The translations under genes were made by a program, and so were the position numbers. A DNA stretch of 52,682 bases, counting the filler, from Bipalium vagum (taxonomy: Eukaryota): the NCBI GenBank assembly GCA_037834085.1. It is 2 parts of 2 records of this genome, joined end to end, with 100 filler letters (N's around TTAATTAATTAA, not from the genome) between each part and the next. Parts side by side here need not be neighbours in the genome. Positions count along the whole stretch, not along the records: positions 1 to 23,023 come from JBBMKC010214252.1; 1 more part is not named here. The stretch is one strand, 5' to 3'. Below, one piece after another: positions 1 to 52,682 of this stretch. Numbering within the stretch: the first letter of the stretch is position 1; every line of letters starts with the position of its first letter. The notes under the pieces were generated by a model, which saw only the letters and a list, made by a program, of their open reading frames with translations, was not told where the DNA came from and ran no database searches.

Positions 1-200
1 ATTTCAAAATCAGATAAAAATCAAATTTATTCAAAAATGTTAGCTCATTTCATAGAGAAAGATGAGTTTGATTATTTATATGATTTCAATATGAAAGAAA
101 AATATAATTATCTTTTTATAAATTTAGAATTCGAAGCTCTCTTACCATCAACATTCAACTAAGTTGAACTAGCAACAAAGCTGCGCATTTTAATATTTTA
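1..200 (+). pseudogene. Possible C-terminal remnant of a Polinton packaging ATPase
   Basis: Manual translation gives DEFDYLYDFNMKEKYNYLFINLE, which resembles Polinton ATPase C-termini. It lies directly upstream of the capsid-like remnant. Recognised by eye only. Confidence 0.3.
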
Positions 201-237
201 AAAACCTTCGGATTTTTTTTCAATTTTTTTCTAAAAA

Positions 238-1440
238 ATGAGTAATAATTTGAACTTAGATAAAAATACATATCATCAAGATTTAACTAAAATGTGACTT
301 TTTAGAAATTTCTTTAAATCCTACAACAGCAACAAATTTAAATAAAAATGGAAATTTAAGTTTTAGTTTATTACAAACAGCAAATGCTTTAGATTTATCA
401 GAAACACTTTTAGTTTTTGAAATTGAAATATTAGATATAAAAGCAGATGCAAATATAAATCTACAAAATAATTTTTTCAATACCTATTTTCTAATGCAAT
501 TTTAAAGTTAGGTTTAACAGAAGTAGAAACAATTGAATATTTAGGAACTTCAAATTCTATATTAAATTTTGTAATTTTTAATAATCAAAATTTTAAAGGA
601 GAAATATTTAGATGGATTCCTGATAAAATAAAGAAGGCGTAGCAAAAGACAAACAAGGACTTAAATCAAGTAAAAGGTTGTACTCTCAAAATAAATATAC
701 AGGTGAATTTCCATTAAAATTAATGTTTGGTTTTTTACAATATCTTAATAGAGTTACTTATGATATGCAAGAAGAATTAACATTTACAAGAAGAATAGAT
801 ATTGATAAAAATAGTTTATGGAACAAAACGAGTTAGAAAAATAAAATTAATTGATTTGAAATTAGTTATTCCAGAATAACAATTAAATCCTGAAACTGAA
901 TTAAAATTATTTTCTAGAATTGATGATTGAAAAAATATTATTGTAAACTTTTTATCAAAACATTGTGAAGAATGAAATCATACAAAAGGAACAACTCAAA
1001 CAATACAATTGTATAATATTCCAAATAAACCAATTTATTTATAACTTTTAGAGAATCTGAATTTGAATTTACAAAAAATAATAGTTTGTTTATTCAGGAT
1101 AAGATAAAATCTTTAAGAATTCAAGTTAATTATTCTTATTATCCATTAAATCCTATTCAATTTGAAAAAGGGAAAAATAATAGAACTTATTCAAATTATG
1201 TAAAAGCATGTGAATATTTTGGAAATGATCCTCAATTAAGTTTATTGGAATTTCAAAATTTATATTCAATATTTTGTTTTGATTTAAAAGATGTTTAAAT
1301 GGTGCAGTTGTAACTCTATATTTTAAAAGATAAAAACTTTAAAGGAAAAATAAATCTTGTTTTGTTACAAGAACTATTTATGGAAATAAAATTAAAAGGA
1401 GGAAAAATGTTTAAAATTGAAACAAAGACAAAACAGAGTT
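238..1440 (+). pseudogene. Polinton/Maverick major capsid protein-like remnant with stops and frameshifts
   Basis: Fragments NNFFQYLFSNAILKLG..VETIEYLG, FPLKLMFGFLQY..RVTY and ORF 1086-1298 (..EFQNLYSIFCFDL) resemble Polinton capsid proteins. Convergent with the pPolB remnant. Confidence 0.55.
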
Positions 1441-1734
1441 TGAGAAAATAAAAATTTTATATTTTTATAATTTTTTATTACATTTTTAATAAACGTTTTT
1501 ATTGTTTTTTTCAATTTATAAATTTTAAAAAAGGATCTTGATAGATATATCAGAAATATTTTTATTTTTTAATTATTTATTTATTGGTAAACTCTAAGTA
1601 TACCAACTTTTGATGATTTATAAATTTTGAAAAAAGATCTTGATAACAGATACTAGCAATTATTTTTTTATTGAATAAAATTTTAATATAACTTATTACA
1701 TTTCCATTTTATTTGTCTTTTATTAAAATCAAAA

Positions 1735-4270
1735 TCATACATTTTCTATTCTTTGTATTCTATTAAAATTATTAAAACTATTTCCTGTGAATTTAAATTT
1801 TATACTTTCTACTATTTCATAATTTTCTTCCTTACTTGAGTTAAACGGATTATTAGTATTATTTAACACTAAATTTCTTTTCTTTTCAAAAGTTAGTTTA
1901 TCTGAATTAATAATATTTTTAACAAAACCTTTTGTTTTACCAGTTGTAACTATTTCTTTTTTATTAGTACTCCAAATTTTCATGTGATAGTCTTTTGGAG
2001 CAGGTACGACTATTTCTGTTATATAAGATTCAATCCCATAATCTTTTCAACTTCTTCTGTTAAATCTCCTAAATTTTCTCCTTGTAATTTTTCTATTTTT
2101 CTAGCAGGCTTACATTCTTCGTGACTACAATTTTTATTTTCACAAGAATCATCAATAAATATTGTACTATCAGTATCACAATAAATTACTCTTTTATTTA
2201 ATGTTTCCAAAAGATTGTATAATCTTAATCTTGCATGATCAGTTGTAAATAATGCTATATAAATATTTGTAGTTTTACTTAGTTTTTTCCATTCTTCTTT
2301 TATATGATATTTCATCATCCAAACTTCTTCATTTAAAAAAATTGGATTTGGTTCTTTAATTTTGTCATCGAATATTATTTTACAAATACCATTATAATTA
2401 TAAACATATGAACATTTTTCAAAACCATCTCTCATTCCAAAATGTCCTTATAAACTAACTTAACAAATTTTAGCTATAAATCTTAAACCAGCATTAAATT
2501 TAATATTATCAATATCTAGATCATACGTCATATTTTCTGTTACAAATTCAATTTTTGTATTAATATCTTTTTCATTCTTACAATCAGGTTTACAATGTTT
2601 AGGTTCACTTTTACAACCAGATGCTTCCAATTTATATTTCATAAATATATTTACATAGTCTTCAAATAATCCTTTTCTTGTTTTTTCAAAATGTTCTATT
2701 TCATAAATTTTAATTAATTGATATCCTTTTTCAATTGCTTTAATTATTTCGATAGTTGACCAAGTTCCAACTAAACATCTTTCTTCATCATTATAATTAA
2801 ATTTTTAATTTCTAAAATTATAACATGTCCTACAATTTATTTTGCATGAATTAAGTTATATTTATTATTTAAACAAATTTTACATCTATTTATTTTATGC
2901 GAACTTCATTGTTAGAACCTTTGGTTCGATCCTGAATTTCAGTATTTGGACAACAACTGCTTTTAACATAGTGATTACAATGAATATTTATTTTTTCCAT
3001 ACATGTTTTACATAATATAAATAATAACTTGTGAGCATTTCCTATTTCTTGTTTATAAGGTAAAACTGGTAAATGTAAATTTCTTGGTGGTAAAATTTTA
3101 CATTTCATAATTCCAAAGTAACCACATTTTTTTACTAAATATTCTTGTGGTGAAATATTCAATATTTTTATAGGATGACCAACTGAATATTCATCATATT
3201 TATTTACAGTTGGATGCAATGAAACAAAATCTACATATTTGATTTTTTCAGTTTCACTTTTATGATATAATTTTATAGGTACGGTTCCTCCTCCATAAAA
3301 TCTTCTGTAGGTTTTAGTTGAGATAACTTGGGATCAATTTTAAAATTTTTAAAATCTTGATTTTCTAAAAGTTTTTCACATTCACATTCCAATAATTCTA
3401 TAAATTCTAATTTTGTATTTGTATTATAAATATATTTTATAATATTATTCTTTTTTCCTAAAGTTTGATTATTTAAAAATTCCATTGTTTTATTTCCTTT
3501 TTTAAAAATTTCTTCTTTATTATAACATTTTAAACAACCATGAAAATAGCAACTATTGAATTCATAAATATAATAAGTTTTAGAAGTTTGATCATAATAA
3601 AATTCATCAGCTTTGTTTGTTTTTTTATTAGCTCATAGTTTTTTCTCCTCTTTTTGCATGTTGAATATTTATATTTTTTATTTTACTTAAATATTCCAAA
3701 CAATGAACACAATTATGTGAATATATATTTTCAAAATTACTTAATCTTGGAATTCCAATTTCTTCATTATCAATCATAGACATAAATATTTCTGTACAAA
3801 TTTGAGCAAATGTCATATATTGCAAAGGATCCATATTTAATTTTTGGGTTTCTGATAAATTTATATTTAAAAATAAATCTCTAAAAATTAAAAAACCATT
3901 AGTTAAAATCAGAACATGAGATTATCTGTTATCAATATTAAAACATTTGAAAATTAAAAATTTCATTATTTTGTACTTTCTCAGTATGCCATTGTTTTAA
4001 TAAATTTTTTTCTTTATTATTATCGTTCATATAACTATAACCTTAAAATTCTAAATCTGGATATTTACTAATGTAATTTTGATTTTTTGTTGTATTGAAA
4101 TAATGTGGAAAATATCCTTTGGAATCTTTAGTCCCAAATGTTTCTGAAAAAGTTTTTAATGGACATAAAGTAAAATTTATTGAATCTATAAATCTTATTA
4201 AAATTTTTTATTTGCATGTATGTGACTTTATTTCTGAGCTAATTTTTTCAACTGGCAATTTATTTTGAAT
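1735..4270 (-). pseudogene. Protein-primed family B DNA polymerase of a Polinton/Maverick, fragmented
   Basis: Collinear ORF pieces: YVDFVSLHPTVNKYDEYSVGHP (DxxSLYP motif), PPRNLHLPVLP, KYKLEASG, NAGLRFIAKIC, IALFTTDHARLRLY, IYCDTDS, GENLGDLT, and upstream FIDSINF..PLK and KGYFPHYFN. Confidence 0.9.
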
Positions 4271-4279
4271 TAACCAACT

Positions 4280-5430
4280 CACAAGAAGTTGCATGGCCAC
4301 CTAGAACAGCACAGAGAAGGTAGTCTCTTTATTCACCGATAATCAACTAACAGAGATCCCAAACATTGGATCATCTGATCATCTGAATCATCTAATTTCG
4401 ACATTGAATTCTATATCGTGACCGGGTTCATCGAAAAAATTGCAAAACTTTGTGTATACGTCGGCCCGGAATCAGGTATTGCACTTCAAAATGAATACCA
4501 ATCGGAATTTTTTCACCTGCTCCCACTAAATAAGATGGAAGAATGGGAAATTATCTTCTGGACAATCCACTGGAACGGAGACCATTGGTTACTTTTCATA
4601 GCCGATAATAATCGAAAATCTACAATGTTGCTAGATCCACTAAGAGGAGAAAACACGGATGAACAAGAGGCATTTCATGGAATACTCAACCAACTTATCA
4701 ACATAATCAATAATCTCCTTAATATACCAGGATATATAAATCTGACCATGGTGTCAGAAGAAACACATCCACTACAAACCAATTTTTATGGTTGCGGAGT
4801 ATATGTATGCCAATACGCATATGATTATGCATACAGTCGTGACAGAATCAAATTTACAAAGCCGGAAGCGAGGAGGATAAGAAGCATTATTTCATTGGCT
4901 CCACACAATACGAACAACATACAGACCGCGGCGAAAAGCAACAAATCGTACGACAGAAAAAAGCCAACAATACCAGATGAAGAATTAATATTCAGTGACA
5001 ATCAATATAAAGTGGCGATACGCGACGCACCACCTGCTGCAATCAAACTTGATAGCCCCATAATGATATCATCGATAACTGGCTCATTCAAACCTGGGTA
5101 TGGTAAATCAAAGTACTTGGCTGATCATGAAAATGCGAAAATAAAAACCGATGAATTCTTATTATTCATCAAATATTATATGATTACTGGCTCAATGAAC
5201 CAGACTGATGCAATTCAACTTATCAAGAATTTTGTTAATAAAGACAAACAGCCAAGTAACCGGTCACCAATATCAAATGTCCAAAAACATCAGCACCCAT
5301 ACAGTCAACAACAAGAAGCAGGCTTTCAAAACTTCATTTAGTCAGAAACGTCTTTGCGAAAACTTTTTCAGAAAACAAGGAAAGATAAACTTAGCCTATC
5401 AATTACGGATGAAAGGATCAAAAATAGGAG
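4280..5430 (+). mobile_element. Fragment of a NeSL-clade non-LTR retrotransposon: Ulp1-like protease domain and linker (ORF 4418-5341)
   Basis: IFWTIHWNGDHWLLFIAD..LLDP..LQTNFYGCG gives the His/Asp/Gln/Cys pattern of C48 (Ulp1) proteases and matches the 47304 ORF (IIWPIHWQSNHWLIF..LLDP..LQGPGFDCG). GC content rises abruptly relative to the Polinton flanks. Confidence 0.75.
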
Positions 5431-5879
5431 GAGCTAAAATTGAATTTGCCATCTGGCAAATTTTTGTGTATTAATTTTTAAATAAACTCTTTCGTATTTA
5501 TTTTGAATTATATTAATAGAATTTTGTGCAAAATTTTGTATTATTAAATTTTTAGAATTATTTCCATTATAATTAACAGTTTCTTCGTTTTCCAACGGGT
5601 ATTGGTAAAGTGAAAACTCAAAAATTACGTCTTCAATATTTATTGTTTGTTCTGATTGTAAATTTTTTTCAAATCTTGTAAATAATTTATTTACTACTTT
5701 ACCTTTTATACATAAAGGAAAACAACTATGTCCTGAATAAATTAAAGAATGTAAAGGTGTCAGTTTAACATTATAATAATAATTATTATTTGTAATGGTT
5801 TCTAAAATACGATTTAAACAATTAGTAGTAGTTTTCTCTGTAATATCATTCGGAGAAATTTTAAAAGAAGTTGTTCAAT

Positions 5880-6260
5880 TTATTTATCATTCCGTTCAGC
5901 CTTTTGTGGAATTCTTGTTGTCGTTCACAGTTTGAAGGTCGCAGTGGTACCAGCAGTAGTGAGATTTTTTTTATCATTATCTGCGATAAAAAGCAACCAG
6001 TGATTGCCGTTCCAACGGATTGGCCAAAGTATTATTTCCCAATCGTCTTTGTTAAATGGTAATAAGCCGAAAAAACCTGATATGTTATCATTATACATTG
6101 CCAAGGCTGGTTCTGGACCCACGTATACGCAAAGTTTGAGATATTTTTGGGTCACATTATTCCGAATGAATGCTTCAATATCATAATTTGATAGTCAATC
6201 TGAAAATCTTGTTTCTTGAGATATCTTATCAAGTGATATATATGTGGATAACTTATTGTT
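5880..6260 (-). mobile_element. Second Ulp1-domain retrotransposon fragment, inverted relative to the first
   Basis: ORF 5925-6155 KLCVYVGPE..WEIILWPIRWNGNHWLLFIADN. The in-frame upstream sequence reads TRFSD*LSNYDIEAFIRNN, with TGA CTA at 6197-6192. Confidence 0.75.
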
Positions 6261-6597
6261 TGGTAAAGTTTATAGCATAGGTAAGTTTTGAAGAAATCAC
6301 ATTATTCAATTTGTTAATTTCCTCACAAAATTCTTTTTATGAATGTACTTGAGTCATTCATTGAATTTTTCGTTCATGTAGGTATTTACTTGAAAGTGCT
6401 TCGCTACTCCTGAACCCCAATCTTGAATTTTACTAAATTCTAAGTAAAGTAGATTAGATATATTAGAAAATGACTCGATTATCGCGCAATTTCGTAGAAA
6501 GCTGTGAATTGGTTTCTTGGCAAATGTAAAAAAATAATTGAAAAATTCTTAATATAACCAACAATATTAAGCAAAGAATAAAAATATCAAGAAAAAA

Positions 6598-7960
6598 CCG
6601 ACACAAATTAATTGCCGATATTTCCAAAAAATCGATTTTTATTCATAAAAATGTACCAATACGATTCTAATAGTTTATTGAGCTTCCGTGAGCATAAATA
6701 GTCTCATGAAATTCTATTTGGCATTGAAGTTACCAAATTTTCCAGGATGTATTGATCCATGTCTTCCCAACACCCAATAACTGCCGATCGTAGCTCATGA
6801 ATGGAATTGAATTGGTTTCCACCAACATACACCTTCCGAACCAACACTCCCCATACGTTTTCTATGGGATTTAGATCCGGTGAGTACGGCGGCCAGTCCA
6901 TAACCTCAATATTTTTGCTTTTTACCCTTTCCATAGTTGAACGGGATACATGGTACCTGAAAGACAGGGCTGAATCCGCCAAAATCTTTTATAAAAGGTA
7001 GTAGATTGTCTTTCAGGGGTTTCTGATACCCCCATTGATTTAGATTGCTGGAAAGAGTCGCCAGACTCGACCTGCCACTGAAATTGAAACAGGCCTAAAT
7101 CATTAAAGATCCTCCGCCCGAGTGTATTTAGAAAAATTGCATGTTTTCTTTTCTCAAATCATACCGATAGTAAGCATGATCATCTGGTCCGTCTAAATTA
7201 AATTTCTTCGTCACTCCAGATGACCTGCTTCCATTCGTCATCTTGCTTCTATGACCTTCCTCGTGCTACTTTAGTTTTCGCCCAATGTGTTCAACTTTCA
7301 GTGGTGGTTTCATAATTAATTTTTATATTTTAAGACTTGGGAATTGTTGATAACACGGCGGATAGTCTCCTTGCTTAAGTTCATGTTTAATTGTCGAGTT
7401 TGAAATCGATTTATTGCTGGCTTTGCGAATAATCAATCGTTTCGTTTTGGGAGAAATCTTTGTATTTGGGCCAGGCTTACGATTTTTGTATCTCTATTTT
7501 TCAAATAATATCTTATGGAGCTTTCATTTCTGTTTAACTTATTTTCGATTTATCTGCTTGATTTTCCGACTTCGTGGTAGGCATTAATCATACTTTTCTC
7601 AATGTCGGACATTTTGCTTAAATTTGGCATGGTAAGAATTTACTAAATAGTTTAAATTATAATGTTTATCATTATTAATTCTCACATTATATATTGTAAA
7701 AATTTTAAGTATAAAATTAAAATTGATAAAGGAAATCCAAATTCAATTTAGTGCGGCAATTAATTATGGTCAACAAAAATTTTGAATTATATAAACAAAT
7801 TAAATTTAGTTAAATTACAACTTAGTTTAAATAATACAATGCTATTCAAATAAGTTCTTATATCTTGACTTTCATCAATTTTATGAAAATTTAATTAGTT
7901 TAAAAATAATCAAGATTTCTTGATTTTACAAGGTGGGGCAATTAATATGTGGTGCATTGT
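6598..7960 (-). mobile_element. Tc1/Tc3-like DNA transposon, decayed, left end incomplete
   Basis: DWPPYSPDLNPIENVWG (6704-6982) and upstream VIWSDE.KFNLDGPD. Repeated GGCAATTAAT boxes near 7755 and 7937 have an inverted counterpart near 6608. Ends in ..CATTG-TA. Confidence 0.85.
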
Positions 7961-7989
7961 AATAATAATAATAATGTTTCACATTTAAC

Positions 7990-8200
7990 ATTAAAACTTA
8001 AATATAATATTAGAGATCATGTAAAAATTTTAAATATAAAAATAAATTTGAAAAAGGATACACAGCAAAATGGAAAAATAAAATATTTATTATAAATAAA
8101 TTTTATTATAGAAATCCAATTGTTTATAGAATTATTGATTTAAAAGGAGAAAAGATTATTGAAAGATTTTAAAAAAATGAATTACAGAAAAGTAGCTCCC
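7990..8200 (+). pseudogene. C-terminal remnant of a Polinton retroviral-like integrase
   Basis: Manual translation KNKFEKGYTAKW..KIFII..RNPIVYRIIDLKGEKIIERF*KNELQK matches the typical F.KGY..W..Y.L.D..GE.I.G.FY..ELQ tail of these integrases. Confidence 0.6.
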
Positions 8201-8499
8201 TATAAAATATTGTAATAATATTTTAATAAAAATTTCAAAGATTTCTATTTATTCTTTAAAATAAAATTTTAAATTTTAAAAATATATAGTAAGTTTTTTA
8301 AATGTTTTATTTTATCTACACTATCACTAATTGATACTTATTTACTATAGCTTAGTGATATTTATTTACTATCACTTACTGATATTAATTGTTTTCATCG
8401 TTATAAGGTCAAAAATAATAATTATATTATTGTCATCATAATAATCAAAACATTAATTTTTTTCATTTATAATTATTAATTCATTAATTTTTTTATTTA

Positions 8500-8740
8500 G
8501 TGAGAAAGCAATAAGGATATTCAAAAGCTGAAAAAGAGACTTTATAAACCCTGTTTTCAGCAGTAAAATCGTACAATAAACTTGCTAACTAATAGCGAAA
8601 GAGTCCTATTAACAGAAAATCTAAAGCAGAGTACGAATTACAAGTTAATTAATAATTAACTTCGATAATTAAAGCATTGACTTTACATCAATTTTTGATT
8701 TTATTATTTCAATTTCTTTTTTTATTGTTTTATTGTATCA
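8500..8740. repeat. Dispersed repeat, copy 1
   Basis: GCTGAAAA..TATAAACCCTGTTT.CAG and a downstream CTTTACAT..TTTTTATTGTTTT block recur at 12715-13010. Confidence 0.55.
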
Positions 8741-9249
8741 ATGGGCGATGATTTCAACATCTAAGATTAAAATTTTTTATAAAAGCATACCAAGAAGGAT
8801 CTAAGTAATAATTAAAAATAAACGTATGAATAAAGAGTACATATTTCTAGTACCTCAAATTTTCATGATATTGAATGTTTCTTAAAACGTGTTTGGTTAT
8901 TTGAAATGAATATAAAGAAGTTGTACTGTTGTTTTAGTCTTGTATTCAAAATGACTTAAAAATTGAGGTTTTTGAAAAAATCAGCTTTTCAACATTTAAA
9001 AAAATAATGCTTTGAAAATTATTGATTGGAAATATGTACCTCAAGATATTACCTCATATAATTAAATAAAGACTGAATCAAAGTACTTATAGTATTATAT
9101 ATTCATCATTCTAAGGAAATTATAGGGGTGGCCCAAAATAATATGGACGGCATTGTATTGTCTTAACTATTTTAGCAATTCCTCGTATTATATACATTTC
9201 TTTCAAAAATGAGTTGGTTAGCCTAAAGCAACCTTTTGTAACTAATAAT

Positions 9250-10416
9250 TACAATAAGCACAAAAAATCTGATCACTATTAAATTAAGACAAATTTTCTT
9301 AAAACTTTCATTAATAAATTAATAACGTCAATATTTCGTAGGCAATCCATCATTGGCAATTACGGCTTGACATCTGTGTGGTATGCTCTCGACAAGACTC
9401 ATGAGGAAATCTGGTTTTAAATTTTTCCATCGAAGCGCAAAAGTTTAAATAAACCATTTTCATTTGTTGGATTTCTATTTGTCACTTGTTCTTCCAAAAA
9501 AATCCATAAGTTTTCAATAGAATTTAAATATTTTTATGTAAATGTTTTGAAATATTTTTCGCGTTGTTCTTCGGACAATTGTCATGCTGAAACACATAAT
9601 GACCATCTGGGAACAATTTTTTTAATGAAGGTATCATTTGCTTTGTTAGTTGAAAATTAATCGGAGATACCGGAATTCGAACCCGGGATCTTCACATGCA
9701 CATGCACTGCTCTGACCGCTGAGCTACATTCCCCGACTAACTTTCAATTTATCTCACATGCGTAATTAATATTCGACGATATTTTTCTTCATCCATTATT
9801 TAGTGAATTCTACAAGGATTTCCAAAATTATGTGCGGTGAAACATCCCCATGCCAAATGTCTTTGCTGATTAATAGCAGAGACAAAATGTTTTCTCACCT
9901 GAAAATGTGAGTAATACCCAGTAATCTGTAATTTTCATGTAATCTGTTAAGAATGGTTTTTGGTGATACATTCATCTCAATCTACTTTGATGGCAATAGC
10001 CGAAATAGTTCGAAAACTTACTGCCACAGAAACAATGTTTTGATCATCACCAATGGTTGTCTTTCTTTTCTTTCCACTGCCAACCTTTTTTTTGTAATTT
10101 GAAGTTTCTTTGAAATCTTTCAAACCTTTAGCATTTGACGACTGAGGTTTCCCAATTTTCTTTGATATTTCTCTTCCTGACAGTCAGCAAACTATCCTTT
10201 TAGAAAATCCACTAGCTTCACCATTTTATCTATAATAATAATCTGGACTAATTGAAATTACACAAAATTTTAATTAAAAAAAAAGTTTAGCTAAACAAAT
10301 ACATAATTTAATCGATTACAAATTCGATGTTAAAATATTTATTGTTATATAAAATTATATTAAGAAAAAAAAATATATTAAAAATAAAGTGATCGGATTT
10401 TTTTTGTGCGTAAGTA
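9250..10416 (-). mobile_element. Tc1-like transposon remnant with terminal inverted repeats
   Basis: TIRs TACAATAAGCACAAAAAATCTGATCACT (9250-9277) and AGTGATCGGATTTTTTTTGTGCGTAAGTA (10388-10416). Internal fragments VFQHDNCP, LNSIENLW, LVESIPHRCQAVI and SGKRKTT. Confidence 0.75.
9662..9734 (-). tRNA. tRNA-Ala(TGC)-like sequence, probably a pseudogene or SINE head, inserted in the Tc1 remnant
   Basis: GGGAATG-TA-GCTC-AGCGGTCA-GAGC..TGC..CCGGG-TTCGAAT-TCCGG-TATCTCC. The D arm, T arm and A/B boxes are recognisable; the anticodon stem pairs poorly. Confidence 0.7.
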
Positions 10417-11089
10417 GTAACTTTCTGTTGTCCAACCCAAAAATATTACCTATAATTTTTGTAGATTCACTTGAATAATAAAAAATGTTTGGTAAACTTT
10501 TTATGTTTTAATTCAAGTTTCATTTCTATTTCTTTAAAATTTTTGTCCTTATTGTAAAATTTCTTTTTTTATTCTAGTTAATGTTTTATCTTTTTTTCTG
10601 TTACGGTTTTGAGTTATGGCTATTATCTGACCCTAATAAATAAAGATGTACGATGTAGGGGTAAAATAGTGAACTAATCACAAATGAAATAAGAATACTC
10701 TTTTTGTAAAATTTATTTTTTTATTACAGTTTTTACAAACTTTAGTAAAAATAAAAATGTATTAATTACTTTTAAGAACTATACTAGGAAGATTAAAGAA
10801 GCCCCGAAGCAAAGTAAATAATCGTATGATTAGTTGAACATATCGTACATGTCGGAAAACAAAATCAAAAAGGATTTAAAATTTTCAATTAAACAAAAAC
10901 AGAAACAGGAAATTATATTCGAGCTCTGTATAATTAAATTATTTAAAATTTGTGAATGTAATAATTCACTTAGACTTTATTAATTTATTGATTTCAAGAA
11001 TTCTAAAAAACTCAAATTCACTGTCTTATTTGAAGCTTTGAATTTTTTATAAATTATTTTTTTCTTTAACTTTTAAAGATTGGTTGTCT

Positions 11090-11811
11090 TATTGGAGTGG
11101 TCCACAAGTCTTCGTATTTTGGTTTCACTATTTGAAATTAATTTTGTAATTGATATAAATATTGAAATCTTTACAAATATATCATTTTGAAGATAAAAAC
11201 TTCCTTTATCAAACGTAAATTAATTTTTATTAAATTATTGTAAATTACTGCATTCACTTGTCTAGAAAATATGGATAAATTGGAAATTAGAGTACTGTTA
11301 GAGACATTATTGTAAACAAACTTTCAATGCAACACAAGCAGCCAAAAAGATATATGAGGCTGAGGGTGAGGACTTTGTTTCAATTAGTATGGCCCAAAAA
11401 CTGGTTCAAAAAATTTATTCAAGGACAGAATTCCCAAGACATAAGTTCTTAGACATTTTCATTCAATGGATAAGGTAAATAGATGCTGTCGACAAATTTC
11501 TCACGAATTGACAGAAAATCAAATTAATATGCGTATGTACAAGTACCAAAAACTGATTTCAACTCCTTTTGATGCCCGTTTTATAAGATGAACCTTTGAT
11601 TAAAAATGGATCCTTCTAGATAACCCTAACAGACAAAAACAATTGTATGACCCCGGACAATTGCCAAACCAGGTACCAAAGGAAGAACGCGGGATCCAAC
11701 AACTTGCCGATAGATGTATTCAAACTATTAAATCAAATGGTCTTTATTTTGAGGCTTAATAAATTTTTGATCTTGTTCTATTTTGTTTTAAATTTTTGGA
11801 CCACCTTAATA
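11090..11811 (+). mobile_element. Internally deleted mariner element
   Basis: Imperfect TIRs TATTGGAGTGGTCCACAA and TTTTGGACCACCTTAATA. N-terminus MDKLEIRVLL..NATQAAKKIYEAEG and C-terminus LADRCIQTIKSNGLYFE. Confidence 0.8.
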
Positions 11812-12714
11812 AACTAATTTTCCAAGTTTTTTGAATAAAGGAAATCATGATTTTTACCTGCATATTTATATTTTTTTAAACCTATTTATGCATATTGACG
11901 TCATACCTATTTTTATTACAGGCATCATTTCCATAATTATTATAAGACGTTATTTATTTCATTTCCATGGCATCATTTCTTTATATATTATATTTTGCTA
12001 TTATATATATAGGGATAAAATAAAAGATATGACGGATCCCATAACTATTGATGGGTCAGAATAATTTTTGACGAATCATTGGATAATTATTTGGATGTCG
12101 ATAATAAAGTGGTCAGGTGAGTAATTTTGATGATTAACGATTTAGTGGCCAATCATATTCAAGAAAACTTGTTTGGTGAGAAAGTCTCCGACAAACACCA
12201 TATCTAGTTAATTCAACCGATATAAAAAACGCTTATTGAAATATATCGAGAATCTCAGAGATTTAGTAGCTACCACATCCGCCAAAAAAATTCCTAAGAG
12301 TGCATTGACAAACCAAACAACCAAGCCAATGGTGGCAACCACAATTGATCTCACATAAATCAGTTTGTAAAAAAAACTGAAAACATAAAATTTGTATTCT
12401 AATATTTGATTGTCTTTATTTTGAGTTGGAAAACAATAACATTTGTTTTTTTTTATAAAATATCCTTGGTGTATTATGTGTATCAAAATAATAACAATAA
12501 ATAATAAATTCTTTTTTAATTAATTACATTTATAAAATATTAATTAGTGAGTAGAAAATAATAATTTCCTAAAATAAATTAAAACTAATTAATTTAGTTG
12601 TACAAATAAAGATATAATTACTTAAAATAAATAAAAAGCACTTAGGTACTACCTAAAATAAATAATCACTGGCAATATTGGTAGGATTTTGGTAAAATTA
12701 GTAAAAAATAAAAT

Positions 12715-13010
12715 TAGCCAATTAAAATCGTTAAAGGCTGAAAACAGTCCTATATAAACCCTGTTTCCAGTCATAACGCAGACACAAAAAGTTTCTCAAA
12801 CTAAAAATAGAGAATTCTATTTCGTAGGAAAGAAGTAAATAAGAAATTATCCATGATGGGTAGCAAAATAATTTAAATACAAAAGAAGAATTAAAGTAAA
12901 ACAAAAATAGATGAATTAATAAAAATATTAATGAATATCGGTAATTAAAGGAAAAGCTTTACATTATCGATTCATTTTTACATTTCCAAATTTCTCTTTT
13001 TATTGTTTTC
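12715..13010. repeat. Dispersed repeat, copy 2, with CCAAT and TATATAA
   Basis: Similar to 8500-8740. Confidence 0.55.
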
Positions 13011-13199
13011 TTGAACACTTTACTCTACTAACATATAGGGTTTAGAGTAACATTTTTTTAAATACGGGGACTCTACGATTTTCAAAATTCAAGATCAAGA
13101 ATAACAATAATAATACTATAATAATTGTTTAAATAGTATCTGTGTATATTTTGTAATAAAACAAATATATATCTTAAAAAGTGTCATTTTAGTTTCTTA

Positions 13200-13600
13200 C
13201 ATACCCCTATTATATGAACTTTCTCTTTCGCAGTGATAATTCATTATGAAGTAAAAACCTATCAAGCCAGTACGTTAAGGCTTTAAAATTCAGCATTTCA
13301 TTTTTGTTAGCCAAATCTACTGCAAAATTCTGAATGCCACATCTTCTAACGATTAATTCTCTTTTTCTTCGGTCAATGATCCAATCAGTTATGGTATTTT
13401 CAAATTCATTTATTGCTGGCGTTCTTCCCGTCCCAATCTTTCTCTTATTATTATTCTCTGCATCTGCAACCGACTTGTATAGGCTGCATAAGGAGATCTC
13501 CATCTTTGAACCATTTTTATGTTAAGGTTCTTTCCCTTACAGACTCTTCTACAATCGACTTCTTAAATTCTACGGTGAACTTTACTTAATTCAGCCATTT
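13200..13600 (-). mobile_element. pogo/Tigger-like transposase N-terminal (CENP-B HTH) remnant
   Basis: GTGRTPAINEFENTITDWI..FKALTYWLDRFLLHNELSLRK. Confidence 0.7.
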
Positions 13601-14359
13601 ATTATTATAATCATTTAAAAATCTTTGAAATTCTGAAATATTGATTTAATAAATTCTTTATTGATATGTATGTATGCGTAATAATTGTATGTTTATAGTT
13701 TTTATTTATATAGAATTTATATTTACTAACGCTTATATTCAGAGTGCCTCTTATTTTTTAACAAACATAAAACACGCTACCTCTTATATTCCTATATCGC
13801 TTGATGAAAGTATATTACAATAAATTATTGACTTATTTAAGAATTTTTTGTGAAGGAAAAGAATATTAACGAGATTATTTGAAGAGATTTTTGAAGAATA
13901 TGCTACTCAAAAATTTGTTAAAAAGTTTATATTTCGCAGAATTTGTCGCAGAAATCATTATTTCAAAAATATTTTTGTGGAAAGAAAATTTAAATTGCAG
14001 AAGACTTATATCATTCAAATTGAAATCTTGTAAGCCAAATGAATTTTTTAATAGAGGACAACTAACCTAAGCGGTCATTTCTAGAAGACCGAAAGGTGTC
14101 TAGCTGACAGCCCAAGTATTGGTTGAATATCCTGTTGATATGTGAACATAACTTATTTTCCTGTTTTGTTAATTTTCGAAACTAGAGATTTTGATTTTAT
14201 TAGTAAGTGAAATTTCGTTTTTTATTTCATTTTTGAAGACCGTTTTTGAAATAAATGAGATCACTTATAAAATAAATAACATATTAACAACTATTTTAAA
14301 AATATTGTTGATTGTAAAATTCGAATTTCAGCTTGTCATTTTTTAATTTTGCAGAAGAA

Positions 14360-15360
14360 ATGGATAATGATGAAATGAGAATTAAAGCTCGTTACTAGTT
14401 CATACTTGGAAATAATGACGTGACATCAAGAATGAGTCTTTAAAAAGTTAATGGAAATGATACAATTTCTATTTGGACGGTTCAAAACTTGTTCGCAAAA
14501 TTGAGATCTGGCAAATCAAGCCTTGAAAATAAACCAAGAGGTAAACCTGGAACAGTTCTTGATAACAAAGTGTTGAAGTATTTAATTAACTAAGAACCTT
14601 GCCGAACATCATGTGAAATTTAAAAGACATCACATATTCACCATACAGCTTTGACACATATTCATTTGATTTGTAAAGTCAGAAAGTTAAAAAATAGATG
14701 AATGGTTAACTGACTTTAAAAATATTATAAATCGTTTAGAAAGATGTTTGGGGCATCTGAAAAATAATTTCTTGAAGGAATAGTAACGTGTGATGAAAAA
14801 TGGATCTCCTACAACAATCGAAAAAGATCGTACCAATGACTTGACAAAAGTGAATCCTCAAATCTGTTTGACAGTCCTTTATCCATAAAATACAGCTCTT
14901 GATATCAGTTTGATGGGTATTCATGGTATTATTGATTATTTCTACATGCCAACTGTTGAAACAGTAAACTCGGATATTTACTGCGATTACAGACATAATG
15001 CATACAAACCTTAAGAAACAGTTCTCTGAATTGTGTAACCAACCAAAGATCTATTCTATTGCAAGATAACACTTGAACTCACGTCTCCGTGAAAACCATT
15101 TGGAAACTCTCGAATAAAAATTACGAACTTCGTCACCCACAATATTCACGAGATCTGAAAAATGGAATACAATAATTCTGTGATTCCCAAAGTCATGATT
15201 TATTTATATCTGGTACATACGCACTGGCAGATGTGTGTTGATACAGATGGAGCTTATTTTGATGAATAAAAGATTGTATAAAGAATTTTTCTCACTTATT
15301 TTTGACAAATAAAATTATATTACAAAAACGACATTTCTTTATATCCACAAACCTAATAAA
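14360..15360 (+). mobile_element. Decayed mariner element
   Basis: Fragments SLENKPRGKP, IVTCDEKWISYNN, ILLQDNT..H, HPQYSRDL and DGAYFDE; ends ..AACCTAATA. Confidence 0.75.
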
Positions 15361-16069
15361 TTTTTACAGTACCATTTATTATGAGAAAATGCTACAAGAT
15401 TAAAAATGAATTTATAGGAATTCGATCGCTTTCGAGTAAACCGTTCGGGCTCGACTGACAGTCCTAGAACTCATTTTTGTGTGTTCCGGTAATTTTTAAA
15501 TTTATTTCATTCTGAAATTTTTTTTTCGTGTTTTATCATTTTAATAAATTTAAATCATTTTCAAAAACTTATTGTTATTGTTGTTAACGTTATGGGATTT
15601 ACTGTATTACCAAAATATCGGTAATATGGATAAAGTTAAAAGATCAGGGCTTAATTTTAAAAAAATAATGACAAAGGAAAGATTCTTAATAATTATTAAA
15701 ATAAATGTTAATAAAAATTTTCTAGAAATTTCAATTTTTCTCATAAACTATCCATTATTTTTAAGTTTGTAATTAAAGACTGTGAGTAATTAATAATTTT
15801 CCCCAGATGTATTAAGAATTAGCAACATTTAAAGAGGTGAATACATTTGAGTACTCATTTCCTATTGTGATCTCTCATTGATTGTAACTGTTATTGATAA
15901 GAATATTTTTCTATTGTCTTTAAAATGATTATCACAGAACTGCATACACACTTAAACCTCGTTATAAGGGAAAAATTTAAATGAAATATATTTGTACAAA
16001 AATTGACTAGGAAAATTAATCTATTCCCGTTATATATCACTAATCTTTTGTCAATTTTTAAAATTTATT

Positions 16070-16435
16070 TTAAGACGCTTTTAACTGAAATTGTTTAAAA
16101 TTTAGAATTTTACTTTCCTTTGCTTCAGCATATCTATGTGAGAGTGGATTTTCAACACTTCTGCAATTGAAAAGCAAAGCAAGAAATCGACTTAATGTTA
16201 ATGCCGAAATGATGTTGGCATTAACACAAACGCAACCACGTATTTTAAAGCTAGTCAATATGTTACAATATCAACAGTCTCATTAAGATTTGGTGATTGA
16301 ATAAATGTTTTGTTATTAATAATAAATTATTAGTAGAATTAATTGTTATTGTATTTTATATATAGTGGGATCGCCAACATTTGTTTGGTTCAAAAATGGT
16401 GTCGCGATACCAAAAAGTTTGGGAAATCCTGGTTT
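16070..16435 (+). mobile_element. 3' end of a hAT transposon (dimerisation domain and terminus)
   Basis: LLSFASAYLCESGFSTLLQLKSKARNRLNV, followed by a ..AAAAAGTTTGGGAAATCCTG terminus. Confidence 0.7.
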
Positions 16436-16579
16436 AAATTATTATATTTGTTAGTTTTTTAAAACGAATAAAAAATAACTTTAAATATTGAAGAAAAAAA
16501 TGAAATTTTGATCTATCTTCAAACTCAATATAATTCCAATTTTAATTTCATTTTCCACAATTTTTAACAAAAATATTAA

Positions 16580-17220
16580 TTATAAAAACTAAAGTTCAAG
16601 CTTCTAAATTTGCAAGGGAGTTAGGTATTGAAACTTTTAAAGCACAAAAATGGTTAGATAGATAAATTTAAAAAACGATGTAAAATAAAACCAAGAGTTC
16701 TACCTGGAGAAAGTGGTAACCTAAATTTAATTTTAATTAAGTGTAGAAAACATGAAATGATAAATGTAATAAAAATCATCAAAAATCCGATATATATAAT
16801 GTGGACGAATCTAAAACCTTTCGTAATAATGATAAAGGTGTAAAACTTGATAAACACATAATAACTGTTTTTGCTGTTATGCTGATGGTAGGTGACAAAA
16901 TGAAATTATTGGCCATTGGGAAATCAAAATATCTCGATTTTGCAGTGGCATTAACATATCAAAGTTTGTTTCTTACAAAGCAAATTTTAAATCATGAATG
17001 AATAGTCTGGAATTTTTTAAAATTGGATTAATAAATTTAATGATTATATGAAATTCCAAAATAGAAATATTTTTTTTACTTTTAGGTAATTCATCTTATT
17101 TATAAAAATTGTCAACTATCTAATATGCATCTTTTTTTATGCCAAAAAATACAACTGATGCTTTACAACCCCTTGGTGCTGGTATTATATAGGCATTTAA
17201 ATGTCAATATAAGTTTATTT
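16580..17220 (+). mobile_element. pogo/Tigger-like DDE transposase remnant
   Basis: LGIETFKAQK(W).., LPGESG, KLLAIGKSK and NTTDALQPLGAGII*AFK. Confidence 0.6.
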
Positions 17221-18079
17221 TTATAAGTAATAAGTCAGATAAGATAAATTAAATATAGGCATGTGTAATTAACATATTATTTGACCGGATTTAATGGATT
17301 TATGATACGAGTTGACACTTTATCTTACTATGATACCTTTGGAGCTGTTTTTTTATAAATTTTATTGACTGTTATTTGATTCTAATTAATTTTGTTTAAG
17401 AAATTAAAGAATTAGTTTTAATTGGAATATTTTGTTTGGATTATAAGTCACTTAAGATTATAACACCATGTTTAACAATAGAGAGGAGTCAGAAGCTTAT
17501 AGGGAATTATTGTTTTTCATCAACATATTAACAGAACTTTACATTGGATTATTACTTGGTTTATCGAATTTAACAGCATACAAAGTAACGGAGTCAGATT
17601 AGTATAGTTTTGTTAATGTAGTTACTAACACATTTGAAAGCATTTATTTATTATTTTATTCATTAAGTTTAGTAAATTTAATCGATTTACGACGGGTTAG
17701 TGAAAAACTGCGAATTCTTACACTAAACAGTTATGACAATATGATTCACAAAATTCGATATTACAAATAAAAATTGTCTATAGGTAATATAATTTTAATA
17801 TTCTTCATAAAATTTTACTTCAAAGTTTATTTCCCAATAATATCGATGATCTTTTTGTGGATGCTTGGCTGAATATTAATTGAAATTTTAAATTGCAGTC
17901 TTTATTTTCTTGTGAATTCTGCGAACTGTAGTCTAGTCGCGTTCTGGAAATTTTATTTTGCAAATTTCTGACATCTTTTCATTTTTATAGGATTTAAATT
18001 GTAAATAAAAATTATCTAATAACAGATGTTATTAAGTTTAGATTCCATACATTTTATTTTAATAAATAATGTGTTAATT

Positions 18080-18570
18080 GTAACATTAGATACTGTTTTT
18101 CATTTATGAGATGAATTGGCTATATAATCTGAATGGCTATGTCAATAATCAAAATACAAGATTTAACCAACCTTCAATAGTGAGTCTATTCACCCGAATT
18201 GCATCTTCTTAAGATCACAATTTGGTGCGGTGTAACATCAGGGAAGATAATCGGCCCTTTATTTTTGAGAACGTAAAAGTAAAAATGCGGTTGCAGTCAC
18301 ATGCAACTAACAAAGTAAAATGTTGAAAAATCTTACGCGCTCAGAAATTGATAACATGTCTGAAATATCTGGTAGCAACAAGATGAAGTAACTACCAATG
18401 AAGTTGGTTTAATCAGCTCTATAGAAAGCGAATAATTTAATGAAATTCAGATTTTTAACAACCTGTACATTCTCCTAACCTAACAGCACCAAAATTTTTC
18501 CTTTGGGCCTAACTGAAAGACCCAGTGTATGTTAAAAAGTTCAGTACTATATACCGCCTTAAGAAAGATA
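18080..18570 (+). mobile_element. Tc1/mariner-superfamily transposase remnant
   Basis: NLNGYVNNQNTR, KITIWCGV..IIGP, QQDE and SPNLTAPKFFLWA*LKDPVY. Confidence 0.55.
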
Positions 18571-18844
18571 TTGTTGGGGTTCGACTCCCATCTTTAAAAA
18601 CTTCTGTAATTAAAATTTTTGGCGAAAAATTAAATAAGTGCTGGCTAATTTTAATCATGTAATTTAATGATTAATTTACATTAATTAACTAAATTTTAAA
18701 ATATTGAAATTTAGATATTATTTTAGGAGCAAATACTGATTTTTAATCAATAGCATGTCACCCTAAAATTCCGAAATTAAAATTTTTAGAAATCTTATCT
18801 ATTTTTAGAAATAATTAAATATAACAAGTACGTCATGATTGACA

Positions 18845-19110
18845 GCTTGGCCAATCAGAGACGCTAAAATAAACTCTGAAAAAGTATATAAGCCAGCTAA
18901 AATTCATTATTTTTCGCCCAGAAAATTATAAGGTATGATTTTGATAATTTTATTCTTGCTGACCAGGGTTTTCCCTGGTACAGCCTTGTAATTAAGAGGA
19001 GTGCTTGAGTTAGAGACTGCCTGTTGCAGTTTGTTGTGTGTGAGTAACTGCCGTTGCAGTTTTTTATGATTGTTTGTTAGGACTGCCTGCTGCAGTTTGT
19101 TTGTTGACTT
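18845..19110 (+). promoter_or_regulatory. Promoter-like segment of an unidentified repeat: CCAAT, TATATAA, a hairpin and three short direct repeats
   Basis: GCCAATCAG near 18850, TATATAAG near 18885, hairpin ACCAGGG-TTTT-CCCTGGT near 18962, and three ACTGCC(T)G(T/C)TGCAGTTT units. Confidence 0.3.
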
Positions 19111-19782
19111 TGTTTTATTTTTAAAAAATTTTATTGTACCTTTTTTTACACATATTTATATATTATTTATATTAAAATAATCCTTTTAATTGATAATAAT
19201 TTTGACAAGTATTATAAAATTCACAAGTAAAAATTAATGTCGTAATGAATAAATTATAATTATCTATGAATTTTCTGAGCTTTGTATAAAAAATCCGGTT
19301 GCGCAAATTTTAATGCAGTCTTCTTCAGAGTAGATAACCTGCATTAGAAATAACGAGTCGGATTAATAGTTCAAAAGACTAATTGTCTGAAAATGAAAAA
19401 AAGAAGATTTAATAAATAAAAGCAGAAACGAAAAATGATATTCACGTTCTGCGTTATTAAAGTAATTAATATCAGTGAATATAATAATTCGCCTAATTTT
19501 ATTCTAGTTGTGAGTTATAATAACCTTGAAAGTTAGAATTTTGAAATGCAAACTTATGATTTTCAGCTGTGTATTTATACTAATTTTCACTATTTACCCT
19601 GTTGTGCTGACCTCATCTTTTTGTCACTTAATTTCCTGTTAATAGCTTAATTCCTTAAGGGCTTGATCTCACTGTCATCAACTTCCTCTTTCACAAATAT
19701 CATTATATTAATTTTATATTTTAGTTAAATATTACAACATATTTTATTATATTTATTTATATGCCATCATTTAAATAATTTG

Positions 19783-19812
19783 TATATATATATATATGCT
19801 ATCGTGGAGAGA

Positions 19813-19848
<36 letters not shown>
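19783..19848. repeat. Interrupted (TA)n microsatellite
   Basis: Directly visible. Confidence 0.9.
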
Positions 19849-19850
<2 letters not shown>

Positions 19851-21479
19851 CAAGTTGATTTTTATTTCCGGAAAGGTTCTGTCGCATATTTTCGTTTTCT
19901 TTATTTTTTTTATTGATTTTCTTTATTAAGAGCTCTTGAAACTTTATATCGTCTACCTATAGCAAGTATTTTTTCTCTAGTTGTTTAATTAATTTTGTTC
20001 ACTTTTTTCTCAGTGTGGAAAAAAATCAAAAACCATATTATGAAAAAGTAATTTTATTTTATGTTTAATTAATTATATTTATAGATCAATCATTCCCTTC
20101 ATGCTCAACTATATCTTCAACAATGTCCTTTATTTTAAAATTAATTTTTTTATTCAACATAATTTTCTTTAATTTTAATTTAATTATTTTATTTTATAAA
20201 ATTCTAATTAATTTCACTAAATAATGTAAATGTAAATCGATCATTATTTCACATAAAATATTAAAATAAAAATGTAAATAAAGTAACTAAATAACAATTA
20301 AATGATAAGCTGATTTCATGCCGTTCAGAATAAAATTTAATTAAAGTAATCAAATCGAAAAATGTTTTTTAATTATAAAATGCTTTTTTATGAGGATATT
20401 TTGACTTTTTGAACAGATTTGAAATTTTGATAATTGATTAATTTGGGATTGGAAAATTATTTCCTTTTTCTTTTTAACTCCGACTTTTACGTGTTGCGCA
20501 ACCAAAGTTTCTTGTTTTTCAGACACCCAAAAAATTTGTTAACTATTCATCTTCATAATTATATATTTGGGAATATTTCAGAATTTTTGTTCATAATTCT
20601 GTCATACCAACGTATTGGTTTTGCACAGTTTTTCCTTGGTTATGAAAATCTTTTTTAGGAACTAGTCTATCAACTATGAAAAAAAAACTACACCAATTGA
20701 TCCGACAGTCAAAAATCAACACATATTTAACATATACATATTTGAAATTTAAATATCATCACATCTGTTATAGATTTTACATTAACTCTATGATACAAAT
20801 AGTATAAATAGCAATATTGACATCAAATATGAGCAGCTAAATGTTAAGAATTCCAAAAAATCGTAATCGTAGACTTTAAATTTATGTTTCACAGTGATAT
20901 TCGAATAAAACAATTTGGTAATAGTAGGTTTTCTTCAATTTTGAAACGTAAAATTCCACCAAGGACTTTATCAAGTTAGCAAAGGCAGAATTCTCATTAA
21001 ACGAAAAGAGGCAGATTTATAAAACGGTTCTGATGCTCTCGACTCATTTTAAAAATCTGCTTGGTGATTCCACCAATTTTATTCTTTATTAATATTTCAA
21101 TTATCGCTAAGATTTTCAGATAAACTCTTGGAATTTTACTCTGGTTTAATAATATTTTTAAAAAATTCAGTTTTAGAGAGATTTCTTTCAATTTATCAAT
21201 TTATTATTCAAAAGTTTCTAAATTATTTATTATGCTAAATTATTGAAATCTGTATTATAAATATAGTACCTGATCATTGAAATATACTTAAAGAAGTAAT
21301 AACGGTTTTTTTCATTCACTTAATTTAGAATGTTTTTCCTTAGTCCTTTTTCAACGTAATTCAGAAAGTGGTTATTTAATAAACTGACAAAAGCCAAAAA
21401 TAAATTATGTACATTACCAGATATGAAAAACTGTATTTATTCCATATTCCCTTATTTTTTAAAATCAGATATACATAAG

Positions 21480-22260
21480 AATGATAATTTAAAAGATGAA
21501 ATACAAAAATTAATTGAAATTAATCCGGCCCGTACAACTCGAAGTATTACAGAAACTCTGGGTAGCATTGGAATGAAGGTCACATCAATGACTGTATGTC
21601 GCTATTTACAAGCTATGCATTACACAAGAAAACGGTTATCTATTGTTCCTCAAGAACGGAATATTGATAGAAGACAGGAATATTGTCGATATATTGATGG
21701 TTTACCAGATCAAAATTTATTATAATTGGATTAATTGAAGGCCTGATACAGAAAGAATTTTTTTCCAGAAACGAGATGATTAATTCCAAAAAAAAATATT
21801 GTGAACAACTCGGCAGAGTATATGAATTAATTAAAACAAGACGCAAAAATCTTCATAAAGTGATTTTTCATCATTATAATGCACGTTCACAAAGATCTAA
21901 GATGACAAAGAAAATTTTGGACCACTACGGATGGGAAATTCTCTATCATCCACCGTATTCACATCGTGGCGTCCGATTATCTTTTTCGATTACTCCAGAA
22001 TGATTTACAAGGAATCCGATTTGATGACGAAGAAGACGTGGGAGTTTGCATAGATAACTGTTTTTCAAAGATCAAAATTTTTAAAGAAAGGATTTGAAAA
22101 ATTATCAGAACACTGGGCTCAACTGATCGAAATGGTGGAGGATACATCTTTTTAAGCATTTTAATGTTGAAGAAATTTTAATTGATGTATTATAAATAAA
22201 TCATTTAATAATTATTCAAATTAATTTTAACATGAAAATTGCATGAACTTATTGGATAAT
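21480..22260 (+). mobile_element. Composite remnant: IS630/Tc1-like HTH fragment joined to a mariner C-terminal fragment
   Basis: VTSMTVCRYLQAMHYTRKR (21423-21725), then VIFHHYNAR..GWEILYHPPYS..DYLFR and a ..CATGAACTTATTGG..TA TIR-like end. Confidence 0.7.
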
Positions 22261-22569
22261 ACATTCCGAGAAATATGTTTACCTAGTCGACAACGAAAAA
22301 ATTGAGAAGAAAATTTAAGAGTACAAGATTAAACCGATTAAATGAAAACCGCTTTAAGTAAACCCATTATTTTTTGACATAATTTTTATAGTAAATAATT
22401 AAAATTATTATTTTTAAATGATATAATTTTTGTAAATATCTTTTATTGATTTTATTATAATTTTAGATAAATATAATTATGTTATAAACTGAAAAACAAA
22501 CAGTAGAAACATGTCATCTAATAATAATTAAATAATAATGATGGTTCTGAAGCCGGTTACTTTTTAACT

Positions 22570-22894
22570 TCGGCATCTAAATTTGGCCGGACAAAGCCCC
22601 GCACATTACACTAAAAAGAGGTGAGACTTTTAGAAACCAAAAAATATATCTTTTGTGCCTAAAGACCGGAATCCAACAAATACTTCTCAATACCGTTCAA
22701 TCGAAGATTTCTTTGGAATTTTAAAATCTCTTGTTTATAAAAATAACTGGAGAGCTAATAAATGTCAACGATTAAAAGGAACGATTCGAGTATGCTTGAA
22801 AAAATGGACACAAAGACCGTATGAGGCTTGCAAAGACATCCGGATAAGTTTAATATATTCAGTAGACCATGGCCCGTATTCCATTGTACATTAA
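22570..22894 (+). mobile_element. Tc1/mariner-superfamily (maT-like) transposase C-terminal remnant
   Basis: WPDKAPAHY and FVPKDRNPTNTSQYRSIEDFFGILKSLVY. Confidence 0.65.
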
Positions 22895-22912
22895 TGAATG
22901 TAAATTATTATA

Positions 22913-23002
22913 ATATATCAGGTTGTGTAGTATGAAATTTGTAGATAATGTAGGAATGTAGGTATTCATTTTACAAATTTCATACTACACAACCTGATAT
23001 AT
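22913..23002. mobile_element. 90-bp MITE-like palindrome
   Basis: Perfect 31-bp inverted repeat ATATATCAGGTTGTGTAGTATGAAATTTGTA (22913-22943 and 22972-23002) with a 28-bp spacer, in a TA context. Confidence 0.75.
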
Positions 23003-23023
23003 AATACATTATTAATAATAAAC

Positions 23024-23123
23024 NNNNNNNNNNNNNNNNNNNNNNNNNNNNNNNNNNNNNNNNNNNNTTAATTAATTAANNNNNNNNNNNNNNNNNNNNN
23101 NNNNNNNNNNNNNNNNNNNNNNN
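23024..23123. other. Assembly gap or artificial linker
   Basis: 44 N + TTAATTAATTAA (stops in all frames) + 44 N. Confidence 0.95.
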
Positions 23124-23271
23124 GGACAGGGGACCTTGTCAAGATGTATACCCCCGAGGCAGGTAAGTTAGGTAAGTTTTATGTTATTTTCTTTTATTTC
23201 ATCCGGTTCTTGTTTCTTGTTCTGTTTGTGTGTTTGTGGTATGATTGATGGTTTGATGCACTATGGTGATG

Positions 23272-23342
23272 GGTGTTTGTTAGCAGTTTATTTGTAACAT
23301 TGTTGTTGGTGTTTGTTAGCAGTTTATTTGTAACATTGTTGT
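23272..23342. repeat. Two-copy 36-bp tandem repeat
   Basis: GGTGTTTGTTAGCAGTTTATTTGTAACATTGTTGT(T) twice. Confidence 0.9.
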
Positions 23343-24559
23343 ATGTTCTGTTCATACGGGGTATGTGGGGTCAAGGCCACGACCGGTGATAAACTGGCTA
23401 AGATGTATAAAAAAATATAAAATAAAATAAAAAAAAAGCATGGATTGTAAAACGTGTTCAACCGAGGGCCGGGTGCTAAATTCTCACAGTGCTGAGGCTA
23501 TAACATATAACATGCAAGAAAAACTTTTTCACAATAAATTTCAGAGGTGATTAGGAATATTTAGGAATAAAGGATTGCTTATGGATTTTGTATTATTATT
23601 ATTATTATTAATAATAAAGAATCCAAGGTCATTGATGTTTTAATCAGCAGACTGGACCGACTGATTCATAACATTGATGGTCGTTCAATTTTCCCACATT
23701 GTTTTCACTAACTTATGGACGGGCATTACCCATTTGTATGAAACCAGTTTGACACCAGTACATTTTGTTGCAGATTACAGGTATGATTTGACAAATGGAC
23801 GAGTTGACTGCGAAGCTACAATTAAGCAACTTACTGGAATCTTCAATAGTTGCGTGCAAAGAATTGTTGAAGGTGAACAATTTAGTGTGGTCCATAAGAA
23901 AATATTGTCAGCAAAACAGATAACAGATGTTCAGAAAGACAAAAAGGTGAAGTGATGCCGACAACACCGGAATATTACGTTGGAAAATAACCAGGAGAAT
24001 TAGATTAAAAATCGTTAAACCCTTTTAATAATACAAATACACTGGTAAATTAAACCAATATACGGCTCACGTGACTCGGCTGGATTTTCCATAGAGGTCT
24101 GCTAGTGTTCTTAAAAAAAAGGTTCAGATAAAAATGAAAAAATTGTGAAAATATAAAACTTGTTGAAAGTTATATAAAAATATCATTCTCACTCTCGTAA
24201 ATAATGTGGAAGTGGATCAATAAAGAAATAGAGAAAAGACAAGAACATGTTAGAAACGGAGGCCTGAAGATTATTTTGTTAAATCGTTGGAAACCTGATT
24301 TCTTTTTGAAAATAAATTCGATTTTTTCCGATTTCTGTAAAAGGGAAATTGACTTTGTTCAGCAGGAAACACTCGGAAAAGTGTCAAAATAGGGAAAAAA
24401 ATCACTTGAAAGAAACATTAAAATTTTTTGTCTGGTCCTCATGCCATGAGGTACTTTATACGAATTTAGAAATTACATCGTGTTCCCAAATATTCACATT
24501 CATAAACAGACGTTTGAAGACGGAAACAAAAGAATTTGAAAACATTTTCTCTTTGAATA

Positions 24560-25090
24560 ATATTGAAAGAAACAGAAAAGACCTCACAGAACGTGAATGA
24601 CATCATAAATTTATACAATGTTTTGAATGCAAATATGCTCTGCTTCAAAAATATGAAAGTGGTTTCAAAATCGGTAATCGAAAATCGGATGAGCTGCAGA
24701 AATTTTATAGTTAGAATTGATTGCAATCCAAACCAGTATTGATGGTCAAAATTGATCTGGGAAATGTATATTACCAGATAGAGTTGGATGATTCATTACA
24801 GGGCAGCGTTTTCAACGAAATCAGGACAATATTGCTTAACTTGAATGCCGTTTGGAATAGCAGCGGCACCTCGTACATTTCAAGAGTTGATGACGAAGGC
24901 ATTTAGACGATATTTTGATATATTCAGATAACATTCCAGAACACTGCAAGAAACCTGACATCGTTCTATAAAAGATAGTACAATCCGGTTTACGAGCAAA
25001 CCCGTGCAAGTGTAATCTGTTACAGAAGTGGATAATGTTCCTGGGGCACATAATTGATAATGATGGACTTGTCAAAAACAGAAGCCATCT
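24560..25090 (+). mobile_element. Ty3/Gypsy reverse transcriptase remnant; decayed gag/pro may extend upstream
   Basis: KIDLGNVYYQIEL, (H)LDDILIYSD and GLRANPCKCNLLQKWIMFLGHII. Confidence 0.75.
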
Positions 25091-25259
25091 AAGTATGAAC
25101 AAATTAGATATCTTAATGAAGCTTTGAATGAATCTTTTAAACTGAATACAAGAGTCATTGATCGAGAATTAACTATTACAAGGAAGAACAATGACTATGA
25201 GTTCGGACAATTTGTTGTTGAATATGGAACAATAATCAGTCGTAAGTGAAATGATTCTA

Positions 25260-27850
25260 ACTTTTCAATACCTCCCTTGTACATCAAAGACATTCGAAAA
25301 AAGTACACAATATCTTGAAAGCTAATCGACTCATCTCTCAACTATCAGGCCAAGGAAATCCATGTAATTCCTTCAAAAAGATTACTGTCTCTACTGATTC
25401 AAAACATTCATTTCTGCGCTGAAAGACCACTCAGCTTTAATATTTTTCAAGGATATCCACATTGTTACATACTGCTACCATTATATTAACTCTCCGGATG
25501 TCATTGTTACCAATCCAATAATATCAAAAGTCTTAGTCTTGAATTCATAAAAACTTATTTGACACTTAAAATGTTTAAAGACAAAACTATGATATTTTTT
25601 CCCTACTTTGACACATTAAAAAATTATTGGGATCTTTTCGTCTGCTATGTTTTGATTGAATCAATATACTGTCTGGATCCAGACCATTATGGCGACGAAA
25701 TGAGTGAACTTTTAAAAATTATCTCCACTTTTCTGACATACTTCCTTCTTGGGCAAATTGTATTTAAAATAACAAAAATAGGACCAGTTCAGAAAATGAG
25801 ATCTCCATCCTAAAGCGGTCCTCTAATATTTGGATATATTTACTCAATTTTTAACAGTAAATCATTAAACCTAATTAACATCAATAAAATCAAAGTAAGA
25901 ACGGCACAGCTCATAAGCAAGCAAATAAAAGATATTAAAGACTCATACGTCCACATGTAAAGGTACAAAACCCGTACATTTACAGAGTACAGCTCGCTGC
26001 CAAACTCCTGGATGACATTAAATAATTAAAATGTTCAAACGATGAAGCTAATAATAAAATTGTAAAATTTATATACGAGATGCGTCCAGTAAAGGAAAAA
26101 CGATTGTTTCTGAAACAATCATCAATAAAAAGACCTGTAACAGATTACAACCTTCGAAAAGTCTCCTTATACAAACCTGTGAGTGCCTTTAAATAATAAT
26201 TGACAAAACAGTAGCTGACTGCAATCCGTTTATACAAAAAATCTACGATTATTATAATAAAAAGTCAATCTCTCCACCTCCAGTTGATTGGCATCATACA
26301 GATCTCAAAAATCTAATAATACAAGGCCATTACTTTGACTTTTATCCACTCTCATCTGATGAAATTCATAGGATAATGAAAGGTGTTCAGAATACCGCAC
26401 CACGTCTGAGTAATATATCTTATTCAGATATAAAATACTGTGATCCGATCTACGAACTTCATCTTTTCTTACTAAACAGCATCTTGGCCAATCACTAAAT
26501 TCCTAAACGATGGAAATCTTTCAGAACACAACTTTTTCCAAAACCAATGAAGCAGGGTCAATATGATGACATAAACTATGACATCCAATAGCTTTTCCTA
26601 CAAAATTTTTGCTTATGCCCTTTATCATCAAATCTCAGGCTGGCTCACCAAAAGTAACCATTTGCATCCATTGCAAAAAAAATTTATAAACTTTCCATAA
26701 ATCAGTCACATAAATATCTCGGTATAGATTTCTGTGAAAAACTTAATTTACCTTCGTTCTCATTATTTTCCGATATCATTCAACAGCTAACCGAAATTGC
26801 AAATAGTATTCTCTACCTCTGGCAAAAATTTCAGGCATATACAATCTTTATCCATAGCAGACTACTTTTTATTTTCGCAACTATTACTTGTCGCCTAAAG
26901 ATCTGAAACACGGAAAAGATGCCATTGAATCAAGTAATAATTAAATCAATTCCTGGCCTTAGTTGTCAGTCATCTATTAAATAGTTGTATTCTTCTCAAA
27001 AGATTGGAGGAGTTGGTCTGGTCATAAATGAATATCATATAAAATCTCTGACGCAATGCTTCCAATTACTGTCCTCTGTTGATGACATCACTGCGAATAT
27101 TTCCATCTCTTCTCTTTGTAATTCGACCAAAATCTCAACAGGTTCTAGATTGTGCTCAACTGAAGATGTTCTGACATGGTTGTATAAAGGTGATAAACAT
27201 TGTCAACTGGTGGACAAAAATTGGAGCTGCTATCTCCCAACTGAAAAATAGGCATTCTATCACCCAATCATTCATATAAATGAAAAACACATTTACCTCA
27301 AATTTACCCAATGCCTTGAACCAGAAGCGAGGCATAAAGGCCTTATCAATCCTGGCGACTCAAAATGCTTATCAAAATTACTTCATACAATGGTACAAAA
27401 CTCATGGAACCACAAGAGTATTGGGTCTTCAAAACTGTCAGCAACACCAATATTTCAGGGATAAAATATCTCTCTCAGCCTGGTATTTTAATAAATGCAA
27501 GGCATGGAAGCACATACAGAGGATGTCGCAGATTCCCCGAATCAGAAGAATCACGAGCATATGTTCTTCTCGGATGTGTGCCTTCAAGAATATTTATTCT
27601 CTCTCGTCACAATTCAATTTAAGATTATCTAACTGAACAACTCTTATCTTACACAGAGGCGATAGTATATGTCAATGCTGAGAGTCAGTAGATTCAATCA
27701 ACACTGCACATTGACCTGCAAATTGAATTCACGAAATCAAAAAAACTAATTTTAATCGATATCAAATGCCCATTTGAGACTGAAAAACATCATCAAAACC
27801 TGGCACAGTACCACGATCTAATAGCTATTCGATAGCTTTTCGACCATGTT
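25260..27850 (+). mobile_element. Heavily decayed NeSL-clade non-LTR retrotransposon (Ulp1, part of RT, CCHC, RLE)
   Basis: IFFPYF..NYWDLFVC..IYCLDP; NTAPRLSNISYSDIK; IPKRWKSFRT; HKYLG; QKFQAYTIFIHSRL; LYSSQKIGGVGL; CRR..ESEESRAYVLLGC..RHNSI; LIDIKCPFE. Collinear with copies C and D. Confidence 0.8.
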
Positions 27851-27949
27851 CATATCGTAGGATTTACTTTCAACCCAACTATCTTTAATGTATGTTACAC
27901 TGCCGCTATATCTTTTATGTGTTCAACTCCAATTATTTGAAAGATTATA

Positions 27950-28050
27950 ATGTCATTTAAATATACCATGTCGTGTTTACCATCCATTAATATCAGGTTC
28001 ACTTGTCCCTTGAAAGTTGCTGGAGCTCCCGTTAATCCGAAAGGCCTTTA
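27950..28050 (-). mobile_element. Short Ty3/Gypsy RT fragment
   Basis: PFGLTGAPATFK motif. Confidence 0.6.
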
Positions 28051-31000
28051 GTTTAGTTAGACTATGAGCTAAGCAAGTAACATGCTTCGAATTTAGATAC
28101 ATGGCTTTTAGTTTTCTAAAACCAAGTAACATTTATGACGCCTGATGCGTTACAACAAGTCTCACCTAGCAGAAGCACATTTGCAACCTTTCAGTTTAAA
28201 GAAATATATAAGGTAACATTCTGCGCAATTTTTTCATCCCACAGAAAACTACAAGCGTCATTGAAACTTTGCATGATTGTCATATTTTACGTTTTTTCTA
28301 ATTCCGAGACTTGTAAATAACAAATACAGTTATTAAAATACAAATAAAAAATCTGAGTTACCTTTAATAGCGTCGACGTAACAGGTTTTTCAGCCAATGG
28401 TAATAAGAAAATATTCGAAATATAACGTTGTCTGACATCTGTAGTTTCATCTATTATAAAGGCAGCTGAAAATTCATGGACAAAAATTCTTTATTTTTAA
28501 TTTAACTAAATTATATATTATATATCAAATTACTAAAACTTAACGGGTTCCATCTCATGGATCGAATGTTATTGAGACTTGAATCTGGATATTGCGAAAT
28601 CAATAATGGAAAACTCATCTGGTCGATTAACATTCATAAGATATTCATTGTGGAAATTCTAATTTGGAATTATCCCAGTCATCATGAAACCAGAAACCAA
28701 GAAAGAGGAAAAAGATATGACCAGTATTTCATCGAGATAATAAGAGAAATTCTGGACTTTGCTCACGACAGCAACAAAAACTTCAGTTTTGCGCATCAAC
28801 AACTAATGATCATTTTTAATCGACTCTTTTCATAGGTCAAAAGTATCAGACGCTTTTAATTACCTCGTGTATTTGACCAAATTTAATTTTTTTACTTCTC
28901 TCAAAATCTTATACATTTGATTAATCTCAAATCAATAGAATATTTTTTCGGACGAATTAAATTGTGCAGAAATATAATTTTGTTAACCCAATAACAGGCA
29001 TCATGCCCAACATGTTGACTGCTTCAACAATAAATTAAAAAACAGATTAGGAATTGATTCGGATAAACGAGAGGATTTCATTAATAAATTTTTATTTTTA
29101 GAATCTTTTGAACAAATTTTATTTTTGTTAAAAATATAATTAGAACACAACTTTTGATTTTTTTAATAATAAAAGGTTGTCAGATTAAATTGGTTTATTT
29201 TTTATTACATAAAGGTTGTCAGATTTAATTCGTCCATTTTTTCTAAGAATATTTTTATTTATGTTCGACTTTAAATTTTGATGTAGTGTATTTCCTTAAT
29301 TTATAAAACCCTTCGAAAATATTTTTTAAAATTTAAAAATGCAATATTAAATTTTTTTAATGAAATTATTTATCATTAGTAAAATTTTCTTTAATGCAAA
29401 ATTTTAAATTTTATTAATCAAACTTTTACATTTGATTTTATTAAACGAAATAAATTCATTTCGCTTTGGACAAAAACATTTTGTTTAAGTTCATCACAAT
29501 TTAAATGGGCGGTCGGAGGGCGAGTCTCCATTTTGTCCGGTTGCAGACTAATTTGCTTTATTTCAGGAGCCAGGCTTTAATTAAGAAAAATTGGTATGCT
29601 GGTTTTTATTATTATCGTCATCTTTTATATATTTTACGTTTTATTTTATTAATCTTTGATTTATTTCTGTTTCACTTTGTGTTAGAAAAATTGATAAATT
29701 TATTATTTTGCATTAAATTTTGGATTACTTTTGAAAGAAAAGTTAATAGGACGATTGGACCAGATATTTTATATATTATTCGAAATTTTGTCATTTTTCC
29801 AGGATTTCATTACTTTTGACAGTTAGCATTTTGTAAAATGTCTCTAATGATCTCATCATCTGATGATATAAGTTAAATTATTTGATCAAAATTGGCCTTT
29901 GAAAAAATGTCTAATATTCTATTTGAATCTATATTATTTTTGTAAATGATTTTTTGATTTACACATTTTGGTGTTAATGCTTCGTTTAGAACTCTGGAAA
30001 AAAGGAGGGAAACAGACATATTTCTATTAAATCTCTAATCCATGTTTTGGAATGGAGAAATGATTATAAATCTCTTAAAATATTCATGTTTATGACTACT
30101 CTTATCTTTTGGTCAAATTTAAAATAACACATTTGCACTTTAATAGTACGTTTCTCTTTGAATTATTATTTATTAATAATCATTGGTTCCATTGACACAA
30201 GAAGAAATAGCGATAGATCAAGTTAAATAAAAACTGAGTTAATCCGGGGAGAGAAAAAATATTCTTGGAAAAATCAATTATTACTATTATGAGCAATAAT
30301 TTAATATAAAAGTGCCGTTTCCGTTATATTAAAAAAAATATAAACTTTTTAAAAGATTTTAACTTAACCTGTTTATCGATTTCATAAATTTTCGGTATTT
30401 CAATATTTCAGTCAATTAAATAAAATCAATCAATAAAATTGAAAATACTCTTTGATATTAATCTCGATTCTAAATAAAAATATTTTTCAAAATTAAAAGT
30501 AAGAGTACTGTTACTCCAGTGAGTGAAATGAATACATATATGGAATTCGATTCTCTATTTTTTAGAGTCCTGAAAATCTAAAGATAAACGTTCTTTTAAT
30601 CCTGGATGTCTAGTGTGACTCTTATCGAATGGACCTTTAGAAAAGTGAAATTATTGATAAAACCTGAATAGAAAATGGATTTAGGTTGAGAACCTAAATC
30701 TCATAAAAACATTTCATGAAATAAAAAATCAAAATAAAAATAATGGAAAGTCAAGTTTTATATTACTTAAAGTACTTTGTGTGGGGTTGGAGGAGACGCA
30801 TTTCACTATGGTTTTTCAATTATTTTATATTTTATGTAAGCATGTTTTCTTAATTTATAGGTATATTTTTGGTGTCGTAGTGGTCAATAATTGCTCAGAA
30901 TATTTTTGGAATAAAATCTACTTACTAAGAATATTTTTTTTAAGTTTCTTCAAAAATTTTTCTAAAGTCTAATTTTAAGTTCATCTTCCTAAAAGACTAA

Positions 31001-31077
31001 AAATAAATTATATCAATAATTATAAAAGGAAAAAGTTTACATTCATTCATTTGATAATTTGTTATTATTATACTTAG

Positions 31078-31319
31078 ACGTAGTAACGTGTGTTCGTCTG
31101 CTCGTGACTTCTCACATTTTATAAATCGTTGTGTCCGTAATTCATCTCAACCTTTCCGAATTTAAAACACCCTCCACAATAATGTATCCGCACTCTTAAG
31201 AACTAATTTAAAATACTTAAAATAAAATTTTATTCGAAACAATTACAACTTTAACTCAATTCAAATCAAAACCGAAACTTTATCAACGAATAAAATAAAA
31301 TCAAGTTCAGTGACAACGT
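31078..31319 (+). repeat. Possible decayed solo LTR
   Basis: Short imperfect inverted termini (CGTAGTAAC..GTGACAACG), internal TATAAAT and AATAAA. No second copy in the window. Confidence 0.25.
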
Positions 31320-32559
31320 TGATACTAAAGAAAAATCAAATCAATAATTAATAATAATTTCGTAACAAAAACGAGAATAAAATAAATAAATGGATCGGTC
31401 TCACCAAGAGCGCTAAGAGGTCCCCGGGTCACCCTCTAGTCCCTTATCAGGTCGCCTAAAGGTTCCCAAGCTCGCTGGGTCCCCTTGTAAAAATCCGGCT
31501 GCATAATCGACGTAAATATTTACCGGGATTGTCCTCGGCAAATATTCCTAGTCTCGCAACGTTTTCGGTCAAAAAATCTTCTTGGAATCGTCTTCGGCGC
31601 AAATATTCCTAAACTGAGTTTTCTCTTTGTTTTTCTTTTGGAGGCTCGGCCATTAACCGGAATAGCTGTCTCTTGTCAAGGTTAATGGAATCCGGTCAGG
31701 AAGTCCATTAGCCTAATCTCACGAAAAAATTCCGACGGCTGGATGTTGTCATTAAAAATTTTATAAAACAAATATTTTTTTTTTAAAAATTTATTATTAT
31801 TATTAATTAAAAATTATTATTATTTAAGAATTCTTCAAAAATTATTATTATTATTATTTAACAATTCTTCAAAAATTATTATTATTTAAAAATTATTATT
31901 ATCATGCTTCAAGACCCAACAAATTTAATTCTGAATGTGAAAAAAATCAAAATTTTTATATAATTCTTCAAAGAAAAACAATTTATATATCATACCAAAT
32001 GAGTCAATTTAAAGTTTGTTATATAAAAAAAATAATAAAAGAATATAATATTAAAAATAAAAATTTTTCGATTCTTTCTCTGGAAGATTTTACGTTTTCA
32101 GAGGATTTCTCAAACTTTTGTATAATTTTGCTCCAGATTATATAAAATCTTGATAAATCCTTGTTGAGAAGATTGTAGCTTTCCATATCCTGTCGATAAC
32201 CATATGATTTCATTATAGTTTACTTTAGAACTATAGAGTGATCTTTTTTAAAAATCAATTTTTAATGTGGGTACCGTATTAAGAATTAAGCAAAGTTTTG
32301 TTTTTTAGAAGTTAAAGGAACAGATATCTATTTTGTTCATCTGTTGTAATTAGTTAGTTGATTGTTTGCAGACGCTTTTCAAGGCTCTGATGCACTAGGA
32401 GTATGGGAAAGGAAATATTTGATTAAAAATAAATAGTCCGTAATAAGCATTGATACAACCAAATTCAATACTTTTTTATATCATAGCAAATGTTTAGAAA
32501 AAAAGATTACTCAAAATTTGTCTTCCTATTACATTTTATTGCATTATTGATTGAAGACA

Positions 32560-32840
32560 TTTTTCTTTTTATTATTATTAGTATGTATCATTAAAATACT
32601 TTTTGCTTTGAAGGATTTGGTGAATTTGTGGTTCCGTAAGTCCAATCTTCTTTAGAGCGGCGTCGTCGGCTGGGTTCCACGAGCCAACGGAGCGAAAGGT
32701 AAGTGTCAAGAGTGACTTCCATTAAGGATTTACTGTCTAATTATGGAGTAATTCCGGCGTTTTTTGTTTGGTTGTCCTGGCGATTCTTGGCAGTCTTCCA
32801 TTGTATCGTATGGTACCTTAATGTCGAGGATATTGGTAGT
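32560..32840 (-). mobile_element. Copy E: decayed RLE-domain fragment of the same retrotransposon group
   Basis: NILDIKVPYD, then in a shifted frame VGSWNPADDAALKKIGL; matches the C-termini of copies A and D. Confidence 0.8.
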
Positions 32841-33507
32841 TTTGGATTTTAGTTCGTCAAGGGAAATTTTCTCTGTGTAGGGATTGCTTAGTTCAAAAAT
32901 CGCCGGTCTGGAATTTGTTATATGGGCTCTAACGAGTGGAGCATCGAAATGACGGAGAAGTCCTTTTTGAGTGGCTTTATATTGGTATAAATGGTTGTTG
33001 GAGATAATTAGTAATTTATACAATGGTACCACGTTAAGAAGAGGAAAAATTGATATACAATAAATACAATAAAAAATGTGTAAAAAGGCAATATTGAAGC
33101 TATATATAAATTTACAGATGTTGTGATTTTAGAAGAACTAGAGCTTTATACCAGGGAAAACGGTATAAAACTCTAAGGATTGAAATTTATACAGAGGAAG
33201 GAAAAAAGAAACAATTTACAAGGGAGAAAAGGAGTGTACAATCAAGATTTGTACAAGGATAAACAATAATAAATTGATAGTCGTTTTTTTTACCTCCACA
33301 ATTGGTTTTTTGAAATATACAAATGAATATGTATACGATAAGTAATTATTTACATAGTAAGGGTAATTGTGGAGTATAAATATAAATGAAGATACTTAAT
33401 AATAAAGAATAATATATATATATATATTTTTTTTTCCCGACTTTTCAATGGATATTATTTACACAGTTAAAAGTATTTACAGAATTATTTTACAACGATA
33501 AAATGCC

Positions 33508-34285
33508 CTATATTGGTGGGCTTCTGATATGCACTAAGAACATATGGAAAGATTCACATATCGCGGTGTTGATGCTTTGATGGGCGATGTGACTGATGTC
33601 TTTTTCGAGTAGTCCAATTTTCTTCAGTGCAACATCATTTTTGGGGTCCCATGACCTCAAGGATCCAATGTTCAGGACATCAAGGCTGATCTCGTATCTT
33701 GTAGACATGTACATTTCTTGGACGATATTCTGATATTTCACTGCATTCTCCGTGCGATTTCGTTCAAAGTTTTCCAGAGAGTCATATGGCACTTGGACGT
33801 CAAGAATATGGATTTTTTTCTTGTCGTGCCGACGGATTATGATATCTGGTCAAGGTTTGTTGGTATTTCACTCGGAGAGGCATCAACTTCGACGTCGTAA
33901 TTCAGGTCTCTGAGGCAGCTAACAATTTTAAAAAGTACTTTGTTGTGTTTGATTGTTGTGGCATGGCTTTTCGATGGACAATGATTGAGCACATGCGGTT
34001 GACTCTCTGGCTGTGTCCTGCAGTGTCTGCACATGATGTTTCTGGATTTGGCTATGTTGAACGACCGGTAATTTAGGCCTAGGTTGTTGTTTCGGGCCTT
34101 ATATAGAAATTTCCATATCACTAGTGGTTGGTGAAATTTTGTTAATATGGTGTTGGAGTATTTGCTGAGGCTGGAGACTGGTATAATCCGTCCTTGCGAT
34201 TTGTGACTTTTCTGTAAAGTATCTCATGGCTACCGCTTCATGTAAATAGGCCGTGACTTCTTGAATGTTTTCACGGTTGAACGAA
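33508..34285 (-). pseudogene. Copy A CCHC knuckle and restriction-like endonuclease, frameshifted
   Basis: CRHC..ESQPHVLNHC..TIKHN, (R)PDIII..LDVQVPYD and GSLRSWDPKND, spread over ORFs 33837-34121 and 33508-33792. Confidence 0.9.
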
Positions 34286-34325
34286 TTTTGGTCCTGAGAT
34301 AGGCCTCTATCTGGTGGCTGCCTAG

Positions 34326-36692
34326 TCAGCTTTGCTCCAAGTCTGCGGCAGTGAGTGGAATGTCGCAGACGTCGGTTGATGTTGGCATTGTGGCCTTGAT
34401 GTGAGAGCTGATGTGCGAGGGCAAATTTTTTCGGGCAATCGCTTGGCCACAAATGCATCGGTACATAGAGTCCGGAGTGTGTTTGATTTGGTGATTATTG
34501 AGAAGGTGGGTGTCGAACCCACAGGCCTTGCCGTTATTAAAAGTGTATTTATTGTTACAATAGTTACACGTTAGGGAGTTGTAGGCTTTGAAAGTTGCTA
34601 TTGTTTCTGTATTGTCAATTGCTCCTGCGAAGAAATTAATGGCATTTAAATCCATGGAGCCATTACAAGATTCCGCTATGTCTTCCATGTTGATTGTTGG
34701 TTGAGATATCGTTTCATTTAATTCACTTTCAGAATCAAGGTCTGAGAGTGAGTCACAGCCGGGATTGGTAGCGTAAACATCGTGTGGTGTTGCGACAGGT
34801 GCATTGATGGTTTTGAGTGTTGTTTGGATTAGCGGCCGGGCGTTGTTTGAGGATGATTTTCTGGAAGAGGCGACTGATATAATAGATATATCATCGTCAG
34901 AGTTATTTTCATTGAATTGGGTTATCATTGTTTTTCGGCGTTTAAGAGGTTTTCTGGTGACGTGCGGGGATGTTTCGATGGTGTTCGTTTGCATAGTCTG
35001 GGTGCCGAAATCCCGCGTTTCAATCATAGTTTGTGTTTCAACCGTGGATCTGAATATCGGTGGAGGGGGAATGATATCATCATCATCATCATCATCATTT
35101 TTGTCATTGTTTTCTTCCGGTATTGATTCATCAATGACAATGATATCATCCTCTTCCGCTGGTGGAGGTGGAAGATAGTCTTCGTCAATGGAACAAGTCG
35201 GTTCGGCGTCGAGATCGACTTCCATCAATTGGGTTTCCGGCTCTATGATCAATTCTTGAGATGTTTCATTGATCGTTTCGAGAGATTTTATTGGTGTTGT
35301 TTTTTCGTCAGGATTGATGGTAGGCTTGGCAGGATTTTCGTGATTTTTGGTGGAGATTGATTTTTCGGGCGGAGCAAACCCGAAACCTATGATTCCTCTT
35401 TTTTCCATGTCCGGGTTGTACCGGTAATCCACGAGGAGAGGCATATTGCGACGATTTACCTTGATTTCCCGGTACGTCGCCCGGAACATGTTCGATTTTT
35501 GTCCATGTATTGGACGCCAGCCAGCGAAGATCCATCTTTTCTGTCCAATCAGATCTGGCCTTGGACAGTTTTCCCGGTTGTATTTTGGGAAATTGTAATT
35601 GGGAGCCGTTTTTGAGTTATTCGGCCTATGTGTTGGCTCCTTTATGGCATTTTCAGTTGATGGAGTTTCGTTAATTGGTGGATTTTGTTGTTTGATGTTT
35701 GGCATTTTTTCATTTAGGACTTTTTCGGTTGGCTTGGTCTTCTTGTTTTGAGTATTCTGATTCTGGTCTTTGTTAGATTTCATTTTTTCACTTCGTGGCT
35801 TTTGAGGATAGTTTTGCTTACGATTTTGCCCTTTGCTTTGGTTGACTGGCGGCTTCTTCTGCCAGTTTTTCTTCTTTCTATTCACGACGGTCCATCCCTC
35901 TTCGCCTGTGACCGTCACTTTCCTATCCCCGTTGGTGGCCTCGATGGTAAGGCTGGGGCCCTTATACCTATTCTCCGGGATCTTAACTTTTTCTTTAAAC
36001 GCTACTTTCTCGCTCTGCTTAGCGCCTTCTTCTTTGTCTCGCTTAAGCTCATTTCTTAAGTTCTCGATCATCCCTAATAAGTCTTGGATGGTGGCCGATT
36101 TTGAGTGACTGTTGGGTTTTTTTGAGGAATTTTTTGGGCCTGAGTTCTTATTGGCGCCATTATTTTTGCCAGTAGGGGTCGCAGTTGGCCGTGGTTGTTG
36201 GATGGTGGCCCCTACTGGTTCAATTGGGACTAACTCATAGAGCCGCCCATCGGATCCCCTAACAGTCTTGGTTAGCACTTCACAGTACGATGGGGTCAAC
36301 TTATCCTGAACGTAGCATCTAAAGTCTTTATTTGCCCCATCGGCTATTATCTGACATTTAGCCCTGGTGACTAAGGATGCCATGTACAACGCATTATACG
36401 CATTGTGTAAATGTATTTTAGTATAATAAGCTATAATATTCATAAATATATAGGTAAATACTTTTATACATTGAGAGATGATAAAGTAAAATGGGCCAAT
36501 GGGAAGCTGGGGATAAGTGCCAGTTCCCATGGGGAGATTACTCTCCTTTTCACCCCCCCGCGCATAATTGAAACATGAAATAGGATTTTTCCCGAGGGTT
36601 TTGGTAAAAAGTGGAGTTAAATTCAGGGAAAAGACATTGAAAATATGGGGGTGAGGCCCTGGAGCAGATGGTTGGAGGTCAATGCAGACCAT
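34326..36692 (-). CDS. Copy A N-terminal protein (788 aa): basic/disordered region, conserved central domain and two C2H2-like fingers; ends at the UGA-CUAG
   Basis: Long ORF homologous to 41682-44225 and 47443-49551. Fingers CNYC..HLLNNH and CIC..HISSH. Strong protein-like conservation begins at MASLVTR (ATG 36383). Confidence 0.85.
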   Translation of the reverse strand: MVCIDLQPSAPGPHPHIFNVFSLNLTPLFTKTLGKNPISCFNYARGGEKESNLPMGTGTYPQLPIGPFYFIISQCIKVFTYIFMNIIAYYTKIHLHNAYNALYMASLVTRAKCQIIADGANKDFRCYVQDKLTPSYCEVLTKTVRGSDGRLYELVPIEPVGATIQQPRPTATPTGKNNGANKNSGPKNSSKKPNSHSKSATIQDLLGMIENLRNELKRDKEEGAKQSEKVAFKEKVKIPENRYKGPSLTIEATNGDRKVTVTGEEGWTVVNRKKKNWQKKPPVNQSKGQNRKQNYPQKPRSEKMKSNKDQNQNTQNKKTKPTEKVLNEKMPNIKQQNPPINETPSTENAIKEPTHRPNNSKTAPNYNFPKYNRENCPRPDLIGQKRWIFAGWRPIHGQKSNMFRATYREIKVNRRNMPLLVDYRYNPDMEKRGIIGFGFAPPEKSISTKNHENPAKPTINPDEKTTPIKSLETINETSQELIIEPETQLMEVDLDAEPTCSIDEDYLPPPPAEEDDIIVIDESIPEENNDKNDDDDDDDIIPPPPIFRSTVETQTMIETRDFGTQTMQTNTIETSPHVTRKPLKRRKTMITQFNENNSDDDISIISVASSRKSSSNNARPLIQTTLKTINAPVATPHDVYATNPGCDSLSDLDSESELNETISQPTINMEDIAESCNGSMDLNAINFFAGAIDNTETIATFKAYNSLTCNYCNNKYTFNNGKACGFDTHLLNNHQIKHTPDSMYRCICGQAIARKNLPSHISSHIKATMPTSTDVCDIPLTAADLEQS

Positions 36693-36863
36693 CTGGTAAT
36701 TATAGTAATAAAAATTATATAATAGAGTATAAAAACTGCGAATGCGGCGGTCATTAATTGAAAGAGTTCTAAAAATTTTTGAAAATTTAGGCCCAGGAGT
36801 GTTAAAACAGACAATTTTTGAAATTTTAGAACTTTTGATGAGGCGGCGATCAATTTTAGGTGT

Positions 36864-45509: not shown

Positions 45510-45515
45510 GATCAT
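44568..45515 (-). CDS. Copy B proximal leader ORF (315 aa) starting at the ATG inside the U2 fragment
   Basis: ATG 45515 is U2 nt 22-24. The second half matches the leader ORFs of A and C (SPRRDESEAM..AEPWVN..SPRLPCKEASGESCGR). Ends at a small out-of-frame deletion relative to A. Confidence 0.5.
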   Translation of the reverse strand: MIPRVTYSINGGLSNEPSPALFGQLGESPASLQSGTFLQSQYQKYEKKLHLLQKVRKCAKSSCIETFSLDDRGSLYAKSGKISVQKPSFAVFLMTEKMVPTRFPDEASWITANQIRENLGRPSPNSNSSNSGRFPTPDPSPKSPRRDESEAMPRSAVPLAEPWVNCPRRYELQQCRYGSTYYDNQRFSPRLPCKEASGESCGRPNGRGQAELAGGKPTEGNLSNFWLKNQVFQNRNGNSYFCTPFINFIIDTYRFGTKEFIYDEFIPKYTQIFKFFIKIINFLNYKMIKTLNCQFLTNFNILGFKLKPNFYIIRL

Positions 45516-45536
45516 AGCTATGAAGCTAGAAGCGAT
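45501..45536 (-). ncRNA. RNU2: U2 snRNA 5' fragment starting exactly at +1, without the promoter
   Basis: ATCGCTTCTAGCTTCATAGCTATGATC-CCGC-GTGTA; the first 27 nt are identical to the 41304 copy. Confidence 0.85.
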
Positions 45537-47442
45537 TGATTGATTCTAATAACAGATGGTGAGTAGCTCCGTGTACAACCCCAAGATAAGTATAAAGATT
45601 TTCGGGAGAAACTGTTGGGATATTTTCTCCATAGATTGTGACTGTGGAGTTGGTTTTATTTGATAGATATCCACATTTTGATGGACGGAATTTGAGGTGG
45701 ATAGCGTCTGAGAGAGAAGAAATAATGTTGAGCCGTTCTTGGAGGCTTGATTGGCTAGGGGCAATGAGAACAAGGTCATCAGCATAGGCCAAACAAGAGA
45801 AATCATGCCCAAGAGTTTTGAGTTTGGGGGTCATGTTCTCCATTTTTGCGATGATAAAATTTATGCAAAGACAAAAGATTGTCATAGAAAGTGGACAACC
45901 TTGTTTCACGCCCTTATTGATCTTAATATAGCCAGTCTGAAGGTGAAAACACGAGTAGCTGGTGAAATTTTCTGAGTAGATGGCCTTCAGAAGTTCAATG
46001 TGAGTATCCGGAATGCCCATTTTATGAAGCGTAACCCATATGAGTTGGTGAGGGATACTTGGAAAGGCTTCAGAAATATCCAAAAAGCAAATATGGTGTT
46101 CTTTTTTGCTGGTTTTGGTCGACTCGATAATGCCGTTGATAATTGCATTATGTTCTCCACAGCCATTATCGTTGAAGAGGGCTTTCTGATTCCGGTGGAT
46201 AAGAGAATTTTGCTTTATCCATGATAGCATTCTGTTGTTAATGATCAGTGCAAATAATCGGTACGAAGTGTTGAGCACAGCAATGGGCCTCCATGATGAC
46301 ATGAGGTGGGAGTGATGGTCTTTCCCTGGCTTCAAAATTAGACTTGTTTTGAACCTTCTCCATTGCTGTGGGATAATTCGCGAGTTGATGATGTAATTGA
46401 ATAATGCGGACAGAAATTCACCTTCGGGATCAATAAGTTTCCAATCCTGATAATTGATACCATCAAGTCCGGCTGCTGATTTGTTGGAAGATTTCAGGGC
46501 ATCAATCACTTCTAAGGGTGAGATGGTGTCGAAGAGGTTGTTGAAAGGATGATTTGGGAAGTTGAAGAGAAGTGATTGGTTGATTTCTGGTGGGACTTCA
46601 GAGGAAAAATGATTAAAAATATCTTCGATGGTTGGAAAAGCGGTTGGTTTGCTTGATGGGAGGAGAGAGTTGAAGGTGTCCTTTGGATGATTTTCATATT
46701 GTTGCCGGAAATTGAAAGAAGATTTAATCTGGTTCTCCAGGTGTTGATGGGATGGAGTTTTCTTCTTTTTATTCTTCGCAAATCTTGATGGAAAAAGATC
46801 AGCGATTGCATTGCAGGCAGAGTCGAGGGCCTGTGCTGGATCAGCGTTGATTGATTGGAGTTTGCTGATCGATTCTAACAGCAGATGGTGAGTGGTTTTG
46901 CGTGAGCTGTTACGGTCCGGCTTTTTTGCTCTGGCAGCGAGAATGTTATCGACGAGATGTTGGATTTTACTTTTGAGAGCGGAAATGTCTGGGGCATTGA
47001 AGATTGTCGAATTTGCGAGGAAATCCATCGCATATTGGATAATGAAATATCCACAATCAAATCCAGGACCCTGCAGTGGCTGCGAATCGAGAGTGCTTTG
47101 ATCGATCGGGTTAGGATCAAAGGTGCAGCATGTTTTATTAATGACCGTGTTCAAAAGATCAAAAAGATGGAGTTGGTCATCTGCAAGGGTCTGAGAGGCT
47201 GGATCTAGAAGAAATGATTTTTTGGCAACCCGATCAGCCAAGAAGATAAGCCAATGATTGGATTGCCAATGAATTGGCCAAATTATCTTCTGCCAGTTTG
47301 CCATTTTTGTAAATGGGAAGCATTCGTAAAATTCTTTAATTTTACCCTGCGTTAAGGCGACTGCAGGCCCCGGTCGGATGAAAATATGATGATCGTTTTG
47401 GATGTGAGACCGGAGGAATGCTTCAATCTGGTGGCTGCCTAG
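45526..47442 (-). CDS. Copy C Ulp1-like protease and reverse transcriptase, 3'-truncated; in frame with the upstream ORF across TGA 47445-47443
   Basis: 46 sense codons (LGSHQIEAFLRSH..PFTK) precede MANWQK at 47304. Protease NHW/LLDP/QGPGFDCG. RT motifs SAAGLDG, WRPIAV, FLDISEAFPSI, GVKQGCPLS, LAYADDL and YTYLG. Confidence 0.92.
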   Translation of the reverse strand, partial: LGSHQIEAFLRSHIQNDHHIFIRPGPAVALTQGKIKEFYECFPFTKMANWQKIIWPIHWQSNHWLIFLADRVAKKSFLLDPASQTLADDQLHLFDLLNTVINKTCCTFDPNPIDQSTLDSQPLQGPGFDCGYFIIQYAMDFLANSTIFNAPDISALKSKIQHLVDNILAARAKKPDRNSSRKTTHHLLLESISKLQSINADPAQALDSACNAIADLFPSRFAKNKKKKTPSHQHLENQIKSSFNFRQQYENHPKDTFNSLLPSSKPTAFPTIEDIFNHFSSEVPPEINQSLLFNFPNHPFNNLFDTISPLEVIDALKSSNKSAAGLDGINYQDWKLIDPEGEFLSALFNYIINSRIIPQQWRRFKTSLILKPGKDHHSHLMSSWRPIAVLNTSYRLFALIINNRMLSWIKQNSLIHRNQKALFNDNGCGEHNAIINGIIESTKTSKKEHHICFLDISEAFPSIPHQLIWVTLHKMGIPDTHIELLKAIYSENFTSYSCFHLQTGYIKINKGVKQGCPLSMTIFCLCINFIIAKMENMTPKLKTLGHDFSCLAYADDLVLIAPSQSSLQERLNIISSLSDAIHLKFRPSKCGYLSNKTNSTVTIYGENIPTVSPENLYTYLGVVHGATHHLLLESINRF

Positions 47443-50400
47443 TCATGCTGACTCACGGTCCGCCGTGGTCAGTGGGATGTTGGTGATATCGGCATTCGAT
47501 TCAGTTGGTGCTTCGAGGTGAGACAGTAAATGAATCTTGATGGTCTCACGAGGGATTGAGATACCACAGAAGCATCGATAGATGGATGTTGGTGTTGGAT
47601 GGAGGTTGTGCTTCTTTTTAAGATGGTCGTCGAGGCCCCTAGATTTATTCTTTGACCATTGGTATGCTTTCCGGCAGGTATTGCATGCGACCCGATCAAT
47701 GGATGTAAAGATAGCAATGGTTTCGTCGGGTGTGTTTGGTAAAACACCCGCAAAGAAGTTAATGGTGTTGAGATTGATGGTACCATTGCAGGAGTCTTGG
47801 AGCTCCGTGCTTGGTCGGGATATATCAAGTTCGAAGTCATCATCGGTTAGCGAAAAGGAGTCAGGATCAGCTCTAGCTTCAGGTTGTTGTTGTTGTTGCA
47901 GAGGAGGAGGCGGAAGTGGCATGGCACGAATTTCAGCCAGTAGAGGCCTTGCACTGGATGTTGAAGCCCTGGATGACGCAATAGAGATGATGGAGACGTT
48001 ATCATCCGAGTCATCAGGGTTAGTGCGGTTGAAGAATGTTTTTCTCCGCTTAATTGGCTTGCGAGGGGCAATTGGCGAAATTTCTGTTAAAATATCACCC
48101 GTTTGTGTGGCCATCTCCCTCGTCTCCACATCCGTTTGAGTGGCTATCGTGGACCGAAATGCCGGTGGAGGTGGAATGATGTCATCGACATCGTCTTCTT
48201 CTGGTACGGGTTCTTCTACGATGTAAATATCTTCGTCAATATCCGGTGGAGGTGGAAATATATCTTCCTCAATGGAGCAGGTTGGCTCCGCATCAAGGTC
48301 AACCTCCATCTTTTGTGGTTCAGTTGGTATTTCTGTCACAACTGGAACCGTTGGATTGTCAGTTTGTTGATTGGATTGGTCCGGTTCGATAGAGTTTTCT
48401 GTTGCGTTTTGAATGTTGGTGGTGGTTGGTTGCACGGGCTCTTTTTCCTTCGGTTTGCTGATGGTCTTTTCGGGCGGTGCAAAGCCGAAGCCCACAATTT
48501 TGCGCTTCTCCATGTCTGGGTTGTACCGGTAGTCAACCAGGAGGGGCATGTTGCGCCGATTCACTTTAATCTCCCGATATGTCGCCCTGAACATATTGGA
48601 GTTTTGCCCATGTATTGGGCGCCATCCGGTAAAGATCCATCTCTTCTGCCCAATTAAATCCGGCCTTGGGCAGTTTTCCTGATTGTATTTAGGAAAGTTA
48701 TAGTTTGGAGCCGTTTTGGAATTATTCGGCTTATGCGTTGGATCTGGCTTGGTGTTTTTGGATATTTGCTTGGCGTTCGATGGAGTTTTTGGTTTCTCAA
48801 TGTTGGACGGTAGTTGGTTCGAATCCTTCTTGTTTGATTTATTCTTGTTGGATTCTTGCTGTTTATTATTCTTTTGGTGTGATGTGGTTTTATTTGGTTG
48901 TTGATTTTTATTTTGTGGATGCGGCGGATTTTTCGGCCTTTGGTTATCATGCGGCAGTTGTTGATTTTGCCGTTTGTTTTGGTTTTGGTTTTGGTGGTAC
49001 TTGACTGGCGGCTTCTTCTGCCAGTTTTTCTTTTTTCCTCCTACGACGGTCCATCCTTCTTCACCCGTAACCGTCACCTTCCTATCCCCGTTGGTGGCCT
49101 CGATGGTAAGGCTGGGGCCCTTATACTTATCGTCCGTATGTCTAACTTGTTCTTTACCTATTCCTCCAGATTGCCTAGCGCCTGAAGTCCCATCTCGCCT
49201 AACTTCAGCCCTAAGCTCATCAATCATCCGTATCAGGTCTTTAATTTCGGCCGATTTTACGTGACTCAGTTTTTTGTTATTCATTTTTGGGCCTGTGTTC
49301 TTATTGCCGCCTTTATGTTGACCGGCAGGGGTCTGGGTTGGCCGTGGTTGTATCTGCGGACCTGCCGGTTCGAGGGGGACTAGCTCATATAACCGCCCGT
49401 CTATCCCCCTAACAGTCTTGCATACAACCTCGGAATACGATGGGGTTACCTTATCCTGGTTATACACTTGAAAGTTTTTCGTAGCTCCATCGGCTATAAT
49501 TTGACATTTGGTCCTCGTGACCAAAGATGTCAGGAACAACGCATTGTACACGTTGTTTAGATGTATATAATTAATATACGAGGCAAAAATATATATAAAA
49601 ATATTTAAAAATACTTTTATACACTCAAAATATTAATAACTCAAATATAATAACAATAAGAGACGGGCCAATAGGAAGCTGGGGATAAGTGCCAGCTCTC
49701 ATGGGGAGATTGCGCTCCATTACACCCCCCCGCGCATAATTGAAACAGAAATTATGATTTTTCCCGGAGGTTTCTGTGAAAAAGTTCATTAAATTTGGGA
49801 AAAAATGAATAAATTTATGGGGTTGTAGCCCTGGGAGAGATGGCTGGGAGTCAGTGCAGTCCATCTGGGTATTTTTATAATAAAACATATTAAATATACG
49901 TTAAGAAGACTGCAATTGCGGCGGTCATTGGTCATTGATTTGTTAAAAAGTTTAAATTTTTTAAGGTGGAAAAGGCCAAAAGTCATGGTTTTTAAATTTG
50001 GATATCCTTGCATCTGGCGGCGATCAATTTTAGATATTAAACAATTAAGAAAGAGGATCGTCCGGCCTTTAATTTGATGTAAGATAAGCTCTGGGAGAAA
50101 ATAATTGAGAGTGTTGGAGACAAGCAAAGATTTAGAAAATGTAAGGAAAAACTTAGTTAGAAATTTACTCAAATTTCTAACTAAAGTGATGGTTTTAGAT
50201 TGTGCGTAACGTTTTAACAGAGCGATGGAAAAAGCTCGGGGAGGACTTATACGAAAGAGCACCGTTGAAATTGTACTAAATAGTACAATTTCGGTCTTGC
50301 GGATAACGGTGGAGGCCTCAGAAGTCCAAACAACAGAGATGGATTTACCCAGAGATATTAAATTGTTGTTTAAGTGTAAATTTAAATATTTTTGAGACGC

Positions 50401-51848
50401 AATATCTCTGGGTAATCTTATTCAAAAAATAAGGTGGAAGTATCATATAATAGAGAAAAAAATTCTCTATTATATGATACGAGAATTTTGGGCTAAAACT
50501 CAAAATTAAAAATTTATAAAAATTTTTGTTATAACCAGAATTTAAATATGCGTTGTTAGGCGCACATTCAAGTAGGTTAAAATGGCCTAAATAAAAAACC
50601 CAATTATTATAATAAAGACCGCACGCATTACAGGCTTCTATTATAATATAAATAATGCCAAACTTTAGCTTCAATTTGGCACTAAGAACGTTAAATTCAG
50701 ATAAAAATTGACAAAATAAATTTTTTGCCATTTTAAAATTAAAAATCTTAGTTATTTTGAGTGAAATCTCAAAAATTGGGCTATATCTGGTGGTAAATTC
50801 ATCATAGATGAATTCCTTGGTGCCAAATTGATATAAATTTAATATGAAAACAAATTGGGGGGTATTAAAATTAAAATCTTTACTTAAAATTTGGAAAATT
50901 CGATTTTTGTGACAACACTTAACTAAATTACCTCCGGTTGGCTTTCTACCGGCCAACTCGGCTTGCCCACGGCCGTTGGAACGACCGCAGGACTCCCCAG
51001 ATGCTTCCTTACAGGGAAGCCGGGGTGAGCAATATTGTAAGTCGAAAAATGTCGACCCATAGCGGCTCATCCATCCCCTGTCACTGTCAACACGATTTAC
51101 CCACGGTTCCGCGAGTGGCACCGCGGATTTGGGCATTGCCTCGGAATCGTCTCGTCGAGGACTTTCCATTGGTAGGCCGGGCAGTTGGATCCGACCAGTA
51201 TTCGCATTTTTCATAATTTCGACCGAAATTGTTTCGCCTTTTTTGCATTGGCGAACTTTGGCATTGCGTAAATGTTTGAATTTCAGTCCGAATTTTGCAT
51301 CTGATGTATCATTTGGAAGATCTCGTCGAGATCTATAAAGTGCTGTGACTTTATTTGGAATCGTAGCCGAATTCGTAGAATGGTCATTGATCGAAGTTCT
51401 GCATATGAAAGTGCGGTTGAAATTCTGGAGGAGTTTGAAATCCTCCAGAGATCTTGGGCTTCTTCGGATTGGAGCCGTCAGGATATCAAATTAATCGTCT
51501 TTGGAAGAGGCATCTGATGGTACCTCGCTTGACACCATAGCTGGAGAAATGGTGGAGCTGATCTTCGGCATGGAGGCGCCATCTTGGCATCCATCTTGGA
51601 TGGCCGATCTTTTCCTGGTAGAGCTGGGAACGGTTTTAAAATGAATGGTGGATGAAACTTTACCAGTTTTTGTGTTGTGTAAACCCAATGGGCAAACCAC
51701 AACACCAATTTTTTTCACATATTCGGAATTTGAGCAGAAACATGGCGGTTGCCATGCTGGAGTTCCCTCGGAATTCGAAGAGGTATCATAAATATTTCCT
51801 TTCATTTGGCTTTGGGATTGACCAAGAAGTGAACAGAGCTTTTTTTTT
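45565..51848 (-). mobile_element. Copy C: longest NeSL/Utopia-like element, 3'-truncated at the end of RT
   Basis: Leader, N-terminal ORF, UGA-CUAG, protease and RT occur in order directly downstream of a U2 fragment that retains its promoter. Confidence 0.92.
47443..49551 (-). CDS. Copy C N-terminal protein (702 aa) with two C2H2-like fingers
   Basis: Homologous to A and B. Fingers CNTC..HLKKKH and CFC..HLLSH. CTG at 49533 aligns with the ATG of A and B. Confidence 0.85.
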   Translation of the reverse strand: MYNALFLTSLVTRTKCQIIADGATKNFQVYNQDKVTPSYSEVVCKTVRGIDGRLYELVPLEPAGPQIQPRPTQTPAGQHKGGNKNTGPKMNNKKLSHVKSAEIKDLIRMIDELRAEVRRDGTSGARQSGGIGKEQVRHTDDKYKGPSLTIEATNGDRKVTVTGEEGWTVVGGKKKNWQKKPPVKYHQNQNQNKRQNQQLPHDNQRPKNPPHPQNKNQQPNKTTSHQKNNKQQESNKNKSNKKDSNQLPSNIEKPKTPSNAKQISKNTKPDPTHKPNNSKTAPNYNFPKYNQENCPRPDLIGQKRWIFTGWRPIHGQNSNMFRATYREIKVNRRNMPLLVDYRYNPDMEKRKIVGFGFAPPEKTISKPKEKEPVQPTTTNIQNATENSIEPDQSNQQTDNPTVPVVTEIPTEPQKMEVDLDAEPTCSIEEDIFPPPPDIDEDIYIVEEPVPEEDDVDDIIPPPPAFRSTIATQTDVETREMATQTGDILTEISPIAPRKPIKRRKTFFNRTNPDDSDDNVSIISIASSRASTSSARPLLAEIRAMPLPPPPLQQQQQPEARADPDSFSLTDDDFELDISRPSTELQDSCNGTINLNTINFFAGVLPNTPDETIAIFTSIDRVACNTCRKAYQWSKNKSRGLDDHLKKKHNLHPTPTSIYRCFCGISIPRETIKIHLLSHLEAPTESNADITNIPLTTADRESA

Positions 51849-51853
51849 ATCAT
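49625..51853 (-). pseudogene. Copy C leader frame, broken by one TAA and several frameshifts
   Basis: ORF pieces 51491-51904, 50345-51214, 49789-50262 and 49625-49888 match the A and B leader translation in order. The first two are in the same frame, separated by TAA 51493 and 92 sense codons. Confidence 0.55.
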
Positions 51854-51874
51854 AGCTATGAAGCTAGAAGCGAT
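51849..51874 (-). ncRNA. RNU2: U2 snRNA 5' fragment (nt 1-26) at the head of copy C
   Basis: ATCGCTTCTAGCTTCATAGCTATGAT, followed by A9-GC-TCTGTTC. Confidence 0.85.
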
Positions 51875-51990
51875 AAAAAAGAGGAGGGAGCGACCGCGGG
51901 ACATGCCGTGAACATAGCCATGTCTAGGGTTTTTTATGTAACATTTAAAAATTGAATATTTGACGATAAAAAGTGAAAAAACGACGTTTC
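51875..51990 (-). promoter_or_regulatory. Putative U2 promoter region, second copy
   Basis: Near-identical to 41305-41420 (GAGGAGGGAGCGA.CGCGGGACA.GCCGTG..TAGGGTTTTTT..AAAAGTGAAAAAACGACGTTT). Confidence 0.7.
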
Positions 51991-52019
51991 TATGTTTATT
52001 TGCGTTGAGATTTCGATAA

Positions 52020-52310
52020 TAGCGTGATCAATTTGCTTTCCGATTGACTTGGTCACGGGGTTTTTTGCATTGGAGTGGTAGTGGTCTTTTAAATACTCTG
52101 TCTTGGAATAATTGTTAGTTTGGTTTTTGATGTAGGAGTTTCAAGCATCCAAGTCAACATCCATTGGTTGAGGTGATGGATTTTGCTGCGTAGTTTCATT
52201 GGTCGGTTTTGCAGTTGGTTTGTGTTGATGTTGTGTAGACCGGCGAAACCGAATTCTATAATTTTGCGTTTCTCCATATATGAGGATGATAGCGATGGTC
52301 AACAATGTGG
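52020..52310 (-). mobile_element. Copy F: decayed fragment of the N-terminal ORF
   Basis: VDHRYHPH/MEKRKIIEFGFA matches VDYRYNPDMEKRKIVGFGFA. Confidence 0.7.
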
Positions 52311-52682
52311 CATGCTTCTGGTATTAATCTTAATTTTTCTATAAGTAGCACGAAACATGTGAAATTTAGGGTCGTATATGCGGGCCCATCCGCGAAAATT
52401 CTTGAAGTTGTGATTAGAGATTTTGATTTTATATTAAATTTATCGTAAAAAGTAATTAATTTATCATTATAGCAAGTCGTTCGAATCCACGTCAGAAATG
52501 GCACCGATTGGTATCTCGCAAGATGTAATTGGAGGAAATTCTTTTGAAGTATTAAAAAAAGAGTACAGGGTTCACATCTCAAAAGCTCATTATATTTGTA
52601 ATAAAAAAATAATAATAAAGATATAAGTTGAGGTTAACAATCAAATGTTGGACAGAGCTCATTTCTGCATAAATTAGACCTG

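Follow-up and report, generated by a model that had tools for sequence, protein, structure and literature searches.

Results

Copies of the element in the window

The window, that is, the whole analyzed stretch of 52,682 nucleotides from Bipalium vagum, consists of two joined stretches (positions 1 to 23023 and 23124 to 52682) of a 441-Mb eukaryotic assembly. On the minus strand, a decayed fragment of a retrotransposon family denoted here D (about 5864 to 6521; 87 to 93% identical to genomic loci L002 to L006 and L009; hereafter, the 6150 copy) encodes the N-terminal half of the Ulp1/C48 protease domain of ORF2 (5876 to 6194), with the catalytic His present and the Cys half missing. The conserved Trp position of this protease is occupied by an in-frame TGA (6197 to 6195), a candidate readthrough stop, followed by CTA (6194 to 6192) at positions +4 to +6 in the type II readthrough context; the same CTA also specifies the Leu in the W-L motif of the protease. 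An earlier, sequence-only reading had translated this junction as RFSD*LSNYDIEAFI, and we recovered the same translation. The annotated ORF start that it had placed 14 codons farther on is found at that position but is GTG (6155 to 6153), not AUG; no AUG occurs in frame before codon 32. The 6150 copy carries a frameshift near 5985, breaks at ~6270 relative to L006, and has just 24 open codons upstream of the TGA; it is a dead, decayed fragment, and the evidence on recoding comes from its relatives.

Two further copies on the minus strand, also named in that reading, contain TGA-CTA in the same register. Copy C has an ORF1 of 729 codons from stop to stop (47446 to 49632), with a low-complexity region, a small-residue motif, and two zinc-finger-like motifs, followed by TGA-CTA (47445 to 47440) and then GGC; its ORF2 (45529 to 47442) encodes the Ulp1 protease and a reverse transcriptase (RT) and is truncated by the 5′ end of copy B. 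Among the rows listed from one run, with contigs of unknown kind that may derive from the source sample, no change was seen at 47440 to 47445, and these data were not used. In copy A, ORF1 is open for 845 codons (34329 to 36863) and ends at TGA-CTA (34328 to 34323), with ORF2 internally deleted ~13 codons past the stop. A second family-D fragment, from another subfamily, lies on the plus strand (4278 to 5504; Ulp1 domain open from 4379 to 5341). As had been noted, its junction is scrambled, with 11 bases (4380 to 4390) where TGACTA is expected, and is uninformative; its closest relatives, L104/L127 (91% identical) and L027 (89%), retain TGA-CTA.

The window holds several other features. Copies A, B, and C are nested (33500 to 52000), the 5′ end of copy B breaking the RT of copy C at ~45530; a similar junction is present in L064, so these elements may insert into each other. 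A 5′ portion of a U6 snRNA gene, together with the DNA preceding it (41632 to 41696, plus strand), adjoins copy B ORF1 at ~41697 in the opposite orientation. Broken fragments of a Polinton-like protein-primed DNA polymerase B (Pfam DNA_pol_B_2; 1735 to 3632, minus strand), a weak tRNA match (36 bits; 9662 to 9733, minus strand), and decayed RT-bearing fragments resembling family E, in which no junction was found (25490 to 27636, plus strand), were also identified. The low-complexity ORF1 regions (47446 to 49632, 34329 to 36863, and in L061) contain several TQT-type short motifs, which we take to resemble dynein light-chain binding sites.

Two ORFs in one frame, separated by a TGA

Near-intact copies elsewhere in the genome begin with a long, variable ORF1, at the end of which are two zinc-finger-like motifs; a single TGA and ORF2 follow. 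In families C and D, the two ORFs make up a single frame parted only by the TGA, which falls on the codon of the conserved protease Trp and is followed by CT. Behind the TGA, ORF2 is intact in five families (1106 to 1144 codons) and encodes the protease, the RT, and CCHC and endonuclease-like motifs. The Ulp1-like protease lies N-terminal to the RT (Pfam Peptidase_C48 and RVT_1; PDB profile and fold matches to Ulp1/SENP); the C-terminal CCHC and endonuclease motifs were recognized by eye, the corresponding zf-RVT and RmuC matches being weak and below the cutoff.

By domain order, these are NeSL-like non-LTR retrotransposons, with the qualification that their relatives in the tree carry no clade names. 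The order of N-terminal zinc fingers, Ulp1-like protease, RT, and endonuclease motifs is that of the NeSL clade (PMC4640811), and NeSL-1, Utopia-1_TSP, and R5/LIN share with the present elements the N-terminal zinc fingers, Ulp1-like cysteine protease, RT, and, as judged by eye here, putative CCHC and PD-(D/E)xK-like endonuclease motifs (PMC4640811, PMC3636483). NeSL and R2-group elements are described as having a single ORF (PMC3636483), whereas here the ORF is split by a conserved TGA. A target-gene flank of the R5/LIN kind (28S rRNA or tRNA genes) was not found at 12 long loci, several of which end inside the element; at these loci, there was no rRNA, tRNA, U2, or SL match.

Families C and D, whose RTs are 44 to 50% identical to each other or to distant C families, form a single clade with those seven of the closest database proteins (see below) that were placed in the tree (SH-aLRT 98 in a quick tree with single-ORF outgroups). 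Because C and D form one clade, their stops are homologous, that is, one ancestral stop retained over a long branch rather than a product of convergence. The sequence-only reading had taken the shared TGA-CTA of a distant family as independent support for recoding; with RTs ~45% identical, it attests to long retention of one stop and not to an independent origin. The arrangement recurs in an independent data set: in a JGI metagenome contig (L193), which has only short matches of 67 to 79% to the genome loci, zinc fingers are followed by TGA-CTA and then the protease. The metagenome scan gave 15 loci; the junction was read in L193, and the remaining 14 were RT matches that were either short or distant.

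The closest database proteins (P0001, P0003 to P0008, P0124, P0146, and P0160) all begin, judging from the protein sequences alone, at a Met past the position of the stop. The first homolog search returned 2 matches, and a search of longer proteins for a fused C-type form yielded 4 distant ones (25 to 28% identity), which is weak evidence.

The stop and the following two bases are conserved across junctions

Five protein or family searches contributed 30 loci each (the best of up to 150 matches per search), and 80 further stretches were picked by place; the junctions thus represent a sample of top matches and hand-picked stretches rather than a census. After exclusion of 4 rows from families E and F and 1 duplicate misregistration, the 133 registered rows left 128 C/D junctions. 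TGA is present in 109 of these and TGG in none; the TGG majority that would have refuted the earlier reading is absent. The remaining 19 reflect point decay, truncation, or indels, and two of them still contain TGA-CTT out of register. The hexamer TGACTA occurs 15 times in the window, three of them on the same codon of homologous proteins; given this coincidence and the count of TGA among homologous junctions, its presence in the 6150 copy is not due to chance.

The codon after the TGA is CTA in 75 of the 109 junctions, CTT in 22, CTC in 8, and TTA, ATA, CAA, and ATC in 1 each. Most junctions therefore show the type II context (in-frame UGA followed by CUA or CGG), with CUU and CUC as variants. 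The proposed retention of CTA holds for family D (43 of 44). In other families, CTT or CTC is used throughout, and the conserved core is accordingly TGA-CT rather than TGA-CTA. The bases at +4 to +6 nevertheless do not vary freely among Leu codons: +4 and +5 are CT in 105 of 109, and CTG is never used. Since the Leu belongs to the protease W-L motif, only the choice of codon (CTN, as opposed to TTR or CTG) can be regarded as a nucleotide signal. Among 4-fold sites, the third position of this Leu codon varies least in both families, with 0 changes on the D tree (44 of 49 rows kept), compared with a median of 5 (range, 1 to 8; 11 4-fold sites), and 4 changes on the C tree (48 of 60 rows kept), compared with a median of 9 (range, 4 to 16; 10 sites). 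Another Leu column in D (+21) is nearly as invariant, with 1 change, so the constancy of CTA alone is modest evidence.

The reading frame is conserved on both sides of the stop. A zinc-finger motif was found in 53 of the 86 junctions examined; in 43 of the 53, an open frame connects the last finger to the stop over 40 to 47 codons, and linker indels therefore keep the frame. For the 55 codons after the stop, pS among D subfamilies is ~0.6 to 0.9 and pN is 0.13 to 0.34 (9 loci; raw values were used because dN/dS was saturated, with 1 usable pair). In C, the median dN/dS is 0.13 upstream and 0.11 downstream of the stop (11 pairs). These ratios indicate purifying selection on both flanks.

These observations bear on several explanations other than readthrough. 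A nonsense mutation shared by dead or nonautonomous elements might be suspected, given that decay has affected most copies, among them the 6150 copy. However, five families have intact ORF2s behind the stop, the stop context is fixed while synonymous sites are saturated, and the same stop is found in L193, which makes this explanation extremely unlikely. The earlier claim of a selected recoding site, as opposed to a shared nonsense mutation, is thus well supported by the TGA and TGG counts, the selected flanks, and ORF2s of more than 1,100 codons.

Nor is the host likely to read UGA as Trp generally, through an altered or ambiguous code. The TGA does stand at a Trp position, and TGA is also seen in eight true Trp columns, in 17 cells altogether, but these cells are scattered in decayed copies, and the true Trp columns are mostly TGG (39 to 42 of 47 to 49 in D and 56 to 59 of 60 in C). 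Furthermore, six long ORF2s contain 10 to 17 TGG codons each and end in TAA, TAG, or TGA, and the stop of families E and F (see below) lies off the Trp position; a change of code is accordingly highly improbable.

A-to-I editing, with UGI read as Trp, would restore exactly the conserved residue. Retrotransposition of edited RNA, however, should leave TGG copies, of which there are none among the 128 junctions, and in neither C nor D is the stop covered by a conserved duplex. A 5′ G is, moreover, a disfavored ADAR neighbor, and we consider editing very unlikely. Removal or bypass of the stop by cis- or trans-splicing, with TGACTA as a branch-point-like signal, is comparably remote. TGACTA does resemble a branch point. 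NeSL elements have also been linked to spliced leaders. But selection at the protein level acts on codons on both sides, right up to the stop; the D subfamilies L017 and L018 lack AG in the first 30 bases downstream; and spliced RNA should yield stop-less copies, which were not seen among the 128 junctions. Finally, selenocysteine insertion was rejected: there was no Rfam SECIS match in 13 sources, and the position is that of a Trp, not of the Cys type.

The stop lies within the predicted protease fold

Several comparisons place the stop at a defined position of the protease. In a profile with X at the stop, X aligned to the Trp of the single-ORF relative P0067 (hhalign probability, 71.5), and by eye, other single-ORF relatives have W-L-x-D-x-x-I at this position; a host SENP-like gene has YLNDNII there, and a family-E copy (L149) has TGG in the register of the C/D stop. 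The spacing from the stop to the catalytic His is 63 (C) and 66 (D) residues, compared with 66 between W448 and H514 of Ulp1, where W448 lines the substrate tunnel (PMC9603560). A structural model across the stop, with X at that position, has a mean pLDDT of 88 (83 for the ten residues before the stop) and matches Ulp1 over its length with a TM score of 0.75. The predicted protease fold thus extends across the stop.

The main rival to readthrough is termination at the UGA followed by reinitiation on ORF2, at a downstream AUG or an adjacent non-AUG codon, yielding two proteins. This is a described route for the two-ORF non-LTR elements SART1 and LINE-1 (PMC5972666, PMC10275272); in SART1, it needs structure downstream of the stop, a role that the E/F hairpin (see below) might fill, and the predicted proteins of close relatives all start at a Met past the stop. 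In these elements, however, there is neither a stop-start overlap nor a conserved downstream AUG among the 34 junctions compared: the first AUG lies anywhere from codon 10 to codon 381, and in 15 of the 34, it is past the catalytic His, which would be lost. The +1 codon is never CTG, and CTG is the usual near-cognate start. A protein restarted at the Leu would lack both the Trp position and the section of the modeled fold encoded upstream, and the frame is conserved through linker indels, which also counts against reinitiation. On balance, we regard it as unlikely.

Families E and F have a different TGA site with a hairpin

A Pfam search identified two further families, E and F (L149, L151, L159 to L163, L146, L150, and L153, all outside the window), with RTs 34 to 44% identical to those of C and D. 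In these elements, a sense codon occupies the Trp position, and an in-frame TGA lies farther upstream, by ~30 codons in E and ~200 in F; it takes the form TGA-CA[T/A/G] in 29 of 30 junctions. The TGA is followed by a predicted hairpin with an 11-pair stem that starts 14 bases from the T of the TGA; 94.7% of cells are paired, covariation is slight (3 cells with a two-sided change), and the fold is more stable than shuffled sequences, with z of about −3.2. The hairpin pattern alone had 40 exact matches in the genome and 0 in the control; of the 30 that were fetched, 28 have a TGA 10 bases before the hairpin. An uncompensated A-A mismatch is present in 9 of the 40. The window contains no E-type hairpin, only 1 chance-level match.

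No conserved 3′ structure was detected in C or D within 300 bases by RNAalifold and a pair scan, and the 6150 and copy C sequences fold no better than shuffled ones (z, 0.75 and −0.32). Single-sequence folds point to family-specific helices in some C subfamilies. Families E and F branch outside C/D in the tree with outgroups but group together in another tree (93/94, not starred), so that an older hairpin site and a derived Trp-codon site are no more than a suggestion. As a separate observation, the first Ulp1 domain of E-type ORF2s (L147, L149, L152, and L158) is followed by another protease-like repeat, which is degenerate.

Discussion

The conserved in-frame TGA very probably is a site of programmed UGA readthrough of the alphavirus and mammalian UGA-CUA type. 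UGACUA is the type II readthrough hexamer; UGA-CUA alone gives 1.5% readthrough in human cells (PMC13517186, PMC4132726), and a 3′ structure is conditionally required (PMC13517186). The alphavirus and mammalian UGA-CUAG sites share this hexamer with the CTA junctions (PMC13517186, PMC4132726), and the family C sequence UGA-CUA-GGC is the context given for OPRL1 and for Ross River and Getah viruses. In alphaviruses, the polymerase (nsP4) is encoded behind the stop, as it is here, and the E/F hairpin starts ~10 to 14 bases from the first base of the stop, where viral stimulators are listed at +9 to +16. Unlike the type II viral and mammalian cases, the present one, known from sequence alone, involves a cellular non-LTR retrotransposon, whole families with CUU or CUC variants, and no conserved structure in C and D. 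Two of these features count against readthrough: position +6 is A, T, or C depending on the family, UGA-CUU and UGA-CUC being outside the classic context, and C and D are without a conserved 3′ structure.

Other systems offer partial parallels. In gag-pol of murine leukemia virus (MuLV), too, an in-frame stop divides a protease-RT polyprotein from an abundant protein upstream, but MuLV is an LTR retrovirus with a UAG and a pseudoknot, and its stop precedes the protease, whereas in C and D, it lies inside the protease fold (PMC5009743). SART1 and LINE-1 are non-LTR elements with two ORFs, of which ORF2 is expressed at a lower level than ORF1, by way of a stop-start overlap or a spacer and AUG, neither of which is conserved here (PMC5972666, PMC10275272). 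The described routes to ORF2 in non-LTR retrotransposons are reinitiation and StopGo/2A. The available portions of three sources (PMC3846280, PMC5035012, and PMC7650587) contain nothing on readthrough. More broadly, the literature searched, as far as its text was available, contained no report that non-LTR, NeSL, or R5 elements use readthrough or carry an in-frame stop. R5 has two ORFs, and the stop may already be noted there. Thus, a known recoding signal is present in an element class for which no report was found, and the feature is real and selected.

Under readthrough, most ribosomes would stop at the UGA and release the ORF1 protein, and at the leaky UGA-C, a few percent would insert a near-cognate amino acid and produce an ORF1-ORF2 fusion. 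Trp, the inserted residue to which the motif points, would restore that motif, and partial readthrough would set a high ratio of ORF1 protein to RT, as it does in MuLV. More speculatively, the protease of the fusion would cut at the small-residue motif just before the zinc fingers and release an R2-like finger-protease-RT-endonuclease enzyme. This motif (GG, GA, or AG after a hydrophobic residue) was matched in 31 of 39 rows of C, D, F, and L193, mostly 14 to 32 residues before the first zinc finger (~47745 to 47735 in the window) and, in F, after the stop. It resembles clan CE cleavage sites, and its conservation makes self-processing of the fusion possible.

As a tentative scenario, which we consider more likely wrong than right, this lineage of restriction-endonuclease LINEs evolved a retrovirus-style mode of expression. 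Readthrough would set the ratio of ORF1 protein to polymerase, and its site would have moved from UGA-CA with a hairpin (E/F) to the Trp codon of the substrate tunnel (C/D), so that only the right inserted residue gives an active protease, which cuts before the fingers to free the R2-like enzyme.

If true, readthrough, a route described elsewhere for retroviruses and RNA viruses, would be an added way to ORF2 in non-LTR retrotransposons. The natural junctions, more than 100 in number, amount to a mutational scan of the UGA context, covering CUA, CUU, CUC, CAA, and CAT, with and without a hairpin. There is also a consequence for annotation, namely that these proteins are truncated by gene callers; their closest relatives in the database all start at a Met inside the protease. 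Finally, the finding bears on the purpose of the Ulp1-like domain in NeSL elements.

What the first reader, a model, noticed from the sequence alone, without database searches (positions are those of the whole stretch)
47304..47460. Candidate programmed UGA-CUAG readthrough gating protease-RT-endonuclease expression in a non-LTR retrotransposon
Seen: the 702-aa ORF ends GCA TGA CTA GGC AGC CAC CAG ATT and continues in the same frame, with no further stop, through the Ulp1 domain and RT. Copy A has AGC TGA CTA GGC AGC CAC CAG ATA (34328-34326) after a diverged upstream sequence, and the distant fragment at 6197 has TGA CTA. The stop occupies the Trp of the Ulp1-family W-L-x-x-x-x-I motif. A possible 3' stem CTCCGGTC/GACCGGGG starts about 27 nt downstream in C. 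Established: UGA-CUA(G) is a leaky context in alphaviruses and in mammalian AQP4, MDH1 and LDHB, and UGA readthrough commonly inserts Trp, Cys or Arg; NeSL/R2-type elements are normally described as single-ORF. Inference: a gag/pol-like ratio control that yields abundant zinc-finger protein and a rare full-length enzyme whose protease motif is completed by Trp insertion.
Basis: partly seen in the sequence, partly recalled or inferred. Interest (0 to 1): 0.92.

Follow-up and report, generated by a model that had tools for sequence, protein, structure and literature searches.

The report
Conserved in-frame UGA in a retrotransposon
A large, old group of R2/NeSL-like jumping genes keeps one in-frame UGA stop codon exactly where its built-in Ulp1 protease needs a key tryptophan, so the protease, reverse transcriptase and endonuclease can apparently be made only when ribosomes read through that stop.

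Summary
On the minus strand, copy C has a 702-codon zinc-finger ORF, then TGA (47445-47443), then 638 open codons in the same frame (Ulp1 protease, RT). Copy A has the same 17-nt TGACTAGGCAGCCACCA.

This is not a nonsense mutation inherited by dead copies.
- 51 non-redundant copies in this genome keep TGA at this codon, down to about 34% protein identity. None has TGG.
- Six related elements from other public samples (24-33% Ulp1 identity) also keep it. Most have 1108-1155 open codons downstream.
- The frame is kept across the stop, with dN/dS of about 0.3 just 5' and 0.17 just 3'.
- The next base is C in 49/51 copies here and in all external elements. It is C after none of nine terminal stops.
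- A confident fold model puts the residue after the stop on Ulp1 residue 449, SENP1 466 and SENP2 411. The UGA therefore sits at the "lid" tryptophan of the substrate channel.

Best explanation: programmed UGA readthrough, probably inserting Trp, which sets the ratio of zinc-finger protein to full polyprotein.

Not shown: any RNA or protein evidence. The proposed 3' stem has no covariation support. All three window copies are defective. I found no prior report in the searchable literature.

The parts
47443..47445 (-). In-frame TGA of copy C, at the codon that corresponds to the lid Trp of Ulp1/SENP proteases
47429..47445 (-). 17-nt TGACTAGGCAGCCACCA: the stop plus its conserved 3' context (UGA CUA G...). 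Synonymous sites are constrained: Leu +1 is CTA in 27/27 LGSH-type lineages.
47446..49551 (-). Upstream ORF of copy C (702 codons from GTG). The N-terminal part is variable and low in complexity. The last ~110 aa (two Cys/His zinc fingers) are the only part conserved between distant lineages.
47605..47694 (-). BED-like zinc finger just upstream of the stop (weak Pfam zf-BED match: 19.9 bits here, below the 20.6 cut-off; 21.9 bits in L069, above it)
47446..47487 (-). The 14 codons immediately 5' of the stop, in frame with it. They hold the conserved I-x-(D/N)-I-P-L-T-x-x-D motif. dN/dS is about 0.27-0.31.
46930..47442 (-). Ulp1/SENP-fold protease domain (model residues 1-171). His63-Trp64, Asp80, Gln124 and Cys130 are invariant or nearly so in 16 lineages.
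45652..46332 (-). Reverse transcriptase domain (RVT_1) of copy C
45526..45528 (-). Stop that ends copy C's frame. The copy is truncated here and joins the 5' region of copy B. It has no thumb, CCHC or endonuclease.
47408..47415 (-).
   Evidence: No covariation support.
47368..47375 (-).
34312..34328 (-). Copy A: the same TGA (34328-34326) and the same 17-mer. An internal deletion 13 codons later joins it to the CCHC/endonuclease end.
34329..36692 (-). Copy A upstream ORF (788 aa)
41685..44225 (-). Copy B upstream ORF. It breaks off before the zinc fingers, so it holds no TGA site.
39675..41183 (-). Copy B 3' part: end of the RT, the linker, the CCHC motif and the restriction-like endonuclease (503-aa ORF)

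Best explanation
The TGA is a programmed recoding site of a large, old clade of Ulp1-containing non-LTR retrotransposons with a restriction-like endonuclease (R2/NeSL/Utopia-like).

The element mRNA encodes one continuous reading frame in this order: a variable N-terminal region, two zinc fingers, UGA, the Ulp1 protease, the RT, a CCHC motif and the endonuclease. Most ribosomes are expected to stop at the UGA and release the zinc-finger protein. A minority decode the UGA with a near-cognate tRNA, helped by the leaky UGA-C context (UGA CUA G in the window's lineages). They go on to make the full polyprotein.

The stop sits at the lid tryptophan of the protease's substrate channel, and tRNA-Trp is a natural near-cognate reader of UGA. 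Trp insertion would therefore give a complete protease.

Shown here: conservation of the stop, the frame, the +4 C and the coding constraint on both sides, and the structural position of the codon. Inferred: that ribosomes read through, how often they do, and which residue is inserted. In the window itself the signal is a fossil inside defective copies.
For: 1. The stop is conserved. 51 non-redundant copies in this genome have TGA at the aligned codon, down to about 34% protein identity. The only exceptions seen were one CGA, one TAA and two indel-damaged copies. The genome-wide motif count is 46 TGA, 0 TGG.

2. It occurs outside this genome. Six contigs from six other samples hold relatives with 24-33% Ulp1 identity (31-36% over the whole downstream ORF). 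All have an in-frame TGA at the same site. Downstream frames run 879-1155 codons and upstream frames up to 733+ codons. A further clade (L092) has TGA CGG between its zinc fingers and its second Ulp1-like domain, with 971 open codons upstream and 1117 downstream.

3. Copies that are open on both sides carry TGA: C91511 (>=495/1117 codons), C104123 (>=495/1144), C206376, C204224 and C119142.

4. The frame is continuous. Third-codon-position variability and dN/dS of 0.27-0.31 (14 codons 5') and 0.17 (16 codons 3') are all in the stop's frame.

5. The context fits readthrough. The +4 base is C in 49/51 copies here and in 7/7 external elements. None of nine terminal stops of the same ORFs is followed by C. 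Leu +1 is CTA in 27/27 LGSH lineages, although six Leu codons are used elsewhere. UGA CUA G is the established high-readthrough motif (PMC12233894; PMC4132726; PMC4359377).

6. The structure fits. The model has pLDDT 88.9. Its residue 1 aligns to Ulp1 449, SENP1 466, SENP2 411 and Den1 27, with Z 15-17 and rmsd 2.5-2.8 A. SENP1 Trp465 is the lid over the Gly-Gly motif (PMC5030089). A distant single-ORF relative has a real Trp there (P0016, 'GKWLSD'). The catalytic His-Trp, Asp, Gln and Cys are conserved.

7. The genetic code is standard. The open downstream frames have 14-21 TGG codons and no other in-frame TGA.
Against: - There is no transcript, ribosome-profiling or peptide evidence. The only public run that holds the sequence is not on record as RNA.
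- No 3' stimulatory structure is supported. RNAalifold finds none, and my two-helix model is 64% paired against 62.5% in shuffles. Several lineages show no excess folding.
- The host is unknown, so the leakiness of UGA-C in it is assumed from other eukaryotes.
- RNA editing of UGA to UGG would give the same protein and is not excluded.
- In the L092 clade the stop seems to lie about 10 codons before the Trp-equivalent position (alignment by eye). The link to Trp may therefore be secondary to a simpler dosage role.
- The window's own copies are dead.
Confidence: 0.8

Rival explanations
1. Ordinary nonsense mutation (TGG to TGA) inherited by dead copies through segmental or tandem duplication. 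No function.
For: The three window copies are tandem and all defective. TGG to TGA is a single transition. Most copies in the genome are decayed.
Against: TGA is present in lineages with only 24-53% Ulp1 identity and in six other samples. Copies with 1100+ open codons downstream and about 500+ upstream carry it. No TGG copy exists. Both flanks are under purifying selection in frame.
Confidence: 0.02
2. Two separate cistrons. The UGA is a true terminator, and the protease-RT-endonuclease ORF is translated independently, by reinitiation, an internal entry site or a non-AUG start.
For: Gene callers predict two proteins. Other non-LTR elements use stop-start coupling (my own knowledge: SART1 UAAUG).
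Against: - The two ORFs are in the same frame in every one of about 58 elements, which independent initiation does not require.
- There is no conserved ATG. The first downstream ATG varies from codon 29 to codon 362.
- The codon after the stop is CUA, CUU or CUC, and only rarely CUG.
- The Ulp1 fold starts at residue +1 and would lack its lid Trp.
- The conserved I-P-L-T-x-x-D segment lies 5' of the stop.
Confidence: 0.07
3. RNA editing: A-to-I editing turns UGA into UGI, read as UGG (Trp), as at the amber/W site of hepatitis delta virus.
For: It would also give Trp at the right place. Several lineages have stable local structure 3' of the stop, with z of -3 to -5.
Against: No complementary partner of the 17-mer exists in the window. 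No conserved duplex was found. Some lineages have no excess structure at all. A 5' G is the least favoured ADAR neighbour (my own knowledge). The strict +4 C and the CUA G context are what readthrough predicts, not editing.
Confidence: 0.06
4. Other recoding: selenocysteine insertion, a host code in which UGA means Trp, or a tiny intron that removes the stop.
For: UGA is the Sec codon. Copy C has GTGAGT...CTAG spanning 18 nt around the stop.
Against: - No SECIS or other Rfam family is present in nine element loci.
- Homologues have Trp, not Cys or Sec, at this position.
- All other Trp codons are TGG, and TGA also ends some of these ORFs.
- GTGAGT is absent from other lineages, and the AG after CT is absent from the CTT, CTC and CTG lineages.
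Confidence: 0.02

Closest known systems
NeSL-1 (C. elegans) and Utopia-1_TSP (Trichinella): RLE non-LTR retrotransposons with an N-terminal Ulp1-like protease (PMC4640811)
   Same: Same domain order: zinc fingers, Ulp1-like C48 protease, RT, CCHC, restriction-like endonuclease. Tandem or clustered copies.
   Different: Those elements are described as encoding one protein. Here the frame is interrupted by a conserved UGA at the start of the protease. No SL1 sequence was found in this genome, no U2 gene lies in the window, and the target site is unknown. The closest database relatives share only 31-36% identity.
Gag-pol UAG readthrough in murine leukaemia virus and nsP3-nsP4 UGA-C readthrough in alphaviruses (my own knowledge; 'type II' UGA-CUA/CGG contexts)
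   Same: A leaky in-frame stop placed before the enzymatic part of a polyprotein sets a low ratio of enzyme to upstream product. The UGA followed by CUA or CGG is the same context.
   Different: This is a non-LTR retrotransposon, not a virus. The stop lies inside a folded protease domain, at a functionally important Trp. No conserved stimulatory RNA structure was found.
Cellular UGA CUA G readthrough genes (AQP4, MDH1, LDHB, OPRL1 and others; PMC4132726, PMC4359377, PMC12233894)
   Same: The same core motif, UGA CUA G, in the window's lineages, with conserved coding potential beyond the stop.
   Different: Those genes add short C-terminal extensions to complete proteins. Here more than 1100 codons with all the enzymatic domains depend on the event.
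Ulp1/SENP/NEDP1 C48 proteases (1EUV, 2G4D, 1TH0, 1XT9)
   Same: The same fold (Z 15-17) and conserved His-Trp, Asp, Gln and Cys.
   Different: The lid tryptophan (Ulp1 448, SENP1 465) is specified by a stop codon instead of TGG.

Membership tests
RLE-type non-LTR retrotransposon (R2/NeSL/Utopia group) | RT domain followed by a CCHC motif and a PD-(D/E)xK restriction-like endonuclease | tested here: met
   RVT_1 is present. The CCHC motif and an R2-like C-terminal nuclease region are readable in copy B and in C206376. The relative P0016 matches R2 protein structures over the RT and the C-terminal domain. Copy C itself lacks this end.
NeSL | Ulp1-like cysteine protease N-terminal to the RT | tested here: met
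   PF02902 match. Fold match to Ulp1/SENP at Z 17.
NeSL | Site-specific insertion into nematode SL1 spliced-leader genes | tested here: not met
   No match to the SL1 22-mer (1 mismatch allowed) anywhere in the 440-Mb assembly. No SL RNA in the window by Rfam. The assembly is fragmented, so absence is not proven.
NeSL / R2 / Utopia | Single uninterrupted ORF | tested here: not met
   A conserved in-frame TGA splits the frame in all lineages examined.
Utopia | Insertion into U2 snRNA genes | tested here: inconclusive
   No U2 in the window or in nine element loci at Rfam gathering scores. True element ends and flanks were not defined.
Programmed stop-codon readthrough site (UGA-CUA/CGG type) | UGA followed by C (CUA G or CGG) | tested here: met
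   +4 C in 49/51 copies here and 7/7 external elements. CTA in 32/51 copies. CGG in L092.
Programmed stop-codon readthrough site (UGA-CUA/CGG type) | Stop codon and downstream in-frame coding potential conserved across diverged relatives | tested here: met
Programmed stop-codon readthrough site (UGA-CUA/CGG type) | 3' stimulatory RNA structure | tested here: inconclusive
   Strong local folding in some lineages and none in others. No covariation.
Programmed stop-codon readthrough site (UGA-CUA/CGG type) | Measured readthrough product | not testable with these tools
   No RNA run holds the sequence. No proteomic data are available.
Peptidase C48 (Ulp1/SENP) | Catalytic His, Asp and Cys, the oxyanion Gln, and the two channel tryptophans | tested here: met
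   His63-Trp64, Asp80, Gln124 and Cys130 are invariant or nearly so. The first (lid) Trp position is the UGA codon.

The most novel reading that the evidence does not exclude
The stop codon is more than a dosage valve. It sits at the lid tryptophan of the protease channel, so only ribosomes that insert Trp at the UGA (via near-cognate tRNA-Trp) make an active protease. Arg or Cys insertions would give polyproteins with a crippled protease. The element's activity would then depend on both the frequency and the amino-acid identity of readthrough, and so on the host's tRNA-Trp and release-factor state. That would be a kind of recoding-coupled enzyme activation not described for any mobile element.
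Probability: 0.35. Interest if true: 0.88.

Novelty: new variant of a known kind. Interest (0 to 1): 0.8.

Why it matters
R2-, NeSL- and Utopia-type elements are the textbook single-ORF retrotransposons, and they are now being engineered for gene insertion. This clade shows that one of their branches evolved the same trick as retroviruses and alphaviruses: a leaky stop placed before the enzymes. It has kept that stop through very deep divergence, down to 24% identity in the adjoining domain.

The finding has three practical uses:
- It offers dozens of natural, diverged UGA-C contexts as a comparative data set for readthrough rules.
- It is a case where the identity of the inserted residue should matter for function.
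- It warns annotators. Gene callers split these elements into two proteins, or start the second protein at false start codons (seen).

Tried and rejected
- The search for homologous proteins on the Ulp1 part gave nothing in its length range.
- A PDB sequence search with the Ulp1 piece gave nothing. The fold search was needed instead.
- Rfam found nothing meaningful around the stop and nothing at gathering score in nine element loci. So there is no SECIS, ribozyme or known frameshift/readthrough element.
- RNAalifold predicted no consensus structure. My hand-built two-helix model showed no covariation beyond column composition.
- No RNA run was available. Laying the single DNA run's contigs listed no variant between 47408 and 47489, but 78 variants were not shown, so this is weak support.
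- I considered an 18-nt micro-intron (GTGAGT...CTAG) in copy C. I rejected it because other lineages lack both splice-like ends.
- A search for an editing duplex partner of the 17-mer was negative.
- Host identification failed. The Atlas gave no taxa. Sample accessions gave only one paper, a deep-sea sediment metagenome for the distant relative P0016.
- The original NeSL-1 paper is not held, so I could not check whether C. elegans NeSL-1 has Trp or a stop at this site.
- The fold of the conserved 81-aa module in the upstream ORF came out at low confidence (pLDDT 57.6) and was not searched.
Full report
**What is in the window**

The element lies on the minus strand. The piece 23124-52682 holds three head-to-tail, diverged and defective copies, with repeat spacing of about 7.1 and 6.05 kb.

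- Copy C has a 702-codon ORF (49551-47446), then TGA at 47445-47443. The same frame then stays open for 638 codons, to 45526. Those codons carry Peptidase_C48 and RVT_1. The frame ends at the end of the RT, where copy B's 5' region begins, so C has no endonuclease.
- Copy B loses homology just before the zinc fingers, so it has no TGA site. Further on it carries a 503-codon ORF with the RT end, the CCHC motif and the restriction-like endonuclease.
- Copy A has the same stop and the same 17-mer (34328-34312). It is deleted 13 codons later and resumes in the CCHC/endonuclease region.

The 17-mer TGACTAGGCAGCCACCA occurs twice, against 0.02 expected by chance. The window copies, however, are fossils.

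**Is the stop an accident?**

No. The host assembly is 440 Mb in 272,664 contigs. It holds at least 771 candidate matches to the Ulp1 segment.

- I aligned every fetched copy at the codon before the conserved L-G-(S/G) motif. 51 non-redundant copies have TGA, down to about 34% protein identity. The exceptions were one CGA, one TAA and two indel-damaged copies. None has TGG.
- Genome-wide, the 14-mer CTAGGCAGCCAYCA is preceded by TGA 46 times, by TAA once, by AGA once and by TGG never.
- Copies with long open frames on both sides all carry TGA: C91511 (>=495 codons upstream, 1117 downstream), C104123 (>=495/1144), C206376, C204224 and C119142.

**Outside this genome**

An exhaustive HMMER search found the nearest relatives at 31-36% identity. 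Strikingly, they are predicted proteins that begin 3-50 residues after our stop. I fetched the contigs of six of them, from six different samples.

- All six have an in-frame TGA at the homologous codon, followed by C (CTC, CAA, CTA, CTT, CTT, CTG).
- Their upstream frames are open, in the same frame, and end in Cys/His zinc fingers.
- Five have downstream frames of 1108-1155 codons. The sixth has 879.
- A more distant clade with two Ulp1-like domains (L092) has TGA CGG between its zinc fingers and the second Ulp1-like domain, with 971 and 1117 open codons on the two sides.
- A still more distant single-ORF relative, P0016, has a real tryptophan at the site ('GKWLSDSVI').

**One frame, under selection**

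The codons on both sides of the stop show the classic third-position wobble in the stop's own frame. Pairwise Nei-Gojobori dN/dS is 0.27-0.31 for the 14 codons 5', which hold the I-P-L-T-x-x-D motif. It is 0.17 for the 16 codons 3'.

The code is standard. The open downstream frames contain 14-21 TGG codons and no other in-frame TGA, and some of them end in TGA. There is no conserved ATG. The first downstream ATG falls anywhere from codon 29 to codon 362, and the 'Met' of predicted protein P0002 is not an ATG at all.

**Context**

The base after the stop is C in 49/51 internal copies and in all seven external elements. None of nine terminal stops of the same ORFs is followed by C.

Among 27 non-redundant LGSH-type lineages (median 57% nucleotide identity outside the motif), the next codons show little synonymous variation:
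- Leu +1 is CTA in 27/27, although six Leu codons are used freely nearby.
- Gly +2 is GGC in 24/27.
- Ser +3 is AGC in 21/27.

This is constraint at synonymous sites, which is what a nucleotide-level signal predicts. UGA CUA G is the established high-readthrough motif in animals (PMC12233894, PMC4132726, PMC4359377; bioRxiv 10.64898/2026.07.14.738498). Raised tRNA-Trp levels increase stop codon readthrough in human cell reporter systems (PMC8136774).

**Where the stop sits in the protein**

I aligned 16 lineages (24-53% identity to copy C) over the first 221 residues after the stop. His63-Trp64, Asp80, Gln124 and Cys130 are invariant or nearly so.

AlphaFold gave a confident model (pLDDT 88.9). 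Its best structural matches are yeast Ulp1 and human SENP5, SENP1 and SENP2 (Foldseek probability 1.00). VIA-align gives Z 15-17 and rmsd 2.5-2.8 A over 161-165 residues. In every one of these alignments model residue 1 pairs with the residue just after the conserved tryptophan: Ulp1 449, SENP1 466, SENP2 411 and Den1 27.

SENP1 Trp465 'forms a lid over [the] conserved Gly-Gly motif' of the substrate (PMC5030089). The UGA therefore occupies the lid-tryptophan position of an otherwise intact protease. The conserved I-P-L-T-x-x-D segment 5' of the stop resembles the I-T-x-x-D-x-x-x-L segment that precedes that Trp in Ulp1/SENP. That comparison is by sequence pattern and from my own knowledge; I did not test it structurally.

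**RNA structure**

Others do not (z up to +2). RNAalifold finds no consensus. A two-helix model I derived from the best folders is 64% paired against 62.5% in column shuffles. The pairing mostly follows from conserved codons (R-x and P-G-P give GGNCC/CCNGG). I treat a stimulatory structure as unproven.

**Mechanism and rivals**

The best-supported explanation is programmed readthrough of a leaky UGA-C. It yields an N-terminal zinc-finger protein as the main product and the full zinc-finger-Ulp1-RT-endonuclease polyprotein as a minor one. Trp is the insertion that completes the protease (confidence about 0.8 for recoding by readthrough, lower for Trp specifically).

- An inherited nonsense mutation is excluded by the depth and breadth of conservation.
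- Independent initiation does not explain the universal shared frame, the lack of a start codon, or a domain that spans the stop.
- A-to-I editing would give the same protein and cannot be excluded without RNA. No duplex partner or conserved structure exists, and the +4 C rule is a readthrough signature.
- Selenocysteine, a variant genetic code and a micro-intron are contradicted.

**Comparison with the known**

The domain order matches NeSL-1 and Utopia-1_TSP, the only RLE elements reported with a Ulp1-like protease, both from nematodes (PMC4640811). This genome has no SL1 sequence and the target is unknown, so I do not file the element as NeSL.

Leaky-stop control of an enzymatic polyprotein is known from retroviruses and alphaviruses, and UGA CUA G is known from cellular genes. 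I found no report of a conserved in-frame stop in R2/NeSL/Utopia-type elements. The original NeSL-1 paper was not available, so prior mention elsewhere cannot be excluded.

**Verdict**

This is a new variant of a known kind. Interest is high, pending experimental proof.

Noticed in passing
window 41632-41736 (+): A full-length U6 snRNA gene (Rfam RF00026, 62 bits) sits on the opposite strand exactly where copy B's upstream ORF breaks off. A 156-nt segment next to it (41274-41429) recurs at 88-94% identity just 5' of copy C (51844-51999). This could be a U6 gene with its promoter, a U6-linked target, or a separate mobile unit.
   Followed up: partly
window 48466-48708, 42459-42701, 35361-35603 (-); also L031:5678-5920 and L017:2739-2981: An 81-aa module in the upstream ORF (PNYNFPKYN...GFGFAPPEK) is about 90% or more identical between lineages that are only about 52-77% identical elsewhere in that ORF. 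It has no Pfam match. A single-sequence model is all-beta (four strands) but of low confidence (pLDDT 57.6). It is absent from the distant lineages L069, L071, L089 and L090.
   Followed up: partly
window 36864-38621 (-): A 585-aa ORF with no Pfam match lies in the 5' region of copy A. The homologous regions of copies B and C are broken into shorter ORFs. It is unclear whether it codes for anything.
   Followed up: no
window 45526-45560 and about 46880 (-): The peptide HHLLLESI occurs twice: after the Ulp1 domain of copy C, and again at the point where C's RT breaks off and joins copy B's 5' region. This may be microhomology at a recombination or deletion junction between tandem copies.
   Followed up: no
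L092:2914-2916 (sample ERZ5540424): A more distant clade has a first Ulp1 domain and zinc fingers in the upstream ORF, then TGA CGG, then a second Ulp1-like domain and the RT. Aligned by eye, the stop lies about 10 codons before the Trp-equivalent position, which is Thr there.
   Followed up: partly
P0008, P0009, P0021, P0046, P0067: Single-ORF relatives with two Ulp1-like domains have a Gly-Gly-(Gly/Ser) motif shortly after the first domain, a candidate self-cleavage site. Their second domain has lost the lid Trp, and in P0021 it also appears to lack the catalytic His.
   Followed up: no
L069:1-1485 and L071:3924-5408: The upstream ORFs of the two best-preserved lineages in this genome are extremely Asn-rich and low in complexity (runs such as NNLNIKNLNN). 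Only the last ~110 aa (zinc fingers) are conserved between lineages.
   Followed up: partly
L088:899-1985: The predicted protein P0002 begins with a 'Met' that is not an ATG. The downstream frame has no ATG for 361 codons, so database protein models of these elements start at false start codons.
   Followed up: yes

What the first reader, a model, noticed from the sequence alone, without database searches (positions are those of the whole stretch)
51831..51874. The U2 fragment supplies an in-frame AUG for the retrotransposon
Seen: this organism's U2 reads GCT-ATG-ATC where human U2 has GCT-AAG-ATC, giving an AUG at nt 22-24. In C it opens MIKKKLCSLLGQ.. in the leader frame (open to 50345 except one TAA). 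In B it opens MIPRVTYS.. (315 aa), which enters the same frame through a completely different 5' module. In 5'-truncated D it is out of frame, as expected for a random truncation; A's head is overwritten by D. Inference: the element takes promoter, cap and start codon from its snRNA target, which would explain why the long leader stays open. Only two informative copies are available, so chance (about 1 in 9 for frame alone) is not excluded.
Basis: partly seen in the sequence, partly recalled or inferred. Interest (0 to 1): 0.8.

Follow-up and report, generated by a model that had tools for sequence, protein, structure and literature searches.

The report
U2-borne start codon for Utopia retrotransposons
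A group of retrotransposons that live inside a diverged family of U2 snRNA genes appear to borrow the gene's promoter, transcript start and probably its only AUG, which opens a long reading frame kept open by selection; no RNA or ribosome data exist to show that the AUG is used.

Summary
The sequence facts hold. Three 26-nt U2-like heads lie on the minus strand, at 51874, 45536 and 41304. The AUG at U2 nt 22-24 opens MIKKK.. in copy C and a 315-codon frame in copy B, and it is out of frame in the 5'-truncated copy D.

One correction: this is not the organism's ordinary U2. Three canonical U2 genes keep AAG. The ATG sits in a diverged paralogue family of at least 88 heads with one intact gene seen.

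The elements are Utopia-type non-LTR retrotransposons (zinc fingers, Ulp1 protease, RT, CCHC plus restriction-like endonuclease).

- Fifty heads without a promoter begin at U2 nt 1, so the RNA starts at U2 +1.
- In five or six leader families the U2 AUG opens 200-500 stop-free codons.
- The leader frame stays open at 11-25% divergence (about 15 stops expected, 0-1 seen), although its amino acids are nearly unconstrained.

Against the idea:
- A conserved internal ATG sits where protein constraint begins.
- In one family the U2-AUG frame is a separate upstream ORF.
- Four decayed junction types are out of frame.
- No expression data exist.

Verdict: partly supported, and a new variant of a known kind.

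The parts
51875..51996 (-). Promoter-like region upstream of C's U2 head
   Evidence: 90% identical to 41305-41427 upstream of the D/A head. The motif CCCGCGCTCGCTCCCTCCTC plus a T-run is shared by 16 heads in the genome. Promoter function is inferred.
51849..51874 (-). Variant U2 nt 1-26 (head of copy C); AUG at 51853-51851
50348..51848 (-). C leader: A9 filler plus about 1.5 kb open in the U2-AUG frame, with one stop private to C at 51493-51491
50916..51029 (-). Structured RNA module inside C's leader (also B 44842-44955 and A 37723-37836)
   Evidence: 32 pairs, 9 with compensatory changes. No Rfam family matches.
47446..50347 (-). C: remainder of the unconstrained frame and the constrained ORFa, with two C2H2-like fingers (47518-47685). 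The frame differs from the leader's after a 2-nt length difference from A and B near 50360.
47443..47445 (-). Conserved in-frame TGA (followed by CTA) between ORFa and the protease-RT part
45529..47442 (-). C: Ulp1-like protease (PF02902) plus reverse transcriptase (PF00078), cut off after the YLGV motif
45511..45536 (-). Variant U2 nt 1-26, head of copy B, with no promoter upstream (it abuts C's RT); AUG at 45515-45513
41699..45510 (-). B body. The leader is open for 315 codons, followed by a locally disrupted stretch (44570-44406). The same frame is then open for 907 codons and holds the conserved ATG at 43487-43485. B is 3'-truncated against an inverted U6 fragment.
41279..41304 (-). Variant U2 head with promoter-like upstream (41305-41427). 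The U2 sequence runs to nt 36 (41269). This is originally A's head, now split by D. AUG at 41283-41281.
38657..41268 (-). D: 5'-truncated copy holding the end of RT, a CCHC finger, the restriction-like endonuclease (RPD..D.K) and a 3' UTR ending in AAATT repeats. It is out of frame with the U2 AUG.
34329..38655 (-). A: U2-like nt ~41-60, then one frame open for 601 codons, a single stop private to A (36866-36864), then 845 codons. The conserved ATG is at 36383-36381. An in-frame TGA lies at 34328-34326.
33511..34325 (-). A, after its TGA: the post-RT, CCHC and endonuclease part (42-45% identical to D's). The protease and RT are missing.

Best explanation
The window holds a nested array of Utopia-type, restriction-like-endonuclease non-LTR retrotransposons inside a diverged, AT-rich paralogue family of U2 snRNA genes.

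Shown:
- The elements sit at the Utopia site of U2. The 5' junctions lie at nt 26-37 and the 3' junctions at nt 37-41.
- Copies that moved elsewhere carry U2 nt 1-26/37 at their very 5' end, so the template RNA starts at U2 +1, presumably from the U2 promoter.
- The only AUG in that head (nt 22-24) is the first AUG of the RNA.
- In five or six leader families it opens a frame of 200-600 codons. That frame is kept free of stops and of frame-breaking indels, while its amino acids evolve almost neutrally and its RNA carries covarying helices.

Inferred:
- Ribosomes start at the U2 AUG and translate through the 1-2 kb structured leader.
- In the A/B/C family this frame runs on into the constrained ORFa (zinc fingers). 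It then passes a conserved in-frame UGA, probably by read-through, into protease-RT-endonuclease.
- In family ii the leader frame ends at the main ORF's own AUG, which fits termination-reinitiation or a slip on an A8-9 run.
- Junction types that fall out of frame are dead on arrival or moved only in trans.
For: Family and site: Pfam RVT_1 and Peptidase_C48; CCHC plus RPD..D.K; two fingers; U2 junctions.

Transcript start: 50 heads without a promoter begin at nt 1, and variation in the first bases occurs only in these (15/50 against 0/16). B's head abuts C's RT.

Frame:
- U2-AUG ORFs measure 501+ codons (L039), 393 (L038), 359 (L074), 336 (L084), 315 (B), 293+ (L062), 208 (L034) and 120+381 (C).
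- A's leader reads in the same phase of the U2-like head as L039's.
- C's head is 12 nt shorter than the L039 type, so it stays in phase.

Openness:
- Placing the observed substitutions at random predicts about 15 stops over C element nt 100-1520. The observed count is 0-1 (0 of 5000 trials).
- The part upstream of the RNA module gives P 0.007-0.02.
- Family ii and B/L038 give P <0.0003 to 0.02, with no gapped codons over 750-1020 nt at 80-91% identity in three of the pairs.
- The other two frames hold 12-25 stops.

Single frame: A has 601 codons, one stop, then 845 codons. B has the same phase on both sides. C's phase change coincides with a 2-nt length difference private to C.

Precedent: SLACS transcription is reported to start at +1 of the interrupted spliced-leader gene (PMC3447711).
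Against: - A conserved ATG (MTSLVTRTKCQ..) sits where omega falls from 0.55-1.5 to 0.13-0.25. It is present in 4 of 5 copies and could be the real start.
- In family ii the U2-AUG frame is not the frame of the main ORF.
- In the B-like cluster only 2 of 6 junction types are in phase. L031, L041/L045, L061 and L050 are out of phase. Counting every junction type equally gives 6 of 10 in phase, P about 0.08.
- The ATG is also present on heads of a non-coding SINE-like family, so it is a property of the variant U2 and not of coding elements.
- From general knowledge, snRNA-type promoters are coupled to 3'-box processing and are poor at making long mRNAs.
- There is no RNA, ribosome or peptide evidence.
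Confidence: 0.55

Rival explanations
1. The elements use their own start codons: MTSLVTR.. in A/B/C and the conserved ATGGCC.. in family ii. Ribosomes reach them by an IRES or by shunting through the structured leader. The U2 AUG is incidental.
For: A conserved ATG lies at the onset of protein-level constraint. A conserved ATG in another frame lies in family ii. The leaders carry covarying RNA helices.
Against: This does not explain why 1-2 kb upstream stays free of stops and frame-breaking indels in the phase of the U2 AUG in several families. C has CTG at that codon. A first AUG 21 nt from a capped end would normally capture scanning ribosomes.
Confidence: 0.2
2. Initiation is R2-like. The frame is open upstream because translation begins by an unknown mechanism that does not require a methionine, somewhere in the leader or head, and not specifically at the U2 AUG.
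For: [quoted passage not shown] The frame here is open from U2 nt 1.
Against: Here an AUG in a usable context (G at -3, A at +4) is present and in phase in every lineage with an intact leader. The RNA would be a capped Pol II product, not a Pol I product.
Confidence: 0.15
3. Chance or artefact. The phases agree by luck, and the leaders are open only because the copies are young or the assembly is collapsed.
For: Few independent junction types are available. Four of them are out of phase. The assembly is highly fragmented, with 272,664 contigs.
Against: The copies compared differ by 11-25% and still lack stops. Five or six unrelated leader sequences share the phase.
Confidence: 0.05

Closest known systems
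Utopia (U2 snRNA gene-specific non-LTR retrotransposons, NeSL group; Kojima and Jurka 2015, PMC4640811)
   Same: - One to three N-terminal zinc fingers, RT, and a C-terminal finger plus restriction-like endonuclease.
- Insertion at the same place in U2, where disrupted genes lack about the first 38 nt.
- Disrupted U2 genes outnumber intact ones.
- Element-element junctions and several families sharing one array.
   Different: - The host here is a diverged U2 paralogue with an ATG and an altered branch-site box.
- An Ulp1-like protease is present (reported there only for a Trichinella family and for NeSL).
- There is a 1-2 kb open but unconstrained leader.
- There is an in-frame UGA before the protease.
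- The paper says nothing about promoter use or a start codon.
SLACS / CZAR / CRE / NeSL-1 (spliced-leader gene-specific elements)
   Same: These are restriction-like-endonuclease elements inside a small Pol II RNA gene. SLACS transcription is reported to begin at +1 of the interrupted gene (PMC3447711). NeSL families carry an Ulp1-like protease (PMC4640811).
   Different: The target gene is different. As far as I know, no host-derived start codon has been described for them.
R2 (28S rDNA-specific)
   Same: It has a single long ORF that is open far upstream of any required methionine. It is co-transcribed with the host gene and has a structured 5' RNA (PMC13580325).
   Different: R2 is a Pol I co-transcript trimmed by an HDV-like ribozyme (my knowledge). 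Here no ribozyme family matches, and the host fragment stays on the RNA that is copied.

Membership tests
Utopia | Non-LTR element with RT followed by a CCHC finger and a restriction-like (PD..D/ExK) endonuclease | tested here: met
   RVT_1 at 1.9e-30 in C. D's ORF shows C..C..H....C and RPD..D.K. The same motifs appear in L046.
Utopia | Insertion at a fixed site of U2 snRNA genes, so that the 3' flank is U2 from about nt 38 | tested here: met
   3' flanks start at variant U2 nt 40-41 (L005-L007, L010-L012) or canonical nt 37 (L004, L013). 5' junctions lie at nt 26-37. D sits in A's U2-like head at nt 36/41.
Utopia | One to three N-terminal zinc fingers | tested here: met
   Two C2H2-like fingers precede the protease in C and A. 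They are shared with family ii and L087.
Utopia | RT groups with Utopia in a phylogeny | not tested
   No reference Utopia or NeSL protein sequences were on hand. The only relative found is an unnamed metagenome protein at 36% identity.
Functional U2 snRNA gene (for the variant head) | Invariant branch-site recognition box GUAGUA and the AA bulge of U2/U6 helix I | tested here: not met
   The variant reads GUAAGA and AU at these places, while the canonical copies keep both. The overall fold is still recognised (120 bits).

The most novel reading that the evidence does not exclude
A diverged U2 paralogue array has become a dedicated launch pad for a guild of at least five Utopia-like lineages and a SINE. 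It gives them promoter, cap site and, through an AAG-to-AUG change absent from the working U2 genes, the start codon. The long, sequence-unconstrained leader ORF exists to carry ribosomes through a structured RNA to the enzyme ORF.
Probability: 0.25. Interest if true: 0.8.

Novelty: new variant of a known kind. Interest (0 to 1): 0.65.

Why it matters
How single-ORF, endonuclease-bearing retrotransposons such as R2 start translation is a long-standing open question. Their frames run upstream without a required methionine. Here a relative that sits in a Pol II snRNA gene shows a readable solution. The host fragment that stays on the RNA carries the first AUG, and selection keeps 1-2 kb open behind it.

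This makes the question testable with simple reporters and ribosome profiling. It would also be a case of a parasite exploiting, and possibly reshaping, a redundant copy of an essential RNA gene.

Tried and rejected
- Spliced-leader trans-splicing as the source of the shared 5' head: rejected, because the junctions vary between nt 26 and 58.
- CCAAT-box internal promoter in family ii: rejected, because the 'boxes' pair with each other and covary.
- HDV-like or other known ribozyme in the leader: no Rfam match, even when the module was scanned alone.
- RNA evidence: only one run holds the stretch, and it is not recorded as RNA.
- Relatives in other species, to see whether they have their own start. 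ORFa has no relative of similar length, which says nothing about longer or shorter kin. The RT has one 36% relative on a 3.5-kb contig without its 5' end.
- Protein atlas: uninformative.
- Linking the canonical U2 contigs to the same organism through shared repeats or element homology: nothing was found.

Full report
**What is at the coordinates.** On the minus strand the 26-nt string ATCGCTTCTAGCTTCATAGCTATGAT occurs at 51874-51849, 45536-45511 and 41304-41279 (none expected by chance). It is the 5' end of a U2-like snRNA, and the ATG is nt 22-24.
- C reads MIKKKLCSLLGQ.. and has one stop after 120 codons. The frame is then open to 50347.
- B reads MIPRVTYS.. for 315 codons.
- D has a stop after 12 codons.

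**Which U2.** A search of the whole assembly (440 Mb, 272,664 contigs) with the Rfam U2 model found two kinds.
- Canonical genes (L001, L002; 184 bits) keep AAG and the branch-site box GTAGTA. A pattern search finds only three canonical heads, all in intact genes.
- The variant has ATG, GTAAGA in place of GTAGTA, and a compensated stem-loop I. It has at least 88 heads within two mismatches.
- Of 67 non-redundant heads that I could read, only L003 continues as a complete U2 (120 bits).

One caveat applies. The canonical loci lie on short, GC-richer contigs (44-51% against 31-38%) and share no repeats with the element loci. I cannot prove that they come from the same organism.

**What the elements are.**
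- C (51874-45537) carries a leader, a region with two C2H2-like fingers, an Ulp1-like protease and an RT. It is cut off after the YLGV motif.
- D (41268-38657) supplies the rest: the end of RT, a CCHC finger, a restriction-like endonuclease and a 3' UTR ending in AAATT repeats.
- The 3' flanks of such elements elsewhere are variant U2 from nt 40-41. The 5' junctions are at nt 26-37.

This is the architecture and the target site of Utopia (PMC4640811). RT phylogeny was not tested.

**How the copies in the window are arranged.**
- B has no promoter upstream. Its head abuts C's RT.
- B's 3' end meets an inverted U6 fragment.
- A begins with a U2-like stretch equivalent to nt ~41-60 of the long head seen in L039. 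D therefore sits in the normal target site inside A's own head.
- A lacks the protease and RT.

**Promoter and transcript start.**
- Sixteen of the 66 heads with at least 30 nt of upstream sequence held share a conserved upstream region. C and D share 90% identity over about 120 nt there.
- The other fifty have unrelated upstream sequence, yet homology begins exactly at U2 nt 1. Eleven of these lie inside a larger repeat.
- Fifteen of the fifty vary in the first one to three bases, against none of the sixteen.

This is what copies of an RNA that starts at U2 +1 should look like. A precedent exists in SLACS (PMC3447711). That the upstream region is a promoter, and that the RNA is capped, are inferences.

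**Is the leader frame real?**
- In A one frame is open for 601 codons, has a single stop private to A, and continues for 845 codons.
- B has the same phase on both sides of a short disrupted stretch.
- C's change of phase coincides with a 2-nt length difference private to C, and its one leader stop is also private to C.
- Over C element nt 960-1520 the U2-AUG phase has no stop in A, B or C. The other two phases have 12-25 stops.
- Placing the observed substitutions at random predicts about 15 stops between C and A over nt 100-1520. The observed count is 0-1 (0 of 5000 trials).
- The stretch upstream of the RNA module alone gives P 0.007-0.02.
- Two other families behave alike. L074/L084/L034/L024/L062 and B/L038 give P from <0.0003 to 0.02. 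L074/L084, L074/L034(second head) and B/L038 have no gapped codon over 750-1020 nt at 80-91% identity.
- Yet omega is 0.55-1.5 across the first ~720 codons of A. It drops to 0.13-0.25 only from about window 36450.
- The leaders also carry covarying RNA helices.

So the leader is translated, or at least must stay translatable, but its peptide is not conserved.

**Is the U2 AUG in phase?** Stop-free runs from the U2 AUG are as follows.

| Copy | Codons from the U2 AUG |
|---|---|
| L039 | 501+ (runs off the contig) |
| L038 (B-type, promoter-linked) | 393 |
| L074 | 359 |
| L084 | 336 |
| B | 315 |
| L062 | 293+ (runs off the contig) |
| L034 | 208 |
| C | 120 + 381 |

These represent five leader families with different junctions. 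A adds a sixth by inference, because it reads its U2-like head in the same phase as L039.

Long frames that begin next to the head in another phase are few. They are L037, which has one extra T in a run relative to its kin, and the 5'-truncated copies D and L049.

Against this, the six junction types of the B-like cluster place the AUG 39, 39, 26, 31 and 31 nt before a shared landmark, with L050 one nt off L056. Only two are in phase. The four that are out of phase all lack a promoter and are decayed. Counting every type equally gives 6 of 10 in phase (P about 0.08). Counting only lineages with an intact leader gives 4-5 of 4-5 (P 0.004-0.012), but that choice is not fully independent of the result.

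**Complications.**
1. At the point where constraint begins there is a conserved ATG (MTSLVTRTKCQIIADGA..) in A, B, L050 and a copy in L046. C has CTG there.
2. In family ii the U2-AUG frame (343-366 codons) stops 5-9 nt before a conserved ATG in another phase (L084, L024) or overlaps it (L074). That ATG is preceded by an A8-9 run. Family ii is a separate Utopia-like subfamily whose finger region is 33% identical to C's. There the U2 AUG would start an upstream ORF that delivers ribosomes, not the polyprotein itself.
3. The ATG is also on heads of a non-coding SINE-like family, and a few heads keep AAG.

**Comparison with the known.** The Utopia paper does not mention promoter, start codon or phase. 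R2 reviews state that the R2 protein is made by an unknown mechanism without a required methionine. The idea that a host-gene fragment supplies the first AUG is, to my knowledge, new. The rest is a Utopia variant.

**Limits.**
- No RNA run exists for this organism.
I worked beside them and sent none of their letters to any search afterwards.

Noticed in passing
47445-47443 (C), 34328-34326 (A); also L050, L074 and L087:237-239: A conserved in-frame TGA followed by CTA or CTC separates the zinc-finger ORF from the protease-RT part, with the same phase on both sides. It is seen in five copies, including a distant subfamily and a 36%-identical metagenome relative. It looks like programmed UGA read-through of the gag-pol kind, which I do not know from this class of element.
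   Followed up: partly
44842-44955 (B), 50916-51029 (C), 37723-37836 (A); L010, L037, L048: An RNA module of about 100 nt with three hairpins lies inside the leaders and is shared by otherwise unrelated leader families. Nine of its 32 pairs show compensatory changes. No Rfam family matches. It could be a protein-binding or ribosome-recruiting element.
   Followed up: partly
L016, L017, L030, L052, L060, L069: A SINE-like family of about 420 nt has a head made of variant U2 nt 1-60 (with internal deletions) and ends in an A-run. Some of its heads keep AAG instead of ATG.
   Followed up: partly
41632-41736 (+): A U6 match (62 bits) whose first ~65 nt are U6 and whose remainder is the antisense of copy B. 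B therefore ends against an inverted, truncated U6.
   Followed up: no
L053, L058, L059, L065, L067, L072, L073, L078-L082: Eleven heads of a sub-variant (..CACAGCTATGAC) lie inside a larger repeat. They have a conserved upstream TGCCCAGGGCCC and an AT-rich downstream with no long ORF. Their nature is unknown.
   Followed up: no
45537-45573 and about 46870: The last ~30 nt of C before B's head encode THHLLLESI. The same peptide occurs about 440 codons earlier in C's protease-RT frame. This may be a trace of template switching when B was inserted.
   Followed up: no
L033, L040, L057: Three promoter-linked copies share one 5'-truncated junction inside the post-RT region, and the U2 AUG is in phase with the endonuclease ORF. 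The unit was either amplified within the array or is a truncated lineage that persisted.
   Followed up: no
26226-27131 (+), 32614-32843 (-): Fragments of other RT and endonuclease genes, 25-45% identical to C and D, lie further along the contig.
   Followed up: no
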